Shown here one piece after another: positions 1 to 64,000 of a DNA stretch of 64,000 bases. Within the stretch, counting starts at the first letter, position 1, and every line of letters starts with the position of its first letter. This stretch comes from Alphaproteobacteria bacterium (GTDB lineage: Bacteria > Pseudomonadota > Alphaproteobacteria > UBA7985 > JAUIBT01). The position numbers and the translations under genes are program-made. The notes beneath the pieces were generated by a model. That model searched no databases. It worked only from the letters and a program-made list of their open reading frames with translations, and was not told the origin of the DNA. Location of the stretch: contig JAUIBT010000018.1 in assembly GCA_030428255.1 (NCBI GenBank), positions 18,378 through 82,377 on the forward strand, read 5' to 3'.

Positions 1-93
1 TGAACATGAATCGGTATTGATGGACGCAGGCGGTTGAACGCTGCGCAGTGGTCCTCTACACCGTGCGCTCCAGTCATGAAGCGGAAAGACACG

Positions 94-1617
94 ATGACCA
101 CCATTGATGCGCTGCTGAGCAACGCGACCTTGTTAAAGAACTTGTCACCAGCGGCTCTAACAGAGCATGCCGTCAACAAGGAGGGCGCTCGATTTAATCG
201 CTTTGGTGCCCTGGTGGTGGACACCGGAATCTTTACCGGCCGATCGCCCAAAGACAAGTTCGTCGTTCAGTCTCCCGAAAGCCAGGACCACATTTGGTGG
301 GGTGCCGTCAATCAACCCATCGCGCCTGAGAAACTCGACGGCCTTCTTTCGCGCCTTGAGAGCCATTTGGTCGGTCGATCGCTGTTTGTTTCAGATCTAG
401 CCGCTTGTGCCAGCGACGACCATCATTTCCCGGTGCGCATCGTCACCGAATTTGCCTGGCACAATCTGTTTGCCTCCAACATGTTCTTGCGTCCCAGTGC
501 CCAGGAGCGCGCGGCTCAGACCCCTGAGTTCACCGTCATTGACGTGCCGAGCTTCAAGGCGAATCCTGCGACTGATGGCACACGTAGCGAGACCTTTATC
601 ATTGTCTCGCTAGAAAAGCGGCTGGTACTGATTGGCGGCACGGAGTATGCTGGCGAAGTTAAGAAATCTGTCTTCTCCGTTCTGAACTATTTGCTGGTGG
701 ACAAGGGTGTTCTGCCCATGCACTGCTCGGCAAACACCGGCAAAGACGGTGATACCGCGCTGTTCTTTGGCCTGTCGGGCACCGGCAAGACCACACTGTC
801 AACCGACCCGCATCGCTCTTTGATTGGCGACGATGAACACGGCTGGAGCGATAGCGAGGTCTTCAACTTTGAAGGCGGCTGCTATGCCAAGGCCATTAAC
901 CTCAGCGCTGAACAAGAACCTGAGATCTACGCCACCACCCAGCGCTTTGGCACCATCCTGGAAAACGTTGCCATGGATGAGGACACCCGCGAAATCGACT
1001 ATGCCGACGGTTCGAAGACGGAAAACACGCGCGTATCCTATCCCATCGATTATATCGACAATATTCAGCCCGGCAGCCGCGGCGGCAAACCTCAAAATAT
1101 CTTCTTCTTGTCTGCTGATGCCTTTGGCGTTCTACCGCCCATCGCCAAACTGACGCCTGAAACCGCCATGCGCTATTTCTTGGCGGGCTATACGGCCAAA
1201 TTGGCAGGCACAGAGCGGGGCGTCACCACGCCAGAAGCCACCTTCTCACCTTGCTTCGGCGGTCCTTTCTTGCCGCGCCCACCCAAGATCTACGGCAAGA
1301 TGCTGGCCAAGAAGATTGCTGAAACCAATGCCAAGGTTTGGCTGATCAACACCGGCTGGAGCGGCGGTGCTTACGGCGAAGGCCAGCGGGTCAAGCTGCG
1401 CTATACGCGCGCCATGATTAACGCGGCGCTTGACGGCTCGTTGGATGCAGTCCCGACCCGCCAAGACCAGCGCTTTGATTTGGAAGTCCCGTTGGAGGTG
1501 CCTGGCGTGCCCAGCGATTTGTTGGACCCACGCGCGTGTTGGAGTGATCCAGCGGCCTATGACGCCATGGCCGACAAGCTGAGAGCAGACTTCGACGCGG
1601 CGCTCGAAAAACTATAG
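94..1617 (+). CDS. pckA: phosphoenolpyruvate carboxykinase (ATP)
   Basis: Motifs TGRSPKDKF, YAGEVKKS, LFFGLSGTGKTTLS (P-loop), FNFEGGCYAK. ATG at 94 follows a purine-rich SD-like stretch. Confidence 0.97.
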   Translation: MTTIDALLSNATLLKNLSPAALTEHAVNKEGARFNRFGALVVDTGIFTGRSPKDKFVVQSPESQDHIWWGAVNQPIAPEKLDGLLSRLESHLVGRSLFVSDLAACASDDHHFPVRIVTEFAWHNLFASNMFLRPSAQERAAQTPEFTVIDVPSFKANPATDGTRSETFIIVSLEKRLVLIGGTEYAGEVKKSVFSVLNYLLVDKGVLPMHCSANTGKDGDTALFFGLSGTGKTTLSTDPHRSLIGDDEHGWSDSEVFNFEGGCYAKAINLSAEQEPEIYATTQRFGTILENVAMDEDTREIDYADGSKTENTRVSYPIDYIDNIQPGSRGGKPQNIFFLSADAFGVLPPIAKLTPETAMRYFLAGYTAKLAGTERGVTTPEATFSPCFGGPFLPRPPKIYGKMLAKKIAETNAKVWLINTGWSGGAYGEGQRVKLRYTRAMINAALDGSLDAVPTRQDQRFDLEVPLEVPGVPSDLLDPRACWSDPAAYDAMADKLRADFDAALEKL

Positions 1618-1644
1618 GCGTTGTTCGCTACCGACAAGAAAACC

Positions 1645-1680
1645 AAGGGGGCGGCACACGCGATATGGCGGCCCCCTTTT
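1645..1680. terminator. probable bidirectional intrinsic terminator
   Basis: AAGGGGGC...GCCCCCTTTT hairpin between convergent stop codons. Confidence 0.6.
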
Positions 1681-2324
1681 TAAGTCTCGACCAGCCCACA
1701 AACCACTAAGGCATAAGCATTCTGCCACTCCTTCAGCTTTGGTGGCGGTGCGGCTGCCAGCTCAAAGACTTCTTGCTCTTGGCTCTCGCCGCGAACCACG
1801 GTCGCCGATTGAGCAATGAAATCCAGATCGCAGCGCCCTTGGTGCTCCAGATCCAATGTGTCGAAATAATCATAGCTGAAGGCGTCGACCTGCCAGCTTT
1901 GGTCCCAACGTAGCGTCAGGCTCTGTTGCCAGCGGTTGCGTCCAATTGCGGTGTTCTGCGTGACCACAACCAGACGGCCAAGGTCGTCAAGCAGCAAACT
2001 CGGCTCCTGGCCGAACATGGCTCGATTGCCCCACAAGATCCGCGGGTGCCAGGCACTTAGTTCCAGGCGACCGGTGTCGGAATCGCTAAGATAGAGGGCA
2101 AGGCCTGCATCCTCGCCGTCTTGCGATGGCCCAAGGATGAGGGCGGCGTCAACCACGCCGTCACCGTTCCAATCACCGGCCTCAGCAGCCCAAACCTCAG
2201 TCAACGCGAAGGTCTGCGCCAGGGCATTGCTCGTCGCGGTGCCGCCGACGGCTGTACCAGTTATCAGCAAGGCCGTCAGTCGCCCTAGGGCTTGTCCTGC
2301 TGTAGTTGGTTGAGACCGCTTCAT
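1680..2324 (-). CDS. hypothetical exported protein with an FG-GAP/Ca-binding-like DWNGDG motif
   Basis: Open frame, SD-like AAGAAAGG before ATG 2324, signal-peptide-like N-terminus, GDWNGDGVVD motif, Trp/Asp-rich C-terminus. Confidence 0.7.
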   Translation of the reverse strand: MKRSQPTTAGQALGRLTALLITGTAVGGTATSNALAQTFALTEVWAAEAGDWNGDGVVDAALILGPSQDGEDAGLALYLSDSDTGRLELSAWHPRILWGNRAMFGQEPSLLLDDLGRLVVVTQNTAIGRNRWQQSLTLRWDQSWQVDAFSYDYFDTLDLEHQGRCDLDFIAQSATVVRGESQEQEVFELAAAPPPKLKEWQNAYALVVCGLVET

Positions 2325-2501
2325 GCTCGGACCTTTCTTGGCTGTTCCTGCTGCAAGGCGCTCGGTTTCTGTTCCAAGCTTCATTTACAAACTTGACAAA
2401 CCAATGGCGTGCTCGTGCCAATGGTACTCAAGCGCACTTGGTGCTTGCTAGTAATATAAAACCAAACATCGCTCGTTTGGCGCGTAATGCAGGAGAGACA
2501 C

Positions 2502-3389
2502 ATGCCCGTACTAGAACACGCCTATGCCATTGCTCGCGCGCGCAAAGCCCGAGTGGTTTTGCCAGAGCAGGACGACGCAAGGGTGCAGGCCGCTGCTGAG
2601 ACCTTGGCCCAAAGAGGCTTAGCCGAACCTGTCTGGCTGTCGAGCGCTCAACCGCCGGAAACCTATGTGGATGTCGTGTTGAAGGCCAAGCCCAAGCTCA
2701 GCTTAGAAGACGCCATGGGCCTTCTGACCCGCGAGCCTATGATGCGCGCTGCGGCCATGGTCGCCAAAGGCGAAGTGGATGCGATGGTGGCAGGGGCGGC
2801 AACTGCGACCTCGCGGGTCATACGGTCCGCGATTTATACTGTCGGTATGGCACCGGGGGTCTCGCGAGCCTCCAGCTTCTTCTTGCTGAAATTTCCAGAC
2901 GGACGGTATTTTGTCTTTGCTGACTGCGCGGTGAATCTTAACCCAGACGCCCAGGCCCTGGCGGCCATCGCCAAGGCGTCTGCGACCAGCGGCGCCGCGC
3001 TGTTGGGCGATGCGCGCGTCGCGCTGCTATCGTATTCGACCTTGGACTCTGGGGCAGGGCCAAGCGTTGAGGTGGTGCGCGAGGCAATGGCGCTGTTGGA
3101 GGGGCAGGGGCTTCACATAGCTGGGCCTTGCCAGGCTGACGCCGCCCTCAATCCTTTGATTGCAAGCCGCAAGGGCATACACACAGGCGGCAACGCGAAT
3201 GTGCTGATCTTCCCGTCTTTGGACGCGGGCAACATTGCCTACAAGCTGTGCCAGGAGCTGGCAGGCGCACAGGCGATCGGCCCCTTCTTGCAGGGCTTTG
3301 CCAAGCCTATTTGCGATCTGTCGCGCGGAGCAAGCGCTCAAGACATCGTGGATTCGACCGCCGTGACCATTGCAATGGCGGCTGCTTGA
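2502..3389 (+). CDS. pta: phosphate acetyltransferase (short, catalytic domain only)
   Basis: FADCAV, ALLSYST, ANVLIFPSLDAGNIAYKL, GPFLQG, DLSRG motifs. GGAGAG before ATG 2502. Confidence 0.88.
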   Translation: MPVLEHAYAIARARKARVVLPEQDDARVQAAAETLAQRGLAEPVWLSSAQPPETYVDVVLKAKPKLSLEDAMGLLTREPMMRAAAMVAKGEVDAMVAGAATATSRVIRSAIYTVGMAPGVSRASSFFLLKFPDGRYFVFADCAVNLNPDAQALAAIAKASATSGAALLGDARVALLSYSTLDSGAGPSVEVVREAMALLEGQGLHIAGPCQADAALNPLIASRKGIHTGGNANVLIFPSLDAGNIAYKLCQELAGAQAIGPFLQGFAKPICDLSRGASAQDIVDSTAVTIAMAAA

Positions 3390-3529
3390 CCTCGTACCCG
3401 ATCACATCTGGGTTTTAAGCGATCTCGAAACTTGGCTGATGGCTTGTTGGCGCGCTATGACCGAGGTTGGCGAGCCCCTTGAGTCCAAATCAGGCGCCCG
3501 CGTCTTAATGGACAGCAATCCGAGGCCCT

Positions 3530-4099
3530 ATGATTTTGACGATCCACCGCACCGCATATGTTCTGGTAATGCTGCAGGTTTTCCTTGGCTTGGCGGTGTT
3601 TCACCCCAGCGCCGCCCAAGCGCAATCGCTTTGGGTCTGGCAACAGCGCATCGCCTGGCAATTCGCGGTCGATCAACTGCCGCCCAGCGAGATGGACGCC
3701 ATGCAAGCGCGCCTGCCAGCCGAACAGCTCTTGATCCTGGATGTGCGTGAGCCCGACGAGTTTGCGGTGTCCCACCTGCAAGGTGCTCAACAGGTCGATC
3801 CGGCCATGTCCGCTGAGGCATTCATGCAAAGCTACGGGGAGCAGGTCCGGGGCAAAACGCTTGTCTTCTATTGCTCGATTGGGTGGCGCAGCTCCGAGCT
3901 TGCGGAACGATTGAGCCCGGCGCTTCGAAGTGCGGGGGCGGTGCAGATACATAACCTTCGCGGTGGGATTTTCCGTTGGCACAACGAGCAACGGCCGCTG
4001 GTCAATGCCAAGGGCGCAACCGATTGGGTCCATCCCTACAGCCCGGATTGGTCTGGCTTGGTTGAACGCCAGGCGCGCACAGCCTACCAGCCGCAATAA
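3530..4099 (+). CDS. exported rhodanese-like sulfurtransferase
   Basis: ILDVREPDEFAVSHLQGA, active-site loop YCSIGWRS, NLRGGIFRW; signal-peptide-like N-terminus. Confidence 0.85.
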   Translation: MILTIHRTAYVLVMLQVFLGLAVFHPSAAQAQSLWVWQQRIAWQFAVDQLPPSEMDAMQARLPAEQLLILDVREPDEFAVSHLQGAQQVDPAMSAEAFMQSYGEQVRGKTLVFYCSIGWRSSELAERLSPALRSAGAVQIHNLRGGIFRWHNEQRPLVNAKGATDWVHPYSPDWSGLVERQARTAYQPQ

Positions 4100-4173
4100 G
4101 AAATACCCAAGCAGCTCCATTGAACCGCTTGGGCTATGTGTTGGTCGCATCCATTCGCTAGCGATAGCCAATC

Positions 4174-4196
4174 CTTAGGGGCTGGCGATCCCTAAG
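4174..4196. terminator. hairpin between convergent genes
   Basis: CTTAGGG-N9-CCCTAAG; no clear U-tract. Confidence 0.4.
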
Positions 4197-4212
4197 ACCG
4201 TCTGGCTCAGAC

Positions 4213-4698
4213 TTATTGCTGAACTACGATCTTTGTGCGCTTTGGTCCGTAGGCGCGCACCATGTTGTAGAACCGGTAGGCTTGCAGCGGGGTCAGGCGA
4301 ATACAGCCGTGAGAGGCTGCAACACCGCCGGGACCGCCAACCGACTGGTGAATGGCATAACCGCCGTGAAAGAAAACGGCATAATGCATAGGCGCATCGT
4401 CATAGGTTTTGGAGAAGTAACGCTCGTAGATGCGCGTGGGGCGATAGCTACCGGTCGGCGTCTCAAAGCCTTTCTTGCCAGAAGAGATGGTCCAGCAGAA
4501 CGACCGCTTGTCGGTACGTGTGATGCACATCTCCTGCTCGGACAGGTCAATAACGGCCTTCATCTCGCCGTCTTTGATGGTGTTGGTGTACTCGCCTGGC
4601 ACGCGTTCGATGCTGGAATACTTGGTTTTGAACTTGGTTGCGGCCTGCGCTGTGCTCGCGAGAAGCAGGCAGGTGAGGATAAGAGCAAGGTGTCGCAT
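4213..4698 (-). CDS. L,D-transpeptidase (YkuD family)
   Basis: Signal peptide; IDLSEQEM, ISSGKKGFETPTG, YAIH...ASHGCIRL catalytic motif. Confidence 0.9.
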   Translation of the reverse strand: MRHLALILTCLLLASTAQAATKFKTKYSSIERVPGEYTNTIKDGEMKAVIDLSEQEMCITRTDKRSFCWTISSGKKGFETPTGSYRPTRIYERYFSKTYDDAPMHYAVFFHGGYAIHQSVGGPGGVAASHGCIRLTPLQAYRFYNMVRAYGPKRTKIVVQQ

Positions 4699-4821
4699 AA
4701 ATCTCTGTTGGAAATTGGGGTGATGACCTGTCGCCACTTAGCTGCCATTTTTGGCGAAAATTTGTAAGCCTGGCGCAACGGGGATAACTATTCGCGATGA
4801 TGGTCTTCGGACTTAAGGCTT

Positions 4822-6072
4822 TCAGCTTGCCTCAGCCAGGGCTTTGAACGCGCACTCCAGGTCGGCTTTTAGATCTTCTAGCGCTTCCAGGCCGATATGG
4901 AAACGCAGCATGGGGCCAGATAGCTCAAGGCTGGGCGGCCAGGGTGTGGCGCTGCGCGACTGCTCGGGGTATTGTGGGACGACCAGCGATTCAAAGCCGC
5001 CCCAGGAATAGCCCATAGAGAACAGCGTTAAGGTCTCGACGAAGGCGGCGACCTGCTCACGGCTGGTGCCGGGCTGCAGCAAGACGCTGAACAGGCCCGA
5101 ACACCCTTCAAAAAGTTGATTGAAGATCTCGTGTTGTGGGTGCGACGGCAGGCCAGGATGCAGGACTGCGGCGACTTCGGGGCGCTGCTCGAACCATGAC
5201 GCCATGTCGAGCCCGGCTTGGTGGTGGTGGCGTAGGCGAACGTCCATGGTTCGTAGGCCGCGAAGCGCCAAGGCCGCTTCGTCTGGGGCAATGCGGTGAC
5301 CAATCAGATAGGCTTGCTTACGTAAGGCAAGCAGCGTGTCTCCCTTGGCCGCGACGACGCCTAACATAGCGTCTGAATGTCCAACGATATACTTGGTGCC
5401 CGCTTGAACAGAAACGTCGACGCCGTGATCTAGAGGTTTGAAAAACAGTGGGGTTGCCCAGGTGTTGTCGATTGCACTGACAACGCCAGCCTCGCGCGCA
5501 ACCTTGGCCAAGGCCACAACGTCTTGGACCTCAAAGGTCAAAGATCCAGGCGCTTCCATATAGAGAAGCTTGGTGTTGGGACGTATGATCGCCGCCAGCT
5601 CCTGTGGGCCAATCAAAGGGTCGTAGTAACTAGTCTCGACACCAAAGCGGGCCAGGTACTCGTCGCAGAAGGTGCGGACCGGTCCATACACGCTGTCGGT
5701 CATCAAGATGTGGTCACCCGTATTGACGAATGCGGTCAGGGTAATCGTCGCGGCCGCTAGACCCGATTCAAGGCAGACGGCTCCATCTGCATGATCCAGC
5801 TTGCCCAGCATGTCCTCAAAGGCCCAAACACTATCGCTGCCCGAACGTCCATAACCGCTTCTACCTTGAGCTCTCAGCGCAGGGTAGGTCCGCGCGAGTG
5901 TGTCAAGGCTGTCAAATGTAAGGGTCGACGCCCGGTAGATCGGCGGATTGATGGTACCAAGGCCTGTATTGGGCATAATGGTGCCCCGCGCTTCGTGCGC
6001 CAAAAGGGTGGCATCGTTGTTGGAGTTGGGCAAATGCTTGGGCGAATCCGAAGGCATAGTTGGCTTGGACAT
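4822..6072 (-). CDS. metC: cystathionine beta-lyase
   Basis: INPPIYRAST, YGRSG, DNTWATP, PLP lysine motif QAGTKYIVGHSD, FSMGYSWGGFESL, RFHIGLE. Confidence 0.9.
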   Translation of the reverse strand: MSKPTMPSDSPKHLPNSNNDATLLAHEARGTIMPNTGLGTINPPIYRASTLTFDSLDTLARTYPALRAQGRSGYGRSGSDSVWAFEDMLGKLDHADGAVCLESGLAAATITLTAFVNTGDHILMTDSVYGPVRTFCDEYLARFGVETSYYDPLIGPQELAAIIRPNTKLLYMEAPGSLTFEVQDVVALAKVAREAGVVSAIDNTWATPLFFKPLDHGVDVSVQAGTKYIVGHSDAMLGVVAAKGDTLLALRKQAYLIGHRIAPDEAALALRGLRTMDVRLRHHHQAGLDMASWFEQRPEVAAVLHPGLPSHPQHEIFNQLFEGCSGLFSVLLQPGTSREQVAAFVETLTLFSMGYSWGGFESLVVPQYPEQSRSATPWPPSLELSGPMLRFHIGLEALEDLKADLECAFKALAEAS

Positions 6073-6177
6073 GGGTCTGATTTGGGGCCTAAATTGAAAT
6101 AACGGGTCGATTCGAGCTATGCTCTGACATCATGGGGCCTATGAACAGCACGCTTGGCTTAAAAACGAAAGGAAAAG

Positions 6178-6197
6178 TTTCCGGAAGCTTTCGGAAA
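6178..6197. promoter_or_regulatory. 20-bp near-perfect palindrome (operator candidate) in the divergent metC/aapJ intergenic region
   Basis: TTTCCGGAAGCTTTCGGAAA has one mismatched pair. Confidence 0.4.
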
Positions 6198-6299
6198 TAT
6201 CTTTACGTTTGCATTCCGGCGTGCATGTTTGTAGCACCGTGTCAGCGACCCCCTCGGGTCGCTATACGAACATTGGAAAAAAACGAAAAAGGTAGAGAC

Positions 6300-7313
6300 A
6301 TGAAAAACATCATGTTGACGACAGTGGCGGCGGTTGCACTCGCAGGCACCGCGTTTGCACAAAGCGCAACGCTGGACGCTGTTATGGAACGCGGCCAGTT
6401 GATCTGTGGCGTGTCTACAGGCGTGGCAGGTTTCTCAATTGCTGACGACGGCGGTAACTATACTGGCTTGGACGTGGACGTTTGCCGCGCGGTTGCTGCT
6501 GCGGTTCTGAACGACGCGCAAGCTGTTAAGTTTGTTCCGTTGACTTCTAAGGAGCGTTTCACAGCGCTGCAGTCTGGCGAAATCGACGTTCTGTCGCGTA
6601 ACACCACCTGGACCTACACCCGTGACGTTGATCTGGGTCTGGAGTTCGTTGGCGTATCTTACTACGACGGTCAGGGCTTCATGGTCCGCAAAGACCTGGG
6701 CATCAGTTCAGCCAGCGAGCTGGACGGCGCGTCTGTTTGTGTTATCACTGGCACAACCACAGAGCTGAACTTGGCCGACTACTTTGCGTCTAACGGCATG
6801 TCTTACGAGGGCGTGGTTGTTGAGACCAACGCCGAGACCAACCAGAACTACGAAGCTGGTCGTTGTGACGTCTTCACAACTGACGCATCTGGTCTGGCTG
6901 CGAACCGTTCTCAGATGGCAGAGCCTGAGGCTCACATGATCCTGCCAGAGATCATTTCAAAAGAGCCTCTGGGCCCAGTTGTTCGCCACGGTGACAACGT
7001 ATGGGGCGACATCGTTCGCTGGACCCTGAACTCTTTGATCATTGCTGAAGAAAAAGGCCTGACCGGCGCTGGCGTTGCTGCCGCTGGTGACTCTGGTGAT
7101 CCGGAAGTCCGCCGTCTGGTGGGCGCGGAAGGCGACAAAGCTGCCTCTTTGGGGCTGGACTCAGACGCATTTGGCCGTGCAATCGCAGCCGTTGGTAACT
7201 ACGGTGAGATCTTCGAGCGCAACGTAGGCCCGAACACTCCAGTTGGCCTGGAGCGCGGTCTGAACGCACAGTGGACCAAGGGCGGCATTCTGTACGCTCC
7301 TCCGTTCCGCTAA
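6300..7313 (+). CDS. aapJ: general L-amino acid ABC transporter substrate-binding protein (AapJ/BztA)
   Basis: Signal peptide; GLDVDVCRAVAAA, ERFTALQSGEIDVLSRNTTWT, ISKEPLGP, GNYGEIFERN, YAPPFR. Confidence 0.93.
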   Translation: MKNIMLTTVAAVALAGTAFAQSATLDAVMERGQLICGVSTGVAGFSIADDGGNYTGLDVDVCRAVAAAVLNDAQAVKFVPLTSKERFTALQSGEIDVLSRNTTWTYTRDVDLGLEFVGVSYYDGQGFMVRKDLGISSASELDGASVCVITGTTTELNLADYFASNGMSYEGVVVETNAETNQNYEAGRCDVFTTDASGLAANRSQMAEPEAHMILPEIISKEPLGPVVRHGDNVWGDIVRWTLNSLIIAEEKGLTGAGVAAAGDSGDPEVRRLVGAEGDKAASLGLDSDAFGRAIAAVGNYGEIFERNVGPNTPVGLERGLNAQWTKGGILYAPPFR

Positions 7314-7326
7314 GAGCGACATGCAA

Positions 7327-7355
7327 GGGGGGCAGGCTTTCGACCTGCCCCTTTT
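7327..7355 (+). terminator. intrinsic terminator after aapJ
   Basis: GGGGCAGG-ctttcga-CCTGCCCC followed by TTTT. Confidence 0.8.
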
Positions 7356-7787
7356 CGCATGACCCGACTGTAAGCGGGCTGCCGCGGTTGCTTTGGCCAA
7401 AGGGGCCACGCAAACAGTCGAAAGAGTGCAGGATGTAAGCTACCATCGATGCACGTCTTCAATAATACAGGATGTCTAAGCAGCTTTGCTGGGGCGTGGC
7501 GGTGGCAAGAAGTGTGAACCTCCAGCACCAGAACAGCGACGCCAAGACGGGGGCGGGCCCCAGTGTTTGCAGGTCTAATTTAGGACCCGCACGAGGCCCG
7601 GCATGAGATCGAAAAAACTGTTGGCCGTGGTTCTTGGCGCTTGTCGCGACAACGACCTGGCTGCGCGTATCCGCGAGATTGCACTGGGCAGCTAGCGCGT
7701 ACTCAGGACTCGCTTCAGGATCAGATCGTTACCTCCGCCAAACGCGCGATGCGACAGGACCTGTACGCCAACCTGACGGGGATAGCC

Positions 7788-8951
7788 GTGGACATATTAA
7801 GCAACAAACGCTTTCGCGCGATCGCTTTCCAGCTCATCGTGCTGCTTGGGTTTTTGGGCCTGCTGGCCTACATCACGCGCAACGCCATCCACAACATGCG
7901 CGAACTCAATATCCTACCCAAAGGTAACTTCCTGACTGAACCAGGCAGTGTCGATAACCTTGGCTGGGTGGCACTGGACCTTATGTCGGTTGGCGCGCGC
8001 GACCCGATTTGGATGTTCTTCGTTGGCTCGGCCATCAACACCATTTACATCGCAATCCTTGGCATTTTCTTTGCCACCGTTTTAGGTTTCATTATCGGCG
8101 TTATGCGCCTGTCGCCTAACTGGTTGGTGAGCCGTGTTGCCGCGGTCTACGTTGAAATCTTCCGCAATGTGCCTTTGTTGCTATGGATTCTATTGATCAA
8201 CGCGATCGTCTTCTTGCCCTGGCCGTCGCCCAAGGAAGCCATTCCTGTCTTTGATGCCTTCGTTGCCTCCAACAGAGGCCTCTACGCACCGCGGGGTATC
8301 CCCTTGGACGGTGCCTCTACGGTCGGGTTCGTTTTCTTGGCGGGCATAATCGCCGCTATCGTTTGGTCGGTCTACACCCGCCGCGTGCAGGCCAAGACCG
8401 GCAAGCAGTTGCCAGTGTTCTGGGTCAATGCCGCGATGATCATCGCGGTTCCCTTGGCAGTCTTCTTTGTGATGGGCCAGCCCCTGTCGTGGGAAACGCC
8501 TCAGCTGAAGGGATTCAACTACTCTGGCGGCGTCAAGCTGCTTCCCCAGTTTTTGGCGCTCTTGACCGCCCTGTCTCTCTACACCGCTGCGTTTATCGCT
8601 GAAATCGTTCGTGCGGGCATTCTGTCGGTGAACAAGGGACAGCGTGAGGCAGCTTCGTCGCTGGGCTTGCGGCCGAACCTGGTCATGAACCTCGTGATCA
8701 TTCCTCAGGCTCTGCGTGTGATCATTCCGCCGCTCACCAGTCAGTATTTGAACCTGACCAAGAACTCATCTTTGGCGATCGTTGTAGGCTACCAGGAGAT
8801 CGTCGCGGTCTTTATGGGCACGATCCTTAATCAGTCGGGCCGCGCGGTGGAAATTATCGGCATGACCATGGCCTTCTATCTGTCTGTCAGCTTGCTGATT
8901 TCCTTCATCATGAACATCTACAATCGCGCTGTCGCGCTGAAGGAGCGTTGA
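7788..8951 (+). CDS. aapQ: general L-amino acid ABC transporter permease (AapQ/BztB); start uncertain (GTG 7788 or ATG 7749)
   Basis: YVEIFRNVPLLL, SLYTAAFIAEIVRAGILSV..GQREAA (EAA loop), YLNLTKNSSLA. GGGGA before GTG 7788. Confidence 0.9.
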   Translation: MDILSNKRFRAIAFQLIVLLGFLGLLAYITRNAIHNMRELNILPKGNFLTEPGSVDNLGWVALDLMSVGARDPIWMFFVGSAINTIYIAILGIFFATVLGFIIGVMRLSPNWLVSRVAAVYVEIFRNVPLLLWILLINAIVFLPWPSPKEAIPVFDAFVASNRGLYAPRGIPLDGASTVGFVFLAGIIAAIVWSVYTRRVQAKTGKQLPVFWVNAAMIIAVPLAVFFVMGQPLSWETPQLKGFNYSGGVKLLPQFLALLTALSLYTAAFIAEIVRAGILSVNKGQREAASSLGLRPNLVMNLVIIPQALRVIIPPLTSQYLNLTKNSSLAIVVGYQEIVAVFMGTILNQSGRAVEIIGMTMAFYLSVSLLISFIMNIYNRAVALKER

Positions 8952-8953
8952 TC

Positions 8954-10924
8954 ATGGCGAATCAGGATCTCAACACCGAAAACACGGGCGCAAACTTCAA
9001 GCCAACTCCCGCGCGCGATGCGCCGTTGAATGAGATTGGCTGGGTCGCAACGATCAAGCGCAACTTGTTTGCGGGGCCAATTTCCTGGGTGGCAACACCG
9101 GTATTGGCGTTCATCATTGTCTCCGTACTCACCCATGTGCTGTCCTGGGGCTTCTTGAAAGCAACCAACCACGGCGCCTCAAACCGAACCTGTCACCTGG
9201 CCGAGCGGACAAGCTTGCTGGCGAAAGGTGATATTGCAAACTTGGTGGCTGGTAAGCTGCTGTTATCAAAGAGCTATCAGAGCCAGGACGAGCGCTTGTT
9301 CTGGGTCGACCGGCAAACGCATTGGAGCCGGTTTGCGGCGTCCACCCTTGGTTTCGGGGCCAGTTATGATGAGTTGATGACCGCCGATATATTGGCGGAT
9401 CGCGACGTCTCGCGTGCCCTGTCCCAGCGTGCTGACATTCTCAGCACTATTCAAAAGGACATCGACTTCATTGAGCGCAACGCGGACCCAGAAGCAGTTG
9501 TCCATCCTGGCCTGGCCAAAGCGGTCGAGGGGCTTGATCTCTTGGCAGGCGCTGCGGCACTGAAGGCGGCGGTTGCTGCAATGGATCCGGCGGCCTTCGA
9601 AGCTGCGCGCTCCAAATTCGACGCTATGATCCATTGGGGCGAGGCCCACAATGGTGCGTGCTGGACCGTGGTAAAGCGGCGCTGGCAGCAGTTCCTTTAT
9701 GGCTTCTATCCTGCGGATCAGGTCTGGCGGGTTGCTGTGACCGGTCTACTGTTGCTGATGGGTGGCTTGTCCTTGCTGTGGCCAGGACGCAGCCAGACCA
9801 GCCGCAGCGTAACCGCTGGCGCTGTAGCACTAGGCATGGGCTTTGCCATCCAATCCGGCGCGGCGCTGAGCGGTTTTGGATTGGTGCTCGCCTACATCAT
9901 ACCGCTCATTTTGGCTCTGCTGTACGAAAACCTGTCAACCGGCAGGCGGGGACTAATCTTCTTCTTGGGATTCCCCTTCGCCGCCACTTGGCTGCTGATC
10001 CGCTTCTCACTTCCGCAAGCCATTACCTTAGTATCGTCCCCGGCAGAGTGGATATTGGGTTTGCTTGTCTTGGCGATTTGGGGATTGGTCTTCTGGCAGA
10101 GCCTGAAGACGCAGTCAGCGTCTAAGACCTTCAAGCCTTTGACCAACGCGATCTATCTGATCTTGGGGGCCTTGACCTTCTATATCTTCTTGACCGTACG
10201 GGTCGAACCGTCGGGCGATGAGCTGTCGGCTCTACAAAATTTGTTGGGCTCTTTGCGCCTCAGCGACGTGGAGGTGGATAATATCTGGGGTGGCTTGCTG
10301 GCGACCGCCGTCACTGGTCTGACCGGCATCGCGGTGTCCTTGCCGCTGGGCGTCGTACTGGCGCTGGGCCGTCGGTCGGACTTGCCGATCGTTTCAACCT
10401 TCTCTACCGGCTTTATCGAGTTTGTGCGCGGTGTGCCCTTGATCACCATTCTGTTTATGGCGTCTGTGCTGTTGCCCCTGTTCTTGCCCGAAGGCGTGAC
10501 TATCAACAAGTTGCTGCGTGCTCTCGTGGGCGTGTCGCTGTTTGCATCAGCTTATATGGCGGAGGTCATTCGCGGCGGTTTGCAAGGCCTAAGCAAGGGC
10601 CAAACCGAAGGCGCAGACTCTTTGGGCCTCAGCTTCTGGCAAACCCAACGCTTCATCATCTTGCCTCAGGCGTTGAAAATCTCAATTCCTGGCATCGTGA
10701 ACACCTTTATTGGCCTGTATAAGGATACCACCCTGCTGTCGATCATCGGGATTTTTGACCTGCTGGGCGTCGGTTCGCGGTCGGTCTTGCCGTCGCTTGA
10801 ATGGGCGCGGCTTGAGGCTGAGGTTTACGCCTTTATCGCCTTGTTCTTCTTCCTATCATGTTTCTTCATGTCCCGTTACTCCCAGCACCTAGAGCGGCGC
10901 TTGGCGACCGGCCACGACCATTAA
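8954..10924 (+). CDS. aapM: general L-amino acid ABC transporter permease (AapM/BztC) with a large N-terminal insertion
   Basis: GACW...QFLYGFYP, WGGLLAT, LALGRRS, IEFVRGVPLITILF, AYMAEVIRGGLQ, FIGLYKDT. AGGAG before ATG 8954. Confidence 0.9.
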   Translation: MANQDLNTENTGANFKPTPARDAPLNEIGWVATIKRNLFAGPISWVATPVLAFIIVSVLTHVLSWGFLKATNHGASNRTCHLAERTSLLAKGDIANLVAGKLLLSKSYQSQDERLFWVDRQTHWSRFAASTLGFGASYDELMTADILADRDVSRALSQRADILSTIQKDIDFIERNADPEAVVHPGLAKAVEGLDLLAGAAALKAAVAAMDPAAFEAARSKFDAMIHWGEAHNGACWTVVKRRWQQFLYGFYPADQVWRVAVTGLLLLMGGLSLLWPGRSQTSRSVTAGAVALGMGFAIQSGAALSGFGLVLAYIIPLILALLYENLSTGRRGLIFFLGFPFAATWLLIRFSLPQAITLVSSPAEWILGLLVLAIWGLVFWQSLKTQSASKTFKPLTNAIYLILGALTFYIFLTVRVEPSGDELSALQNLLGSLRLSDVEVDNIWGGLLATAVTGLTGIAVSLPLGVVLALGRRSDLPIVSTFSTGFIEFVRGVPLITILFMASVLLPLFLPEGVTINKLLRALVGVSLFASAYMAEVIRGGLQGLSKGQTEGADSLGLSFWQTQRFIILPQALKISIPGIVNTFIGLYKDTTLLSIIGIFDLLGVGSRSVLPSLEWARLEAEVYAFIALFFFLSCFFMSRYSQHLERRLATGHDH

Positions 10925-10981
10925 GGTCGGCGGCCCCGCCAACACCTCACAGTGCCCCTAGGACGCAAAAGGAATTATCAA

Positions 10982-11749
<768 letters not shown>

Positions 11750-11836
11750 TGCAATGATTGGGCTACCTTTCGCTAGCCTCCGCGTGTTGCGGGCGGCCTG
11801 GGGCAGGGGTCCGCAGAGCGCGCAGAGCGTCCCAAT

Positions 11837-13204
11837 ATGACCAGCGCCGACCCGCCCCAAAACCCGCCCTTACCTTGGCTCTTGAAGGCCGGCTATGGGC
11901 TGGGCGATTTGGGTATTAATATCTTTGTAATCGTCAAAAGCCTGCTGGTTTTTGACTTCATGACCGCCTACTTGCAGGTGGATCCGGCGACGGCAGGCCG
12001 TTTGACCGCGTTGGTGCTGGTTTTTGACATTCTCACAGACCCGTTGATTGGCTGGCTGTCTGATCGTAGCCGCACGCCCTGGGGGCGGCGCGCGCCCTTT
12101 ATGGTGTTGGGCGCTGTGGCCATGGCCGCCTTGCTGGTTTTAATGTTCCTGGTGCCCGCCAGTTTCAGCGGGCTGCCGGCCGCGCTTTGGGTCACGGGCT
12201 TCTTTGCCGCTGCTTCGGTCGGTTGGACCATGGTGGTCATTCCCTACAGCAGCCTGACGGTCGAAATGACCCAAGACCCGCAAGAGCGATCCAGCTTGAC
12301 CGCCTTTCGCATGGCCAGTGCTGCGGCTGGAATCTTGCTTGCAGGAGCGGTCTTCCCGGTTCTGGTTGCGTTGTTCGGCGGGCAGCGAGCCGGGTTTGCG
12401 CTCGCCATGCTGGCTTTTGCGCCCATTGCGGTCGCCAGCATCTGGTTGGCGGCCTTCGCAAGCTTGCAAGCCCCGCGTAGAGAACCGCCACCCAGCGCCG
12501 CTTTCTTGCAACAGCTTTCTGTGGTTATCAGCAATCCTCGTTTCGTCCTGTTGGTGGTGATCTATGGCCTTCAAACGCTGGCGATATTTTTCATCACGGT
12601 CGGTATTCCCCATGCGGCGCGCTATCTGACCTCCGAACCCGGGGACGCTCCCATCCCCGGCGCGCAAACGCTTTTATTTGCTGCCTTTGTTGTGGGGGCC
12701 ATGGCCTCGCAGCCGCTGTGGCTGACGCTCAGTAAGCGTTTTGGCAAGTCCCGGGTCTATCTGGTTGGCATGCTGGTCTACGCGGGTATGCTGGGGCTGT
12801 TTTTTAGCCAGCTTCCGGTCAGCTCCGCGCTGTTGTTGGCGCTCTTGGCCCTAGGCGTCGGCGTCACGAACGGCTGCTATCAGCAGTTGCCTTGGGCCAT
12901 GGTGCCCGACCTGATTGCCGAAACCAACGCTGCCTCAGGCCAGTCGGTTGAAGGCTTGGCCAACGCGGTCTGGCTGTTCGGCCAAAAGCTCGCGGGGGCT
13001 TTGGCGCCCCTGCTGTTTGGTGAGCTGCTGGCGGCATACGGCTTTCGAGCGAGCGAGGCTGGATATGTCGAGCAGCCCGACAGCGCGCTGATGGCTTTGC
13101 GCTTTGGCATGACAGCAATGCCGGGCTTGTTGCTGCTGGCGACCGTGCCAGCGTATGCGCTGCTGGCCGCTCGACTGCCAAGCCGCTCGGCTATGACAAA
13201 ATAG
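11837..13204 (+). CDS. MFS transporter, glycoside-pentoside-hexuronide (MelB-like) family
   Basis: DPLIGWLSDRSRTPWGRRAPF, IPYSSL..EMT, WAMVPD; about 12 hydrophobic segments. Confidence 0.85.
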   Translation: MTSADPPQNPPLPWLLKAGYGLGDLGINIFVIVKSLLVFDFMTAYLQVDPATAGRLTALVLVFDILTDPLIGWLSDRSRTPWGRRAPFMVLGAVAMAALLVLMFLVPASFSGLPAALWVTGFFAAASVGWTMVVIPYSSLTVEMTQDPQERSSLTAFRMASAAAGILLAGAVFPVLVALFGGQRAGFALAMLAFAPIAVASIWLAAFASLQAPRREPPPSAAFLQQLSVVISNPRFVLLVVIYGLQTLAIFFITVGIPHAARYLTSEPGDAPIPGAQTLLFAAFVVGAMASQPLWLTLSKRFGKSRVYLVGMLVYAGMLGLFFSQLPVSSALLLALLALGVGVTNGCYQQLPWAMVPDLIAETNAASGQSVEGLANAVWLFGQKLAGALAPLLFGELLAAYGFRASEAGYVEQPDSALMALRFGMTAMPGLLLLATVPAYALLAARLPSRSAMTK

Positions 13205-13242
13205 GTGTGCCAGCGCCACACAGGTCCGCACAAATGAGATCG

Positions 13243-13701
13243 CTATGACGCGCCGCCTGGCGTCACCGCAGCGCACGCCCAGCGGGCTTGCAAATCCTGC
13301 AGGCATGCCAAAGCAGCGAGCGCCTCGGATGCCGGAACAAACAAGTGATCATGGTGATAGCCAGCTACCGCGTTGCAGGGTAGGCCCTCGCTCCGCAGAG
13401 CCTCTGCGATCGCGGCCATCATGCCGATGGCTTCCAAGCTTGACGGCACCTCAAGCGTAATCTTGCGGCAGACAAAGCCCGCTTCCAGTTGGGCAGCGCT
13501 CGCCGCTGCAAGGGGTAAGATCAAGGTGGTTCCCTCTTCTTCCTCCAACGTCATCAGCGCCGCTTCGCGTTGCTCGGGGGCGGGGTCTGGCTGCCAGGTG
13601 AAACAATAGACATCGGGCGACAGGTTCGGCGAAAGCTGGGCCAAAAGCTGCCCAAGAACCACCAGGCCGCTGGGGCCCGCCTTCTCACCGCTAACCGTCA
13701 T
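13243..13701 (-). CDS. ACT-domain protein (ACT_3/ACT_7-like)
   Basis: LSPNLSPDVYCF, EEEGTTLI, ITLEVPSSLEAIGMMAAIA..L...G.PCNAVAGYHHDHLFV. ATGA overlap with the upstream kef gene. Confidence 0.85.
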   Translation of the reverse strand: MTVSGEKAGPSGLVVLGQLLAQLSPNLSPDVYCFTWQPDPAPEQREAALMTLEEEEGTTLILPLAAASAAQLEAGFVCRKITLEVPSSLEAIGMMAAIAEALRSEGLPCNAVAGYHHDHLFVPASEALAALACLQDLQARWACAAVTPGGAS

Positions 13702-15677
13702 GAAGCGCTGTCCTTAACGCGAGCCTGTGTTGCCTGCGGGCTTGGGGAAGGCTCCAGGCCGAGCGGCAACTCGGCGTCCTCGCCAAAGGCTGAAAAGTCA
13801 GCGCTTTCAAGCGGGTCCAATGCCAATTCAGGCCGGTGGTAGGCGCTGTCTTGGTGCAGAGCACGTTCAATCTGCTCTGAGGCACTGCGCGCGATGCTAG
13901 CAGCCGTCTTGTCGTCCAAGCCCTCAAGAGCCATAGCGTCGATCATTTTCATATCATGTCGCTCAAATGCCTGGGCACGACGGCGTGCGGTAAACGCCCT
14001 GAAACCCAAACTCGTTAGGATCGCTTGACCCATGAACATGGCCGATTGCAGGTATTGGCGAACAATGATGTCAGCTCCGGCTTGCTTGAGCTGGCGGTAG
14101 TGAAATCGGTCGGCAGCGCGTGCGATGACGGTCAGGTGGGGGTGAAGGCGTTTGACCTCCTCAACCAGGCGCGTCGCAGCGTCGGCGTCGCCGACGGCAA
14201 CGACCAGCAGCTCGGCCTTGGCGATGCCTGCCAGCTCCAGCAACTCGATCCGGGTCGCGTCGCCGTAGTAGACTTTGAAGCCGAATACCCGCATGCGGTC
14301 AATCTGTTCAGGATTGAAGTCCAGGATGGTTGTGGGAATGCGATTGGCAATCAAGAGGCGGCCGACCAGCGTACCAAAGGCACCGTAGCCCGCCAGGATC
14401 ACACGCGGCTCGTCATCCTCGATGTCATCGTGCTCCTTGGGGACCTGGACGCGATCAAACCAGGGCAGCAAGACTCTTTCATAGGCAATGAGCAGCAAAG
14501 GCGTCACCAGCATGGTCAGGGCGACAACGGCGGTCAGAAGCCCGGATATCTCCAAACCAAGAACGCCGTTTTGGGTGGCAAATGAAAACAGGACAAAGGC
14601 GAACTCGCCGCCTTGCGCAAGTGCCAGTGTAAAGAGCGCCAGTTGACTGCCGCGCAGGTCAAAACTGAAACCAACGCCCGCCAAGACCAGCAACTTGACC
14701 AACAGCAAGCCAAAGGTCAGGGCCAGGATCAGGAGCAGACTATCCAAGATCAAGGCAAAGTCGATTGACGAACCCACGGCAATAAAGAACAAGCCCAGCA
14801 GCAGGCCTTTGAAGGGCTGGATGTTATTCTCCAGCTCGTGGCGATATTCGCTGTCGGCCAGAACCACGCCAGCCAGGAAGGTGCCAAGCGCCATCGACAA
14901 GCCAAGCGCGCGCATCAGCAGAGAGATAGCCACCACCAAGAACAGCGTAAAGGCGGTAAACAGCTCGCGGCTTTGATGTTGGGCAATGATGCGAAATACA
15001 GGGCGCAGCAAAAAACGCCCTGCCAAAATTATGGCTGCGATCGAACCAAGCGCTGCGATGCCCTGTGCCCAGATCGGCAGGTGGGCGATGAGGCTGGTCG
15101 CGGTCTGGCCGCCGTGCTGGGCGGTCTCGTCGCCGATGTGCGGCAACGCCAAGCTCTCAGGCATGGCCAACAGCGGTAGAAGTGCCAGGATTGGGATGAC
15201 TGCCATATCTTGAAACAGCAGCACGGTGAAAGACGAACGTCCGCCCGGGCTGCGGGTCCAGCCTTTCTCCTCTAGCGACTGCATGACGATAGCCGTTGAC
15301 GACAGAGCCAAGATCATACCGATAGCCAAAGCAGTCTGCCATGCCAAGCCAGCGAACATACCAACACCCATCAGTGCTAAACTGGTCAGCGTGACCTGAA
15401 GCCCGCCCAAACCCAGGATCTTTCTGCGCAAGCGCCACAAGACCTGCGGCTGCAGCTCAAGGCCGATGAGGAACAGCATCATAACCACGCCAAACTCGGC
15501 AAAGTGCATGATGTCGTTTTGCGCTTCGCCGGTTAGGTTGAGCACAAAGGGCCCGATGACGATGCCCGCGCCTAGATAGCCAAGCACCGAACCAAGGCCA
15601 AAACGGCTGGCAAGCGGCACGGCCAAGACGGCGACGCTGAGATAAACGAAAGCGGCAAACAGCAAATCGTGGTCCAT
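13698..15677 (-). CDS. kefC: glutathione-regulated K+ efflux antiporter (KefB/KefC, CPA2) with TrkA-N domain
   Basis: GLGSVLGYL, AEFGVVMMLF.IGLE, LALSSTAIV, LFQDMAVIP, LAQGGEFAFV, ILAGYGAFG, YYGDATR. The track's upstream extension to 16025 overlaps kefF and is not used. Confidence 0.9.
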   Translation of the reverse strand: MDHDLLFAAFVYLSVAVLAVPLASRFGLGSVLGYLGAGIVIGPFVLNLTGEAQNDIMHFAEFGVVMMLFLIGLELQPQVLWRLRRKILGLGGLQVTLTSLALMGVGMFAGLAWQTALAIGMILALSSTAIVMQSLEEKGWTRSPGGRSSFTVLLFQDMAVIPILALLPLLAMPESLALPHIGDETAQHGGQTATSLIAHLPIWAQGIAALGSIAAIILAGRFLLRPVFRIIAQHQSRELFTAFTLFLVVAISLLMRALGLSMALGTFLAGVVLADSEYRHELENNIQPFKGLLLGLFFIAVGSSIDFALILDSLLLILALTFGLLLVKLLVLAGVGFSFDLRGSQLALFTLALAQGGEFAFVLFSFATQNGVLGLEISGLLTAVVALTMLVTPLLLIAYERVLLPWFDRVQVPKEHDDIEDDEPRVILAGYGAFGTLVGRLLIANRIPTTILDFNPEQIDRMRVFGFKVYYGDATRIELLELAGIAKAELLVVAVGDADAATRLVEEVKRLHPHLTVIARAADRFHYRQLKQAGADIIVRQYLQSAMFMGQAILTSLGFRAFTARRRAQAFERHDMKMIDAMALEGLDDKTAASIARSASEQIERALHQDSAYHRPELALDPLESADFSAFGEDAELPLGLEPSPSPQATQARVKDSAS

Positions 15678-16258
15678 CAGTCGCTCCCCTGTTTGCGTGA
15701 CGCACCGGGCCCCGCTGTCGCGCGTTGGTAATAGACCTTCGCCAACAGGTGGTCTCGATAGCCTTCGGCCGCCAATGCAAGCTGTGTGTCGTCCAGATGA
15801 CTTGCGTCTGGGATCAAAAAGGGGTCGCACCAACGAAGGCCCGCGCGCGTGGCGGTCAGGCGCAGCGGCAAGACCATCGCCTCTATCGCGGCGGATGGTT
15901 CTGAAGGAAGCTCCAGGGCGGCAAGGTTGTCGGCATAGCTGACGGCCAAACCAAAGGTCTTCCCGGACAGATCCAGCGGCTCTTGTGTCGTGCGACCTGG
16001 CTGCGGCAAGACCAGATCTTGCCATTCCTTAAGCAAGGATGGCGTCGAAAACCAATAGAGCGGAAATTGCAAAACAATGTGTTGATGCTCGCGAAGCAGG
16101 TCCTGCTCTCGACTGACATCGATGAAGAAGTCAGGGTAGGTTTGGTAGAGATCGTGCAAGGTGACTTGCTCCATCCCCGCGAGCGCCTGCAACAAGCGTT
16201 TATGGACGCGCGAATGCTCCAAAATTGGGTGAGCGAAAAGGATAAGAACAGATTCCAT
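15677..16258 (-). CDS. Kef ancillary NAD(P)H oxidoreductase (KefF/KefG, flavodoxin-like fold)
   Basis: ILFAHP, HDLYQTYPDFFIDV..EQ..L, QFPLYWFSTPSLLKEWQD. TGATG overlap with kefC. Confidence 0.85.
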   Translation of the reverse strand: MESVLILFAHPILEHSRVHKRLLQALAGMEQVTLHDLYQTYPDFFIDVSREQDLLREHQHIVLQFPLYWFSTPSLLKEWQDLVLPQPGRTTQEPLDLSGKTFGLAVSYADNLAALELPSEPSAAIEAMVLPLRLTATRAGLRWCDPFLIPDASHLDDTQLALAAEGYRDHLLAKVYYQRATAGPGASRKQGSD

Positions 16259-16483
16259 GTGCTAAGGTCGCTGTCTGTGCCCAGGAAGTCAAGGCCCGAT
16301 CAGGAAAGAAATCTGCTTGATTACAGGGCTTTATCCGGAATTTCTCAATCGATCACGCACTTCGGGCTCCTGGTGTTCAGTTGTGGGAGAGGACGGCGGC
16401 CGCTCACAGTCTGGCGTGGGCTCTTGCGTCGGCATGCAATCCTTGTCACTCTGGCAGGCCTTACATCACAATGAGCCTTCCAC

Positions 16484-16960
16484 ATGCGGTGTCCCTATTG
16501 CTCCAGCGAAAATACACAGGTCAAAGACTCGCGGCCGGTTGAGGACAACACCGCCATTCGCCGACGCAGAACCTGCCCGGTTTGCGAGCAGCGCTTCACC
16601 ACCTTTGAGCGCGTACAGCTTCAAGACGTGACGGTGATTAAGTCCGACGGCAAGCGGGAATCCTTTAACCGCGGCAAGCTTCGCCACTCGATCATGATTG
16701 CCTTGCGCAAGCGGCCGATCGACGAAGCGCGCTTGGACGACCAGCTATCCTTGCTGGTGCGTCAGCTCGAAATGAGCGGCGATGGTGAGGTGACCTCAAA
16801 GGACATCGGCAAACGCGTGATGGAAATGCTGGCGCGCTTGGATCCGGTCGGATTCGTGCGCTATGCCTCGGTCTACAACGACTTCCAGCAAGCCAGCGAT
16901 TTCACCCGCTTGCTGGAAAGCCTGGGTGGCAAGGCAAGCGACGACGCCAGCTCGTCCTAG
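16484..16960 (+). CDS. nrdR: transcriptional repressor NrdR
   Basis: MRCPYC...VKDSR...IRRRRTC..C..RFTTFER zinc ribbon; ATP cone; RYASVY. Confidence 0.96.
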   Translation: MRCPYCSSENTQVKDSRPVEDNTAIRRRRTCPVCEQRFTTFERVQLQDVTVIKSDGKRESFNRGKLRHSIMIALRKRPIDEARLDDQLSLLVRQLEMSGDGEVTSKDIGKRVMEMLARLDPVGFVRYASVYNDFQQASDFTRLLESLGGKASDDASSS

Positions 16961-17012
16961 CTGCCAGCCGGTACCAAGCCACCATACCAGGCCACCTTGC
17001 TAGCCCCTTTTG

Positions 17013-17840
17013 CTAGCCCAGGGTCTGCTTGAAGAAGTCCAGGGTCCGCTGCCAGGCCAGCGCCGCGTCTTCGGCATCAAAGCGCGCACCGGTCGGATTG
17101 GCAAAGGCGTGGTTGGCATCGTACCAGTGGGGCGTGAACAAATCCGCTTTGCCAGCTTGAGCCAAGGAGTCGGCGAAGCCAGCCACCATTTGCTCGTTGA
17201 TGTTGCGGTCCTGGGTGCCGAAATGGCCCAAGACGGGTGCGTTGAGGCTGGCAAGCTGATCTGCGCTCTTGGCCACGTTGCCGTAATAGATGACCGTTGC
17301 GTCCACCGGTGCGGCCAAGGCAGCGTTAAGCGACCAGCCGCCGCCAAAGCACCAGCCAATCGTGCCAACCTTGCCATTGGAGCGCGGGTGATTGCGTAGG
17401 TAGTCGATGGCCCCCACAAGCTGGGCTGTGGCGACATTGGGTTTAACAGCTCGGGTCAGGTCGCGCGCTTCTTGCGGCGTGCTGGCAACCTTTCCGCCAT
17501 GCAAATCAATGGCTAGCGCGACATAGCCCAGCGCGGCAAATTCTGCTGCCACCGCTTTGATTTGATCATTCAGGCCCCACCACTCGTGGATCAAGACCAA
17601 GGTTGGGGCTGGCCCGTTGCCGGTCGGTAGCGCCAGGGCACCGCTAAACTCGGTGCCATTGCTGCCCGTCATGGTCATCATCTCGGCGCGCATACCGGCT
17701 GCTTTGGCCAGATCGGGGAAAGCCAAGACACTGGCCAAGGGCAGCGAGGCCAACCCCGCCAAAAAAGCGCGCCTTTGTCCGTCGCTTACCACGATCGGCG
17801 GCATGTCCTTGGCGCTGCCGCAGCCGTCTAAATCACACAT
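17013..17840 (-). CDS. dienelactone hydrolase family protein
   Basis: IHEWWGLN, GWCFGG nucleophile, HFGTQD, HAFANP; Tat-like QRRAFL. GGAGG SD before ATG 17840. Confidence 0.9.
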   Translation of the reverse strand: MCDLDGCGSAKDMPPIVVSDGQRRAFLAGLASLPLASVLAFPDLAKAAGMRAEMMTMTGSNGTEFSGALALPTGNGPAPTLVLIHEWWGLNDQIKAVAAEFAALGYVALAIDLHGGKVASTPQEARDLTRAVKPNVATAQLVGAIDYLRNHPRSNGKVGTIGWCFGGGWSLNAALAAPVDATVIYYGNVAKSADQLASLNAPVLGHFGTQDRNINEQMVAGFADSLAQAGKADLFTPHWYDANHAFANPTGARFDAEDAALAWQRTLDFFKQTLG

Positions 17841-18053
17841 GTTGGAACCCTCCATTGGTTTCGATTACGATGGGCCCAGGCGTGCCCGAGCCTAGCAGAG
17901 ATCTAGGGCGAGCCGTGCCTAGGTCCAGCCCGGCCAAGCCTTTTCGCCCTGGTCGTCCAAGCCTCGTAGGTCTAAGAAGTAACTCGACAGACCAAAGCGA
18001 AGAAGTCACAAACCGGGGATGATCCCGAAACGCACCGCAGGAGAGCATGGACT

Positions 18054-18689
18054 ATGACCGCTAAACCGCTCATCGCCGTCATCGGGGCCGGCGGCCATGC
18101 AAAGGTCGTGATTGACGTGTTGCGCGCCCAGGGCTGGCAGGTCGGGGTAGCCTTGGTCACCGGAACAGACACGCAGCCGGTTGCCGCTTGCAATGGAGTA
18201 CCGGTGGACGTGGCAGACTGCGCACTACCCTGGCTAATCTCGAACGGCTTTCACGCCGCTTTTGTTGCAATCGGCGATAACGCGGCGCGCGCGCAAATCA
18301 GCCAAGAGCTGGGCGAGGGCGGCATAGACTTGCCGGGCGCAATTGATCCCCACGCTGTGGTATCACCGTCCGCCGCTGTTGCCGCGGGCGCGCTGATCAT
18401 GCCCGGCGCGGTGGTCAACGCCGAGGCACGGATCGGGCGCGGGGTCATAATCAACACCGGCGCTTGTATCGATCACGACTGCGACATCGGCGATTATGCC
18501 CACATCGCGCCCGCCTCAGCCTTGGCGGGGAGTGTTAGGGTCGGGCAGCTCAGTCTTTGCGGCGTCGGCTCGCGAATCATTCCCGGCGTGCAGTTGGGTG
18601 AGCGCGTCATTGTGGGGGCCGGAGCCGTGGTCACGCGCGATTTGCACGATGGGGTGCGAGTGGTCGGGGTGCCAGCACGCCGCCTCTAA
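18054..18689 (+). CDS. NeuD/PglD-like sugar acetyltransferase (hexapeptide repeat)
   Basis: GAGGHAKVV, VAIGDN..R, IINTGACIDHDC.IGDYAHIAP, GAGAVV, VGVPAR. Confidence 0.9.
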   Translation: MTAKPLIAVIGAGGHAKVVIDVLRAQGWQVGVALVTGTDTQPVAACNGVPVDVADCALPWLISNGFHAAFVAIGDNAARAQISQELGEGGIDLPGAIDPHAVVSPSAAVAAGALIMPGAVVNAEARIGRGVIINTGACIDHDCDIGDYAHIAPASALAGSVRVGQLSLCGVGSRIIPGVQLGERVIVGAGAVVTRDLHDGVRVVGVPARRL

Positions 18690-18716
18690 GGCAAGGGTGT
18701 GAGTTTTGCTTGCATA

Positions 18717-18736
18717 AATTAACCTTGGTGTTAATT
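18717..18736. promoter_or_regulatory. inverted repeat / operator candidate 7 bp upstream of the ArsR-cysD start
   Basis: AATTAAC-cttggt-GTTAATT in an AT-rich patch, flanked by TGCAT/ATGCA. Confidence 0.55.
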
Positions 18737-18743
18737 AAAATGC

Positions 18744-19907
18744 ATGAGAAATGAAGCTGACATCCACGCTGTGCTGGCCGATCCGATCCGCCGGCGCGTC
18801 CTTGAAGACCTCGCGCGCAATCCTGGCCTAACCGCAAGCGACCTTGGCGAGCCCTTTGAGATCTCCAAACCCGCGTTGAGCCGCCACCTTAAGATACTTG
18901 AGGAGTCCGGGCTTGTTGAGCGCGAGATTGACCGGCAGTTCCGCCGATTTCGCTTGAGCGCCCGGGCTGAGACCCTCGACTGGTTGGCTGATTTGCGCAT
19001 GCAAGCTCTGGCCCCGCTGAGCCACTTGGATCAGCTTGAGGCCGAGTCCATCCACACCATGCGAGAAGTCGTGGCCGAGATGAGCAATCCGGTCATGATG
19101 TACTCAATTGGTAAAGATTCCAGTGTGATGCTGCACCTGGCGCTCAAGGCTTTCTATCCTTCAAAGCTGCCGTTTCCTCTGCTGCACATCGATACAACCT
19201 GGAAATTTCGCGAAATGATCGCATTTCGCGACCAGGTGGCTGAACGCTATGACCTCGATCTGCGCATCTTCACCAGCCCAGACGGTAAGGCCGAGGGCAT
19301 CAACCCCTTCGACCACGGCGCGCACTACACCGACGTGATGAAAACCGCAGCGTTGAAACAGGCGTTGGACCATTATGGCTTTGACGTGGCTTTCGGTGGG
19401 GCGCGACGAGATGAGGAGAAATCGCGCGCCAAGGAACGGGTCTTGTCCTTTCGCTCTAAGGGCCACGTTTGGAATCCCAAGGGGCAACGGCCGGAAATTT
19501 GGAACGTGTTTAACACTCGTGTTAATAAAAACGAAACAATTCGCGCGTTTCCCTTGTCAAATTGGACCGAGCTCGACATCTGGCAGTACATTGTGCGGGA
19601 AAATATCCCGATTGTGCCTTTGTACTTTGCTGCGCGGCGCCCGGTCGTCGAGCGCGATGGCGCGCTGATCATGGTTGATGACGAACGATTGCCCTTGGAG
19701 GCTGGCGAAACGCCTGAACAGCGCTGGGTCCGTTTCCGCACGCTCGGCTGCTATCCGCTGACGGGTGCCATCGAAAGCCAGGCAGATACATTGGAAGGGA
19801 TCGTGCGAGAAATGCAGGTCGCGCGCACTTCTGAGCGCCAAGGCCGCCTGATTGACCAAGATCAGAGCGCCTCCATGGAGAAAAAGAAGTTGGAGGGCTA
19901 TTTCTAA
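18744..19907 (+). CDS. cysD: fusion protein: ArsR/SmtB-family winged HTH + sulfate adenylyltransferase subunit 2 (CysD)
   Basis: Residues ~1-85: [41 protein letters not shown]. Then, in frame with no stop: [63 protein letters not shown]. Confidence 0.92.
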
Positions 19908-21802
19908 TGAGCCAGAGACAACCCGCTGCAGCGGCCAGCGATGCCCCCTTGTTTGTCGATGCACCAAATGGCCTACTGCGCTTTATCACCTGCGGCTCGG
20001 TCGATGATGGCAAATCGACCCTAATCGGCCGATTGCTCTACGATTCCAAGCTGTTGCTAGACGACCAAGTGTCAGCGCTTGAGCTTGCCTCCAAGCGCTT
20101 CGGGACGACCGGCGAGGGCAATCTGGACTTCGCCTTGCTGGTCGACGGCCTTCAAGCCGAGGTCGAGCAGGGTATCACCATCGACGTGGCCTACCGCTTC
20201 TTCGCCACCGACAAGCGCAAGTTCATCGTCGCTGATACGCCAGGGCACGAGCAATACACCCGCAACATGGTCACGGGTGCCTCGACGGCGGATCTTGCAG
20301 TGTTGCTGGTTGATGCGCGCCAGGGCGTTGTGACCCAGACCCGCCGCCACGCCTATATCGCTGCGCTGCTCGGCGTGCGGACCGTGGTCATGGCGGTCAA
20401 TAAGATGGATCTGGTAGACTATGACGAGGATGTGTTCCGACAGATTCGAGCCGATTTTGCCGGCCTGGCAAGCCTGCTCAACCTGGCCCAGACCCATGCC
20501 ATTCCAGTTTCGGCCTTGAAGGGAGATAACATTTCTTCTCAGGCACCAACCATGCCCTGGTACACGGGGCCAAGTCTGCTGGAGTTCCTTGAAACCGCGC
20601 CGCAAACCCAGTCAGATTTTACCCGTCAGCCATTCCGCTTCCCGGTGCAGTGGGTCAATCGTCCGCATCTGGATTTTCGCGGCTACTCGGGCTGCGTGGC
20701 CTCGGGCCAAATCGCCGTCGGCGATGCCATTCTTGCCTTGCCGTCTGCCAAAAGCTCGACCGTCAAGCGCATTGTCAGCTTTGACGGCGACATGCAGCGC
20801 GCGCGTGCCGGTCAGGCTGTGACGCTGGTGTTGGATGACGAGCTCGACATTTCACGCGGGGATTTGTTGTGCGCGCCCAAGGACCGTGCCGAGGTCTCGG
20901 ATCAGTTCATGGCCACTCTGGTTTGGATGGATGAAAAGCCTTTGCTTCCGGGACGATCCTATTTGATGAAGTTGGCGACCAAGACCTTGCCAACCACAGT
21001 CAGCAGCATCAAGCATGCAATCAACATTAACAGTTTTGAGAAAACGGCGGCGAAGACCTTAACATTGAACGAAATTGCCGAGGTCAACCTAAGCCTAGAG
21101 ACCGAGATCGCTTTCGACGCCTACGAGGAGAACCACCAAACGGGCGGCTTCATTTTGATCGACCGTATGACCAACGCCACCGTCGCTGCGGGCATGTTGA
21201 GCTTTGCCTTGCGGCGTGCGCAGAACCTGCACCGCCAAGCGCTGAATATTTCCAAGCCTCAGCGAGCGGAGCAAAAGGGTCAGAAGCCTCGAGTGCTGTG
21301 GTTCACCGGGCTGTCTGGGTCCGGCAAATCTACCGTTGCCAACTTAGTTGAACAAAAACTGTTCGCCGAAGGTCACCACTGTATGATCTTGGACGGCGAT
21401 AATGTTCGTCACGGCCTAAATCGCGATTTGGGTTTTACCGACGCCGACAGGGTGGAAAACATCCGCCGCATCGCTGAAGTGGCTAAGCTGATGGTCGAGG
21501 CGGGCCTTATCGTTCTTGTCTCCTTCATCTCTCCCTTCCGTTCGGAGCGGCGCATGGCGCGTGATTTGATGGAGGAAGGAGAATTCGTTGAGGTGTTTGT
21601 CGATACGCCGCTGGAGGTCTGCGAGCAGCGCGACGTTAAGGGGCTCTATGCCAAGGCCCGTGCGGGTGAGATCAAGAACTTCACCGGTATCGATTCGCCC
21701 TATGAGGCACCGCAGGACGCTGAGCTGCACTTAAAGTCAGCGGAGGCGTCGGCCGATGCGCTGGCAGACAAGGTTTTGGCCTATTTGGCCGCCCAGACCT
21801 AG
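19907..21802 (+). CDS. cysNC: bifunctional sulfate adenylyltransferase subunit 1 / adenylylsulfate kinase (CysNC/NodQ type)
   Basis: [65 protein letters not shown] overlap with cysD. Confidence 0.95.
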
Positions 21803-21838
21803 AACCAGACCCAGACCCAGAACCAGACCTAGAACCAG
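21793..21838. repeat. degenerate hexamer tandem repeat C(C/T)AGA(C/A), ~7.5 copies, spanning the cysNC stop
   Basis: ccagac ctagaa ccagac ccagac ccagaa ccagac ctagaa ccag. Confidence 0.85.
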
Positions 21839-21864
21839 GGCTAACGCGACGCCACTGACTAGTG

Positions 21865-22815
21865 TTAGCTCGGAAGGGGGCGGCCCATGAGGTCGCTCAC
21901 CGTCTCCTCGACGCTACGCTGGCCTGCGACCAGTGTCTCGACGGCTTGTGTGATGGGCAATTCGATTGCGTGGCGCCTGGCCAGGGCCAAGGCGGCTCCG
22001 GCGGTCGCGAGGCCCTCGACCAGGCTGTCAGGCGTCTGCGCGCCCGCACCCAAAGCAAAGCCGAACTGGTAGTTGCGCGACTTTGATGACCCACAGGTCA
22101 GCGCCAGATCACCGACCCCCGCTGGGCTGATCAGCGTGTCTGGTTTGCCACCCACGGCGGCCAACAGGCGGGCGATTTCGGCCATACCGCGCGCCATCAA
22201 AGCAGAGCGGGCGGACTCGCCCAAATTTGCACCATCCAGGACGCCACAAGCCAAGGCGATGACGTTTTTCATCGCTCCGACCAACGCCACACCCGCAACA
22301 TCATCGCTGGCATAGAACCGCAGACGTGATCCTGACAGCGCGCTGGCCAGCGTACGGGCGACCGCAAGCTGAGGGTGCGCGAGGTTTAGCGCCGTTGGCT
22401 TGCCCGCCGACAGATCCGCTGCGAACGAGGGGCCTGATATGAGCCCCAAGGGGAAGGGCCAGGCGAGCTGCGGCAGCAGCAGGCCTTGCTGGCGATCAAT
22501 GCCTTTGGCCAAGCTCAAAACGGGGATGTCTGAACCAAGCGCGGCCAACAACGGTGCTTGGTCGTACAAAAATCCGGCATGGGCTTGCGCGGGTAAGGCC
22601 AACAACAGCACGTGTGCCGCACTCACGACCTGTTGGACGCTTCCGACCTGCCAACCTTTCGCCACTGCTGCATCGTGTCCAGGCCCAGGGCGCGCTGCAA
22701 AGCGCAAGCTCCAACCCTGAGCGCCAAGCGCGTCGGCCATGGCAAGCCCATAGGCGCCAGCGCCAATGATGCCGATGCTGTCCGTCGCGGGATCCAGTGT
22801 TAGGGCAGGGGTCAT
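21865..22815 (-). CDS. gpsA: NAD(P)H-dependent glycerol-3-phosphate dehydrogenase
   Basis: GAGAYG, LAKGI, SGPSFA, GAMKNVIA, GVGDLALTC.S.KSRN, VEG. Confidence 0.92.
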   Translation of the reverse strand: MTPALTLDPATDSIGIIGAGAYGLAMADALGAQGWSLRFAARPGPGHDAAVAKGWQVGSVQQVVSAAHVLLLALPAQAHAGFLYDQAPLLAALGSDIPVLSLAKGIDRQQGLLLPQLAWPFPLGLISGPSFAADLSAGKPTALNLAHPQLAVARTLASALSGSRLRFYASDDVAGVALVGAMKNVIALACGVLDGANLGESARSALMARGMAEIARLLAAVGGKPDTLISPAGVGDLALTCGSSKSRNYQFGFALGAGAQTPDSLVEGLATAGAALALARRHAIELPITQAVETLVAGQRSVEETVSDLMGRPLPS

Positions 22816-22929
22816 GCAGGCACTCCTATCGCGCAGGGCAGGCTATCAAGAGACGGGCGGCGGAGCCCTCTGCCATGACTAGCAGGTCCGAAGGCGCGCC
22901 AGCAAGCCTCAGCCGCAGTCGTCCCGCTG

Positions 22930-24165
22930 CTAGCCTAGCGAGCTGGCCTCCTCAAGCAGCGCGCTGGTAATATGGATTTCTGAATGCAAACTACGGTGGA
23001 CCGGGCATTTATCAGCAATTTCCAGCAGTTTAGCGCGCTGGTCGGTATCCAACGGACCGACCAGACGGATTTTACGACTTATGTGATCAATCTTGCCGCC
23101 TTGGGTCTCGCACTCTGCGCAGTCTTGGGCATGGATCTTGTCGTGGGTCAGCGTGACTTCCGCCCGTTCGAGCGGCCAGCCCTTACGCTCTGCGTACATG
23201 TGCAAGGTCATAGAGGTGCAGGCCCCCAAGCCCGCCAACAGGAAATCATAGGGCGCTGGGCCGGTATTGCCGCCGCCGACACTCAAAGGCTCGTCCGCCA
23301 GAACGACATGGGGGCCCATGGCCACGACCTGCTGAAAGGCGTTCTCTCCCGTCGAGGCAACGACCACACTGCCCTCTGGTGCGCGGATGGTCTGTGGTTC
23401 TGGCAGCGCGAGATGGCGTTGGGCCCAAGGCCAAATGCTGTCGGCGACATAGCGGGCATCGTTTGGGTTGCTCAGCAGGTGGTCGGCTCCGTGCAGGCTC
23501 ACATAGGATTTGGGATGCTTGGCAGACGAAAAGATCCTGCCCGCATCCTCAACGCTCACTTGCTGATCCAGCGGGGCATGCATCACCAACAAAGCGGCCT
23601 TCAGCTTGGCTAAGGCCTCAGGTTGGTTGGCCTCGCGCGCCTCGTCGATAAAGGCCTTGGAGATGGTGAAGGTGCGTTGCGCTAAGCAAACCTCAGCCTG
23701 GCCTTGTGTTTCGATGGCCGCTAGCTGGCTTCCGAAAGATTTCAGGACGTGCGCAGGATCAAACGGTGCCGCAATAGTAGCAACGGCTTTGATTTGCGTG
23801 CTTTTTGCAGCCGCAGCCAAGACGGCGGCGCCCCCTAAAGAGTGGCCGATCAGCAAGCTGGGCGACCGCCCGCAGGCGTTCATGGCTTCGATAGCTTGCA
23901 AAAGATCGCCAACATTGCTGGCGTAGGTCTCCTGCCCAAAATCACCTTCGGATTGCCCCAAGCCGGTAAAGTCAAAGCGCAACACGGCCAGGCCGTGTTC
24001 GGCCAGGCGGCGCGCAATCACCGTTGCGGCCTTGATATCTTTGCCACAGGTAAAGCAGTGCGCGAAGACAGCATAGGCAAGCGGCGCGCCAGTGCTCGGT
24101 AGCTCAAGACGCGCCGACAGCTCTGCCCCACTGCCCCCCTTGAATGTAAAGCGTTCGCTTGCCAT
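22930..24165 (-). CDS. alpha/beta hydrolase-OsmC fusion protein
   Basis: AHCFTCGK, RFDFTGLG, GHSLGG, GADHLL; C-terminal ADEP..GG...GPAPY...LGACT...IADKCPVHR. Confidence 0.9.
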   Translation of the reverse strand: MASERFTFKGGSGAELSARLELPSTGAPLAYAVFAHCFTCGKDIKAATVIARRLAEHGLAVLRFDFTGLGQSEGDFGQETYASNVGDLLQAIEAMNACGRSPSLLIGHSLGGAAVLAAAAKSTQIKAVATIAAPFDPAHVLKSFGSQLAAIETQGQAEVCLAQRTFTISKAFIDEAREANQPEALAKLKAALLVMHAPLDQQVSVEDAGRIFSSAKHPKSYVSLHGADHLLSNPNDARYVADSIWPWAQRHLALPEPQTIRAPEGSVVVASTGENAFQQVVAMGPHVVLADEPLSVGGGNTGPAPYDFLLAGLGACTSMTLHMYAERKGWPLERAEVTLTHDKIHAQDCAECETQGGKIDHISRKIRLVGPLDTDQRAKLLEIADKCPVHRSLHSEIHITSALLEEASSLG

Positions 24166-24213
24166 GGTGCACTCCTTGCTAACGGTCGGGATCTCGGGCT
24201 TGTCCTTGGCAAA

Positions 24214-24957
24214 CTAAGCGCCAGGCGCCTCGCTCACAACACTGCTCGCGGGGAAATGATCCATCAACCGCAAACGAGATTCTGGGATGGGGCGGTTGTT
24301 GGCGTGGAACAGGTGCTTTTCAATGAAATGTCCCGTAAGCTGTAGCCCCAGGCGCGCTTGGTCCGGACCCAAGCCACCGCCACGCAAGAATTCAGGCAAG
24401 CTCAACAATCGTTCTTTATAAGGCTCGCCTGCTTCAGCGCTGACCGCACGCCCCGAGCGCGGCGAAACGTAAATCAAATCGTCGGTCTGACCGGTTGCCG
24501 CGCAGCAGGACAGGTCCAATCCGAACCCCAGGGCCTGCAACAAGCCGAGCTCAAAGCTGACCAGACCTTCGGCCCAGTGTGGGCCCGGCAGCATATCGAG
24601 CCAAGCGACACCAGCGTGGTAGATTGCAGGCAGCGGATCGCGTTCGGCCAACACCTGTTGCATCAAGCCGCAAAAGGCTTGCAGCGCAGTCAAGCGTGCA
24701 GCGTTGCCCATCACCAAGGCGGCGCGCGGCTGTGCCAACTCGACATCAAACCGCCCCAAGTTTTCGCTCAGGCGCGCGGACCAGCGCAGCTCGACTTGGT
24801 TGCCAACCTGCAAGACCGGCACCAGCCGTTTGGACTGACCGCCGCGAACCAGCCCAGCAAAGCGACCGTGCTCCGCGGTCATGCACGTCAAGATTGCGCT
24901 GGTCTCGCCATGGGCGCGCACCGACAGAATAAATCCCTCATCTTGCCACGTTTCCAT
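24214..24957 (-). CDS. recO: DNA repair protein RecO
   Basis: W.DEG.IL..R.HGE, G+VRGG, ELGLLQALGFGLDL..CAATG...L.YVSPRSGRAVS, LTGHF. Confidence 0.93.
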   Translation of the reverse strand: METWQDEGFILSVRAHGETSAILTCMTAEHGRFAGLVRGGQSKRLVPVLQVGNQVELRWSARLSENLGRFDVELAQPRAALVMGNAARLTALQAFCGLMQQVLAERDPLPAIYHAGVAWLDMLPGPHWAEGLVSFELGLLQALGFGLDLSCCAATGQTDDLIYVSPRSGRAVSAEAGEPYKERLLSLPEFLRGGGLGPDQARLGLQLTGHFIEKHLFHANNRPIPESRLRLMDHFPASSVVSEAPGA

Positions 24958-25084
24958 CCCGGGCTCCTCGACCTTTGGCGCATTCCAGCCGCATAGCCTC
25001 GCTAGTTTATAGGTCGGGCGCGAACCTGCCTAGCGCTGTTTGGGCGTGGGTCCTGTCCTTTGCAAAGAAATTGAGGAGGGCCGC

Positions 25085-25399
25085 GTGCTCGCAAGCAGGA
25101 AACGCCTTTGGGCAAACATACAGGTTGGCGCTTTAGCCGCCATCATGACCCTTGTCCTGATCTATTTCAGCTACCACACCGTCGAGGGTGATCGCGGCTG
25201 GCTGGTCATGTTTCAGCAGCAATCAGTTCTAGAAGCAAAATTGTCTGAGATTGCAGCGCTGGAGGCAAAGGTCGGCGCGTTGCGCAGCAAGGTTTCGGGC
25301 CTCTCAGATCGCTCGCTGGACTTGGATCTGTTGGAAGAGCAAGTCCGTAAGGTTCTGCATTACTCGCATCCTCACGAGGTTATTGTCCTGCAGCGTTAG
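25085..25399 (+). CDS. ftsB: septum formation initiator FtsB/DivIC
   Basis: Single TM helix, G.RG motif, coiled coil, DLDLLEEQVR..L. GAGGAGG before GTG 25085. Confidence 0.85.
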   Translation: MLASRKRLWANIQVGALAAIMTLVLIYFSYHTVEGDRGWLVMFQQQSVLEAKLSEIAALEAKVGALRSKVSGLSDRSLDLDLLEEQVRKVLHYSHPHEVIVLQR

Positions 25400-25417
25400 C
25401 GAATTAACATTAATCGA

Positions 25418-25433
25418 GTTAATATACTATTAA
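25418..25433 (-). promoter_or_regulatory. CtrA-consensus full site (TTAA-N7-TTAAC on the minus strand) upstream of pdhA
   Basis: Plus strand GTTAA-tatacta-TTAA; extra TTAA half-sites at 25404 and 25410. Confidence 0.5.
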
Positions 25434-25461
25434 TTAGGTAGTATCAATAGATTAGAAAATA

Positions 25462-25490
25462 TTGACAAAACTAAGGCATGGCGTCAATCT
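25462..25490 (+). promoter_or_regulatory. sigma70-like promoter for pdhA
   Basis: TTGACA-17 bp-CAATCT. Confidence 0.55.
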
Positions 25491-25520
25491 TGAGCAACGA
25501 GTCACGCTTGAGGAAACACC

Positions 25521-26528
25521 ATGGCCACCCGCGCGAAAAAGACCAGCCTTGCTGCGGCTGATCCCAAAAATTTTTCCCCCGACCAGACCCTAGAGTACTA
25601 CCGCGAGATGATGCTGATCCGCCGCTTTGAAGAAAAAGCGGGTCAGCTCTACGGTATGGGTTTGATTGGCGGTTTTTGTCACCTCTACATCGGTCAGGAA
25701 GCCGTCGTCACCGGCGTCCAGTCGGCCATGATTGACGGCGACAGCGTCATCACCTCCTACCGCGATCACGGCCACATGTTGGCTTGCGGCATGGACGCCA
25801 AAGGCGTGATGGCCGAGCTGACAGGCCGCGAAGGTGGTTTATCAAAAGGCAAGGGTGGCTCGATGCACATGTTCAGCGTCGAGAAGGGCTTTTTTGGCGG
25901 CCACGGTATCGTGGGCGCGCAAGTGCCGCTGGGCGCGGGCATCGCTTTTGCGCACAAGTACAACGAGACCGGCAAGATCTCGGCCACCTATTTGGGCGAC
26001 GGAGCGGTCAACCAGGGCCAGGTTTACGAGACCTTCAACATGGCCGCGCTGTGGAAACTGCCGGCGCTGATCGTGATTGAGAACAATCAATACGGCATGG
26101 GTACCGCTGTTGGCCGCGCCTCGGCGTCAACCGAACTGTTCAAGCGCGGGCAAGCCTATGGCATCCCCGGCGAGCAAGTTGACGGTATGGATGTGTTCCA
26201 GGTCTACGCTGCCGCCCAAAATGCCATCGATTACATCCGATCTGGCAAAGGCCCGATGATCTTGGAGATGAAAACCTATCGCTATCGCGGTCACTCCATG
26301 TCCGACCCTGCCAAGTACCGCAGCAAGGAAGAAGTCCAAAAGATGCGTAACGAGCAGGACCCGATCGAGCGACTGAAGCACTACATCTTGGAAACGGGAC
26401 ACGCCGAGGAAGCCGACCTGAAGGCCATCGACAAAGAGATCAAAGCCATCGTGACCGAAGCCGCCGATTTCGCCCAAACCAGCCCCGAGCCTCAGCCGTC
26501 TGAGCTTTACACCGACGTCTACGTTTAA
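25521..26528 (+). CDS. pdhA: pyruvate dehydrogenase E1 alpha
   Basis: IGGFCHLYIGQEA, GKGGSMH, GDGAVNQGQ..NN, TYRYRGHSMSDP. Confidence 0.97.
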   Translation: MATRAKKTSLAAADPKNFSPDQTLEYYREMMLIRRFEEKAGQLYGMGLIGGFCHLYIGQEAVVTGVQSAMIDGDSVITSYRDHGHMLACGMDAKGVMAELTGREGGLSKGKGGSMHMFSVEKGFFGGHGIVGAQVPLGAGIAFAHKYNETGKISATYLGDGAVNQGQVYETFNMAALWKLPALIVIENNQYGMGTAVGRASASTELFKRGQAYGIPGEQVDGMDVFQVYAAAQNAIDYIRSGKGPMILEMKTYRYRGHSMSDPAKYRSKEEVQKMRNEQDPIERLKHYILETGHAEEADLKAIDKEIKAIVTEAADFAQTSPEPQPSELYTDVYV

Positions 26529-26540
26529 GGAGCAGCCTCC

Positions 26541-27914
26541 ATGTCAATTGATATTCTCATGCCCGCTCTGTCTCCGACCATGACCGAGGGCACCTTGGCG
26601 AAGTGGTTGGTCAAAGAGGGCGATACTCTGAGCGCCGGTGACGTGATTGCCGAGATCGAAACCGACAAAGCCACCATGGAAGTTGAAGCTGTGGACGAGG
26701 GCGTGGTCGCCAAAATCCTGGTTCCGGAAGGCAGTGAGGGCGTGGCAGTAAACGCCGTCATCGCGATTTTGGCCGAGGAGGGCGAAGACGCCGCGAACCT
26801 CAGCACCGGGGCGCCCGCCGCTTATGCTGCTCCTGCACCAGAACAAACGCCAGAACCTGCAGTCACTGTTGCACCCGTCGCTTCCGAGCCCCTAGTTACA
26901 GCACCTGTTGCTGACGTGGAGTGGACCGGCCCGACCAAAACCATTAGCGTGCGCGAAGCGCTGCGCGATGCGATGGCCGAAGAGATGCGCAGCAATGATC
27001 AGGTCTTTTTGATGGGCGAAGAAGTGGCCGAGTACAACGGCGCTTACAAGGTCTCACAAGGCCTGCTGGACGAATTCGGTGCCAAGCGCGTCATCGACAC
27101 GCCCATTACCGAGCAAGGCTTTACCGGCATTGCGGTTGGCGCGGCCTTCATGGGCATGCGTCCTATCGTTGAGTTCATGACCTTTAACTTTGCTATGCAG
27201 GCCATCGACCAGATTTTGAACTCAGCGGCCAAGACGCTTTATATGTCTGGTGGTCAGATCAAGTCGCCTGTGGTGTTTCGGGGCGCTAATGGTGCGGCTT
27301 CTCGCGTCGCTGCCCAGCACTCGCAGTGTTACGGTGCTTGGTATTCGCATGTGCCTGGCTTGCATGTGGTCTCGCCCTATTCAGCGGCGGACGCCAAAGG
27401 TTTGCTGAAAAGTGCCATTCGCTCCGAAACGCCCGTGGTCTTCTTGGAAAACGAGCTGCTGTACGGCGATACGGGTGAGGTGCCAGACACCGACGACTGG
27501 ACCGTGCCAATTGGCAAGGCCAAAATTGTACGCCAGGGCAGTGATGTTACCATCACCGCATTCTCAATCATGGTAAAGAAGGCGCTGGCCGCCGCTGACA
27601 CCTTGGCCGAGCAGGGCATTTCCGCCGAGGTCATCGACCTGCGCAGCCTGCGCCCGCTGGACACAGAGACCATTTTGGCCTCTGTACGTAAGACCAACCG
27701 CATTGTGACTTGTGAAGAGGGCTGGGGTCAGTCTGGCATTGGCGCTGAAATCTCCGCGCGCATCATGGAGCAGGCCTTCGATTACCTGGATGCCCCGGTT
27801 ACGCGGGTCTTCGGCAAGGATGTGCCCATGCCCTATGCGGCCAATTTGGAAGTGCTGGCGCTGCCGCAACCTGAAGACATTGTCGAGGCGGCCAAAGCCG
27901 TCTGCTATCGCTAA
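26541..27914 (+). CDS. pdhB: pyruvate dehydrogenase E1 beta with N-terminal lipoyl domain
   Basis: ETDKATME lipoyl motif, [30 protein letters not shown]. Confidence 0.97.
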
Positions 27915-27929
27915 GAAGGAGACGCGGAT

Positions 27930-29252
27930 ATGCCGATTGATATCTTGATGCCCGCCCTGTCGCCGACCATGACCGAGGGTAAGCTCGCGGCTTGGTTGGT
28001 TAATGAGGGCGACAGCGTTGCTTCGGGCGATGTGATCGCCGAAATCGAGACCGACAAGGCGACGATGGAAGTTGAAGCGGTTGATGAGGGCGTGATCGGC
28101 AAGATCATGGTGCCCGCAGGAACCGAAGGCGTCGCGGTGAACTCTGTAATTGCGCGCCTGTTGGAAGAGGGCGAAGAGGCCTCAGCCTTGGATGCTCCTG
28201 CGCCCGCGGCAAGCCCTGCGCCTGCGGCAAGCCCCGCTCCAACAGCGGCGGCTCCCGCACCAGCGCCCAGCTCTGCGCCGAGTGCCACACCCGCGCCCGC
28301 AGCAGACAAAGGCGCACGCATCTTTGCTTCGCCCTTGGCCCGCCGCATCGCTGGTGACAAAGGCCTGGATCTGTCCGCTGTCACCGGCAGCGGCCCGCAC
28401 GGCCGGATTGTCAAGGCCGACGTCGTCAACCTCGAGGCCAGCGCGCAAGCTGCCCAACCCGCCGCCGCCGCTCCCACACAGGCAGCAGCGCCGCAGGCGG
28501 CCAGCCAAGCCGCAGCCAGCCTGCCAGGCATCATGGACCCGCGCCCCATCGCCGATGCTTTCGGCCTGGACTACGACTACGAGCCCGCCAGCGCCATGCG
28601 CAAGGTCATTGCTCAGCGCTTGACCGAGTCCAAGCAGAGCGTGCCGCACTTCTACCTCACGCTTGAGTGCAACATTGATCCGCTGTTGGGCCTGCGCAAG
28701 CAGATCAACCAAGACAGCGACGGCAGCTATAAACTGTCGGTCAATGACTTCGTTATCAAGGCAGCGGCACTGGCGCTGAAACAGGTTCCCGCAGCCAACG
28801 CCTCTTGGACTGGTGACGGCATCATTCGCTATAAGTCGGCCCATATCTCGGTAGCTGTCGCGATTGACGGCGGCTTGATTACCCCGGTGGTGCGCGAAGC
28901 GGAAAAGCTGTCCTTGGGCAACATCTCCAGCACTGTTAAGGATTTAGCCGGACGCGCCAAGGCGGGCAAGTTGACCCCGGCTGAGTTCCAGGGCGGCACC
29001 TTCTCAATCTCCAACCTGGGCATGTTTAGCATCCAGCAGTTCCAAGCCGTGATCAATCCGCCCGAAGGTGCGATTTTGGCGGTCGGTGCAGGCGAGCAAA
29101 AGCCTGTGGTGGTTGATGGCGAAGTCACAGTCCAGACCCGCATGACCGTGACACTGTCTTGTGATCACCGTGTGGTCGATGGCGCGGTCGGGGCCGAGTT
29201 TTTGGCAGCCTTCAAAACTATCATCGAAGCGCCCACGCGCTTGTTGGTGTAA
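27930..29252 (+). CDS. pdhC: pyruvate dehydrogenase E2 dihydrolipoamide acetyltransferase
   Basis: [15 protein letters not shown] (E3-binding), [25 protein letters not shown]. Confidence 0.97.
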
Positions 29253-29277
29253 CCCGGTCACAGGATAGGCAAAAGCG

Positions 29278-30675
29278 ATGACAAACACATCTTTTGACTT
29301 GGTGGTTTTGGGTGCGGGGCCCGGCGGCTACGTGGCCGCCATCCGCGCCGCCCAATTGGGCTTGAAAACCGCAATCGTCGAGCGCGAGCACCTGGGCGGC
29401 ATTTGCCTAAACTGGGGCTGTATCCCGACCAAAGCGCTGCTGCGCTGTGCCGAGGTGGCGAGCCTGGCCAAGAACGGCGCGCAGTTCGGCGTCACCATTC
29501 AGGGCATCAGCTTTGATTTGGAGCGCATGGTCAAGTACAGCCGCGATGTCTCGGCGCGCTTGGCTGGTGGCGTCGGCCACTTGCTGAAGAAGAACAAGGT
29601 CGAGGTCATCATGGGCAGCGGCAAGCTGGCAGGTAAGGGTCAGCTACAGGTCACCGATGCCAAAGGCGCAAGCACGACCATATCGGCCAAGCACATTATC
29701 CTGGCGACCGGCGCACGGGCCCGCGTTCTGCCGGGCCTGGAACCCGATGGCGAACTGGTGTGGACCTACAAGGAGGCCATGGTGCCCAAGCGGGTGCCCA
29801 AGTCGATGATCGTCGTCGGTTCCGGCGCGATCGGCATCGAATTTGCCAGCTTCTATAATGCTATTGGCGTCGATGTGACCGTGGTTGAGGTCATGGACCG
29901 CATCCTGCCGGTTGAAGATGCCGATATCTCGAAGGAAGCCGAAAAGCAGTTCAAAAAGCACGGCCTGAAGATCATGACTAAGGCCATGGTCAAGAAACTG
30001 GATCGGGGCCAGGGGCAGGTCACGGCGCACATTGAGCAAAACGGTAAGATGCAACAGCTCACAGCGGACGTGCTGATCTCGGCGGTTGGTATTACCGCCA
30101 ATACCGAAGGGCTGGGCCTGGAGGTCACCAAGGTCAAGTTGGACCGTGGCCACGTGGTGACCGATGGCTATGGTCGCACCGACGAGCCTGGCGTCTATGC
30201 CATTGGTGATATCGCGGGCGCGCCCTGGTTGGCGCATAAAGCCAGCCACGAAGGCATGATTTGCGTTGAGAAAATCGCGGGCCTTAACCCCCACACTATG
30301 GACAAGACCGGAATTCCGGGCTGCACCTATGCGCACCCACAGGTGGCGAGCGTTGGCCTGACCGAGGCGGCGGCCAAAGACGCGGGCTACCAAATTAAAG
30401 TCGGGCGGTTCCCCTTCATGGCCAACGGCAAAGCCATCGCTTTGGGCGAGGACCAGGGCTTCATCAAAACCATTTTTGATGAAAAAACCGGTGAGCTGTT
30501 GGGCGCTCATATGATCGGCGCTGAAGTGACAGAGTTGATTCAGGGCTACACCATCGCTAAGTCTTTGGAGACAACGGAGCTGGATCTGATGCACACGGTC
30601 TTCCCGCACCCCACGCTGTCTGAAATGATGCACGAGTCGGTGTTGGACGCCTATGGGCGTGCGGTTCACTTCTAA
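29278..30675 (+). CDS. lpdA: dihydrolipoamide dehydrogenase
   Basis: GAGPGGYVAA, GGICLNWGCIPTK, GSGAIG.EFA, HPTLSE. Confidence 0.97.
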   Translation: MTNTSFDLVVLGAGPGGYVAAIRAAQLGLKTAIVEREHLGGICLNWGCIPTKALLRCAEVASLAKNGAQFGVTIQGISFDLERMVKYSRDVSARLAGGVGHLLKKNKVEVIMGSGKLAGKGQLQVTDAKGASTTISAKHIILATGARARVLPGLEPDGELVWTYKEAMVPKRVPKSMIVVGSGAIGIEFASFYNAIGVDVTVVEVMDRILPVEDADISKEAEKQFKKHGLKIMTKAMVKKLDRGQGQVTAHIEQNGKMQQLTADVLISAVGITANTEGLGLEVTKVKLDRGHVVTDGYGRTDEPGVYAIGDIAGAPWLAHKASHEGMICVEKIAGLNPHTMDKTGIPGCTYAHPQVASVGLTEAAAKDAGYQIKVGRFPFMANGKAIALGEDQGFIKTIFDEKTGELLGAHMIGAEVTELIQGYTIAKSLETTELDLMHTVFPHPTLSEMMHESVLDAYGRAVHF

Positions 30676-30720
30676 CGCCACCGGTCTGCTGAAGGGCGGG
30701 CCTCAAGGATTGCCAAAGCC

Positions 30721-31677
30721 ATGACGACTTCTGTCGAGACCCAGGCGAAGCCTAAGCTGCGCCACCCGGAAAAGGCCAAGAACCCCGACGCTCCGCGCTT
30801 GAAAAAGCCGGAATGGCTCAAGGTTAAGGCCCCTACTGCGGGCATGTTTGAGCAGACCCGCAAAGTCATGCGCAACAACTCGCTGGTTACGGTCTGCGAG
30901 GAAGCGGCCTGTCCGAACATCGGCGAGTGCTGGTCTAAACGCCACGCCACCATGATGATCATGGGCGAAACTTGCACCCGCGCATGCGCCTTTTGCAACG
31001 TAGCGACGGGCAAGCCCGGCGCGTTGGACCCCTTCGAGCCCTTCAACGTCGCCAAGTCCGTTGCCGAGCTGGGCTTGCAGCACGTGGTTGTGACCTCGGT
31101 TGACCGCGACGACCTAGACGACGGTGGCGCTCAGCATTTTGCTGAGACGATCCGCGCCATCCGCGAGGCTTCGCCCGGCACCACGATCGAGGTGCTAACG
31201 CCTGATTTCTTGCGCAAAGGTGAGGCGTGGAAGATCGTGGCCGACGCGCGCCCGGATGTCTTCAACCATAATCTGGAGACCGTGCCGCGCCTCTATGCGC
31301 CGGTGCGCCCTGGTTCGCGCTACTATCAGTCCTTGCGCCTGTTGGACGAGGTCAAGCGCTATGATCCCAGCATCTTTACCAAATCTGGCTTAATGGCGGG
31401 CTTGGGCGAAGATCGGTTAGAGGTGCAACAGGTGATGGATGATCTGCGGGTTGCGGACGTGGATTTCTTGACGCTGGGCCAATACTTGGCGCCGACGCCC
31501 AAGCACTTTCCCATGGACCGCTTCGTGACGCCCGACGAGTTCAAGGAATACGAGCGTATGGCCTATTCGCGCGGCTTCTTGCTGGTGGCCTCATCGCCCC
31601 TGACGCGCTCTTCCTATCACGCGGGCGAGGATTTTGAGCGCCTACGGGCAGCGCGGCAAGCTCAGACGATGATCTAA
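30721..31677 (+). CDS. lipA: lipoyl synthase
   Basis: [27 protein letters not shown]. Confidence 0.97.
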
Positions 31678-31692
31678 GCGGCTGCGAACCGC

Positions 31693-32412
31693 GTGGACAC
31701 AACCCTTATCATCATTGCTTTGGGCAGCTTTTTCGCGGCGCTGGTCAACGCCGCTTTGGCCACGGGCGGTATCTATATCTTGCTGTTGACCAGCATGTCC
31801 GTGGTGCCGGTCACGTCGGCCATTGCTCTGCAGACGGTGTTTTCCGCCGGCTCCTTGCTCGCTCGTATTGTTTTGTTTTGGCGGCACGTTCGCTGGCGTA
31901 TTGTCGGCTTTTTCATGCTGGGCGCGCTGCCGGGGGTCGGCTTGGGGGCCTGGGGCTTTGTCAGCCTGCCTGAGCGCAGCCTGACGCTGATCTTGGGCTG
32001 TGTGATCCTGGTCCTGATTTGGCTTCCTAAATCTAGGCAGCCGCTGCAGTCGCGTCGCGCCTTTGTTGGCATCGGTACTACACACGCTTTTCTTGGCACC
32101 ATGCTGGGGATCGGGGGCGTGTTGCAGGCCATGATCTTGCGCACCGACCTCAATCGCATGGCAATCACTGGCACGTTGGCCTGTTCCATGCTGCTGCTGG
32201 ATGTCTTGAAGACCAGCTCCTACATCGGGCTTGGCTTTTCCTACACGAATTTTTGGCCACATATCCTAGCTGCGAGCCTGTCGGGCATTGCAGGAGTCTA
32301 TGTTGGCAAGCGGATTTCGCATGCCCTGCCTGAACGGGTGTTCCGCTTGGCCTTTCGCTTGTTGGTCTCCTTTGCAGCCCTGCGTTTGGTCTATTTGGGC
32401 CTGACCAGCTAG
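31693..32412 (+). CDS. TauE/SafE (TSUP) family sulfite/organosulfur exporter
   Basis: Two-fold repeated hydrophobic architecture with Gly-rich helices (ALATGG; TMLGIGG), ~8 TM segments. Confidence 0.75.
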   Translation: MDTTLIIIALGSFFAALVNAALATGGIYILLLTSMSVVPVTSAIALQTVFSAGSLLARIVLFWRHVRWRIVGFFMLGALPGVGLGAWGFVSLPERSLTLILGCVILVLIWLPKSRQPLQSRRAFVGIGTTHAFLGTMLGIGGVLQAMILRTDLNRMAITGTLACSMLLLDVLKTSSYIGLGFSYTNFWPHILAASLSGIAGVYVGKRISHALPERVFRLAFRLLVSFAALRLVYLGLTS

Positions 32413-32584
32413 GCGACGTGAGCCAAGCCTGGATCAACAAGATTGAGGCTATTTCGTGCAAGCCATTGGCATGAATTGCAAAATCCCGTGAGGCGTGAAA
32501 GGGTGTCAGGGTTGGCCAAGGACTCCATGGCCCGAAACCATGACTTGTGCCAACGGTCCGATCTGCTGTTCGAAAGGCACAATC

Positions 32585-33148
32585 ATGCAAAAAACTCAAG
32601 GACATCTGCTCATACCTTTAGCCGCTGGGTTCGCCCTGGCCCTTGTCGCTGCCTCCCTGGTGTCGACGGGAAGCGCTAGCGCGCAAAACACCACAGTTCG
32701 CGACCACCGAACGGGTGGTACAAAGATTATTCGCGACCACCGCATCGGTTCTATAAAACTGACCAACGACGAATGCACCCAACTGGGGGGCGAGGTCAAA
32801 GAGACCGGAAAAAGCATTTGCGCCTCGGCTGAGTACTGCAAGCGCGTCGGGGCTGATGGCAAAACCTATCGTGTTTGCATCACGGCTGCGACAACCGCCA
32901 CGACCGGAGGCTCATCGGGTGGCAGCAGCGGCGGCACAAGCACCAAAATCAAGCGGCCAAAGACCGGCACCACGATCTTCCAGCCGCCGACCAAAGTTTT
33001 CACGAGCAACTTGACCGAAGCCGAGTGCAAGGGTTTGGGGGGTGTGGTGCGTCAATCCACCGATTGCGGCGTGGTCAATACGACCTGCGTCACGACCGAT
33101 CAGGACGGAGTCATTCGCACCGCCTGCATCAATAAGCTGACGGACTGA
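32585..33148 (+). CDS. hypothetical secreted protein with two 4-cysteine repeat modules
   Basis: AAGG before ATG, signal peptide ending ASA; two LTxxECxxLGGxV...C...C...CI modules. Confidence 0.75.
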   Translation: MQKTQGHLLIPLAAGFALALVAASLVSTGSASAQNTTVRDHRTGGTKIIRDHRIGSIKLTNDECTQLGGEVKETGKSICASAEYCKRVGADGKTYRVCITAATTATTGGSSGGSSGGTSTKIKRPKTGTTIFQPPTKVFTSNLTEAECKGLGGVVRQSTDCGVVNTTCVTTDQDGVIRTACINKLTD

Positions 33149-33174
33149 CGAACCGACAGACCGACGAACTGACG
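33137..33174. repeat. degenerate 8-bp tandem repeat (~5 copies) spanning the stop codon
   Basis: ctgacgga ctgacgaa ccgacaga ccgacgaa ctgacg. Confidence 0.8.
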
Positions 33175-33264
33175 CTTCTAAGCGCCGATGTCGCCTTGAG
33201 GAAAGCCGCAAGGACAGATGCGTGCCACCGCTGTAGCGATTATAAAGCACAGCGGGGAGATAAG

Positions 33265-34236
33265 ATGACAACAGCGCTTAAAGTAGGCTTTGTAGGCCTG
33301 GGCAATGTAGGCGGCAAACTGGCGGGCTCTGTCTTGCGCAACGGCTTCGAGTTGACCGTGCGCGACCTTGATACTGCCGCCGCGCAGGCCTTTTTGGATA
33401 AAGGTGCCCATTGGGCTGACAGCCCACGTGCGCTGGCCGAACGCTGTGATGTTGTCATCACCTGCTTGCCCAGCCCTGCGGCTTGTTCGGCTGTGCTTGA
33501 GGGCGACGATGGGCTGCTGCACGGCCTAGGACCGGGCAAGATCTGGATGGAGATGTCCACCACGGACGCCAGCGAGGTTCAGCGCATGGCGGCCTTGGTA
33601 CAGGCCAAAGGTGCAGAGGCGGTGGATTGTCCTGTCTCAGGCGGCTGTCACCGTGCCGCCACCGGCAACATCTCCATCTTCGCGGGGTGTTCGCGGGCGA
33701 CCTTCGAGCGCATCTTGCCCTTGCTGACCACGCTCGGGCGCCGCGTGTTGCACACTGGCGATATCGGCACGGCGTCGATCCTGAAGGTCATGACCAATTA
33801 TCTGGCCACCGCCAATTTGGTGACTTTGTGCGAAGCACTGACCACCATGAAAGCAGCCGGTTTGGATCTCAACACCACCTATGAGGCCATCAAGATCTCC
33901 TCAGGCAATTCGTTTGTCCACGAGACCGAGAGCCAGGTGATCTTGAATGGCTCGCGGGACATCAACTTCACGATGGACTTGGTGTCCAAAGACATTGGCT
34001 TGTTCCAGTCCATTGCCGAGGCGGGCAACGTGCCGCTTGAGGTGTCGCCGCTGTTGGTGTCGATCTTCAAGGACGGGCAGGCGCGCTACGGTGACCGCGA
34101 ATGGTCGCCCAACATCATCAAGCGCTTGGAAGACGCGACGGGGCTGAGCATCCTGGCTCATGGGTTTCCAGCTGAAATTTTGGACGACGAACCCGAAGAG
34201 CCGGGCTATGAGGTTGTGCCTCCAGGGCGAAGCTAG
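33265..34236 (+). CDS. NAD(P)-dependent beta-hydroxyacid dehydrogenase (3-hydroxyisobutyrate dehydrogenase family)
   Basis: GFVGLGNVG, EMSTT, DCPVSGG, LKVMTNYL, F.MDL..KD. Confidence 0.85.
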   Translation: MTTALKVGFVGLGNVGGKLAGSVLRNGFELTVRDLDTAAAQAFLDKGAHWADSPRALAERCDVVITCLPSPAACSAVLEGDDGLLHGLGPGKIWMEMSTTDASEVQRMAALVQAKGAEAVDCPVSGGCHRAATGNISIFAGCSRATFERILPLLTTLGRRVLHTGDIGTASILKVMTNYLATANLVTLCEALTTMKAAGLDLNTTYEAIKISSGNSFVHETESQVILNGSRDINFTMDLVSKDIGLFQSIAEAGNVPLEVSPLLVSIFKDGQARYGDREWSPNIIKRLEDATGLSILAHGFPAEILDDEPEEPGYEVVPPGRS

Positions 34237-34309
34237 ATCACGGCTACATGGCGCGGTCGTTTCCGATCGCGCCACGTTAGTCCCGCCACGTTCGTCCCAC
34301 TAGCAGAGG

Positions 34310-35284
34310 TCAGTCGGCCTTTATGTCAATGACCACGCGGCCCTTGTAGCTATTGGCCATGATGTCCTCGGCCGCCTTCAGTGCTTGGCTCATGGGGCGC
34401 AGCTCGACCATGGCCTCAATCTCGGCAGGCGTCAGCAACTCTGCCAAACTTTGCCAAGCGCGCAGCCGCTTTTCCCGTGGCGCTTGCACCGAATCGACGC
34501 CGACCAAACTCACGCCGCGCAAAATAAAGGGCATGACAGTTGCCGGCAAATCAAAGCCTTGCGCCAGGCCGCAAGCCGCGATGCTGCCGCCGTACTGAGT
34601 CTGCGCAAGCGCGTTGGCAAGGGTGTGAGAGCCGACGCTGTCAACCGCGCCCGCCCAGCGCTCTTTGCCCAGCGGGCGGCCTTTTTCGCTCAATTCGGAT
34701 CGGTCGATGATCTGGCTGGCACCCAGCCCTTTGAGGAAATCAGCTTCGCTGGCTTTGCCGGTTGACGCCCAGACCTCAAAGCCCTTCTTCGCCAGCAGCA
34801 AGGTGGCAAAGCTGCCAACCCCACCGGTCGCGCCAGTGACCAATATGGGTCCTTTATCGGGCGTCAGGCCTTGATCTTCAAGCACATGGACACAAAGCAT
34901 GGCCGTGTAACCCGCTGTGCCGATTGCCATGGCGTGCAGAGGTTCCAGCGGCTGCGGGATCGTGATGAGCCAATCGGCGGGCACACGCGCTTGACTGGCC
35001 AGCGCGCCCATGCGGGTTTCGCCCATGCCGTGACCGTTGACGACAACCGCCTGTCCCGCATTGGGGCCTTCTGCGATGGTGCCCGCAAAATCAATGCCCG
35101 CAATCATCGGCCAGGTGCGCACGACGGGGCTGAGGTTCATCATGGCCAGACCGTCTTTATAATTGATGGTTGAATAGGCCACATCTACCAGCACACCCTC
35201 GTCCCCCAACTGGCTTTGGTCCAGGGCTTCGAGCTGGCAGGAAAATTCGCCGTTTTGGTCTTTTCTTAGCATCCAAGCGCGCAT
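34310..35284 (-). CDS. acuI: acryloyl-CoA reductase AcuI/YhdH (MDR family)
   Basis: INYKDGLA, AIGTAGYTAMLCV, LVTGATGGVGS, DSVGSHTLAN, TVMPFILRGVSL.GVDSV. GGAG before ATG 35284. Confidence 0.85.
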   Translation of the reverse strand: MRAWMLRKDQNGEFSCQLEALDQSQLGDEGVLVDVAYSTINYKDGLAMMNLSPVVRTWPMIAGIDFAGTIAEGPNAGQAVVVNGHGMGETRMGALASQARVPADWLITIPQPLEPLHAMAIGTAGYTAMLCVHVLEDQGLTPDKGPILVTGATGGVGSFATLLLAKKGFEVWASTGKASEADFLKGLGASQIIDRSELSEKGRPLGKERWAGAVDSVGSHTLANALAQTQYGGSIAACGLAQGFDLPATVMPFILRGVSLVGVDSVQAPREKRLRAWQSLAELLTPAEIEAMVELRPMSQALKAAEDIMANSYKGRVVIDIKAD

Positions 35285-35434
35285 GGCGGTGGTCTCCTTT
35301 TGGGTCAGCAAGGGTAGGGGGCGGTTGACAGCAGCAGCCCTCGCCGGGCGTGATCGCTGAAGTAGGGCACGCAGCAGTTGCTCTTGGCGCTGACGGTCTG
35401 TGTGATCAGGGGCAAACAGGGCGCAGCCTCCCAA

Positions 35435-35469
35435 CAAAAAGGCCGGCACTCCTAACAGGAGCCCGGCCC
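35435..35469 (-). terminator. intrinsic terminator after leuD
   Basis: Minus strand GGCCGGGCTCCT-gtt-AGGAGTGCCGGCC-TTTTT. Confidence 0.75.
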
Positions 35470-35479
35470 GGTCTAAGTG

Positions 35480-36097
35480 TTAAGCTGCCTCAGCGGGTGT
35501 CAGCCAAGGGCGGGTGCTTGCATCACCGCCTTCGAAAGAGGCGATCTGATCGGAACTCTCCAACGTGATGCCAATGTCGTCCAGGCCGTTCAGCAGGTTG
35601 TGGCGACGGAAGTCTTCCAGTTCGAAGGCAATGACTTCACCGTTCGCGCGGGTGATGGTTTGCGCCTCCAGGTTCACGTCGATGCGGCTGGCCTGGTTGG
35701 CGTCCTTCATCAGCTCGTCGACAACGGCGGCAGGCAGCTTGATCGGTAGAATGCCGTTCTTAAAGCAATTGTTATAGAAAATGTCGGCAAAGCTGGGTGC
35801 CAGGATAACCTTGATGCCATAGTCCAGCAGCGCCCAGGGCGCGTGCTCGCGCGAAGAGCCACAGCCAAAGTTATCGCGGGTCACCAGAACGCTCGCACCG
35901 TCGAACTGCTCTTGGTTCATAAAGAAGTTCGCGACCGGCGAGCCGTCCTCCTTAAAGCGCAGGCGGTTGAACAAGCCTTCGCCTAAGCCTGTGCGCTTGA
36001 TGGTCTTCAGGTAGTCAGCAGGGATCACCATGTCAGTATCGACGTTTTGCAGATCCAAAGGCGCGCTGGTGCCAGAGTGCGTGGTGAACTTTTCCAT
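35480..36097 (-). CDS. leuD: 3-isopropylmalate dehydratase small subunit
   Basis: NVDTDMVIP, NFGCGSSREHAPWAL, SFADIFYNNCFKNG, LLNGLDDI. Confidence 0.96.
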   Translation of the reverse strand: MEKFTTHSGTSAPLDLQNVDTDMVIPADYLKTIKRTGLGEGLFNRLRFKEDGSPVANFFMNQEQFDGASVLVTRDNFGCGSSREHAPWALLDYGIKVILAPSFADIFYNNCFKNGILPIKLPAAVVDELMKDANQASRIDVNLEAQTITRANGEVIAFELEDFRRHNLLNGLDDIGITLESSDQIASFEGGDASTRPWLTPAEAA

Positions 36098-36280
36098 AGG
36101 GACGAGAGTCTCCGCGAAGTGAATGACTGGGATTTGACGGCCATAGGTGCCAGGACTGAGCCCGGACTGCAAGGCGCAAATCGCCCTCTTGCATGAAAGC
36201 ACTTGCCTGCTTAATGTGCGCAGCCTATTCCTCCCGTTACCCCTCTTGTACTCGAATACTCAGCGAAGGCCCGCGAACGC

Positions 36281-37684
36281 ATGTCAGCCCCTAAGACCCT
36301 GTTTGATAAGATCTGGGACAGCCACGTCGTCAAGACCAACGATGATGGAACCCGCTTGATCTACATCGACCGCCACTTGGTCCACGAAGTCACCTCGCCC
36401 CAGGCCTTTGAGGGCCTGCGCATGGCTGGCCGCAAGGTGCGCCGTCCTGAGCTGACTTTGGCCGTTCCCGATCACAACGTACCAACCGAAGGCCGCGCCA
36501 ACGGCATCGACGAAGAGATGTCGCGCATCCAGGTCGATACGCTGCGCAAGAACGCCAACGAGTTTGGCGTGCAGTTGTTTGACATGCTGGACGTGCGTCA
36601 GGGCGTGGTCCACATCATCGGCCCCGAGCAAGGCTTTACCTTGCCGGGCATGACTATTGTCTGCGGTGACAGCCACACTTCAACTCACGGCGCGTTTGGC
36701 TCGCTGGCCTTTGGTATCGGCACCTCAGAGGTCGAGCACGTTTTGGCCACTCAGACGCTGATTCAAAAGCCCGCCAAGAACATGAAGGTTGAGGTCACCG
36801 GCAAGCTGGGCCTTGGCTGCTCTGCCAAAGACATCATCTTGGCGATCATCGGAAAAATTGGCACCGCTGGCGGCACCGGCTACGTCATGGAATACTGTGG
36901 CGAAGCGATCCGCGACCTGTCGATGGAAGGTCGCATGACCATCTGTAACATGTCGATTGAGGGCGGCGCACGCGCGGGCCTGATCGCACCGGACGAGAAG
37001 ACCTTCGAATACCTGAAGGGCCGTCCCATGGCGCCGAAGGGCGAGGATTGGGATCAAGCGGTTGCCTATTGGAAGACCCTGCCCAGCGACGAGGGCGCAC
37101 AGTACGACCTGGTGGTCACATTGGACGCTTCAGAAATTGCTCCTCAGGTCTCTTGGGGCACGTCGCCGCAAGACGTTGTGCCAATTACCGGCAAGGTGCC
37201 GAACCCAGGCGACTACGACGACAATCGCGCCGCTGCAATGGAGCGCAGCTTGGACTATATGGGTCTGAAAGCTGGCACACGCATGGAAGACGTGGCGATT
37301 GATACCGTGTTCATTGGTTCCTGCACCAATGGACGGATCGAAGATCTGCGCGAAGTTGCCAAAGTCGCCGAAGGCCGCAAGGTCAAGGACGGCGTGCGGG
37401 CAATGGTGGTTCCGGGCTCCGGCCTGGTGGCGCAGCAAGCCGACGAAGAGGGCATTACCGCGAAACTGCGCGAGGCTGGTTTCGACGTGCGCGAGCCTGG
37501 CTGCTCCATGTGTCTGGCCATGAACCAAGACCGCCTGAAGCCGCAAGAGCGCGCGGCATCAACCTCAAACCGCAACTTTGAGGGCCGCCAAGGCAAGGGC
37601 GGACGCACGCACCTTGTCTCTCCGGCCATGGCTGCCGCAGCGGCAATCACGGGCCACCTGACCGATGTGCGCCAGATGGACTAG
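36281..37684 (+). CDS. leuC: 3-isopropylmalate dehydratase large subunit
   Basis: [54 protein letters not shown]. Confidence 0.97.
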
Positions 37685-37753
37685 GGTGGCGGCCTGTTTG
37701 ACTAAAGCCTGACAAGCCGGACATCGACAAGTTGGGCTCTGGCCTTTCCAATT

Positions 37754-37784
37754 AGGGGTTGCGTGACTGCGTGACCCCTTTTTT
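37754..37784 (+). terminator. intrinsic terminator after leuC
   Basis: AGGGGT...ACCCCT-TTTTT; the loop contains a TGCGTGAC direct repeat. Confidence 0.7.
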
Positions 37785-37862
37785 GTGCCCGCAGCGTGCC
37801 CCTGTAAACGGCTCAAACCTGACCTCCACCAGGCTGTTGGCCGCATCAAGAAGGAAGCGAGC

Positions 37863-39248
37863 ATGTCAATACCCAGCGTTAATATTGCCCCGAAACTCCG
37901 CTGCTGGCTGGCGACCGGTGTTGCGCTTGTGGCCTTGGGCTGGATGCAGCCCAGCGCAAGCTTGGCGAATGACGGCGTGGCCTCCATGGCCGGTGGCGGT
38001 CTCACGTTTGGAAAGTCCGACGTCGTGCAAATGGAAGCCGAGACGCTGGTCATTGATCTGGATGAACCAAGCATTCGTCTGCGATACGCTTTCCGCAATC
38101 CCAGCAAGGACCCGCAGACGCTGAAGGTGGCTTTTCCTTTGCCCATCATCCCACTGGAGGCGCTCTTGGGGTATGGGGATTCTATGGTACAATTGGAAGG
38201 TAATATCTCCGCCCCTTATGTCGACTTCACCACCACGATCAACGAGCAAGACCAACCGACCCAACGCGTCCTAGAACTGGTGTGGGACGGTGAGGTCATT
38301 GCCACGCAACCCTTGGGCGTTGCTGAGGCCTATGGTCCGGCCGCCATGGCACTCTATAAAGAGCACGCGCCGGTCAAGAATGAGGGCGATCCATGGGAAG
38401 GTGTCGAGCAGCCGGAAAAAACCGGTGTGCGGATAACATATGTGTGGGACTACACCTTCTATACGACCGACTACGAAGACTCGGTGCCCATCATTGTCGA
38501 GCACAGCTATACCCCGGTACTCGGTGCTTTTGTTGACAGCATTCTAGATCCCAAGCAGTACGACTGGGAGAATCCAGACAGCCAACCCGCGAGCCCTGAG
38601 GACGAAGAAGAGTGGTACGGTCCCCATCGTCGCTCGCGCTGTTTGGACGCCCCACGCAATCATGAACAAGTTCTGCAGCTTTTGGCTTACAAAGCCAACA
38701 GGCCAGACAATGTCTTTACTTTTAACCGCCCGGTGGGTTTCTTTGGTACCCAGTACCTGTCCTATATCCTGACCACAGCCAACACCTGGGCAGGGCCAAT
38801 CCAAGATTTCAAATTGGTCATCAAAGCAGGTCCAAGCCTTCGCTACGTCTTTTGCGAGGAGGACTACGGCATCCCAAGCTTTGCACCAGGTCAGGTTAGC
38901 TACGAAGTGAAGGACTTTGTGCCCAGCCGCGAACTCGAGATTGAGATGGTGGATATCTTCCAGCACTGGAAATTCAAGGGCGCACGAGCTGCTGAGCGCG
39001 CCCTGAACAGCCAGACCTTGCACTGGACCCCGCAGGCCGACGCGCCGGGGGCCTACGTTTGCAAGCTGGATGTTTTCGGGGATAATTTCTTAGCCGCCCG
39101 CAGCAAACCATCCTCTAAGGGCAAAGAGGTCGCGCGGTTGCATGCGGGCACTTATGTGCAGGTTCTGGACAAGTCCAAGAGTTGGCGCTTGTTACGCTTG
39201 CCAGATGGCACCGAGGCTTGGGCATTTTCAAAATACCTCTGCGACTAG
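37863..39248 (+). CDS. secreted DUF4424-like protein with C-terminal bacterial SH3 domain
   Basis: Signal peptide then NDGVASMAGGGL; YILTTANTWAGPI.DFKLVI; C-terminal LAARSKPS..G..V..L..G..V.VL....W......G..AW.FSKYL. Confidence 0.75.
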   Translation: MSIPSVNIAPKLRCWLATGVALVALGWMQPSASLANDGVASMAGGGLTFGKSDVVQMEAETLVIDLDEPSIRLRYAFRNPSKDPQTLKVAFPLPIIPLEALLGYGDSMVQLEGNISAPYVDFTTTINEQDQPTQRVLELVWDGEVIATQPLGVAEAYGPAAMALYKEHAPVKNEGDPWEGVEQPEKTGVRITYVWDYTFYTTDYEDSVPIIVEHSYTPVLGAFVDSILDPKQYDWENPDSQPASPEDEEEWYGPHRRSRCLDAPRNHEQVLQLLAYKANRPDNVFTFNRPVGFFGTQYLSYILTTANTWAGPIQDFKLVIKAGPSLRYVFCEEDYGIPSFAPGQVSYEVKDFVPSRELEIEMVDIFQHWKFKGARAAERALNSQTLHWTPQADAPGAYVCKLDVFGDNFLAARSKPSSKGKEVARLHAGTYVQVLDKSKSWRLLRLPDGTEAWAFSKYLCD

Positions 39249-39255
39249 GGCTCTG

Positions 39256-39326
39256 GCGGTCCTAGTGTGCGGTGGACTAGGTGAGCGGTCTTGGTGTGCG
39301 GTCTTGGTGTGCGGTGGCCTAGGTGA
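39256..39326. repeat. composite tandem repeat A-B-A-A-B (A=GCGGTCYTRGTGT, 13 bp; B=GCGGTGGMCTAGGTGA, 16 bp)
   Basis: Read directly: A 39256-39268, B 39269-39284, A 39285-39297, A 39298-39310, B 39311-39326. Confidence 0.85.
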
Positions 39327-39513
39327 AATTTACGAGGCGGCTTGGCCCTTCAAGCACGAAGCGCCAAGAGCCGAGCCAGGCGAAATAAAATTTTACCTGG
39401 CGGTAATATTTTTACTGGCATGCGCGTTGTTTCATGGTTTAGCCTGCTGCACGCGTTGGCCGTTTGCGTGCAGCAACCCCCGACGCTCAATTCCAAAAAT
39501 GAGTGAGTGCCCC

Positions 39514-40710
39514 ATGGCCAAATCCCCTCCGCAACTCGCGACCTTGATACTCATGGCCATTTGGGGGGTCTTGTCGCTCAACATGTTCTTGCCAGCGCTC
39601 CCGAGCATGGCGGACTCGTTCCAAATTTCCTACGCGACGGTCTCGCTGGCTGTGTCGGGATACATGTACCTGACTGGAGCATTGCTGCTTGTCATCGGCC
39701 CATTGTCAGACATTATCGGCCGTAGGCGAACCAGCCTGGCGGCGGCCAGCATTTTTGTCGTGGCAAGCGTCGGCGCTATCCTTGCGACGCGCTTTGACGT
39801 TTTCATGGTGTTTCGTTTGCTTCAGGGCGTAGCCGTCGGCGGCTTTTCGCTCAGCCAGGCCGCCATTCGTGATACCACTGACAGCCAGGAGCAGGCCGCT
39901 AGCCGTATCGCAATCGTTGCGATGGTCATGGCAATTGGCCCCATGCTTGCCCCTATGGTTGGCGGTTTCTTGGATGTCCAATTCGGCTGGCGGGCGATTT
40001 TTGTTGCTCTTTGCTTGCTGGGTCTGGCGGTTCTAGGGTTCTGCTATTTCGACATGGGCGAGACCCGGCGCGATGGCGCGCTGTCCTTTTCCGAACGCGT
40101 CCAAGGCTACCGCTCCTTGCTAGCAACCCCGCAGTTTTGGGGCTTTGCTGTGACCCAGGCCTTTGCGCTTGGGATGTTCTTTGCCTTCCTTACCGGCATG
40201 CCGTTGCTTGGACAACAGGTCTTTAAATTGGAGCCAAGCCAGGTCGGCCTGCTGCTAGGCATGTTGCCGCTGGGCTATATTGCAGGCAATTTTTATACCA
40301 CTCGCAAGACGCGGACGCTTGATTTGGTGACCATCATGGAGCGCGGGCGCCTTGTCGGCTTGGGATCGATCCTTGCCACTATGGCGGTGGTCGCCCTAGG
40401 TGTGACCAATCCCTGGATTATTTTTGCACCGCTGGTCTTTTGTGGAGCTGCCAACGGCTTGACGATGGCACCTTCCAATGCTGGAGCCGTCTCCATCAAT
40501 CCGCGCTTGGCCGGCACTGCGGCAGGGCTCATGGGGGCCATGTCAACGGCGACCGGGGCTTCAATCGCCAGCCTCACCGCTTGGCTTATGGCCGGAAGCC
40601 CCACGACCATGACGCTTCTGGTCATCATGCTGGTTTGCGTAGTCTTGTCGGGAGTCGGCGTTCAAATCCTGCGTTGGTTGCAAAGAAGCGCCGCGCTGGG
40701 CGTACTATAG
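39514..40710 (+). CDS. Bcr/CflA family MFS efflux transporter
   Basis: LNMFLPALP, GPLSDIIGRR, RLLQG, AAIRD, APMVGG, FGWRAIF; ~12 TM segments. The track's extension to 39142 overlaps the previous gene and repeats. Confidence 0.9.
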   Translation: MAKSPPQLATLILMAIWGVLSLNMFLPALPSMADSFQISYATVSLAVSGYMYLTGALLLVIGPLSDIIGRRRTSLAAASIFVVASVGAILATRFDVFMVFRLLQGVAVGGFSLSQAAIRDTTDSQEQAASRIAIVAMVMAIGPMLAPMVGGFLDVQFGWRAIFVALCLLGLAVLGFCYFDMGETRRDGALSFSERVQGYRSLLATPQFWGFAVTQAFALGMFFAFLTGMPLLGQQVFKLEPSQVGLLLGMLPLGYIAGNFYTTRKTRTLDLVTIMERGRLVGLGSILATMAVVALGVTNPWIIFAPLVFCGAANGLTMAPSNAGAVSINPRLAGTAAGLMGAMSTATGASIASLTAWLMAGSPTTMTLLVIMLVCVVLSGVGVQILRWLQRSAALGVL

Positions 40711-41460
40711 CAGACCCATGGCTTTAAAACTGGCGTGACCTTTGCGGCCGATTATCAGGTGATCGTGGGTATCAATGCCCACGACCGACAAGGCCTTTTG
40801 GATTTCACGCGTCACGGCCACGTCCGCTTTTGAAGGTTGCGGGTCGCCCGAGGGGTGGTTGTGGACCAAGATCAAAGCCGAAGCATTCAGCTCCAGCGCC
40901 CGCTTGACGATCTCACGCACATAAACCTGGGCCTGATCGACGGTCCCCAGGCCATGGGGTTCGTGGTCAATCAAGCGGTTTTTGCGGTCCAAAAACAGCA
41001 GGTGGAATTCTTCGCGGTTCTTGTGAGCCAGTTTGGTGTGGCAGAATTTGATGACGGCCGTCCAGGATGACAGCACGGGCTTGTTGATCACAGTCTCTCG
41101 AGCGAGCAGTTCGCTCGCAGCCGCGACAACCTTGATGGCGCCCACCACAGCTTCGCTCACACCCTCGACTTGGCGCAGACGCTCGGGTTCGGCGGTAATA
41201 ACTTCAGAAAATCCGCCAAAACTACGGATTAGGGCTTTAGCCAGCGGCTTGGTGTCACCGCGCGAGCGGGCTCCGAACAAGACAAATTCCAACAGCTCGT
41301 AGTCGTGCAGCGCCTCTGAGCCGCCCTCGATCAAGCGTGCTCTCAAACGCTCACGATGACCGGCAGCGTCAGGTTTGTTCGCGCCCTTGGCTTTTGCAGC
41401 CTGCTTGACCCTGGCCTGGCCGGCGTCCTCGACAAACAGCCGCTTTTGCTCATCGGCCAT
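40705..41460 (-). CDS. radC: RadC (JAB domain) protein
   Basis: GHRERLR, DYELLE..L, HhH GVSEA, HNHPSGDP.PS..D, HDHLIIG. Confidence 0.93.
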   Translation of the reverse strand: MADEQKRLFVEDAGQARVKQAAKAKGANKPDAAGHRERLRARLIEGGSEALHDYELLEFVLFGARSRGDTKPLAKALIRSFGGFSEVITAEPERLRQVEGVSEAVVGAIKVVAAASELLARETVINKPVLSSWTAVIKFCHTKLAHKNREEFHLLFLDRKNRLIDHEPHGLGTVDQAQVYVREIVKRALELNASALILVHNHPSGDPQPSKADVAVTREIQKALSVVGIDTHDHLIIGRKGHASFKAMGLL

Positions 41461-41464
41461 GAGG

Positions 41465-42301
41465 TTAACCCTTGGCGTATGGTGGTTTGGTCAAACCAAG
41501 CGGCGAGTGGGTGAAAATCTCATATCCCGTTTCCGTGACGGCCAAAGAGTGCTCGAACTGTGCGGAAGGCTTACCGTCGGTCGTGCGGGCCGTCCAACCG
41601 TCTTTAGGATCGGTCCATGTGTCCTTAACGCCGATGTTGATCATCGGCTCGATGGTAAAAAACATCCCGGGTTGCAGTACCTGGCCTTCGCCGCGTCGGC
41701 CGGTATGAATAACCGATGGCGGCGCGTGAAACACCTGACCCAGGCCATGGCCGCAGAAGTCCTCGACCACCGAAAAGCCGTTGGCATGCGCGTGTTGAGC
41801 AATGGCAAAGCCGACATCGCCCAAGGTCTTGCCTGGCGCAACCTCTTCGATACCCAGCATAAGGCAATCATAGGTCACGTCGATCAACTTGCGCTTCTTT
41901 GAAGACAAGCTGGTCCAATCGCCCGCGACATACATGCGGCTGGTGTCGCCAAACCAACCGTCCAAAATGACCGTGACATCGATATTCAAAATATCGCCGC
42001 GCGCCAGCTTGGCCTTCTTGTTTGGAATGCCGTGGCACACAACCTCGTTGATCGAAATACAGCTCGACTTGGGATAGCCGCGATAGTTCAAGGTCGCGGG
42101 CACTGCGCCGTGTTCAATGATGAACGCGTGACACAGCTCGTCCAGCTTTGCCGTGGTGACCCCGGGCTCGACGAAGGGCGTGAGATAGTCCAAGACCTCG
42201 GCCGCCAATGCGCCGGCTTTGCGCATGCCCTCAAAACCTTTTTCGTCGTGGATGGGCACGGTTTCGCGTTTTCTGATCATGGTCTCGGGTCTTTTGGTCA
42301 T
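41465..42301 (-). CDS. map: type I methionine aminopeptidase
   Basis: SINEVVCHGIP, NIDVT, GDTSR, GHGLG..FH, FTIEPMIN, SAQFEH. Confidence 0.96.
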   Translation of the reverse strand: MTKRPETMIRKRETVPIHDEKGFEGMRKAGALAAEVLDYLTPFVEPGVTTAKLDELCHAFIIEHGAVPATLNYRGYPKSSCISINEVVCHGIPNKKAKLARGDILNIDVTVILDGWFGDTSRMYVAGDWTSLSSKKRKLIDVTYDCLMLGIEEVAPGKTLGDVGFAIAQHAHANGFSVVEDFCGHGLGQVFHAPPSVIHTGRRGEGQVLQPGMFFTIEPMINIGVKDTWTDPKDGWTARTTDGKPSAQFEHSLAVTETGYEIFTHSPLGLTKPPYAKG

Positions 42302-42554
42302 CGGTGCGTTGGGGGCTCAGACTTATCGCTCCTGATCGCAAGTCTCAATGCTTTTGGCAGACATCTGAGCCCTCAACGGGGACAAAACGAGATTTTTCCC
42401 GTCTTAAAATGGCATGATCGGCCCTTTGAGGAGTTTACAGAGCAAACTGCGTCCAATTGCTTGATCGTTGGTTGGCTTCGCGACGGCCTTGGCCCTTGCT
42501 TGAGCCAGCCAATGCGCCATAGTTGAGGCAAGAGCAACCAGCAGAGGCCAAGGT

Positions 42555-43310
42555 ATGTCCAATGCCGCCTTTTTGATTATTGGCAATGAGATCTTGTCCG
42601 GTCGGACCAAGGACGCCAATTTGGGCTATCTTGCCGAACGTCTGACTGACTGGGGCGTGGGACTGCGTGAGGTGCGGGTCGTCGCCGATGACAGTGCAGC
42701 GATAATTGCCGCTGTGCAAGACCTGTCGCAGCGCTATGATTACCTGTTCACCTCAGGCGGCATCGGGCCAACCCACGACGACATCACTGCTGAGAATGTT
42801 GCCAAGGCGATGGGGACCGAGCTGCACTTGGATCCAAAGGCCCACGCTCTGCTGCAAGACCACTACCGCCGTTCAAGCCTTGAGCTGAATGAAGCCCGCT
42901 TGAAGATGGCTTATTTACCGATCGGGGCAAGCCATATCGACAACCCGGTTTCGACCGCGCCGGGCTTTCAGATCGCTAATGTCTTCGTCATGGCGGGCGT
43001 ACCCAGGATTTTTCAAGCCATGGTTGACAGCCTTAAGCCGCGCCTGCGGGGCGGCCCGCCGGTGCTGTCGCGCAGCCTGGTGACCCACAAAGGGGAGGGT
43101 GACATTGCTCAGGGATTGGGCGCCTTGCAAGCCGAGTTTCCGGACGTTGACATGGGCTCCTACCCCTTCATGCGCATGGGAAATTTTGGTGTCAATCTCG
43201 TGTTGCGCTCACCTGATAAGGCCCGCCTGGACGCTGCATTTGTAGCGGTTTGGAGCCTGGTTGAAGCCCTGGGCGATCAACCTGAGGAACTGAGCGCAGA
43301 GGGAGGCTAG
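42555..43310 (+). CDS. CinA-like molybdopterin-binding domain protein
   Basis: [38 protein letters not shown]. Confidence 0.9.
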
Positions 43311-44098
43311 TGTCAGTGCCAGCCCGGTTTTCCAACCCGCCTAAGGTGGCATTTCTGGCGAGTAGAGCGGACAATGCGCAAGACGCCCTGCAACGCTTGC
43401 AGGCGCGCTATCCGCACGTGGCGCCTTCAGAGGCAGATGTTTTCGTTGTACTGGGCGGCGACGGCTTTTTACTGGAAACGCTGCACGAGTTAAGCGGTGA
43501 TCGGCGGCCGATCTATGGCATGAACCAAGGTACGGTTGGGTTTTTGCTCAACACCTACCGGGAGGAGGCCTTGGTAGAGCGCTTGATGGGCGCGGTCCAC
43601 GTCAGTTTGCACCCACTGATCATGACCGCCGAGACCTACCAAGGCGGCCAGTTTACCGCCGAGGCGATCAACGAGGTCTCTTTGTTGCGCGAAACCCGCC
43701 AGGCGGCGCATCTCAAGATCTCGGTTGATGGTGTCGTGCGTATGCAGGAGCTAATTTGCGACGGTGTGATTTTGGCAACACCTGCAGGATCGACTGCCTA
43801 TAACCTCTCGGCGCACGGCCCGATTGTGCCTATGCGCGCGCGGCTGTTGGCTTTGACCCCGATCTCTGCCTTTCGCCCGCGTCGTTGGCGGGGCGCTCTG
43901 TTGCCAGACACGGTGGAAGTCAGCTTCGAAGTACTGCAGCCGGTCAAGCGCCCCGTGTCAGCCGTTGCCGACAGCACCGAGGTGCGCGACGTACGCAAGG
44001 TGACGGTACGCGCCGATTTTGACACCTCCTATACCCTGCTGTTTGACCCAGATCATCAACTTGAAGAACGGATTTTCCAAGAGCAGTTCGACTACTAG
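43310..44098 (+). CDS. nadK: NAD kinase
   Basis: [41 protein letters not shown] overlap with the upstream gene. Confidence 0.93.
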
Positions 44099-44387
44099 GA
44101 CCTCGGGTGCGGGCGAAATTTGAGCGCCGCCGTAACGGCCCTAGACGACGCTATCCAAATAAGAGATCTGGCGCGATAGCGGTCAGTATCCACTGCAATC
44201 GTATGGGAGTGTTGGCGGGCCAACCAGTGGAGCGGGGCGTTGGGCAGCAATGGGTCAAGCGGCGTGTGCAGCTGGCGCGCGCAACACCGCAGTGCGAGAC
44301 GCCTTTGCCAGCCTGTGATCAAGCGGCGATGCGCGCCTGTGTCTGCAAGCAGCGCGCAGCTAACATATTGAAATGTCGGAAGGAAGA

Positions 44388-44463
44388 TGGTGTGCCCTGC
44401 AGGATTCGAACCTGCGACCCACTGATTAAAAGTCAGTTGCTCTACCAACTGAGCTAAGGGCAC
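44388..44463 (-). tRNA. tRNA-Lys (anticodon UUU), CCA encoded
   Basis: Minus strand GTGCCCTTAGCTCAGTTGGTAGAGCAACTGACTTTTAATCAGTGGGTCGCAGGTTCGAATCCTGCAGGGCACACCA; perfect acceptor stem, TTCGAAT T-loop. Confidence 0.97.
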
Positions 44464-44580
44464 CCGGGAGCGGTTGGATACGCAATCCCACCGGGACGGT
44501 CAAGCGTATTTTGCATTTTCTTTCATTTTGTTTGCCCCTGACCCTAACAGGCAACAACTTGCTGCTAACGCGCGTCCTGA

Positions 44581-45492
44581 CTAGAGATAGCGCAGTGTCA
44601 AAACATCCACCCGTGGCGGGACGCCGATGCGCAGAGGCAGCAAGGCCATGCCGATGCCGCCGGTGACAAACACCTGGTAGCCGTTTACTTGGTGGTGTCC
44701 CATCAAGTATGGCAGGTCGCTTTGGTTGAACCAGCGTTCTAAGCCAAACAAGGACACCTGCCCGCCGCGGGTGTGCCCTGCCATAACCAGATCGATGCCG
44801 GTGTTGCGTGGCAAGGCGGTCACATGATCGGGCTGGTGCACCAGCAGCATGTGCAGGTCGCTGGCGCTGCTCTCCTGGTCAGGCCGCAAGCGCTGACCGC
44901 CATGATCCAAGTCCGGCAGGCCGGACAGCGCGATCGTGTCGCCTTGGTGATCGAAAGTCACAGTACGATTGTCGATCACCTGCGCGCCAAACCTTGAGGC
45001 CGCTTGCCTGATTTGCTCGACATAACTGGCGTCTTTCGGGTCATGATCGCTGTCACCTGTGACCAAATAAACCGGGGCCTCAAACCCACCTAACTCGCTG
45101 ATAAAGCGTCTGAGATCAATGGGATCAGCGCGATCGACCAAATCGCCCGCGATCACTACCAAATCGGGGCGCAGCTTATTGACCGCTCGGTGGATGCGCC
45201 AAAGCGGCATGGGTTGGCCAAAGACGCCATACCGCGTGTCAGAGAACAGCGCGACCTTGAGCTGCTTTGGATTGTCGGCCCGTGCTGCTAGCGCCGAAAG
45301 CGACAGGCTTGTCTCTTTGATCAGCAGACGTCGGGGCTCGATGAAGCTGGCATAGGTCAGCACCAAAATGATCAAAAAGCCCGGCAACCAGTACAATTTG
45401 ACCTGCCAGCGACGGGTGAAAATTTGCCAGGCAGCAATCATCAACAGCGGCGGCAGCAAATAGGTGAGCCAAGAGGCCAGGGAAGCGATCAT
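44581..45492 (-). CDS. membrane-anchored calcineurin-like metallophosphoesterase (YkuE type); start uncertain
   Basis: Two N-terminal TM helices; FSD, AGDLVD, TGDSDH (variant of GNHD), LVHQPD, AGHTRGGQ (variant of GHTHGGQ). Confidence 0.82.
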   Translation of the reverse strand: MIASLASWLTYLLPPLLMIAAWQIFTRRWQVKLYWLPGFLIILVLTYASFIEPRRLLIKETSLSLSALAARADNPKQLKVALFSDTRYGVFGQPMPLWRIHRAVNKLRPDLVVIAGDLVDRADPIDLRRFISELGGFEAPVYLVTGDSDHDPKDASYVEQIRQAASRFGAQVIDNRTVTFDHQGDTIALSGLPDLDHGGQRLRPDQESSASDLHMLLVHQPDHVTALPRNTGIDLVMAGHTRGGQVSLFGLERWFNQSDLPYLMGHHQVNGYQVFVTGGIGMALLPLRIGVPPRVDVLTLRYL

Positions 45493-45565
45493 AACAGCTT
45501 GCTTTCTCTCTCTAGGTTGGCTGTAAACTAGCGAGTCTTCTTTGCGAACAGTGGCACGAAAATCC

Positions 45566-46330
45566 ATGACCCTAAAGCCTTTGGTAGCCGTCCCATCCGA
45601 TCTCATCAATGTTGATGGTCACGAAAGCTATAAATGCGGCGACAAGTATCTGCGGGCGCTCTGCGACTGCGCTGATGTTGTACCGATCATCATACCCGCC
45701 CTTGAGCGGGGCATTGACATGAAGAGCCTGGTGGCGCGTGTCGATGCCGTGATGCTGTCCGGCGGCCTGTCGAACGTCCACCCCAGCGTCATGGCGGAAC
45801 CCCACCAAGGTCAGCAGGTGGTGGAGCCCAGCGATCTGCGGCGCGATTACATCACTCAGCCTTTGATTCATGAAACCTTGGCCCAAGGCAAACCCTTGTT
45901 GGGTATCTGCCGAGGCATTCAAGAGCTGAACGTCGCGCTTGGCGGCAGCCTGCATCCCTTGGTGCACGAGGCAGAAGGCCTTGATGACCACCGCGAGCCC
46001 AAGAGCGAAGATGTCGCCGTGCGCTATGGCCCGAACCACGAGGTCGTGCTTGAGCCTGACGGCCTGCTGGCGACATGGATCAGCGAGCCGCGCTTTATGA
46101 TCAACTCGCTGCATTGGCAGGCGGTGCGCGATTTGGGCCAGGGTCTGCAGGTTGAGGCGCGCGCGCCTGACGGGCTGGTCGAAGCTGTGTCCTTGCCTTC
46201 GGCGGCTAAGCCGGTGGTCGCCGTGCAATGGCACCCCGAATTCCAAGCGATCAACAACCCGCAATCGCGTCAGCTCTTTGCAGGCTTCCGGCGCGCTATT
46301 GATGGCGCTGATTTCTTAGCGGCTACTTGA
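45566..46330 (+). CDS. gamma-glutamyl-gamma-aminobutyrate hydrolase family (PuuD-like, peptidase C26)
   Basis: LSGG.SNVHP, D.RRD, LGICRGIQELNVALGGSL, INSLHWQ, VQWHPE. Confidence 0.9.
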   Translation: MTLKPLVAVPSDLINVDGHESYKCGDKYLRALCDCADVVPIIIPALERGIDMKSLVARVDAVMLSGGLSNVHPSVMAEPHQGQQVVEPSDLRRDYITQPLIHETLAQGKPLLGICRGIQELNVALGGSLHPLVHEAEGLDDHREPKSEDVAVRYGPNHEVVLEPDGLLATWISEPRFMINSLHWQAVRDLGQGLQVEARAPDGLVEAVSLPSAAKPVVAVQWHPEFQAINNPQSRQLFAGFRRAIDGADFLAAT

Positions 46331-46340
46331 AGGAGCAACC

Positions 46341-47402
46341 GTGACCCTCTGCCAAGACCGCATACTCTCTCTATTGCTTAAGCTGATGGCGATCGATTCC
46401 CCGACGGGCCGGTGCCAGGCCAAAGCCGATTGGGTGGTCGCCCATCTACGCGGCTTGGGGATTGCAAGCGAGGTGACACGACGCGGCGCGGTTAGGGCTG
46501 TTTTGCCTGCCACTGCCGCCAAGACCAGCGAGCCGCTGGCTCTGGCGGCGCACTTGGATACGCTGGGCGCAATGGTCACCGGCCACCATGCCAACGGCAG
46601 GGCGCGTTTGACGCCTCTAGGCGGCCTGTCGGCGCGGGTCGTCGAAGGCGCGCGGGTCCGCCTGGAACAGCGCGACGGACGCTTGATTGCAGGCACGGTG
46701 ATGCCGCTCAAGGCCTCTGGGCATCGCTTTGGGGCGGAGCTGGAGCAGCAGGCCGTGTCCTGGGACAATCTGGAGCTGCGGCTTGATCTCCTGGCCGATT
46801 GGCAGGCCGATAGCGCGGCGCTGAAAGCGGCGGCGAACATTGGCGACTATGTCTTTTTTGACCCAGAGCCTCAGTGCAGCGATGAAGGGCTGATCAAAGC
46901 GCGCTTTATCGACAATCAGGCCGGCACCGCGATCTTGCTCGCGCTGGCGGAGCTGCTGGTCGGCGACCCGGAGCCCCGAGGGCGCGATCTGCATTTGCTG
47001 TTCTCGGTGAGCGAAGAGGTCGGCAGCGGCGGCGCACACCTGCTCACGCCGGAGATCAGCGAACTGATTGCCGTGGATATTGCCGTTAATGCTCCAGATC
47101 AGGGCTCCAGCGCCATGGGTGTGACGTTGGTGCACAAGGACAAGGGCGGGCCCTATGATTTTGGCTTGACGCGCGCGCTGGCCGCTTTGGCCGAGGATGA
47201 GGCCCTGACCATGAGCGACGATGTGTTTAGGTTTTACTTTTCTGATACCCATCCTGCGACCCTGGCGGGCAACGACTGCCGCATGGCCTTGGTTTGCTAT
47301 GCTTGCGAGGCGACCCACGGTCACGAGCGCAGCCACCTGGCTTCGATCTTGGAGACCGGCAAGCTGCTGCTGGCGGCGGCCAAAGCCCCCCGCCTGGGCT
47401 AA
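46341..47402 (+). CDS. M42 family metallopeptidase (resembles the NAGGN-system-associated subfamily)
   Basis: AHLDTLGAMV, RLTPLGG, ARFIDNQAG, SEEVGSG, VDIAV, GPYDF.L, THGHERSH. Confidence 0.8.
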   Translation: MTLCQDRILSLLLKLMAIDSPTGRCQAKADWVVAHLRGLGIASEVTRRGAVRAVLPATAAKTSEPLALAAHLDTLGAMVTGHHANGRARLTPLGGLSARVVEGARVRLEQRDGRLIAGTVMPLKASGHRFGAELEQQAVSWDNLELRLDLLADWQADSAALKAAANIGDYVFFDPEPQCSDEGLIKARFIDNQAGTAILLALAELLVGDPEPRGRDLHLLFSVSEEVGSGGAHLLTPEISELIAVDIAVNAPDQGSSAMGVTLVHKDKGGPYDFGLTRALAALAEDEALTMSDDVFRFYFSDTHPATLAGNDCRMALVCYACEATHGHERSHLASILETGKLLLAAAKAPRLG

Positions 47403-49828
47403 CCCATGGCCTCGCCAATCAGGTCTTCGGCCAGTTCATCCAACATCATCTCCTCAGCCGAACCATAGACCTGCTCGCGGCCCAGTTCGAGCATGATGGG
47501 CACGGCAAGCGGGGAAACACGGTCCAAGCGTCGGTAGTCGATCTTGCCCGCAAAGCGGGTCAACATGGCCGACAAGCGGCGGATGTCGCACAGGCCACGC
47601 GCCGCCTCTGCACGGGTGGCGCGCAGCAGGACGTGATCGGGCTCATGGTCGCGCAGCACGTCATAAATTATGTCGGTGTTAAAGGTGACTTGGCGGCGCC
47701 CTTTGCGCTGGCCTGGGTATTGCCGCTCAATCAGGCCGCCAATGATGGCGCAGTTCTTGAAGGTGCGCTTCATTAAAGAGGTTTCTTGCATCCAGGCCTC
47801 TAGGTCATCGCCCAGCATGTCTTGATCAAACAGGCGCTCAACTTCGGGGTGCTGGTGCAGCGCCCAGGTCGCAATGGCGTAGTCTGTGCCGACAAAACCC
47901 AGCGCGCCGCAGCCTTCGCGATCTAAGCGCCGGGTTAGCAGCATGCCCAAGGTCTGGTGGGCGTTGCGACCCTCGAAGGTGTAGGCCACCAGGTACTCTT
48001 TGCCCGCGCGGGGAAAGGATTCGATCAACAGACGGTCCGCCGACGGCATGCCCGAGCGTGCCTGTTGGATCGTCAGCCACTCGCGCACCTCGTCAGGAAA
48101 GCTGCGCCATTGCGCGGGATGGCTCATCATGGTGCGCACGCGTTCGGCCAGTTGCGTGCTGATCGGCAGGCGCGCACCGCCGTAGACCGCCACCTTCGCC
48201 GAGCGGTCGGCTGCTGCGGCCCGCACCTTGACATCCGTCTGCTGGATTTCGATGAACTCCAGCACCTGTCCGCCGAACATGAAGGTGTCGCCCGCGGCCA
48301 ACTGCATGGCGAAGCTCTCTTCCAGCTCGCCGATGGTCTTGAAACCCTTCTTGACCTTCAACATAGGCGCTTCAACGATAACGCCAACATTGCTGCGATA
48401 GGCGCGCAAGTGGGCAGGGCTGGCGATGGTGTAGCGCCCGTCCGGCAGAGCCTTGAGCCGACGATAGCGCTCGTAGGCGCGCAGGGCGTAGCCACCGTGG
48501 GCGATAAAAGCCAAGGTATCGTCGAAATCCTTGCGGCTGAGGCTCTGAAACGGCGCTGCGTCCTGCACCTCGCGATAGAGATGGTCGGGGTGAAAGGCGC
48601 CCTGACAGGCCACAGCCCAGATGTGCTGCGCCAGCACGTCCAGCGTGCCGGGGTAGGGTGCTTCGCCGTCCAACTCGCCGGCGAGTATCGCGTCCTTAGC
48701 CGCCTGACACTCGATCAGCTCAAAGCGGTTGGCCGGAATAAGCACGGCGTGAGAGGCTTCGTCCAGGCGGTGGTTGGCCCGACCTATGCGCTGCACCAGC
48801 CGCGAGGCTCCTTTGGGTGCGCCCACCTGGATCACCAGGTCGATATCGCCCCAGTCGATACCCAGGTCCAGCGAGGAGGTGGCGACGACCGCGCGCAATT
48901 GGCCCGAAGCCATGGCCGCCTCAACCCGCAAGCGCTGCTCAAAGTCCAACGATCCGTGGTGCAGCGCAATGGGCAGGTTGGCGTCGTTCATTCGCCACAG
49001 CTCGTTGAAGATCAGCTCGGCCTGGGCGCGCGTGTTGACGAACACCAGCGCCAAGCGGGCCTTGAGGATATGCTCGTATACCTGAGCACTGGCGTAGAGG
49101 CCCATGCGCCCCGCCCAGGGCATGCCCTCCGGCGGGCAGACGATATCAATGCGCGGGGGCGTGCCGAGCGGGCCTTGGATGGTGATCAGCTCAGGATCAT
49201 CAATCTCGCCTTTGGGCGACAGCCAACCGCGGGCCCAGTCGGGGTCTGCCAGCGTTGCCGAGAGGCCCACGCGGCGATGGGCAGGCGCCAGGCTGTTGAG
49301 ACGGGTCAGCCCCAAAGACAGCAGATCGCCGCGCTTGGCCGTGTTGAGCACGTGCAACTCGTCAATGATGACACACTGAAGGCTTGCGAACATGGCGGGC
49401 GCGGTCGGGTAGGACAGCAGCAGGGCAAAGCTCTCTGGCGTGGTGAGCAGCAGGTTGGGCGGGGTCTTGCGCTGGCGCTCGCGTTCGCTCTGGCTGGTGT
49501 CACCGCTGCGCACGCCGACGCTGAGCCCCAGCCCCATGTCTGCGACGGGTGCGGCAAGATTGCGTTGGATGTCAGCGGCCAGGGCCTTGAGAGGCGAGAT
49601 GTAGAGCGTGTGCAGCCCTTCACGCGGCTGGCGCTGCAGGTCGATCAGGCTGGGCAGGAAGCCAGCCAGGGTCTTGCCCGCGCCCGTGGGCGCCATCAGC
49701 AAAGCGTGCTTGCTGTGCTGTCCAGCCTCGATCAGCGCAGCTTGGTGGGCGCGCAGCTGCCAGCCTCGTTTGGCGAACCAGCCTTGGAACACCTCTGGCA
49801 AGTGCGCGTCGCATGCCACCGTGTTCAC
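47399..49828 (-). CDS. lhr: Lhr-like DEXH-box helicase (ligase-associated DNA damage response type)
   Basis: APTGAGKTLAGFLP, YISPLKALA, TTPES, IIDELH, GLSAT, HHGSL, TSSLDLGID, QRIGRANH, GRNAHQTLG. Confidence 0.92.
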   Translation of the reverse strand: MNTVACDAHLPEVFQGWFAKRGWQLRAHQAALIEAGQHSKHALLMAPTGAGKTLAGFLPSLIDLQRQPREGLHTLYISPLKALAADIQRNLAAPVADMGLGLSVGVRSGDTSQSERERQRKTPPNLLLTTPESFALLLSYPTAPAMFASLQCVIIDELHVLNTAKRGDLLSLGLTRLNSLAPAHRRVGLSATLADPDWARGWLSPKGEIDDPELITIQGPLGTPPRIDIVCPPEGMPWAGRMGLYASAQVYEHILKARLALVFVNTRAQAELIFNELWRMNDANLPIALHHGSLDFEQRLRVEAAMASGQLRAVVATSSLDLGIDWGDIDLVIQVGAPKGASRLVQRIGRANHRLDEASHAVLIPANRFELIECQAAKDAILAGELDGEAPYPGTLDVLAQHIWAVACQGAFHPDHLYREVQDAAPFQSLSRKDFDDTLAFIAHGGYALRAYERYRRLKALPDGRYTIASPAHLRAYRSNVGVIVEAPMLKVKKGFKTIGELEESFAMQLAAGDTFMFGGQVLEFIEIQQTDVKVRAAAADRSAKVAVYGGARLPISTQLAERVRTMMSHPAQWRSFPDEVREWLTIQQARSGMPSADRLLIESFPRAGKEYLVAYTFEGRNAHQTLGMLLTRRLDREGCGALGFVGTDYAIATWALHQHPEVERLFDQDMLGDDLEAWMQETSLMKRTFKNCAIIGGLIERQYPGQRKGRRQVTFNTDIIYDVLRDHEPDHVLLRATRAEAARGLCDIRRLSAMLTRFAGKIDYRRLDRVSPLAVPIMLELGREQVYGSAEEMMLDELAEDLIGEAMG

Positions 49829-50289
49829 TGCTCGCCGGCAAGCGTGGCGGTGCGAACGGCGTCGCGATAGCGCTGAATCAGTCGGGCTTTGACGGCTGCT
49901 GAGGCCTCGGCTCCACTGCGATAGCGCTTTCCGCCAGGAAGCAGGGCTTGGGCTAGGCTCAGCGCCTCGCTCTTACTGAGCTTGGCGTCATCCAAAGCGG
50001 TGATCAGCGCTTGCAGGCCGCTTGCGAGCGCGGCGTCGCGGGCCTGGTTCAAGCGCTCGTGATCTTTCACAAAGCCAGCAACCCTCGGGCTGGGGACCGG
50101 ATCGCCGATCGGACTTGCGCCAGTGGACTTTGCCGCCGTGTGCGCTTTGGGCTTGGTGGTCTGTCCAGGCTTGGATGATAGGCTAGCTAGGTGGTCGGCC
50201 AACAGGGCGCGTTCCTCGGGACTCAGAGCTGGCGGCTCTGATGCCGTCACGAGGCGGTGCAAGAGGCGACGCAGCGCGGGGCTAGCCAT
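49825..50289 (-). CDS. hypothetical protein coupled between the ParA-like gene and lhr
   Basis: ATG overlaps the parA-like stop by 8 nt; stop overlaps the lhr GTG (GTGA); helical N- and C-terminal blocks joined by a Pro/Ser/Lys linker. Confidence 0.75.
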   Translation of the reverse strand: MASPALRRLLHRLVTASEPPALSPEERALLADHLASLSSKPGQTTKPKAHTAAKSTGASPIGDPVPSPRVAGFVKDHERLNQARDAALASGLQALITALDDAKLSKSEALSLAQALLPGGKRYRSGAEASAAVKARLIQRYRDAVRTATLAGEQ

Positions 50290-51460
50290 GGTCCGCCGGT
50301 GCCGTGGAGCGCGCGGCATAGAATTGGTCCAGCTGCTCGACGATCGCGTCGCCAAGGCGGTCCATCAGCTCGCGGGTGGACTTGTCCTTGAGGTAGGCGA
50401 AATCGGAGCCCGAGGCCGCTGCAACGGCTGATTTTTGGGGAATTTCCGCACCTTCGAACAGATGCACGGGCCCACGCCACTGGGGCGGCAGATCCATGGC
50501 CATATCCGCCCAGATGCCGCGCTCGTTGGCGGTCAGGGAGACCGAGTTGTCTACCATGGTGCCGATCACGCCCAAAATCTCCAGCTTGGGAAATAGCAGA
50601 GGCCGCATTTCGCGCAGTTGGCGAATGAAGGTGGTCACGGCTTGGCTGGACATGCGATCCAGCTTGGTGGGGATCAAGACGTGGGTCGAGCAAGTCAGGG
50701 CGTTGATAACGCCGGTGGTCAAACGCGGCGGGCAATCTAAGATGATTAAATCATATGAGGCCTGCACGACGGGATGCAGCAGATAGCGTGCCATGACAAA
50801 GCGCGCATCCATAGAGGTATCGCCCAGCAGCCAAGACAGCATGACCTGACTTTCGACCGTCGCGAAGTCATAGAAGGAGGGCAAGATTGCTGAGTGGGGC
50901 AGGGCCGGTGCCAAGGACTGAGCTGCATAGGGCAGCCACTGGGGCTCCTTGTCACCCTTAATCAAATGGTGGGTCAGGGTCTCTTCAGCGATGAAGTTGC
51001 CGCTGGCATTCAACGCCAAGGCCGACAGCGAGCCCTGATAGTCCAAATCCACCAGCAAGACGCGCTTGTTCCATTTGGCGTCCAGATAGGCCGCCAAGTT
51101 GGCGCAGAGCGTGGTCTTGCCAACGCCGCCTTTCAGGTTGGCCATGGTGATGATTGGGATAGAATCAGCGAGCTTGGGCGCGATGTTGGGCGCCTCAGTG
51201 CTTTCATAGCGCAGCCAGATCTCTTTATCCTGGCTGCTCATAGCACTGCGTAAGCGACCCAGCCGCGCCATCAGGTCGTCTTTTTCGGCCATGTGGCGTT
51301 GCTCGGACTGCTCGGCCTGATTGATGCGTGCTTGGGCCTTACGCCGCCGCGCCGGGGCCAGCAAAATCGCATCCCACAGCGCACCGATCACCGCACCGAT
51401 GGCCAAAACCACCAACAGCAGCAGAAAAACGCCGATTGGATTGGACAGGAAAAAGCCCAT
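50282..51460 (-). CDS. ParA/MinD-family ATPase with N-terminal transmembrane helix and coiled coil
   Basis: Hydrophobic residues ~9-34; ANLKGGVGKTT (deviant Walker A), LLVDLDYQGSLS, DLIILDCPP, LIPTKLD. Confidence 0.88.
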   Translation of the reverse strand: MGFFLSNPIGVFLLLLVVLAIGAVIGALWDAILLAPARRRKAQARINQAEQSEQRHMAEKDDLMARLGRLRSAMSSQDKEIWLRYESTEAPNIAPKLADSIPIITMANLKGGVGKTTLCANLAAYLDAKWNKRVLLVDLDYQGSLSALALNASGNFIAEETLTHHLIKGDKEPQWLPYAAQSLAPALPHSAILPSFYDFATVESQVMLSWLLGDTSMDARFVMARYLLHPVVQASYDLIILDCPPRLTTGVINALTCSTHVLIPTKLDRMSSQAVTTFIRQLREMRPLLFPKLEILGVIGTMVDNSVSLTANERGIWADMAMDLPPQWRGPVHLFEGAEIPQKSAVAAASGSDFAYLKDKSTRELMDRLGDAIVEQLDQFYAARSTAPADHG

Positions 51461-51553
51461 AGTGCGCTAACCGAAGCCCCCCTTAAAGCCTTTTGTGCGC
51501 GAGCCTGGTCGGTTGTCCGTCGCCGTCCCCACCAAGCCCCGCTCAATTTCAGC

Positions 51554-51901
51554 TTATTCGGACGCCGCCGGGCGCTTATAAGCAATGGCTTTGTCTTCGA
51601 GCATGCCAAAGAATTCGCCGCTTTCAAACATCTCTTTGACGATATCAAAGCCGCCGATGAATTCGCCCTTGACGTAAAGCTGGGGAATGGTCGGCCAGTT
51701 AGAATAGTCCTTGATGCCCTGACGCAGCTCGTCGCTCTCCAGCACGTTGACATCCTGAGCTTCGATTTGCAGGAACTGCAAAAGCTGGGCGACGCCAGAA
51801 GAAAAGCCGCACTGCGGGAAATTCATGGTTCCCTTCATAAAGAGCACCACGTCATTGCTCTGAACGATGGAATCAATTTGAGCCTTGGTTTGCTCTGTCA
51901 C
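51554..51901 (-). CDS. grxD: monothiol glutaredoxin (Grx4)
   Basis: VLFMKGT..FPQCGFS, WPTIPQLYVKGEFIGG. Confidence 0.95.
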   Translation of the reverse strand: MTEQTKAQIDSIVQSNDVVLFMKGTMNFPQCGFSSGVAQLLQFLQIEAQDVNVLESDELRQGIKDYSNWPTIPQLYVKGEFIGGFDIVKEMFESGEFFGMLEDKAIAYKRPAASE

Positions 51902-52030
51902 GTCTGGTCACTCCATTGGTTGGCCGCGCAAGGGCCTCTATGTCCTTAGACCAAGGCATGTAGGCGTTTTGGCAGCAAAGCTCAAGTCTTGGCGCAGCAC
52001 CTGGGAGTAAGCCGTTCGGCAGACTTTCGC

Positions 52031-52591
52031 TTAGTCGGAGGAGGCTGGTTCGCCAGACGACTCAGACTCGATCTTGGGTGCGGGTTTAGGGTCGCGGCAA
52101 CGCGGGCTGATTTCGGCCACCGGATGGCACAGGATATCCCCGATTTGGATGCCGCGCGCTTCGGCCTGCCCGGCATTGATCTCCAGAACGTATTTGGCGG
52201 GCAAGATCGAGGGTATGGGGGTTTCGCTTAAGGTCGGTGTATTGGCAGCAATGTTTACGATCTCACCCTTGGCGTCGATATAGATTATATCGAGCGGAAT
52301 GTAGGTGTTTTTCATCCAGAAGTGGCGCGGCGCCTCATTGGGGAAGTAGAAAATCATGCCTGCATCGTTGGGCATGGTCCGGCGGAACATCAGCCCGCGT
52401 TGGCGGCGTGGACCGGTGTTGGCGACCTCCACAGTAAACCAATGACTTTCAGCCGCGGTTTTGACAAAGACGACATCGCGGTCAAATGTGACCTCGGGTA
52501 GATTCGGTTGCTCGTCGTTGGATTGGGCGAGGGCTGCCAGAGCCAGAAGGCCTGAAATCAAGGTGATGGCAAAAAGATAGGCGATACGCAT
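52031..52591 (-). CDS. DUF192 family protein
   Basis: Signal peptide; VEVA...R.RGLMFR, GMIF, FWMKNT.IPLDII, YVLEINAG. Confidence 0.9.
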   Translation of the reverse strand: MRIAYLFAITLISGLLALAALAQSNDEQPNLPEVTFDRDVVFVKTAAESHWFTVEVANTGPRRQRGLMFRRTMPNDAGMIFYFPNEAPRHFWMKNTYIPLDIIYIDAKGEIVNIAANTPTLSETPIPSILPAKYVLEINAGQAEARGIQIGDILCHPVAEISPRCRDPKPAPKIESESSGEPASSD

Positions 52592-52698
52592 GGCAGGTGG
52601 GACGTCCCGATTAGTGGCAGTGCTCGCAACCTAGGCAGGTAAAGCGTCATAAAAATGATTGACACGAAGAACGCTTATAAAACATTGTCCAATTTTCG

Positions 52699-52808
52699 AC
52701 GCAGGGGAGCGGTTTTCGCCGCTGAGATGGGACGAATAGCAGAACGAAGGTGCTGCATGTCTCCCGACCCTTTGGACCTGATCCGGATCATGCCGGCGGA
52801 GGGAGCGT
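52699..52808 (+). promoter_or_regulatory. TPP (THI-box) riboswitch
   Basis: P1 ACGC/GCGT, AGGGG/CCCTT, CTGAGA, ACCTGATCCGGATCATGCCGGCGGAGGGA; lies directly upstream of a ThiY-type ABC operon. Confidence 0.95.
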
Positions 52809-52811
52809 AAG

Positions 52812-53657
52812 GTGAAGTTCGAGTCGCTTTTAAAAGCGCGCAAGTCAAAGGCTCAAAAGCCAGCCGCGCCGCCCAGCTTACCCGGGGCAGCGATAGCGCG
52901 CCTGCGTTCCAGTGGTTCTGGGCGCAGCTATCCCGCCAGTTTGTTTGCTGCTTTCGATTTGACCGTGCGTGCGGGCCAATGTTTGGTTCTGCTGGGGCCT
53001 TCAGGTGTGGGCAAATCGAGCTTGCTCAAGCTGCTGACTGGTGAGCTGGCTTCAGAATCAAGCCTAAGCTTGACGTGGAGCCAAGGCCGGCCCAAAGCCC
53101 TGGCCTACATGGCACAAAGCGATGTCCTGCTGCCCTGGCGCCACGTGCTGGGCAATGTCAGCTTGGGTGCTTTGGTGCGCGGCAAACGACAAGAACCCGA
53201 ACGGGCTGCGGCGTGCTTGGAGCAAGTCGGCTTGGAACCGCGCTGGCATCGTGCCTACCCAAACCAACTGTCAGGCGGTATGCGGCAACGCGTGGCCCTG
53301 GCACGTTGTATGTACGAACAGGCCGATTTGATCTTGATGGATGAACCGCTGTCAGCCGTGGATGCAGCGCTGCGCCTTGAGTTGCAGGGCCTTCTTGCAA
53401 CCCGCCTGGCGCATAAAACCCGCGTACTGGTGACACATGATCCCTTTGAGGCCGCTCGCTTGGGGCATGTGATTGTGGTCTTGGGCGGATCGCCTGCTGG
53501 CGTGTGTCTACAAATCAACGATGAACGCCGTGGCGCACGGGCCTTCGATGATCCAATCGTGCGCAGCAACGCCGAGCGCCTTACGCGCTGTCTCCTCGAA
53601 CAACCGTGGGGCCGCCGCGCCGGCGCCCCTCACAGAGACCAGGAGGTGGCGCAATGA
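52812..53657 (+). CDS. ABC transporter ATP-binding protein (thiamine precursor uptake, ThiZ-like)
   Basis: GPSGVGKS, LSGGMRQRVALAR, ILMDEP, VTHD; downstream of the TPP riboswitch. Confidence 0.88.
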   Translation: MKFESLLKARKSKAQKPAAPPSLPGAAIARLRSSGSGRSYPASLFAAFDLTVRAGQCLVLLGPSGVGKSSLLKLLTGELASESSLSLTWSQGRPKALAYMAQSDVLLPWRHVLGNVSLGALVRGKRQEPERAAACLEQVGLEPRWHRAYPNQLSGGMRQRVALARCMYEQADLILMDEPLSAVDAALRLELQGLLATRLAHKTRVLVTHDPFEAARLGHVIVVLGGSPAGVCLQINDERRGARAFDDPIVRSNAERLTRCLLEQPWGRRAGAPHRDQEVAQ

Positions 53658-54385
53658 GGCCGCTCATCGTGTTTGCAGGGCTCTTGTTGGCTTGGGCGGT
53701 GTTCGTGCGCGTGGCGTCGGTGCCCGCATTCATGTTGCCAAGCCCCGAGCAGGCTTTGTTCGAGATGGTTTCGCGCCCGCTGTTTTATGCCCGCCACGCT
53801 GGCGTCACAGCGGCCGAGATTTTGGCCGGTGCTGGCCTTGGGTTGCTTGCTGGGCTGGTGTTCGGATTGCTGCTGGTGCGATTTCCAGCACTCGAGCCCT
53901 GGTTCTGGCCGCTGCTTGTGGCCTCACAAGCGATCCCGGTTTTCGCCATTGGGCCGCTGCTCACCTTGTGGATTGGCTACAATATGATGATGCGCGTGAC
54001 TATGGCGGCGTTGATCATCTTTTTCCCCGTCGCAGTGGCCGCCCGCCAGAGCCTCAAACGCCGCCATCCAGAGATCGAGGCGCTGATGTTGAGCATGGGT
54101 GCCAGGCCCTGGCGCGCCTTTGTTTTTGTGCGTCTGCCTTTGGCCTTTGAGGTCTTTGCACCAGGCCTGTTAGTGGCGGCCGCAACAGCGCCCATTGGCG
54201 CGGTTGTTGGCGAGTGGATCGGCTCTAGTGCGGGCCTGGGGCACGTCATGCTCGACGCCAACGCCAAGGTTCAAACCGACACCATGATCGCGGCGTTGTT
54301 TGTGCTCTGTCTGCTTGCCTATTCGTTTTACGCCCTGGTGGCCGCCTTCGTGCTCCGTCTGGGCTGGTGGTTCGCTGCGTCATGA
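53654..54385 (+). CDS. ABC transporter permease (ThiX-like, NitT/TauT class)
   Basis: LPSP, SQAIPVFAIGPLL..W.G, FFP, GAVVGEW; ATGA overlap. Confidence 0.88.
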   Translation: MRPLIVFAGLLLAWAVFVRVASVPAFMLPSPEQALFEMVSRPLFYARHAGVTAAEILAGAGLGLLAGLVFGLLLVRFPALEPWFWPLLVASQAIPVFAIGPLLTLWIGYNMMMRVTMAALIIFFPVAVAARQSLKRRHPEIEALMLSMGARPWRAFVFVRLPLAFEVFAPGLLVAAATAPIGAVVGEWIGSSAGLGHVMLDANAKVQTDTMIAALFVLCLLAYSFYALVAAFVLRLGWWFAAS

Positions 54386-54432
54386 CGCCTGCGCTCCCCA
54401 TGTTTCCATCGCATTATAACAAAGGACACTCT

Positions 54433-55365
54433 ATGCGATATTTGTCTCTTCTGGCTTTGGCAGCCGGTCTTATGGTCAGTCTGCCAGCAGCCTCGGCCGA
54501 GCGCTTTACGGTGCTGCTAGACTGGTTCATCAACCCTGATCATGGCGCCTTGGTCGTCGCCAAGCAGCGGGGCTACTTCGATGAAGTCGGCCTTGATGTG
54601 GCTCTGGTCGAGCCAGCCGATCCCAACGCGCCGCCAAAGCTGCTGGCGGCCGGGCAGGGCGATGTTGCCATCTCCTACCAACCGCAACTCTACCTGCTGC
54701 GCGAAGCGGATCTTCCCGTGCGGGCCGTTGGTGTGTTGGTTGGCCAGCCGCTGAACTCCTTGGTGACACTGGAGAGCGGCCCCATTCAGTCCATCGCAGA
54801 CTTGAAGGGCAAGAAAGTGGGCTACTCGGTTGGCGGATTTGAGACCGCTGTGCTGGGCCAAATGCTGGAGGGCGTCGGTCTGACGATGGATGATGTTGAG
54901 CTGATCAATATCAATTTTGCGCTGACACCGGCCTTGTTGAGCAAGCAGGTCTCAGCCGTGATCGGCGCTTTCCGAAATTTCGAACTCAACCAACTGAGCT
55001 TGAACGACGCGCGCGGACGGGCCTTCTTGCCCGAAGATCACGGTGTTCCGGCCTACGACGAGCTGATCGTTCTGGCCCAAGAAGAGCGGGTGAATGACCC
55101 TAAGGTGCAGGCCTTCCTCATGGCTGTTGAGCGCGCGGCGCGCGACATCGCGGACGATCCCGATGGGACTTGGGAAGACTTTATCCAAGAGAAGGATGGA
55201 CTTGACGATGCGCTGAATGCTTTGGCATGGCGCGATACGGCGCCCTTGTTGGCCAGCAGCATCGCTTTGGACAAAGCCCGCTATCAGGCCTTCGCCGACT
55301 TCATGGTCCAGCGTGGTTTGATCGAAAAGGCCAAGCCGGTTTCAGCCTACATCGCGGCGGACTGA
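54433..55365 (+). CDS. thiY: NMT1/THI5-like substrate-binding protein (ThiY; hydroxymethylpyrimidine/aminopyrimidine)
   Basis: LDWFINPDH, ISYQPQL, KKVGYS, NINFAL, GAFRNFE, YDEL. Confidence 0.88.
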   Translation: MRYLSLLALAAGLMVSLPAASAERFTVLLDWFINPDHGALVVAKQRGYFDEVGLDVALVEPADPNAPPKLLAAGQGDVAISYQPQLYLLREADLPVRAVGVLVGQPLNSLVTLESGPIQSIADLKGKKVGYSVGGFETAVLGQMLEGVGLTMDDVELININFALTPALLSKQVSAVIGAFRNFELNQLSLNDARGRAFLPEDHGVPAYDELIVLAQEERVNDPKVQAFLMAVERAARDIADDPDGTWEDFIQEKDGLDDALNALAWRDTAPLLASSIALDKARYQAFADFMVQRGLIEKAKPVSAYIAAD

Positions 55366-55426
55366 AGCCAGGCGGCATCATGTGCCAACGTTTGAGTCTA
55401 AGGATCCGCCGTTGGCGGGCCTCACG

Positions 55427-55457
55427 CGGCTTGGGGGGCACGGCTTGGGGGGCACGG
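55427..55457. repeat. 14-bp direct tandem duplication between convergent genes
   Basis: CGGCTTGGGGGGCA x2 plus CGG. Confidence 0.8.
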
Positions 55458-55468
55458 ATGGCGCTGCG

Positions 55469-56380
55469 CTAACGCGTGGGGCGTTTGAAGTAAAGGGTGA
55501 CTTGCGGCAAGTCGGCCGCCAATCGCCTTAGCCCTTGCCAGTGATCGTTGGTCATGGCTGAGGAAATGGCCGATAGGGTGAGCGGAATGAGCGTGCCGGG
55601 TGCAGGTCTGTGCCCGGCATTTTCTATGATCGCCAAGGCTGAGTTACGCCGCGCCAACTGGAAAGTGCGCAACCCGTGGTCGATCGGAACAATCTTGTCC
55701 TTGCGGCCATGAACGATCACCACCGGCAGGTGCAGCCGCGATAGCTTGGCGAGATTATCGAAATCATCTTGGATAAAGGGCCGCGCCCAGGCGGGAGCCG
55801 CTTGTTCAACCCGCGTAAATGGCGAGACCAGGACCATGGCCTTGATGGTGGTGTTCAGGCCAACTCGGGGCGGCAAAGCAGCCTCTTGAAAGGCCATGTC
55901 GATCGCCATTGCGGTGCCCAATGAGTGAGCGAACAGGACAATGCCCGCAGGGTGATTGCGGGCTGACAATTGCCGCGACGCGTCTAAAATTCCCCGGGCA
56001 TCCAGCAAAAGGTTTTTGGCGGTGGGTACGCCAGGGTTGGGGCCGTAGCCACGATAGTCCGGGATAAAGACCGGATATCCAGCCTCTATCAGATCGCGCA
56101 GATATAGAGCGGCTACGCCCATATGCCCAGTGCTGCCGTGCAAATGGGTAATCAGCGGAAAATCGGGGCGCGCGCCTGGCCAGTACCACCCCAGCAACGA
56201 CAAGCCGTCGGGAGTCCGATAGCGCACAGAGTAAGCCGGTACATTGCTCCACTCAGACGCCAAAATCGGGGCGTTTTCAGGCGTGAAGATGAATTGACGA
56301 GCGGTTTTTCCGCAGCCGACCAAAACAAGTGATAGGCTCAGAACCGCGAGCAGCGCGGCAACGCGAGACAGAAATGACAT
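55469..56380 (-). CDS. alpha/beta hydrolase, probable lipoprotein
   Basis: Lipobox LVGC, HLHG, DYRGYG, AHSLG nucleophile, VHGRKD, AGH. Confidence 0.82.
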   Translation of the reverse strand: MSFLSRVAALLAVLSLSLVLVGCGKTARQFIFTPENAPILASEWSNVPAYSVRYRTPDGLSLLGWYWPGARPDFPLITHLHGSTGHMGVAALYLRDLIEAGYPVFIPDYRGYGPNPGVPTAKNLLLDARGILDASRQLSARNHPAGIVLFAHSLGTAMAIDMAFQEAALPPRVGLNTTIKAMVLVSPFTRVEQAAPAWARPFIQDDFDNLAKLSRLHLPVVIVHGRKDKIVPIDHGLRTFQLARRNSALAIIENAGHRPAPGTLIPLTLSAISSAMTNDHWQGLRRLAADLPQVTLYFKRPTR

Positions 56381-56554
56381 AAAGCAAAATAGATAAATCA
56401 ACTTAAAGTAGAAGTATCAGGTTGTTGACCGCTTGTCACGCCCAAAACACATCACCGGCAAATCCTTGTTCGTGCAATCTCTGGGCCTGCGCCTTGAAAT
56501 CCACCAAGTCATGGCTAACATGCTAGGTCTTCCTACTCTTGCTGGATTAAAAGC

Positions 56555-56884
56555 ATGCAGATCGTATCGGTGACCCCGGCCGCTAAAGACCATATCGCCC
56601 TGCTGATGGAGGGTGCCCCTGCGGACACGCAAGGTTTGAAGGTGTCGATTAAGCAGGGGGGCTGTTCAGGCTATGAATACGATATCGCCTACGCCGCGAA
56701 AGGCGACAAGTTTGGCGAAGTGGTGGACCTGGGCGAACACAAGCTGTTTATCGATCCTGGCGCGATCATGTTTTTACTCGGCGCAACCATCGATTACCAG
56801 GTTGAACGGTTTGCGTCTGGATTCCGATTCATCAACCCCAATGAAAAAGCACGCTGTGGTTGTGGTGAGAGCATCACCTTTTAG
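56555..56884 (+). CDS. HesB/IscA/SufA iron-sulfur cluster A-type carrier
   Basis: GGCSGYEY, F.F.NPN, CGCGES. Confidence 0.93.
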   Translation: MQIVSVTPAAKDHIALLMEGAPADTQGLKVSIKQGGCSGYEYDIAYAAKGDKFGEVVDLGEHKLFIDPGAIMFLLGATIDYQVERFASGFRFINPNEKARCGCGESITF

Positions 56885-57161
56885 GACTGACGCCTAACAA
56901 TTAGGTAACCGACTTGTCATTGGTATAAGCAAACCTATTCTTAAGGTTACAATTGTAGTGCAAATTTTCGTTTTCTGCGTCGCGGATTGAGAAAAACAGG
57001 CAGATCGCGAGCAATTCTACGTATGCGATGTTGCGAAACCTAACCGAATGTGCCTCAATTGACCTGCTTATGGGTATTGCTGGGTCTCATTGTTTCATTA
57101 AACAACAAGTTTTCTAGCAAACGTTCTTTTATTACTACCCTGTATGGGGTGCGAGGTCGAT

Positions 57162-57830
57162 ATGTCCGCAAAAATTGTAGGCCGTAGACAGATTTTGATG
57201 TCCGGCTGTGCCATGGCCGCTCTTTCTAGTTTCGGTTTGTCCGTCACGCAGGCTACAGCCGCATCAGGGGCAGTGGCCGAGTTTGATATCTCAGCGCGAG
57301 GACAGAAAGTTGGATCGCATTCCATGCAGTTCCGTCTGTCAGGTGATCAGCTTGTTGTCAATTCGAAGGTTGATGTAACCGCCGAGTTCGCAGGTATTAG
57401 CCTGTTCAACTATAAGTTTATAGCGCAGGAGCTGTGGCGCGGTGACGTCCTTCAGTCCTTGCGCTCGCGCACGCGCATGAACGGCCAGACCTTCAATGTC
57501 TCGGCTGTCCGCCAAGGAAATCAGGTGATCATCGACGGGTCGCGTGGTCGAGTTGCCGCGCCGCTGGGCATCAAGCCGACCTCGTATTGGAAACCCGCCT
57601 TGCTGCGGGAACGCCGTTTGTTGGACATGCAGCGTGGTATCATCTTGGACGTACAATCCGCCAAGACAGGGACAGAGACCATCAATGCCATGGGCGGACG
57701 GGTGCGCGCCAATCGCTACTCCATGAAGGGCGATGCCAATATGGAGCTGTGGTACACACCCAAAGGGGATTGGGCTGCCGGAGCCATGAAGCTGAAGGGC
57801 GTCTTGGTGCAGTTCGCGCGCAAGACCTAG
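57162..57830 (+). CDS. Tat-exported DUF6134-like beta-sheet protein
   Basis: GRRQIL twin-arginine signal; G.KVG, ELW.G..L..L.S.T..NG, PTSYW, LWY. GAGGT SD. Confidence 0.7.
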   Translation: MSAKIVGRRQILMSGCAMAALSSFGLSVTQATAASGAVAEFDISARGQKVGSHSMQFRLSGDQLVVNSKVDVTAEFAGISLFNYKFIAQELWRGDVLQSLRSRTRMNGQTFNVSAVRQGNQVIIDGSRGRVAAPLGIKPTSYWKPALLRERRLLDMQRGIILDVQSAKTGTETINAMGGRVRANRYSMKGDANMELWYTPKGDWAAGAMKLKGVLVQFARKT

Positions 57831-58051
57831 CCACGGTCAGGCTAACAGAACACAACAGGTTCGAATAAACAAGGCGCGGGCTGCTTTTACGGTCAGGCGC
57901 CCTTTTTCTTGTCGCTGTGCCCTGAGTTTCGGCGTTTGCAGCGCTGCTAAGTAGGCTGGTTCACATTTCCTGCTTGTCAAAGCCAGAATCGTGTGCCTTA
58001 TTCGGCGGGTCTGGCGCACCAAAGCGCTCACAAACTAGAGGTTTGCCCCGT

Positions 58052-59257
58052 ATGAACGGTACCATTGGGACTGCGTCCCCCGTGGCCGCGCACGACGTTG
58101 CGCGTCCTACTCTTCGCCCTGCTGATCCGCGATTTTCCCCCGGACCGACCGCCAAATTCGCCGGCTGGACGCTAGAGCTTCTCAAAGAAGCAAGCCTGGG
58201 TCGCTCGCACCGCTCGAAGATCGGTAAAGCGAAGCTCCAAACTCTCATCACCAAATCAAAAGCTATGCTGGGCATGCCCGCCGACTGGCGCCTTGGCATC
58301 ATGGCAGGCTCGGACACCGGCGCTGTCGAAGCGGCTCTGTGGAACATGCTGGGCGCGCGCGGTGTCGATGTGCTGGTTTGGGAGAGCTTTGGCGGTGACT
58401 GGGCCAAAGATGCCAAAGACCAACTTGGGATCGAGGATCTGCGGGTGTTGAAGGCAGATTATGGCCAGCTTCCCAATTTGTCCGCCGTAGACTTTGATCG
58501 CGACGTCATTCTGACCTGGAACGGCACCACCTCAGGCGTGCGGCTGGTGGACGGCGACTGGATTCCCGAAGACCGCCAGGGCCTGGTGATCGCTGACGCG
58601 ACCTCTGCGGCCTTTGCGATGGATCTGCCCTGGGATAAACTGGATGTCGTGACCTGGTCTTGGCAGAAGGTGCTGGGCGGCGAGGCGGCGCACGGCATGC
58701 TCGCGCTCAGCCCGCATGCGGTCGAGCGGATCCGCAGCTATAAGCCAAACCGTCCCATCCCGAAAATCTACCAATTGCGCAAGGGTGAGGATCTGAACGA
58801 GGCCATTTTCGAAGGCGCGACGCAAAATACCCCGTCTTTGTTGGCGGTCGAAGACTGCTTGGCGGCGCTCAATTGGGCCGGTGACCAAGGCGGGCTCTCC
58901 GCGCTAATCGCACGCACGGATCGCAATGCCCAGGTGATGTTTGATTGGATCGCGCGCACCCCTTGGGTCGAGAACCTGTGTGAGGACGACAAACACCGCT
59001 CCACAACTGGCGTATGTCTCAAGGTGGTCGATCCCGAGGTTGCGAGCCTGGATGAGGCCGCACAAAAGGCCTTTTGCAAGTCCATGAGCAAGTTGTTGGA
59101 CCAAGAAGGCGTTGCGTTTGACATCGACGCCTACCGGGCCGCGCCCGCTGGCTTGCGGATATGGTGCGGCGCGACGGTCGAAGCCAGCGATTTGCAGGCC
59201 CTGACTCCCTGGTTGGACTGGGCCTTTGCCACCGCTAAAGCGCAGACCTTTTCCTAA
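58052..59257 (+). CDS. serC: phosphoserine aminotransferase (alphaproteobacterial/Methanosarcina type)
   Basis: FSPGPTAK, GRSHRS, GSDTGAVE, NGTTSGV, DATSA, SWQKVLGGEAAHG, GLRIWCG. Confidence 0.93.
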   Translation: MNGTIGTASPVAAHDVARPTLRPADPRFSPGPTAKFAGWTLELLKEASLGRSHRSKIGKAKLQTLITKSKAMLGMPADWRLGIMAGSDTGAVEAALWNMLGARGVDVLVWESFGGDWAKDAKDQLGIEDLRVLKADYGQLPNLSAVDFDRDVILTWNGTTSGVRLVDGDWIPEDRQGLVIADATSAAFAMDLPWDKLDVVTWSWQKVLGGEAAHGMLALSPHAVERIRSYKPNRPIPKIYQLRKGEDLNEAIFEGATQNTPSLLAVEDCLAALNWAGDQGGLSALIARTDRNAQVMFDWIARTPWVENLCEDDKHRSTTGVCLKVVDPEVASLDEAAQKAFCKSMSKLLDQEGVAFDIDAYRAAPAGLRIWCGATVEASDLQALTPWLDWAFATAKAQTFS

Positions 59258-59387
59258 GACACACCCAACACACCCGTATGAGCTGAGGCGCTGAGCAGCG
59301 CTTCAACCCGCCGACAGGCACGCAACAACCGACGCGGCGCGCTGCAAAGCTTTGCGCAGCCGCACGAAATCGAAGAAAGACTTAGCT

Positions 59388-60977
59388 ATGAGCACACCCA
59401 AGGTCCTAATTAGTGACAGCATGAGCAGCTTGGCTGCAGACGTGTTCCGCCAGCGCGGCATTGACGTCACGGTGTCCCCCAAAATGAGCCCAGAAGAGCT
59501 GGAGGCTGTGATTGGCGACTATGATGGCTTGGCCATTCGCTCCGCGACCAAGGTCACTGCCGATTTGCTCGCCAAGGCCCCCAATTTGAAAGTGGTCGGG
59601 CGGGCCGGTATCGGCGTTGATAACGTCGATGTGCGCCGCGCCACCGCACAAGGCATCGTTGTCATGAACACCCCCTTTGGCAACGCCGTCACCACCGCTG
59701 AGCACGCCATCGCCATGATGTTTGCGGTCGCGCGCCAAATCCCTGAAGCCAGCGCCTCGACCCACGCGGGCAAGTGGGAAAAGTCCAAGTTCATGGGCAC
59801 CGAGATTACCGGCAAGACCTTGGGCCTGATCGGCTGTGGCAACATCGGTTCTATCGTCGCGAGCCGGGCTCTGGGCCTCAAGATGAAGGTCTTGGCCTAC
59901 GATCCTTTCCTGACCGACGAACGCGCGGTCAAATTGGGTGTCTCCAAAGTCACGCTCGACGAGTTGCTGAGCCGCGCTGACTTCGTGACGCTGCACGTTC
60001 CTTCGACCAAAGAGACCAAGGGCATTATCTCGGCCTCTGCCATCAACCAGATGAAGAAGGGCGCTTACCTGATCAACTGTGCACGCGGCGGCTTGGTTGA
60101 CGAGCTGGCGCTGAAGGCCGCTCTGGATTCAGGCCACTTGGCAGGCGCCGCTCTGGACGTGTTCGAGGTCGAGCCCGCTAAGGAAAATGTCCTGTTCGGA
60201 ACGCCCAACTTGGTCTGTACGCCGCACTTGGGCGCAGCCACCAGCGAAGCGCAGGAAAAGGTAGCGGTACAAATCGCTGAACAAATGGCGGACTTCTTGC
60301 TGGATGGCGCTGTCACCAACGCGTTGAACGCACCGTCGTTGACCGCCGAAGAAGCGCGCGTGCTGGAGCCTTACCTGCAACTGGTCAAAGGCCTGGGCGC
60401 AATGGTTGGCCAGCTCACCAAGGACGAGATCACCGACATTCAGGTGACCTACGCTGGCCAGGCGCGCAATCTCAGCCACGACCCACTGACCCAGACGGCA
60501 GTGCAAGCGGCTTTGGCCCCCACCTTAAGCTCGATCAACATGGTGAACGCCATGGAGATTGCAAGTGAGCGGGGCATTCAAATTGCCACCACCAAGACTG
60601 AGATGGACGGCGACTTCCAGACTTTGATTGGCTTGCAGATCACCACCAAGACCTATACCCGCGATATCAAGGGCACTCTGGTCAACGGTCGCGAGCCGCG
60701 CGTCGTCGAAGTCAAGGGCATCCCGTTGGAAAGTAATTTTGGCGAGCACATGCTGTATGTTGCCAACCAAGACCAGCCGGGTTTGATTGCAGGCGTCGGT
60801 GCAATTCTGGCGGATCGCGGGGTCAATATCGCATCGCTGCACTTGGGTCGTCGTGATCAAGGCGGTGAGGCGGTCTGCTTGTTGGAGGTCGATTCTCCTG
60901 TCAGCGATGAGGTCATGGCCGCCGTTCTTGAGCTGCCGCAAGTTGATCGTGCTGCTTACCTGCGCTTTGAACTGTAA
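59388..60977 (+). CDS. serA: D-3-phosphoglycerate dehydrogenase
   Basis: GRAGIGVDNVD, TTAEHA, GCGNIG, INCARGG, TPHLGA; C-terminal ACT domain. Confidence 0.96.
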   Translation: MSTPKVLISDSMSSLAADVFRQRGIDVTVSPKMSPEELEAVIGDYDGLAIRSATKVTADLLAKAPNLKVVGRAGIGVDNVDVRRATAQGIVVMNTPFGNAVTTAEHAIAMMFAVARQIPEASASTHAGKWEKSKFMGTEITGKTLGLIGCGNIGSIVASRALGLKMKVLAYDPFLTDERAVKLGVSKVTLDELLSRADFVTLHVPSTKETKGIISASAINQMKKGAYLINCARGGLVDELALKAALDSGHLAGAALDVFEVEPAKENVLFGTPNLVCTPHLGAATSEAQEKVAVQIAEQMADFLLDGAVTNALNAPSLTAEEARVLEPYLQLVKGLGAMVGQLTKDEITDIQVTYAGQARNLSHDPLTQTAVQAALAPTLSSINMVNAMEIASERGIQIATTKTEMDGDFQTLIGLQITTKTYTRDIKGTLVNGREPRVVEVKGIPLESNFGEHMLYVANQDQPGLIAGVGAILADRGVNIASLHLGRRDQGGEAVCLLEVDSPVSDEVMAAVLELPQVDRAAYLRFEL

Positions 60978-61166
60978 GTGATGCCCCAGCGCGTGGTGCC
61001 GGTCCTAGAAGGGTCGGTGTCCGCGCGCTGCTTGGAGCGAGGCCAAAGCCTGGCGCTCGCGAACGCGCCAAGAAGTCTGGGCCAATCGCATTCGATGACA
61101 TCCCGTCCAAGTCCGCCAAGCCCTGGGCTATGTCCTAGGGCATAAACCGAGAATAAGAGCCGCACC

Positions 61167-62096
61167 GTGTCTGCTATGATTCCCAACTCTCCCGTGCCTC
61201 ATGTCGTTACCTTGGTGGCTCAGTCCCTAACCAGCGCTGCCGTCGAGCGCGCAAAGTCTTGCCTGCAAACCCAAGGCGTGCCGCTTGGCGAGGTCGTCTG
61301 GCTAAGCCAAGGGCGGGCGCTGGATTTGCACATCACCCTGCGCAGCGAGCGGGCTGACGCGCTGACCCAAACCTTGTGGGATGTCCTGCCCGGCATTGAC
61401 CTGGCCGTGATGGCGCAACGCAACCGTCGCAAACGGCTGATGTGCGCAGATATGGATTCAACGATTGTCGTCGGTGAGACCATCGAGTTCATGGCCGAAG
61501 TTCTGGGCGTGCGTGAGAAGGTAGCGGACATAACCGAGCGCGCCATGCGCGGAGAGCTGGACTTTACCCAAGCCCTGGTCGAGCGGGTACGCATGCTGCG
61601 TGATCTACCAGTCGAGCGGCTGGCCGAAATCGCAGCCTCCTTGCAGTATCATCGCGGCGGCCGCCGCTTGGTCGCAACCATGAAGGCCGAGGCAGGCGCG
61701 CACTGCGTGTTGGTCTCCGGCGGCTTTGATCCCATTGCCGAGGTGGTGCGCGGGCACCACGGTTTTGACCGCCAGGTGTCCAATGTCCTTGGCATGACCG
61801 GTGACGCCCGCTTGTCCGGCACCGTGCACCTGCCCGTCGTTGACGGCGACAAAAAGCTGGAAATCTTCCGCCAGAGCATGGCGGACCTGAAAATTCCGGC
61901 CAACGCAACATTGGCCATCGGTGATGGGGCCAATGATTTGCCGATGATCCAGGCGGCCTCGCTGGGGATTGCCTATAAGGCCAAGCCTTTGGTGCGCCAG
62001 GCGACGCGCTTTCAAATCAACCACACCGACCTTGTGACAGGACTCTATTATCAGGGCTATCGCGACGCTGAAATTGCCGAGGTCGATTGGAGCTAA
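61167..62096 (+). CDS. serB: phosphoserine phosphatase
   Basis: ADMDST, SGGF, K, GDGANDLPM HAD motifs. Confidence 0.92.
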   Translation: MSAMIPNSPVPHVVTLVAQSLTSAAVERAKSCLQTQGVPLGEVVWLSQGRALDLHITLRSERADALTQTLWDVLPGIDLAVMAQRNRRKRLMCADMDSTIVVGETIEFMAEVLGVREKVADITERAMRGELDFTQALVERVRMLRDLPVERLAEIAASLQYHRGGRRLVATMKAEAGAHCVLVSGGFDPIAEVVRGHHGFDRQVSNVLGMTGDARLSGTVHLPVVDGDKKLEIFRQSMADLKIPANATLAIGDGANDLPMIQAASLGIAYKAKPLVRQATRFQINHTDLVTGLYYQGYRDAEIAEVDWS

Positions 62097-62175
62097 GGCC
62101 TGCCAGAACGAGGGGGCTGGTCAAACCTGGTTGCCTTCGCTATCTAAAGCCCAGACATGTGTTTTGGAGATTTGG

Positions 62176-62730
62176 ATGGCTGCGGTTCCACCCCCTTGCG
62201 ATTTCGGCTGGATTGCCCCTGACTTCGCTTTGCCAAGCGTCCAAGGACAGACCTTGCGCTATGCAGATATTGCGGGTCCGCGCGGCTGCGTGGTGGCCTT
62301 CATTTGCAACCATTGCCCTTATGTGGTGGCAATCGCGCGCCGTTTGCCGTCTCACGTGCAAGAGCTGCGTGCGCTTGGGGTCGGGTTTGTGGCCATAAAC
62401 GCCAATGACGCTCGGCGCTATCCGCAAGACAGCTTTGAAAATATGGGAAAATTTGCCAGGCAATTTGGCTTCGACTTCCCCTACCTCTACGATGAGACGC
62501 AGAGCGCGGCGCGCGCCTACGGAGCAGTCTGTACGCCGGATTTCTTTGGCTTTGCCGCCGACCGAGGCCTGCAATATCGCGGGCGATTGGATCTATCTCG
62601 CCAAGACCCAGGCCCTGATGACGCCGAGCGCGAGCTTGTTGAGGCCATGCATTTGATCGCGGAAACAGGCCGTGGGCCAAAGAAACAGAATCCCTCCATG
62701 GGATGTTCGATAAAGTGGAAAGAGGTCTAA
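62176..62730 (+). CDS. thioredoxin-family (AhpC/TSA-like) protein
   Basis: FICNHCPYV, YLYDETQ..A..YGAVCTPDFF, YRGRLD, PSMGCSIKW. Confidence 0.9.
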   Translation: MAAVPPPCDFGWIAPDFALPSVQGQTLRYADIAGPRGCVVAFICNHCPYVVAIARRLPSHVQELRALGVGFVAINANDARRYPQDSFENMGKFARQFGFDFPYLYDETQSAARAYGAVCTPDFFGFAADRGLQYRGRLDLSRQDPGPDDAERELVEAMHLIAETGRGPKKQNPSMGCSIKWKEV

Positions 62731-62731
62731 G

Positions 62732-63478
62732 GTGCGCTATTTTCTGGTCGCCAATTGGAAGATGAATGGCTCGCAGAGCTTTGCGCGCGATTGGCTGAAG
62801 CGCTTGGGGCGGCACAGTGACGACAATCGTCACATTATTGTCTGCCCGCCGGCGACGATCCTGGGAAATCCCGAGATTGCAACGCTTGCCGAACAGCAAG
62901 GTATTGGACTTGGCGGGCAGGACTGTCACGCTGCCAGTGATGGCGCTTTTACGGGTTGGGTCTCCGCCCCCATGCTGGCGGAGCTGGGCGTGAGCGCGGT
63001 GATTGTCGGCCACTCAGAGCGGCGAGAATTCGCCCAAGAGAGCGACAGCGATGTCGCTGCAAAGGCGGCGGCGGCACATCAAGCGGGCTTGCTGGCAATC
63101 GTATGCGTTGGGGAGAGCCTGGCTCAGCGCCAGGCCGGAGCAGCCGAAGCAACGGTCGAAGCTCAATTGCGTGCTAGCCTGTCGACCAGCAGCAATACCA
63201 GCAACACTCTGGTCGCTTATGAACCGATCTGGGCCATAGGCACCGGGCAAGTGGCCCAGCCCGCCGATGTCGCTGCTATGCACGCGCATCTGGCTCAGGT
63301 TTGCGCGGATATGGGATTGGCTAGGATGCCGCTTTTGTATGGTGGCTCGGTTAAGCCTGGCAACGCTGGCGATTTGCTCGCGCTCGAACATGTCAGCGGT
63401 GCGCTGGTCGGAGGGGCCGCGCTTCAGGCGGACTCGTTCGCCGCCATCGTTGATGCTACTCCAGCCGGTGAGGGCTAA
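62732..63478 (+). CDS. tpiA: triosephosphate isomerase
   Basis: VANWKMNG, GHSERR, AYEPIWAIGTG, YGGSV, LVGGA. Confidence 0.96.
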   Translation: MRYFLVANWKMNGSQSFARDWLKRLGRHSDDNRHIIVCPPATILGNPEIATLAEQQGIGLGGQDCHAASDGAFTGWVSAPMLAELGVSAVIVGHSERREFAQESDSDVAAKAAAAHQAGLLAIVCVGESLAQRQAGAAEATVEAQLRASLSTSSNTSNTLVAYEPIWAIGTGQVAQPADVAAMHAHLAQVCADMGLARMPLLYGGSVKPGNAGDLLALEHVSGALVGGAALQADSFAAIVDATPAGEG

Positions 63479-63480
63479 CT

Positions 63481-64000
63481 GTGTCCCAAGCACGCCTGAA
63501 ATTCCCCGATGATATCCGGGTGATCTTTACCGCTGCGTGGCGGTATCGCATGCCACTTGTCCGGATGGTGGTGATCGCTAGCCTGGTGTTCGTCGCCTTA
63601 GGTACGATCTTCCCATTTCCCAGTACCGAACAGGTAACTGAAGAAAACCTGCTGGCCTGGATTCAGCAGGCGTTTTGGGTCGTTCTTGTCCTCCAGGCAC
63701 TCGCTATGCCCTTTCTTGTCGCGGTTACAAGCCTTGGGCTTTTGGATGTTATGCGCTCGGGCCACTATCGCCCGCGGTTCTACCTTAGTCGGCTTTGGGA
63801 CCGCTTACTGCCTTTGACCGCAGTCCTAGTGATAAGTGCGGTGATTGTAGGTGTCGGCTACCAATTCTTCGTACTGCCGGGCTACATCCTATCGTTTTTC
63901 GTCATGTATGCACCGATGCTTGTTTTGGTTGACGGTCACCGGGTCGGTGAAAGCTTGAAGTTGTCCTTCGCGGTGGTCGGCCGAAATTTTTGGCCGATCC
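63481..64000 (+). CDS. integral membrane protein (YciC/UPF0259-like), truncated by the window end
   Basis: Open frame from GTG 63481 to the window end (VSQARLKF...VLPGYILSFFVMYAPMLVLVDGHRVGESLKLSF..V.RNFW); several TM helices; absent from the supplied ORF track. Confidence 0.7.
   Translation, partial: MSQARLKFPDDIRVIFTAAWRYRMPLVRMVVIASLVFVALGTIFPFPSTEQVTEENLLAWIQQAFWVVLVLQALAMPFLVAVTSLGLLDVMRSGHYRPRFYLSRLWDRLLPLTAVLVISAVIVGVGYQFFVLPGYILSFFVMYAPMLVLVDGHRVGESLKLSFAVVGRNFWPI

Follow-up and report, generated by a model that had tools for sequence, protein, structure and literature searches.

An ArsR-type winged helix fused to the ATP sulfurylase subunit CysD, with a candidate operator at its start codon, in uncultured alphaproteobacteria

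The fused gene and its cysNC neighbour

The window, meaning the whole 64-kb stretch of DNA that was analysed, carries a single uninterrupted ORF at 18744..19907 (+) that encodes 387 aa. The architecture is an ArsR/SmtB winged helix (residues ~1–90) in frame with an intact CysD, and both halves match curated protein families. Pfam places HTH_20 at residues 11–60 (55.1 bits, cutoff 27), HTH_5 at residues 13–59 (47.1 bits) and PAPS_reduct at residues 115–341 (189 bits). The NCBIfam ArsR/SmtB subfamily model NF033788 covers residues 5–73 with 56.9 bits (cutoff 55), while the CysD equivalog NF009214 covers residues 88–387 with 520.6 bits (cutoff 413), and TIGR02039 scores 491.9 bits (cutoff 396.6). 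The original prediction, made from the letters of the sequence, had proposed an uninterrupted 387-aa ORF with a complete winged helix and an intact CysD; with HTH_20, HTH_5, NF033788 and NF009214 all above cutoff, a PP-loop in place and a complete predicted fold, we found the same.

The winged-helix domain (residues 1–90) occupies 18744..19013 (+); its assignment draws on Pfam and NCBIfam, the AlphaFold2 fold, Foldseek and dN/dS. The AlphaFold2 model of the fused protein has a mean pLDDT of 77.9 and contains a complete winged helix, with helices at residues 4–11, 14–25, 31–35 and 42–54, a beta-wing at 58–71 and a further helix at 79–89. Foldseek matches this fold to HlyU, SrnR, SmtB and 3f6o (TMt 0.61–0.72), and the best PDB sequence match of the HTH is SrnR (7p6f). 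From alignment and the model, the junction is residues 86–93 (MQALAPLS; 18999..19022, +), linking helix alpha5 of the ArsR part to the first helix of CysD, with the helix interrupted at residues 90–93 and that CysD helix spanning residues 94–112. The junction includes an in-frame Met86. Each lineage with the fusion has an in-frame linker Met, at differing positions and without a convincing Shine-Dalgarno (SD) sequence, and from these sequences we do not favour internal initiation at Met86.

The CysD moiety (sulfate adenylyltransferase subunit 2), with its stop codon, occupies 19014..19907 (+), assigned by NF009214, and its PP-loop motif SIGKDS lies at residues 121–126. It matches PDB 1zun_A with 450 bits, and 1zun is also its top Foldseek match. 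The columns that are invariant across a 26-sequence CysD alignment are all kept in the fused protein, as they are by definition. Our best reading of these sequences is that the enzyme moiety is an ordinary, catalytically intact CysD with predicted activity. Canonical CysD/CysN ATP sulfurylase is represented by the Pseudomonas syringae enzyme (PDB 1zun); the enzyme moiety here is likewise a standard CysD, followed by a cysN fused to cysC.

Directly downstream is cysNC, a 631-aa ORF at 19907..21802 (+) assigned by NF004035 and Pfam, with a GGAGG 12 nt upstream. It encodes a GTPase subunit fused to APS kinase: NF004035, for the bifunctional CysNC, scores 1012 bits (cutoff 715), and the Pfam domains are GTP_EFTU and APS_kinase. 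The TAA stop of cysD (19905–19907) shares one base with the ATG of cysNC (TAATG), in agreement with the translational coupling that had been proposed. A cysN partner adjoins the fused cysD likewise in L083 through L087.

The winged helix had also been said to lack cysteine, and this is true of residues 1–90 in the window protein and in 3/3 homologues. Histidine occurs in the HTH of the window protein at positions 8 and 48 only. We found none of the known metal- or thiol-sensing sites in it (an alpha3N CxC, an alpha5 His/Asp/Glu cluster or a BigR/SqrR-type Cys pair). A metal- or persulfide-sensing ArsR is ruled out, as there is neither a cysteine nor an alpha5 site, so that the domain belongs to the ArsR/SmtB fold but lies outside the metal- or persulfide-sensing subgroups.

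Reality, conservation and spread of the fusion

Two separate genes could in principle appear as one because a stop codon was lost, the frame shifted or the assembly is chimeric. The original prediction had named a chimera and a lost stop as things to exclude by read mapping. Four biofloc/metagenome run records have Logan contigs spanning 18600–19400, none of which differs from the window; word depths are about 28x and 62x. Because the matching contigs have identical sizes, the four records probably stand for two data sets that were each deposited in duplicate. The same architecture is present on independently assembled contigs from other samples, and three further lineages encode a 387-aa fusion of the same layout. 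With identical junctions in independent assemblies, four diverged lineages that each have exactly 387 aa, and purifying selection across HTH and junction, we regard an artefact as next to impossible. We found no point in favour of it.

The fusion is genuine and old. Among the four fusions the HTH (residues 1–90) has pairwise identities of 42–77%. In a tree with 80 stand-alone CysDs, the CysD parts of the fusions form one clade (SH-aLRT 99), which suggests a single fusion event. Between fused lineages dN/dS is 0.10–0.19 for the HTH and 0.03–0.08 for CysD, with dS saturated, and by these ratios the HTH, like the enzyme, is under purifying selection. The recognition helix is invariant across the fused lineages.

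So far the fusion has been found in at least four clusters at 90% identity, all from uncultured alphaproteobacteria. Scanning genome contigs with the full protein gave, among the matches listed, ordinary cysD genes and no fused locus; these ordinary genes served as our control set and as tree sequences. In all 80 of the 80 stand-alone CysDs sampled, the SHLxQLEAES helix is preceded by ~5–10 residues and no DNA-binding domain is present. A profile search of a representative library with residues 1–110 gave no fused representative, the query's own clade included, presumably because clustering at 50% identity had placed that clade with a stand-alone CysD as its representative. Since it missed the query clade itself, the library search is no gauge of how widespread the fusion is. 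A junction-profile scan of metagenomes gave no additional fusion among the matches listed, and the fusion locus was not found in the RNA runs searched. Six apparent HTH-to-CysD matches (L092, L094, L096, L099, L105 and L106) were rejected as plain cysD genes or out-of-frame composites. In the literature we found no precedent for a fusion of ArsR with CysD, or of an HTH with sulfate adenylyltransferase, which fits the earlier statement that no characterised example was known.

The start region and the origin of the winged helix

Upstream of the fused gene lies a perfect inverted repeat, ATTAAC-cttggt-GTTAAT (18718..18735, +), which ends 8 nt before the ATG and which we call candidate operator O1 from comparison between lineages. 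A GCTTGC block at 18708..18713 (+), 30 nt from the ATG and invariant in the four fused lineages, is a possible −35-like element. What is new here is that the whole layout, GCTTGC-N4-RTTAAC-N6-GTTAAY-N8-ATG with fixed spacing, is conserved in 4/4 fused lineages. The outer bases of O1 vary symmetrically (A..T vs G..C) and the spacer varies freely; the symmetric change of the arms is probably one evolutionary event. RTTAAC-N6-GTTAAY has a single exact match in the 64-kb window, where 0.08 would be expected even with one mismatch allowed. It is found upstream of 7/7 fused loci and of 0/80 stand-alone cysD genes, and the exact form of the more general box wTAAC-N6-GTTAw is present in 0/77 stand-alone cysD upstream regions.

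There is no SD before the fused ATG in any lineage; cysNC, by contrast, has its GGAGG. A strict sigma-70 consensus scan gave no promoter in the 3 lineages tested, so a promoter role for GCTTGC is conjectural and the placement of the operator relative to a −10 element or the transcription start is guesswork. A terminator scan run alongside found nothing. From the conservation of GCTTGC, the fixed spacing and the missing SD, the region possibly has a −35/−10 arrangement and a leaderless start.

The HTH appears to come from a particular subgroup of ArsR proteins. Its closest free-standing ArsRs, among the matches listed, have up to 54–56% identity to it, and it aligns over their full length. Their C-terminal SFDxLD/E motif aligns with the SHLDQLE at the N-terminus of CysD, and in the profile search with residues 1–110 of the representative library free ArsRs align out to residues 97–102. 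Among the matches listed, an AHSA1/SRPBCC gene follows all nine of the nine closest free-standing ArsRs. In eight of these nine, a wTAAC-N6-GTTAw box that is either exact or off by one base lies at the ArsR start codon or overlaps it (background expectation 0.006 per 120 nt); in L090, the remaining one, there is an atypical box arrangement only. ISK vs ISQ in the recognition helix parallels TTAAC vs ATAAC in the boxes, a correlation that is probably one evolutionary event.

Two-gene ArsR–AHSA1/SRPBCC modules have been noted but are uncharacterised (PMC4531530). They share with the fused gene a cysteine-free HTH, a wTAAC-N6-GTTAw box at the start codon and a start with no SD. The difference is in the partner: there AHSA1 is translationally coupled to ArsR, whereas here CysD is covalently fused. 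By its closest relatives and its start-codon box the fused HTH belongs with the AHSA1-linked ArsR subgroup; an AHSA1/SRPBCC gene is not directly downstream, and the fused CysD takes that place. As the type of box is common to the closest free ArsRs, it seems that an ArsR gene was fused onto cysD together with its own autoregulated promoter. We believe that a cysteine-free ArsR gene, of the kind normally upstream of AHSA1/SRPBCC, would have been joined once, in frame, to the 5' end of cysD, and that promoter, palindromic operator and SD-less (possibly leaderless) start came along with it. If so, this is an example of an enzyme acquiring a regulator in a single event, HTH, cognate operator and start site together. 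The source of the HTH, with its own operator, and the rarity of the fusion both go beyond what the original prediction had offered.

The palindrome could instead be the operator of a separate, free ArsR paralogue, with the fused HTH competing for it, heterodimerising or acting on other promoters. Cross-recognition is conceivable, since this type of box is common to the whole ArsR–AHSA1 subfamily. Against this, looking through the 64-kb window and the 17-kb flanks around the related loci, we found neither an ArsR nor an AHSA1 paralogue, and in L087 the box accompanies the fused gene even though the upstream neighbour gene is a different one. The simplest account of L087 is inheritance in cis with the gene's own HTH, and we consider a paralogue's operator quite unlikely.

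It is also conceivable that the winged helix does not bind DNA at all and is a dimerisation or oligomerisation module of ATP sulfurylase, leaving the palindrome as a relic or as another regulator's site. The alpha1 and alpha5 helices of ArsR proteins are dimerisation elements, and many small-molecule O-methyltransferases have N-terminal wHTH-like domains that serve dimerisation. Foldseek aligns the whole model to O-methyltransferases with such a domain (7wdq, 3mcz, 7ux8 and 8tjk), but with very low TM-scores of 0.14–0.20. Moreover, the recognition helix is of the same type as in DNA-binding relatives, and across lineages the palindrome has been kept at a fixed distance from the ATG despite saturated synonymous divergence, as a relic would not have been. 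This reading we judge very improbable. We infer from the comparison that the conserved palindrome at the ATG, common to the closest free ArsRs, is a candidate autoregulatory operator for the fused HTH.

A possible self-regulating sulfate activation operon

The regulation of sulfate activation is generally credited to separate proteins, such as CysB-type LysR regulators and CymR–CysK complexes. In our best explanation, which we think is probably right, the fused protein would be both a working ATP-sulfurylase subunit and the repressor of its own cysD–cysNC operon. Together with co-translated CysNC, the CysD moiety would produce APS and PAPS. The winged helix at the N-terminus, which presumably dimerises, would bind the RTTAAC-N6-GTTAAY palindrome 8 nt before the ATG and repress transcription of cysD–cysNC, so that the abundance of the enzyme would feed back on its own synthesis. 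With a repressor domain of its own, CysD would form a self-contained feedback loop of minimal design on the energetically costly first step of sulfate assimilation and on PAPS synthesis. Every base of the predicted operator is specified, and natural half-site variants exist that can serve as specificity controls.

The original prediction had read the fusion as a possible trigger enzyme, in which the state of the enzyme controls DNA binding and so links sulfate activation to transcription. The part about DNA regulation has gained from the palindrome at the start codon in four lineages, the box at the free ArsRs and the purifying selection on the HTH. The other part, that as in BirA or RbkR the enzyme moiety may tune DNA binding through its state, by having ATP or APS bound or by assembling with CysNC, is plausible as a conjecture. 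Candidate ligands are few: ATP, sulfate, APS, PAPS, PPi, GTP and CysNC.

In RbkR, a wHTH is joined to a working kinase, and substrate and product modulate DNA binding (PMC5397151). Like the fused CysD, RbkR combines in one polypeptide a winged-helix DNA-binding domain and an active nucleotide-using enzyme of the regulated pathway. The RbkR regulon includes the gene for RbkR itself, and the operators were at first comparative-genomic predictions. RbkR differs in being archaeal, with a CTP-dependent kinase fold and an HTH of another family. In BirA, an N-terminal wHTH is fused to an adenylate-forming enzyme, and it is biotinyl-AMP that makes the protein dimerise and bind its operator. CysD likewise yields an adenylate, APS, which makes an analogous logic attractive, and APS as a corepressor would be pure speculation by analogy. 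There is no homology to BirA in either domain, and BirA acts alone, while CysD needs the CysN GTPase.

A simpler possibility differs from our best explanation solely by denying metabolic sensing. Here the HTH would bind the palindrome with an affinity independent of the catalytic or assembly state, giving concentration-dependent negative feedback, noise reduction and a fixed set-point. The operator and HTH evidence fits this equally well, the HTH has neither cysteine nor metal-site residues, and the junction is ~4 non-helical residues with no obvious allosteric module. On the other side, every one of the free relatives, among the matches listed, comes with an SRPBCC partner that putatively binds a ligand, which suggests that the ancestral HTH was responsive to a signal through its neighbour, and characterised HTH–enzyme fusions such as RbkR are, by analogy, ligand-modulated. 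We take such a constitutive autoregulator to be possible and somewhat unlikely. The nearest studied two-protein ArsR system is SrnR/SrnQ, in which the ArsR protein SrnR senses its signal through a partner protein (PMC7055735).

Returning to self-repression by an active enzyme, a more ambitious, 'Rosetta stone' version of it would treat the protein downstream of a cysteine-free ArsR as its sensor, with CysD covalently in that role. (CysD–CysNC)n would set the geometry of pairs of HTH dimers through its GTP- and APS-driven conformational cycle, and build-up of APS or PAPS would close the promoter, possibly by looping between O1 and a second site, O2, ~790 bp downstream. We think this version unlikely. 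If it were true, flux through sulfate activation would be linked directly to transcription with no second messenger. The fusion also offers a lead for the widespread uncharacterised ArsR–AHSA1 pairs, by suggesting that the downstream partner talks to the HTH.

SahR is an ArsR-family, SAH-responsive regulator of the SAM cycle (PMC4239095). It too has an ArsR-type HTH with an enzyme-fold C-terminal domain, and it controls sulfur-amino-acid metabolism. That C-terminal domain is reportedly a methyltransferase-like sensor and not a working pathway enzyme. In our search with the HTH region, an ArsR+methyltransferase protein (P0005) was the sole non-CysD multi-domain match, with 41% identity over 60% of the query; the fused HTH is in a different ArsR subgroup from proteins of the SahR kind.

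Like the bifunctional regulators BirA, RbkR, NadR and PutA, the fused protein has a DNA-binding domain and an intact catalytic domain in one polypeptide, with a candidate operator from comparative genomics. The ArsR–CysD fusion is thus a rare, uncharacterised enzyme–regulator hybrid of a known general kind, represented by BirA and RbkR. Its rarity, with at least four clusters in uncultured bacteria, makes it a curiosity with mechanistic value and no general principle, and lowers its general importance.

The second site, O2, is a possible auxiliary operator within cysD at 19510..19525 (+), where TTAAC-actcgt-GTTAA (codons F-N-T-R-V-N) has an exact 10-base core. At the homologous position of stand-alone cysD genes, 0/80 have an exact site and 0/80 encode the F. 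Across the fused lineages O2 is exact in L081, has one mismatch in L083 and is lost in L087, and as an auxiliary operator it is suggestive only. It is among just three sites in the window with at most one mismatch.

The fused gene and its relatives

The ArsR-CysD gene (window 18744..19907, + strand) is one uninterrupted ORF of 387 aa, and the last base of its TAA stop is also the first base of the ATG that opens cysNC (19907..21802, + strand), which encodes a bifunctional CysNC of 631 aa (NCBIfam, 1012 bits). Pfam places HTH_20 (55 bits) and HTH_5 (47 bits) at residues 11-60 of the fused protein and PAPS_reduct at residues 115-341 (189 bits). NCBIfam finds the ArsR/SmtB subfamily model NF033788 at residues 5-73 (56.9 bits, cutoff 55) and the CysD equivalog NF009214 at residues 88-387 (520.6 bits, cutoff 413). 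The AlphaFold2 model (mean pLDDT 77.9, mostly 80-90 in the winged helix) has helices at 4-11, 14-25, 31-35 and 42-54, a beta-wing at 58-71 and a helix at 79-89, and after a four-residue break comes the first CysD helix at 94-112. Foldseek matched the N-terminal part of the model to HlyU, SrnR, SmtB and further ArsR structures and the C-terminal part to CysD (1zun_A), and found no single solved structure with both ArsR-type and CysD parts. The original prediction of a complete, cysteine-free ArsR winged helix was borne out by all four of these methods and by the count of zero cysteines in residues 1-90. Its intact CysD was confirmed by NF009214 and 1zun_A, and its single ORF with TAATG coupling to cysNC by the ORF coordinates.

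The HTH has the ArsR/SmtB fold but lacks every known sensory site, and the PDB entry closest to it in sequence is SrnR (7p6f). The enzyme moiety has the PP-loop SIGKDS and keeps the residues that are invariant in a 26-sequence CysD alignment; judged by sequence, the C-terminal 300 residues are a normal, canonical CysD. An out-of-frame ATG 4 nt 5' of the true start opens a 4-codon mini-ORF (M-H-E-K-stop, window 18740-18754) over the start codon; the other lineages do not keep it, and it is probably of no significance.

A chimera or lost stop at the junction had been raised as a point to check in reads, and we found that Logan contigs of four run records cover 18600-19400 with zero differences, at word depths of about 28x and 62x. 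The records belong to two studies and include biofloc metagenomes among others; identical contig sizes suggest that they are two data sets, each filed twice. A search with residues 1-110 gave three further protein clusters with the same architecture, each exactly 387 aa long and 77, 75 and 55% identical to the window protein over those residues. Starting from the most divergent member returned the same four clusters and added none. The contigs with these relatives were assembled independently, in two NCBI MAGs and several SRA/ENA runs, and the other possible flaw, a stop or frameshift between the domains in close relatives, did not appear in the three other lineages (loci L081, L083 and L087). 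As far as our searches reach, the fusion is confined to four 90%-identity clusters from uncultured bacteria. P0157, a member of the L083-type cluster P0003, is recorded as 392 aa instead of 387, probably because its start was called further upstream on a short contig.

In comparisons between lineages, dS is saturated (1.0 to above 3) and dN/dS amounts to 0.10-0.19 in codons 1-90 and 0.03-0.08 in the CysD part, and the recognition helix of the HTH does not vary across the fused lineages. Because dN/dS is low at saturated dS and this helix is invariant, we take both halves to be translated and under selection. The same observations exclude a decaying remnant, and an assembly artefact is excluded by the Logan contigs without differences, the independent contigs and the selection on both halves. 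In a maximum-likelihood tree with 80 stand-alone CysDs, the four fused CysD moieties form one clade (SH-aLRT 99, stem 0.25), which indicates that the fusion arose in a single event.

Three of the lineages share the order dienelactone hydrolase, PglD-like acetyltransferase, fused gene, cysNC, gpsA, hydrolase-OsmC, recO, ftsB and pdhAB; the fourth, L087, differs in its upstream gene. The PglD/NeuD-like hexapeptide acetyltransferase (window 18054-18689), in the same position in 3/4 fused lineages, ends 54 nt before the fused gene, and any link to PAPS supply might perhaps be through a sulfated or acetylated sugar. In L081 (MAG GCA_964536635.1), the gene calls break cysNC (9164-10891) into fragments, with a 325-aa piece and an antisense call, and a mechanical ORF scan finds one open frame of 575 aa. 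The versions in the window (631) and L083 (638) are longer by about 56-63 aa; L081 could have a deletion, or its start or end could differ.

A candidate operator upstream

All four fused lineages have the block GCTTGC-N4-RTTAAC-N6-GTTAAY-N8-ATG (window 18708-18746, + strand), with no indels between it and the start codon. The palindrome RTTAAC-N6-GTTAAY (18718-18735, + strand), our candidate operator, ends 8 nt before the ATG. Its half-sites are perfect inverted repeats, its six-base spacer is different in each lineage, and its outer bases co-vary (ATTAAC..GTTAAT in the window and L081, GTTAAC..GTTAAC in L083 and L087). The upstream neighbour in L087 is unrelated, yet the block is retained. 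The pattern has a single exact match in the 64-kb window, where 0.08 would be expected even with one mismatch allowed. Across 87 loci, it occurs in 7/7 with the fused gene and 1/80 with a stand-alone cysD, and in that one it is 4.5 kb from cysD. Upstream of stand-alone cysD, the box wTAAC-N6-GTTAw is exact in 0/77 usable regions and within one mismatch in five.

All four fused genes lack a Shine-Dalgarno sequence before the ATG; cysNC, by contrast, has GGAGG. A strict sigma-70 consensus scan found no promoter at the fused gene, and a search of RNA runs found none with the locus. The first T of TTGC is 34 nt from the A of ATG, and from this spacing and the missing Shine-Dalgarno we infer a -35-like role for GCTTGC, a -10 overlapped by the right half-site and a leaderless mRNA.

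Free-standing ArsR genes and the origin of the HTH

By sequence, the HTH belongs to an uncharacterised AHSA1-linked ArsR subgroup, which has been noted in Frankia (PMC4531530). Free-standing ArsRs of 108-138 aa came from a metagenome scan and from a search with only the HTH as query; among the matches listed, they are up to 54-56% identical to the fused HTH. In the nine loci we examined, the closest among the matches listed, the next gene is always AHSA1/SRPBCC, starting in overlap with or closely after the ArsR stop. The fused gene lacks this partner because CysD fills that slot.

Boxes of the same kind are at the same place upstream of the free ArsR genes. L160 has TTAAC-gttggt-GTTAA 2 nt before its ATG, almost the window's TTAAC-cttggt-GTTAA, L088 has TTAAC-aattac-GTTAA 3 nt before its ATG, and L089 has TTAAC-atattt-GTTAt. 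L161, L162, L163, L164 and L165 have the symmetric variant ATAAC-N6-GTTAT, exact or with one mismatch, with the ATG within the right arm. L090 is atypical, with only abutting half-sites (GTTAATTAAC) and one-mismatch matches. Thus 8/9 have wTAAC-N6-GTTAw (exact or one mismatch) at or overlapping a start codon without a Shine-Dalgarno; as background, 1.4 Mb of loci have 0.006 TTAAC-type boxes per 120 nt when up to one mismatch is allowed. A recognition helix starting ISK goes with the TTAAC-type box (eight loci, one atypical) and ISQ with the ATAAC-type box (five loci). We count this as supportive only, since it is probably a single switch. In L163, the ArsR (1501-1917, 138 aa as called) probably starts 15 codons further in, at an internal ATGGAA (about 1546); before it stand TTGACT and an ATAAA-N6-GTTAT box that overlaps the ATG, as in its relatives.

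The free ArsRs align over their whole length with the fused protein, and the SFDxLD/E motif of their C-terminal helix falls on the conserved CysD N-terminal SHLDQLE. Neither domain was cut short, and the join falls where the two are locally similar over a short stretch. The most economical history has cysD fused to an ArsR gene from this subgroup, in the place where AHSA1 is usually found, with the autoregulated promoter, operator and start codon without a Shine-Dalgarno carried along. The ArsR-AHSA1 pairs are apparently a coherent, uncharacterised regulator family worth separate study.

Probable autorepression and other sites in the window

Our literature searches found no report of an ArsR-CysD fusion or an HTH-ATP sulfurylase, and the database name of one fused member is just 'sulfate adenylyltransferase subunit 2'. 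ArsR with CysD is a new domain combination, but bifunctional enzyme-regulators are already known; RbkR, BirA, NadR and PutA are the nearest functional analogues. For this fusion, the predicted operator is unusually well defined and the evolutionary origin is clear. Its interest is tempered by its rarity and by the hypothetical state of the trigger-enzyme mechanism.

We consider it fairly probable that the protein is an active CysD that represses its own gene through the palindrome. The CysD moiety with CysNC would make APS and PAPS, and the winged helix, presumably a dimer as ArsR proteins generally are, would on the comparative evidence most likely bind the palindrome before its own start codon and repress cysD-cysNC; we infer both the binding and the sign of regulation. 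Within autorepression, we give roughly even chances to binding gated by ligand or assembly and to constitutive binding. Plain concentration-dependent autorepression, with no effect of enzyme state, accounts for every observation. Gating is favoured by two traits of the ancestral HTH, its lack of sensory residues and its constant pairing with a putative ligand-binding partner, and by the analogues BirA, SrnR/SrnQ and RbkR. The BirA corepressor is its own adenylate intermediate, and APS is likewise an adenylate. SrnR requires its partner SrnQ for nickel sensing (PMC7055735), and in RbkR, a winged helix fused to a kinase, the substrate CTP and the product FMN act as the switch (PMC5397151).

Among 23 window ORFs scanned with Pfam (about half of the long ORFs), the only other sulfur-related genes, a Cys/Met-metabolism PLP enzyme (4822-6069, - strand) and a TauE/SafE-family putative sulfite/sulfonate exporter (31693-32409, + strand), have no operator box.

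Besides the operator, only two window sites come within one mismatch. The first, an exact TTAAC-N6-GTTAA core (19510-19525, + strand), is inside cysD over the codons F-N-T-R-V-N. The core is exact in L081, although the spacer there has synonymous changes; L083 has it with one base changed, and L087 lacks it. At the homologous position in 80 stand-alone cysD genes, neither the exact core nor Phe occurs; most encode Tyr, and the Y-to-F change makes the left half-site. This is suggestive, and the site could be an auxiliary operator of the younger subclade, or it could be a coincidence of codon choice passed on among close relatives. The second site, 41625-41640 (TTAACgccgatGTTGA), lies inside overlapping long ORFs and is probably due to chance.

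Follow-up and report, generated by a model that had tools for sequence, protein, structure and literature searches.

To our knowledge, all positioning systems of the ParA/MinD type that have been studied work with a soluble ATPase that attaches reversibly, under the control of ATP, to a matrix, namely the nucleoid or the membrane. All ATPases of this type known to us respond to ATP by forming a head-to-head sandwich dimer through a signature lysine, and it is this dimerization that governs attachment of MinD to the membrane and of ParA to the nucleoid. Many other relatives regulate or scaffold machines of the cell envelope. We examined a gene pair (Table 1) in a 64,000-nucleotide stretch of alphaproteobacterial DNA, referred to here as the window. 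An initial annotation had read the first gene as encoding a membrane-tethered ParA-family ATPase, atypical in its integral N-terminal anchor, and this reading is well supported by the results below. The protein may, as was also suggested, position a cargo.

Table 1. Features of the two-gene module, with positions in the window and the basis of each assignment
Feature	Position	Strand	Basis
Membrane-anchored ParA-like ATPase gene, 392 aa	50282..51460	(-)	ATG-started ORF, Pfam AAA_31/CbiA, AF2, Foldseek, family HMM
TM helix, residues 9-31, predicted N-out/C-in reverse signal anchor	51368..51436	(-)	hydropathy, K+R bias, synonymous codons
Basic stop-transfer RRRK (residues 38-41) and charged helical stalk, residues 32-75	51236..51367	(-)	AF2
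Stalk-to-ATPase-head junction, including Trp82 (51215-51217)	51161..51235	(-)	W82 invariant, 47 sequences
Deviant Walker A KGGVGKTT, residues 110-117, signature Lys110	51110..51133	(-)	K110, G111, G112, V113, G114, K115 invariant
Walker A'/switch I DLDYQG, residues 138-143	51032..51049	(-)	D138, D140, Q142, G143 invariant
Walker B DCPP (residues 242-245) and Arg246	50723..50737	(-)	D242, P245, R246 invariant
Partner gene, 154 aa, pI 10.2, all-helical two-domain protein	49825..50289	(-)	sequence, partner HMM, AF2

Pfam AAA_31 matches residues 103-295 of the ATPase (6.9e-30), and the AlphaFold2 (AF2) model (pLDDT 92.3) consists of an uninterrupted helix over residues 8-75 followed by a ParA fold, whose top Foldseek matches are Soj/ParA structures (probability 1.00; TM-score normalized to the target 0.83-0.88). 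The KGGVGKTT, DLDYQG and DCPP motifs, described in the initial annotation as an intact core, are all present, and in an alignment of 47 homologues their key residues are invariant, with no variation at all in the catalytic set K110, K115, D138, D140 and D242. The head is thus predicted to be a complete, Soj-like deviant Walker A ATPase of the ParA/MinD (SIMIBI) superfamily. Four conserved, family-specific residues (W82, Y141, E203 and R246) set the family apart from Soj. When the two are aligned, the Walker A' region typically reads DYQGS in the family and DPQGN in Soj, and the Walker B motif reads DxPPR, with Arg246, instead of DxPPS; Y141 is kept in at least 90% of the family sequences in the 47-homologue alignment, and W82 stands in a conserved 'G+VWE+P' context in the Planctomycetota subclade. 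The family ATPases form a single clade (SH-aLRT 98) apart from 64 generic ParAs, and scores against a family HMM built here are bimodal, either at least 174 bits or at most 125 bits. The window ATPase reaches 469.7 bits and carries all marks of the family, namely the TM helix with its K/R residues, the stalk, the invariant Trp, DYQGS and DxPPR. By these sequence measures the ATPases are a distinct family, and we propose the combination of a TM-stalk-ParA protein with a basic helical partner as a new one.

The hydrophobic helix noted initially (IGVFLLLLVVLAIGAVIGALWDA) has a Kyte-Doolittle 19-mer mean of 2.96 and is the sole 19-mer stretch with a mean of at least 1.6 in the whole protein; the RRRK stop-transfer sequence is likewise present. 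A start codon downstream of the helix, one way in which the initial annotation might have failed, is contradicted by comparison with the 86%-identical homologue at locus L001, in which 24 codon differences within codons 1-35 result in only 6 amino-acid differences, 18 of the 24 being synonymous. The first 35 codons are, by this measure, under purifying selection, and the N-terminus is real. Nor do the homologues lack the helix: 96 of 120 among the matches listed have at least 60 residues before Walker A and, within them, a hydrophobic 19-mer (mean of at least 1.5), and almost all full-length homologues carry an N-terminal TM helix. Across these 96, the 15 residues before the TM helix contain on average 0.7 K+R and those after it 3.5, with more after than before in 89 of the 96. 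This positive-inside bias argues for an N-out orientation with the ATPase in the cytoplasm. Down to approximately 30% identity, and in two phyla, homologues retain a TM segment with K/R residues after it. Two metatranscriptome contigs from a related strain span 51325-51480, which is weak evidence for the annotated start. A TM segment is seemingly absent in a few members: L017 has only 51 residues ahead of Walker A, the sequence of L015 seems truncated, and that of L019 begins at a contig edge, so that these cases possibly represent frameshifts or contig ends.

The TM segments of the family are rich in Gly, Ala and Ser (median 32%). Between the end of the TM helix and Walker A lie 56 to 151 residues in the homologues listed, and the longest stalks occur in Planctomycetota members. 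In the AF2 model the stalk is one long helix; the coiled coil proposed in the initial annotation was not borne out, as heptad periodicity in a crude 3.5-residue hydrophobic test was not significant (z=0.24 for the window ATPase, family median 1.2).

Directly downstream lies a gene whose ATG overlaps the stop codon of the ATPase gene (ATGGCTAG), and the same start/stop overlap occurs in L001, L004 and L007. With an HMM, this partner was detected immediately downstream and on the same strand at 24 of 27 loci encoding a family ParA, and at none of 60 generic ParA loci. BLAST clustering added L024, and in L010 and L023 a partner was found by neither method. Starting instead from the partner, a ParA of 441-463 aa was present upstream in all three reverse look-ups. 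The product is therefore a conserved and apparently obligate partner, to which the initial annotation gave too little weight, and the locus is a two-gene module rather than an orphan ATPase. The module is widespread, and the partner is co-evolving with the ATPase clade.

The partner of the window scores 71.7 bits (E=2.9e-21) against a partner HMM built here, and a search of 1.84 billion representatives gives the family 707 clusters (50% identity) at E<=1e-3. Its AF2 model (pLDDT 86.6) has helices at residues 4-15 and 24-38, a disordered region at 39-66 and four helices within 68-150. This corresponds to the layout of the family, in which a helical N-domain of approximately 55 aa, present in one or two copies, is joined by a disordered, Lys/Pro/Ala-rich linker to a conserved four-helix C-domain. 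The N-domain can occur as a tandem fusion (forms of approximately 225 aa) or as a separate ORF of 61-63 aa. Its consensus N-terminal helix reads 'MKxxELR', with Lys2 and Arg7 conserved, and the median pI of the family is 9.5. Homology searches for a function of the partner returned nothing significant in Pfam (including a newer precomputed release), NCBIfam or PHROG, and neither a sequence profile search of the PDB nor Foldseek with the model yielded a significant match or a DNA-binding fold. A SAP-domain match in one of seven family members (E=0.004) fell below threshold and was not reproduced.

Among the matches listed, which are a sample and include generic ParAs, members of the ATPase clade occur in Alphaproteobacteria and Planctomycetota and are concentrated in Hyphomicrobiales, Hyphomonadaceae and Planctomycetota. 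The subclades follow the phyla, which suggests vertical descent. Cultured carriers include Hyphomicrobium sp. D-2 (WP_280388375.1), H. sulfonivorans (WP_173952595.1) and Hyphomonas sp. (WP_409894603.1), whose ATPases are annotated merely as 'ParA family protein' or 'AAA family ATPase'. A plasmid partition system was rejected, as tblastn against 72,556 plasmids gave at best 33% identity over the core and approximately 96 bits, compared to at least 190 bits within the family. A phage origin was rejected as well, since the best 80 matches on IMG/VR viral contigs are generic ParAs with approximately 30% identity over the core; in PHROG, the ATPase matched the generic 'ParA-like' family alone. PADLOC, applied to three genes and 91 neighbours, returned a match at the level of Walker A and generic helicases only, leaving a defence system unsupported. 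The initial annotation had also allowed that the protein might cluster with a characterized membrane-anchored family. Every curated NCBIfam equivalog remained far below its own cut-off for the ATPase, and our literature searches brought up neither a report of a ParA with a transmembrane anchor nor a study of the module.

In the window, the module is flanked by genes for a glutaredoxin, a DUF192 protein, an ORF with no Pfam match and an Lhr-type helicase. In agreement with the initial annotation, no ParB-like gene was found by Pfam among its neighbours, and a parS search of the window gave one 3-mismatch match, at 62348, vs. 1.3 expected by chance. Neither iterated repeats or iterons near the module nor min genes (minC, minE) among its neighbours were found. 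Flanking genes vary between loci and are housekeeping in nature, and over 91 neighbours of 26 loci no family other than the partner recurs beside the module. One of these 91 genes is a transposase. The GC content of the module resembles that of its flanks. A functional unit with the Lhr-type helicase was considered and rejected, as the adjacency is limited to the close relatives L001 and L008 and is thus lineage-specific. A DNA-repair theme, apparent in three of the first seven loci, was gone in the 26-locus scan. Genes for DNA transactions near individual loci comprise the Lhr helicase (window, L001, L008), Ku, MutY, DciA and SMC (L003) and RuvCAB (L005). A PIN/PhdYeFM pair and an Mrr gene lie near two loci. 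The position of the module differs between lineages, two modules stand side by side in L014, and L009 and L013 are paralogues within one MAG; this variable position and the coexisting paralogues are also compatible with accessory functions.

We consider it probable that the two genes encode a membrane-fixed ATP switch of the ParA/MinD type together with its own activator or adaptor, as a self-contained and vertically maintained module. The ATPase would be a single-pass protein with a short N-terminus outside, a rigid stalk of lineage-specific length and its head in the cytoplasm, and the partner gene would be translationally coupled to it. ATP would drive dimerization of the heads through the signature lysine. 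Since the ATPase appears to reside permanently in the membrane, its ATP cycle would instead have to gate binding of the partner, and with it the partner's load, at the inner membrane face. By analogy only, the gene order, the coupling, the basic charge and Lys2/Arg7 of 'MKxxELR' suggest that the partner may act as an ATPase activator and adaptor like ParB, MinE or McdB. A bolder version of this proposal, which strikes us as conceivable if rather doubtful, is that the module represents a new ParA/MinD class in which the ATPase is an integral membrane protein, the membrane instead of the nucleoid serves as the matrix, the lineage sets the length of the stalk, and the ATP-gated dimer captures the basic adaptor, and by way of it the chromosome or a cytoplasmic assembly, at a fixed depth below the membrane. 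Budding or polar growth is known from Hyphomicrobiales, Hyphomonadaceae and Planctomycetota, and the concentration of the family in them suggests that it might help to move or anchor the contents of cells that do not divide by simple binary fission.

Other explanations have to be weighed against this proposal. That the anchor is an annotation artefact, with the true start at internal Met57 or Met64 and the hydrophobic segment an untranslated leader, seems scarcely credible. The Shine-Dalgarno-like AAGGGGGG does lie rather far (16 nt) upstream of the ATG; however, the selection on the first 35 codons, the conservation of the TM segment and its K/R residues in distant homologues of two phyla, and the single, confidently modelled helix running through the region all speak for translation from the annotated start. 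A tether between nucleoid and membrane, or a device for organizing the chromosome, is unlikely. Here the basic partner would bind DNA and the membrane ATPase would capture and release it depending on ATP, an inversion of ParABS with the membrane as the matrix and DNA as the cargo. The high pI of the partner and its family, its Lys/Pro/Ala-rich disordered linker, the SAP match and the DNA-transaction genes beside the module in the window, L001/L008, L003 and L005 would fit, but the SAP match concerns one member in seven and is below threshold, the structural searches gave the partner no DNA-binding fold, the repair theme vanishes over the 91 neighbours, and there are no centromere-like repeats nearby.

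We also considered that the ATPase might regulate or scaffold a machine of the envelope, as BcsQ, FlhG, TadZ or the BY-kinases do, with the TM helix docking it onto an integral membrane complex encoded elsewhere. Many relatives of the superfamily act in this way, the Gly/Ala/Ser-rich TM segments are compatible with helix-helix packing, and the automatic JGI label is frequently 'BcsQ'. Nevertheless, this role appears quite improbable given the low scores against the respective models (BcsQ, 40 vs. 158 bits; MinD, 35 vs. 213; Wzc, 20 vs. 1068), the failure of polysaccharide, flagellar or pilus genes to recur beside the module, and the lack of a periplasmic domain and a C-terminal Tyr cluster. 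A conflict module, either anti-phage or toxin-antitoxin-like, in which the ATPase switch would release the TM helix as an effector that disrupts the membrane, is very improbable. Its compact two-gene form, lineage-variable position and paralogues (L009/L013 and the adjacent pair in L014) recall such cassettes, as do a weak PADLOC match to PDC-M28B (5.6e-7) and the PIN/PhdYeFM and Mrr genes mentioned above. However, the PDC-M28B match is limited to the Walker A region (residues 92-140), and the defence-model matches among the 91 neighbours are to a generic helicase only, from two Lhr genes. In addition, the presence of just one transposase among these neighbours, the GC content, the failure to find members on plasmids (33% identity over the core at best) or among the best 80 viral-contig matches, and the apparent vertical descent all weigh against conflict.

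The reading of the locus as a membrane-fixed ATP switch with a dedicated partner therefore remains the one we favour. A clade that appears permanently embedded in the membrane, keeps all catalytic and dimerization residues and has its own partner would not be able to work by reversible matrix binding, and the module thus hints at a way of working that has yet to be explored in the ParA/MinD superfamily. The partner itself is a sizeable family, with its 707 clusters, for which none of the libraries searched holds a model. Because cultured carriers exist, the function is open to direct testing by deletion, localization and biochemistry.

Each of the known systems shares some properties with the module. 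BY-kinases (Wzc/Etk; CpsC-CpsD) are P-loop ATPases of the same superfamily with N-terminal TM attachment, but their two TM helices enclose a large periplasmic domain and their C-terminus carries a Tyr cluster, whereas the window ATPase has a single TM helix with about 8 residues outside, and its C-terminus (...FYAARSTAPADHG) lacks a Tyr cluster; its scores against the corresponding models are 20 vs. a cut-off of 1068 bits (NF008568, Wzc) and 20.9 vs. 108 bits (TIGR01007). For BcsQ (TIGR03371) the score is 40.4 vs. 157.85 bits, and bcs genes are absent among the 91 neighbours of 26 loci; JGI auto-annotation often names members 'BcsQ'. Type Ia plasmid ParAs (P1 ParA, SopA, RepA) resemble the window ATPase in size (approximately 390-400 aa) and in an N-terminal extension of approximately 100 residues that opens with a long helix. 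Foldseek aligned 330 columns with P1 ParA (3EZ2), and RepA and SopA models align to residues 96-285, with scores far below cut-off (TIGR03453 RepA, 68.2 vs. 348 bits; NF010259 SopA, 45.3 vs. 725 bits). The type Ia extension, however, consists of a dimerization helix and an HTH rather than a TM helix and stalk.

MinD-MinE and FlhG also place an ATPase of the ParA/MinD fold at the cytoplasmic membrane under the control of a small partner, a role that the partner would play here. MinD attaches to the membrane by a C-terminal amphipathic helix, reversibly and only when dimerized with ATP, whereas the window ATPase is held by a permanent N-terminal TM helix, its only hydrophobic segment, so that its ATP cycle would not control membrane binding; a C-terminal amphipathic helix of the MinD type was not found in it, and it scores 34.9 vs. 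212.9 bits against TIGR01968 (MinD). McdA-McdB, PomXYZ and ParC-ParP are likewise pairings of a ParA with a small adaptor, McdB-type adaptors are basic, partly disordered and poorly conserved like the partner, and the McdA structures 6NON/6NOP are among the fold matches of the ATPase. Unlike that of the window, their ATPases are soluble, with the nucleoid or a polar landmark serving as the matrix; carboxysome, chemotaxis and division genes were not linked to the module among the 91 neighbours of 26 loci. The best match for the head in both sequence and structure is Soj/ParA (T. thermophilus 1WCV/2BEK, H. pylori 6IUB, ParA 8RAY), with which it shares the deviant Walker A with signature lysine, Walker A' and Walker B, as well as a small partner gene immediately downstream. 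It differs in the integral TM helix and stalk and in the absence of ParB and parS, and it scores 76.6 vs. 180 bits against NF041546 (ParA_partition). We take R189 of B. subtilis to be the nsDNA-binding arginine of Soj. In the column aligned with it through T. thermophilus Soj, the window ATPase has Ser and the 47 sequences vary (S in 11, gap in 10, Q in 6, and others), which argues, for the single DNA-contact position compared, against the nucleoid as the matrix of this ATPase.

The TM-stalk-ParA ATPase has one strongly hydrophobic stretch in its whole length, residues 9-31 (IGVFLLLLVVLAIGAVIGALWDA; Kyte-Doolittle 19-mer mean 2.96), followed by the basic RRRK of the initial annotation at residues 38-41 and by a highly charged segment. 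Over codons 1-35, comparison with the 86%-identical homologue at locus L001 revealed 24 codon differences and 6 amino-acid changes, a ratio resembling that of the ATPase core, which points to selection on this region at the protein level. At least 60 residues precede Walker A in 96 of the 120 best homologues, with a hydrophobic 19-mer (mean ≥1.5) within them. On average, 0.7 lysine or arginine residues occur within the 15 positions preceding the transmembrane helix and 3.5 after it, the later count being higher in 89 of 96 proteins. This distribution obeys the positive-inside rule, and the segment is the opposite of a cleavable signal peptide; its sequence fits a reverse signal anchor that would leave few residues outside and place both the ATPase head and the stalk (the helix joining membrane segment to head) in the cytoplasm. 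Slight additional support for the N-terminus comes from two marine metatranscriptome contigs of a related strain that cover positions 51325-51480, the 5' end of the gene, at ~97% identity; at least two studies yielded runs in which the identical stretch is assembled. The layout is shared by Planctomycetota members, whose charged helix between membrane segment and head is far longer; among the homologues listed, 56 to 151 residues separate the end of the transmembrane helix from Walker A, the longest being planctomycetal. At two other loci (L017, 618-1610; L015, 4122-5231) the transmembrane segment is apparently missing from the open frame, and frameshifts, errors of assembly or truly soluble variants may account for this.

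From residue ~101 onward the ATPase has a complete ParA-type core, in which the catalytic and dimerisation motifs are intact, in agreement with the first reading: KGGVGKTT (110-117), DLDYQG (138-143) and DCPP (242-245). Pfam matches were to AAA_31 (6.9e-30, residues 103-295) and CbiA. The AlphaFold2 model, built on an alignment of 47 homologues, is confident (pLDDT 92.3, pTM 0.85) and contains an unbroken helix at residues 8-75 and short helices at 78-83 and 90-98, with the ParA alpha/beta fold following. Its top Foldseek matches in the PDB were Soj/ParA structures (9A6N, 8RAY, 6IUB and 2BEK; TM-score normalised to target 0.83-0.88), with McdA ranked next, and PDB sequence searches concurred. 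The coiled coil initially predicted for the stalk was not confirmed: a crude test for 3.5-residue hydrophobic periodicity gave z=0.24, and the model shows one long helix. Across the family the same test gave a median z of 1.2, with 29% of members above 2.

No curated NCBIfam cut-off was reached by the ATPase (bits vs. cut-off: ParA_partition, 76.6 vs. 180; RepA, 68 vs. 348; SopA, 45 vs. 725; BcsQ, 40 vs. 158; MinD, 35 vs. 213; Wzc, 20 vs. 1068). A maximum-likelihood tree (quick IQ-TREE search) built from the ATPase cores of all loci groups the family as one clade of 26 rows (SH-aLRT 98), apart from 64 generic ParAs and split into Planctomycetota and Pseudomonadota subclades. Residues that are invariant in the family and specific to it include W82 (preceding the head), Y141 (DYQGS), E203, R246 (DxPPR) and P264. 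Profile search and phylogeny thus bear out the earlier view that such an anchored protein is atypical. Our search of 8.4 million papers and preprints turned up no account of a ParA-family ATPase anchored by an integral transmembrane segment, and a 2022 review of the ParA family mentions transmembrane segments for TipN only (PMC9178275).

The ATPase is not an orphan, and its pairing with the partner encoded by the overlapping downstream gene is obligate. In all contexts first examined, the ATPase gene was followed by an ORF of 145-165 aa lacking a Pfam match, frequently overlapping it, while other neighbors varied. When HMMs of both families were run on 86 loci, a partner lay directly downstream on the same strand in 24 of the 27 loci whose ATPase scored at least 174 bits against the family HMM, and in none of the 60 generic-ParA loci (≤125 bits); BLAST clustering added a further partner, at L024. 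Look-ups in the reverse direction, starting with three partner proteins, found a ParA-like gene of 441-463 aa immediately upstream every time. No other recurring neighbor emerged from an all-against-all comparison of flanking ORFs and a Pfam scan (91 neighboring genes, 26 loci). The anchored ATPase and its partner therefore constitute a conserved two-gene module.

Features of the module, its variants and its surroundings (window numbering unless a locus or contig is named)
Feature	Location	Strand	Details
ATPase gene	50282-51460	-	ATG start; 392 aa
Partner gene	49825-50289	-	154 aa; ATG overlaps ATPase stop codon (ATGGCTAG)
Lhr-type ligase-associated DEXH helicase	47399-49828	-	TIGR04121, 1056 bits; directly downstream of partner gene
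tRNA-Lys(TTT) gene	44388-44463	-	
Separate N-domain-like ORF	L005, 9380-9565		resembles partner N-domain; between ATPase and partner
Separate N-domain-like ORF	contig of partner-family protein P0284		63 aa; between ATPase and partner

The partner family was previously unannotated. A profile of seven such proteins, searched against 1.84 billion 50%-identity representatives, recovered 707 clusters at E≤1e-3 and 76 at ≤1e-10, with 'hypothetical protein' as the source label. No significant match to the partner was found in Pfam (hmmscan library and newer precomputed release), NCBIfam, PHROGs, PDB sequences or Foldseek/PDB. In its AlphaFold2 model (pLDDT 86.6; 62-sequence alignment), helices 4-15 and 24-38 make up an N-terminal hairpin, residues 39-66 are a disordered linker rich in Lys, Pro and Ala, and the C-domain (68-150) is built of four helices. 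The N-domain is duplicated in tandem in forms of ~225 aa, and in other lineages the extra copy is a separate ORF of 61-63 aa between the two genes; this pattern of fusion and fission suggests that the domains act together. JGI auto-annotation calls several partner-family proteins of ~221 aa (P0289, P0300, P0322 and others) 'exo-beta-1,3-glucanase (GH17 family)'; no domain evidence was found for this label, which looks like a propagated and evidently spurious mis-annotation.

The helicase adjoins the module only in the window and its two closest relatives, L001 and L008, and therefore falls outside the conserved unit. Its annotated GTG start overlaps the partner TGA stop; because the TIGR04121 alignment begins only at residue 13, the position of the true start is uncertain, and with it the overlap. 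PdeM is usually linked to the ligase-associated helicase. Neither PdeM nor ATP-dependent ligase or exonuclease genes were found among the annotated window neighbors (43310-47402 and 51554-56884); a 342-aa calcineurin-like metallophosphoesterase (44581-45609, minus strand), N-terminally hydrophobic by eye, is not obviously PdeM. A 122-aa 'ORF' at 44095-44463 is partly a spurious translation of the tRNA-Lys gene.

Among the matches listed, the family occurs in a Rhodospirillaceae MAG (L008; at 93% identity it probably lies near the window's organism), Hyphomonadaceae, Hyphomicrobiales, Hyphomicrobium, Xanthobacteraceae, Hydrogenophilaceae, Planctomycetaceae, Gemmataceae, Gemmata and Limnoglobus, and in a single Actinomycetota MAG (L026) that has a partner and an ATPase split over two ORFs. 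Paralogous modules coexist in one MAG (JAIELK01; L009 and L013), and L014 (5782-9465) holds two adjacent convergent modules, one with a partner of ~154 aa and one with a longer partner, whose ATPases fall in different subclades, indicating an old duplication.

The initial proposal of a membrane-tethered positioning ATPase stands as regards a membrane-fixed ParA-type protein and now extends to the module with its conserved partner; the function itself is a prediction. A mis-called ATPase start is scarcely credible, since codon-level selection, conservation in homologues and positive-inside charge together argue that the N-terminal extension is real. A DNA or nucleoid tether appears unlikely. 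The partner is basic (pI 10.2; family median 9.5), and the window locus has no parB, parS or iterons, in line with the earlier report of no adjacent parB and no parS palindrome. The Soj arginine on which non-specific DNA binding depends is R189 in B. subtilis. The column aligned with it, located through T. thermophilus Soj, holds serine in the ATPase and varies across the family, and this lack of conservation at the one DNA-contact position mapped argues against the nucleoid as matrix. We consider it quite unlikely that the module regulates an envelope machine, and a role in conflict is improbable: no members were found in 72,556 plasmids or on viral contigs among the matches listed, no defense-gene models were enriched in the neighborhood, and module GC content matches that of its surroundings. 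The module's flanks are ordinary housekeeping genes (in the window NAD kinase, tRNA-Lys, metallophosphatase, C26 and M42 peptidases, helicase, glutaredoxin, DUF192 and ABC transporter).

We lean toward a permanently membrane-fixed ATPase with nucleotide-gated partner association and partner-triggered hydrolysis. ATP-dependent dimerisation is general to ParA/MinD proteins, and the head would likewise dimerise on ATP. With membrane attachment permanent, the nucleotide cycle could not gate matrix binding and would instead have to control binding to the partner and to anything the partner carries. The partner may trigger ATP hydrolysis, by analogy with ParB, MinE and McdB, and the stalk, strongly lineage-dependent in length, would set the distance from head to membrane. 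In MinD and ParA the nucleotide cycle gates attachment to the matrix, whereas in the TM-stalk-ParA ATPase attachment is permanent.
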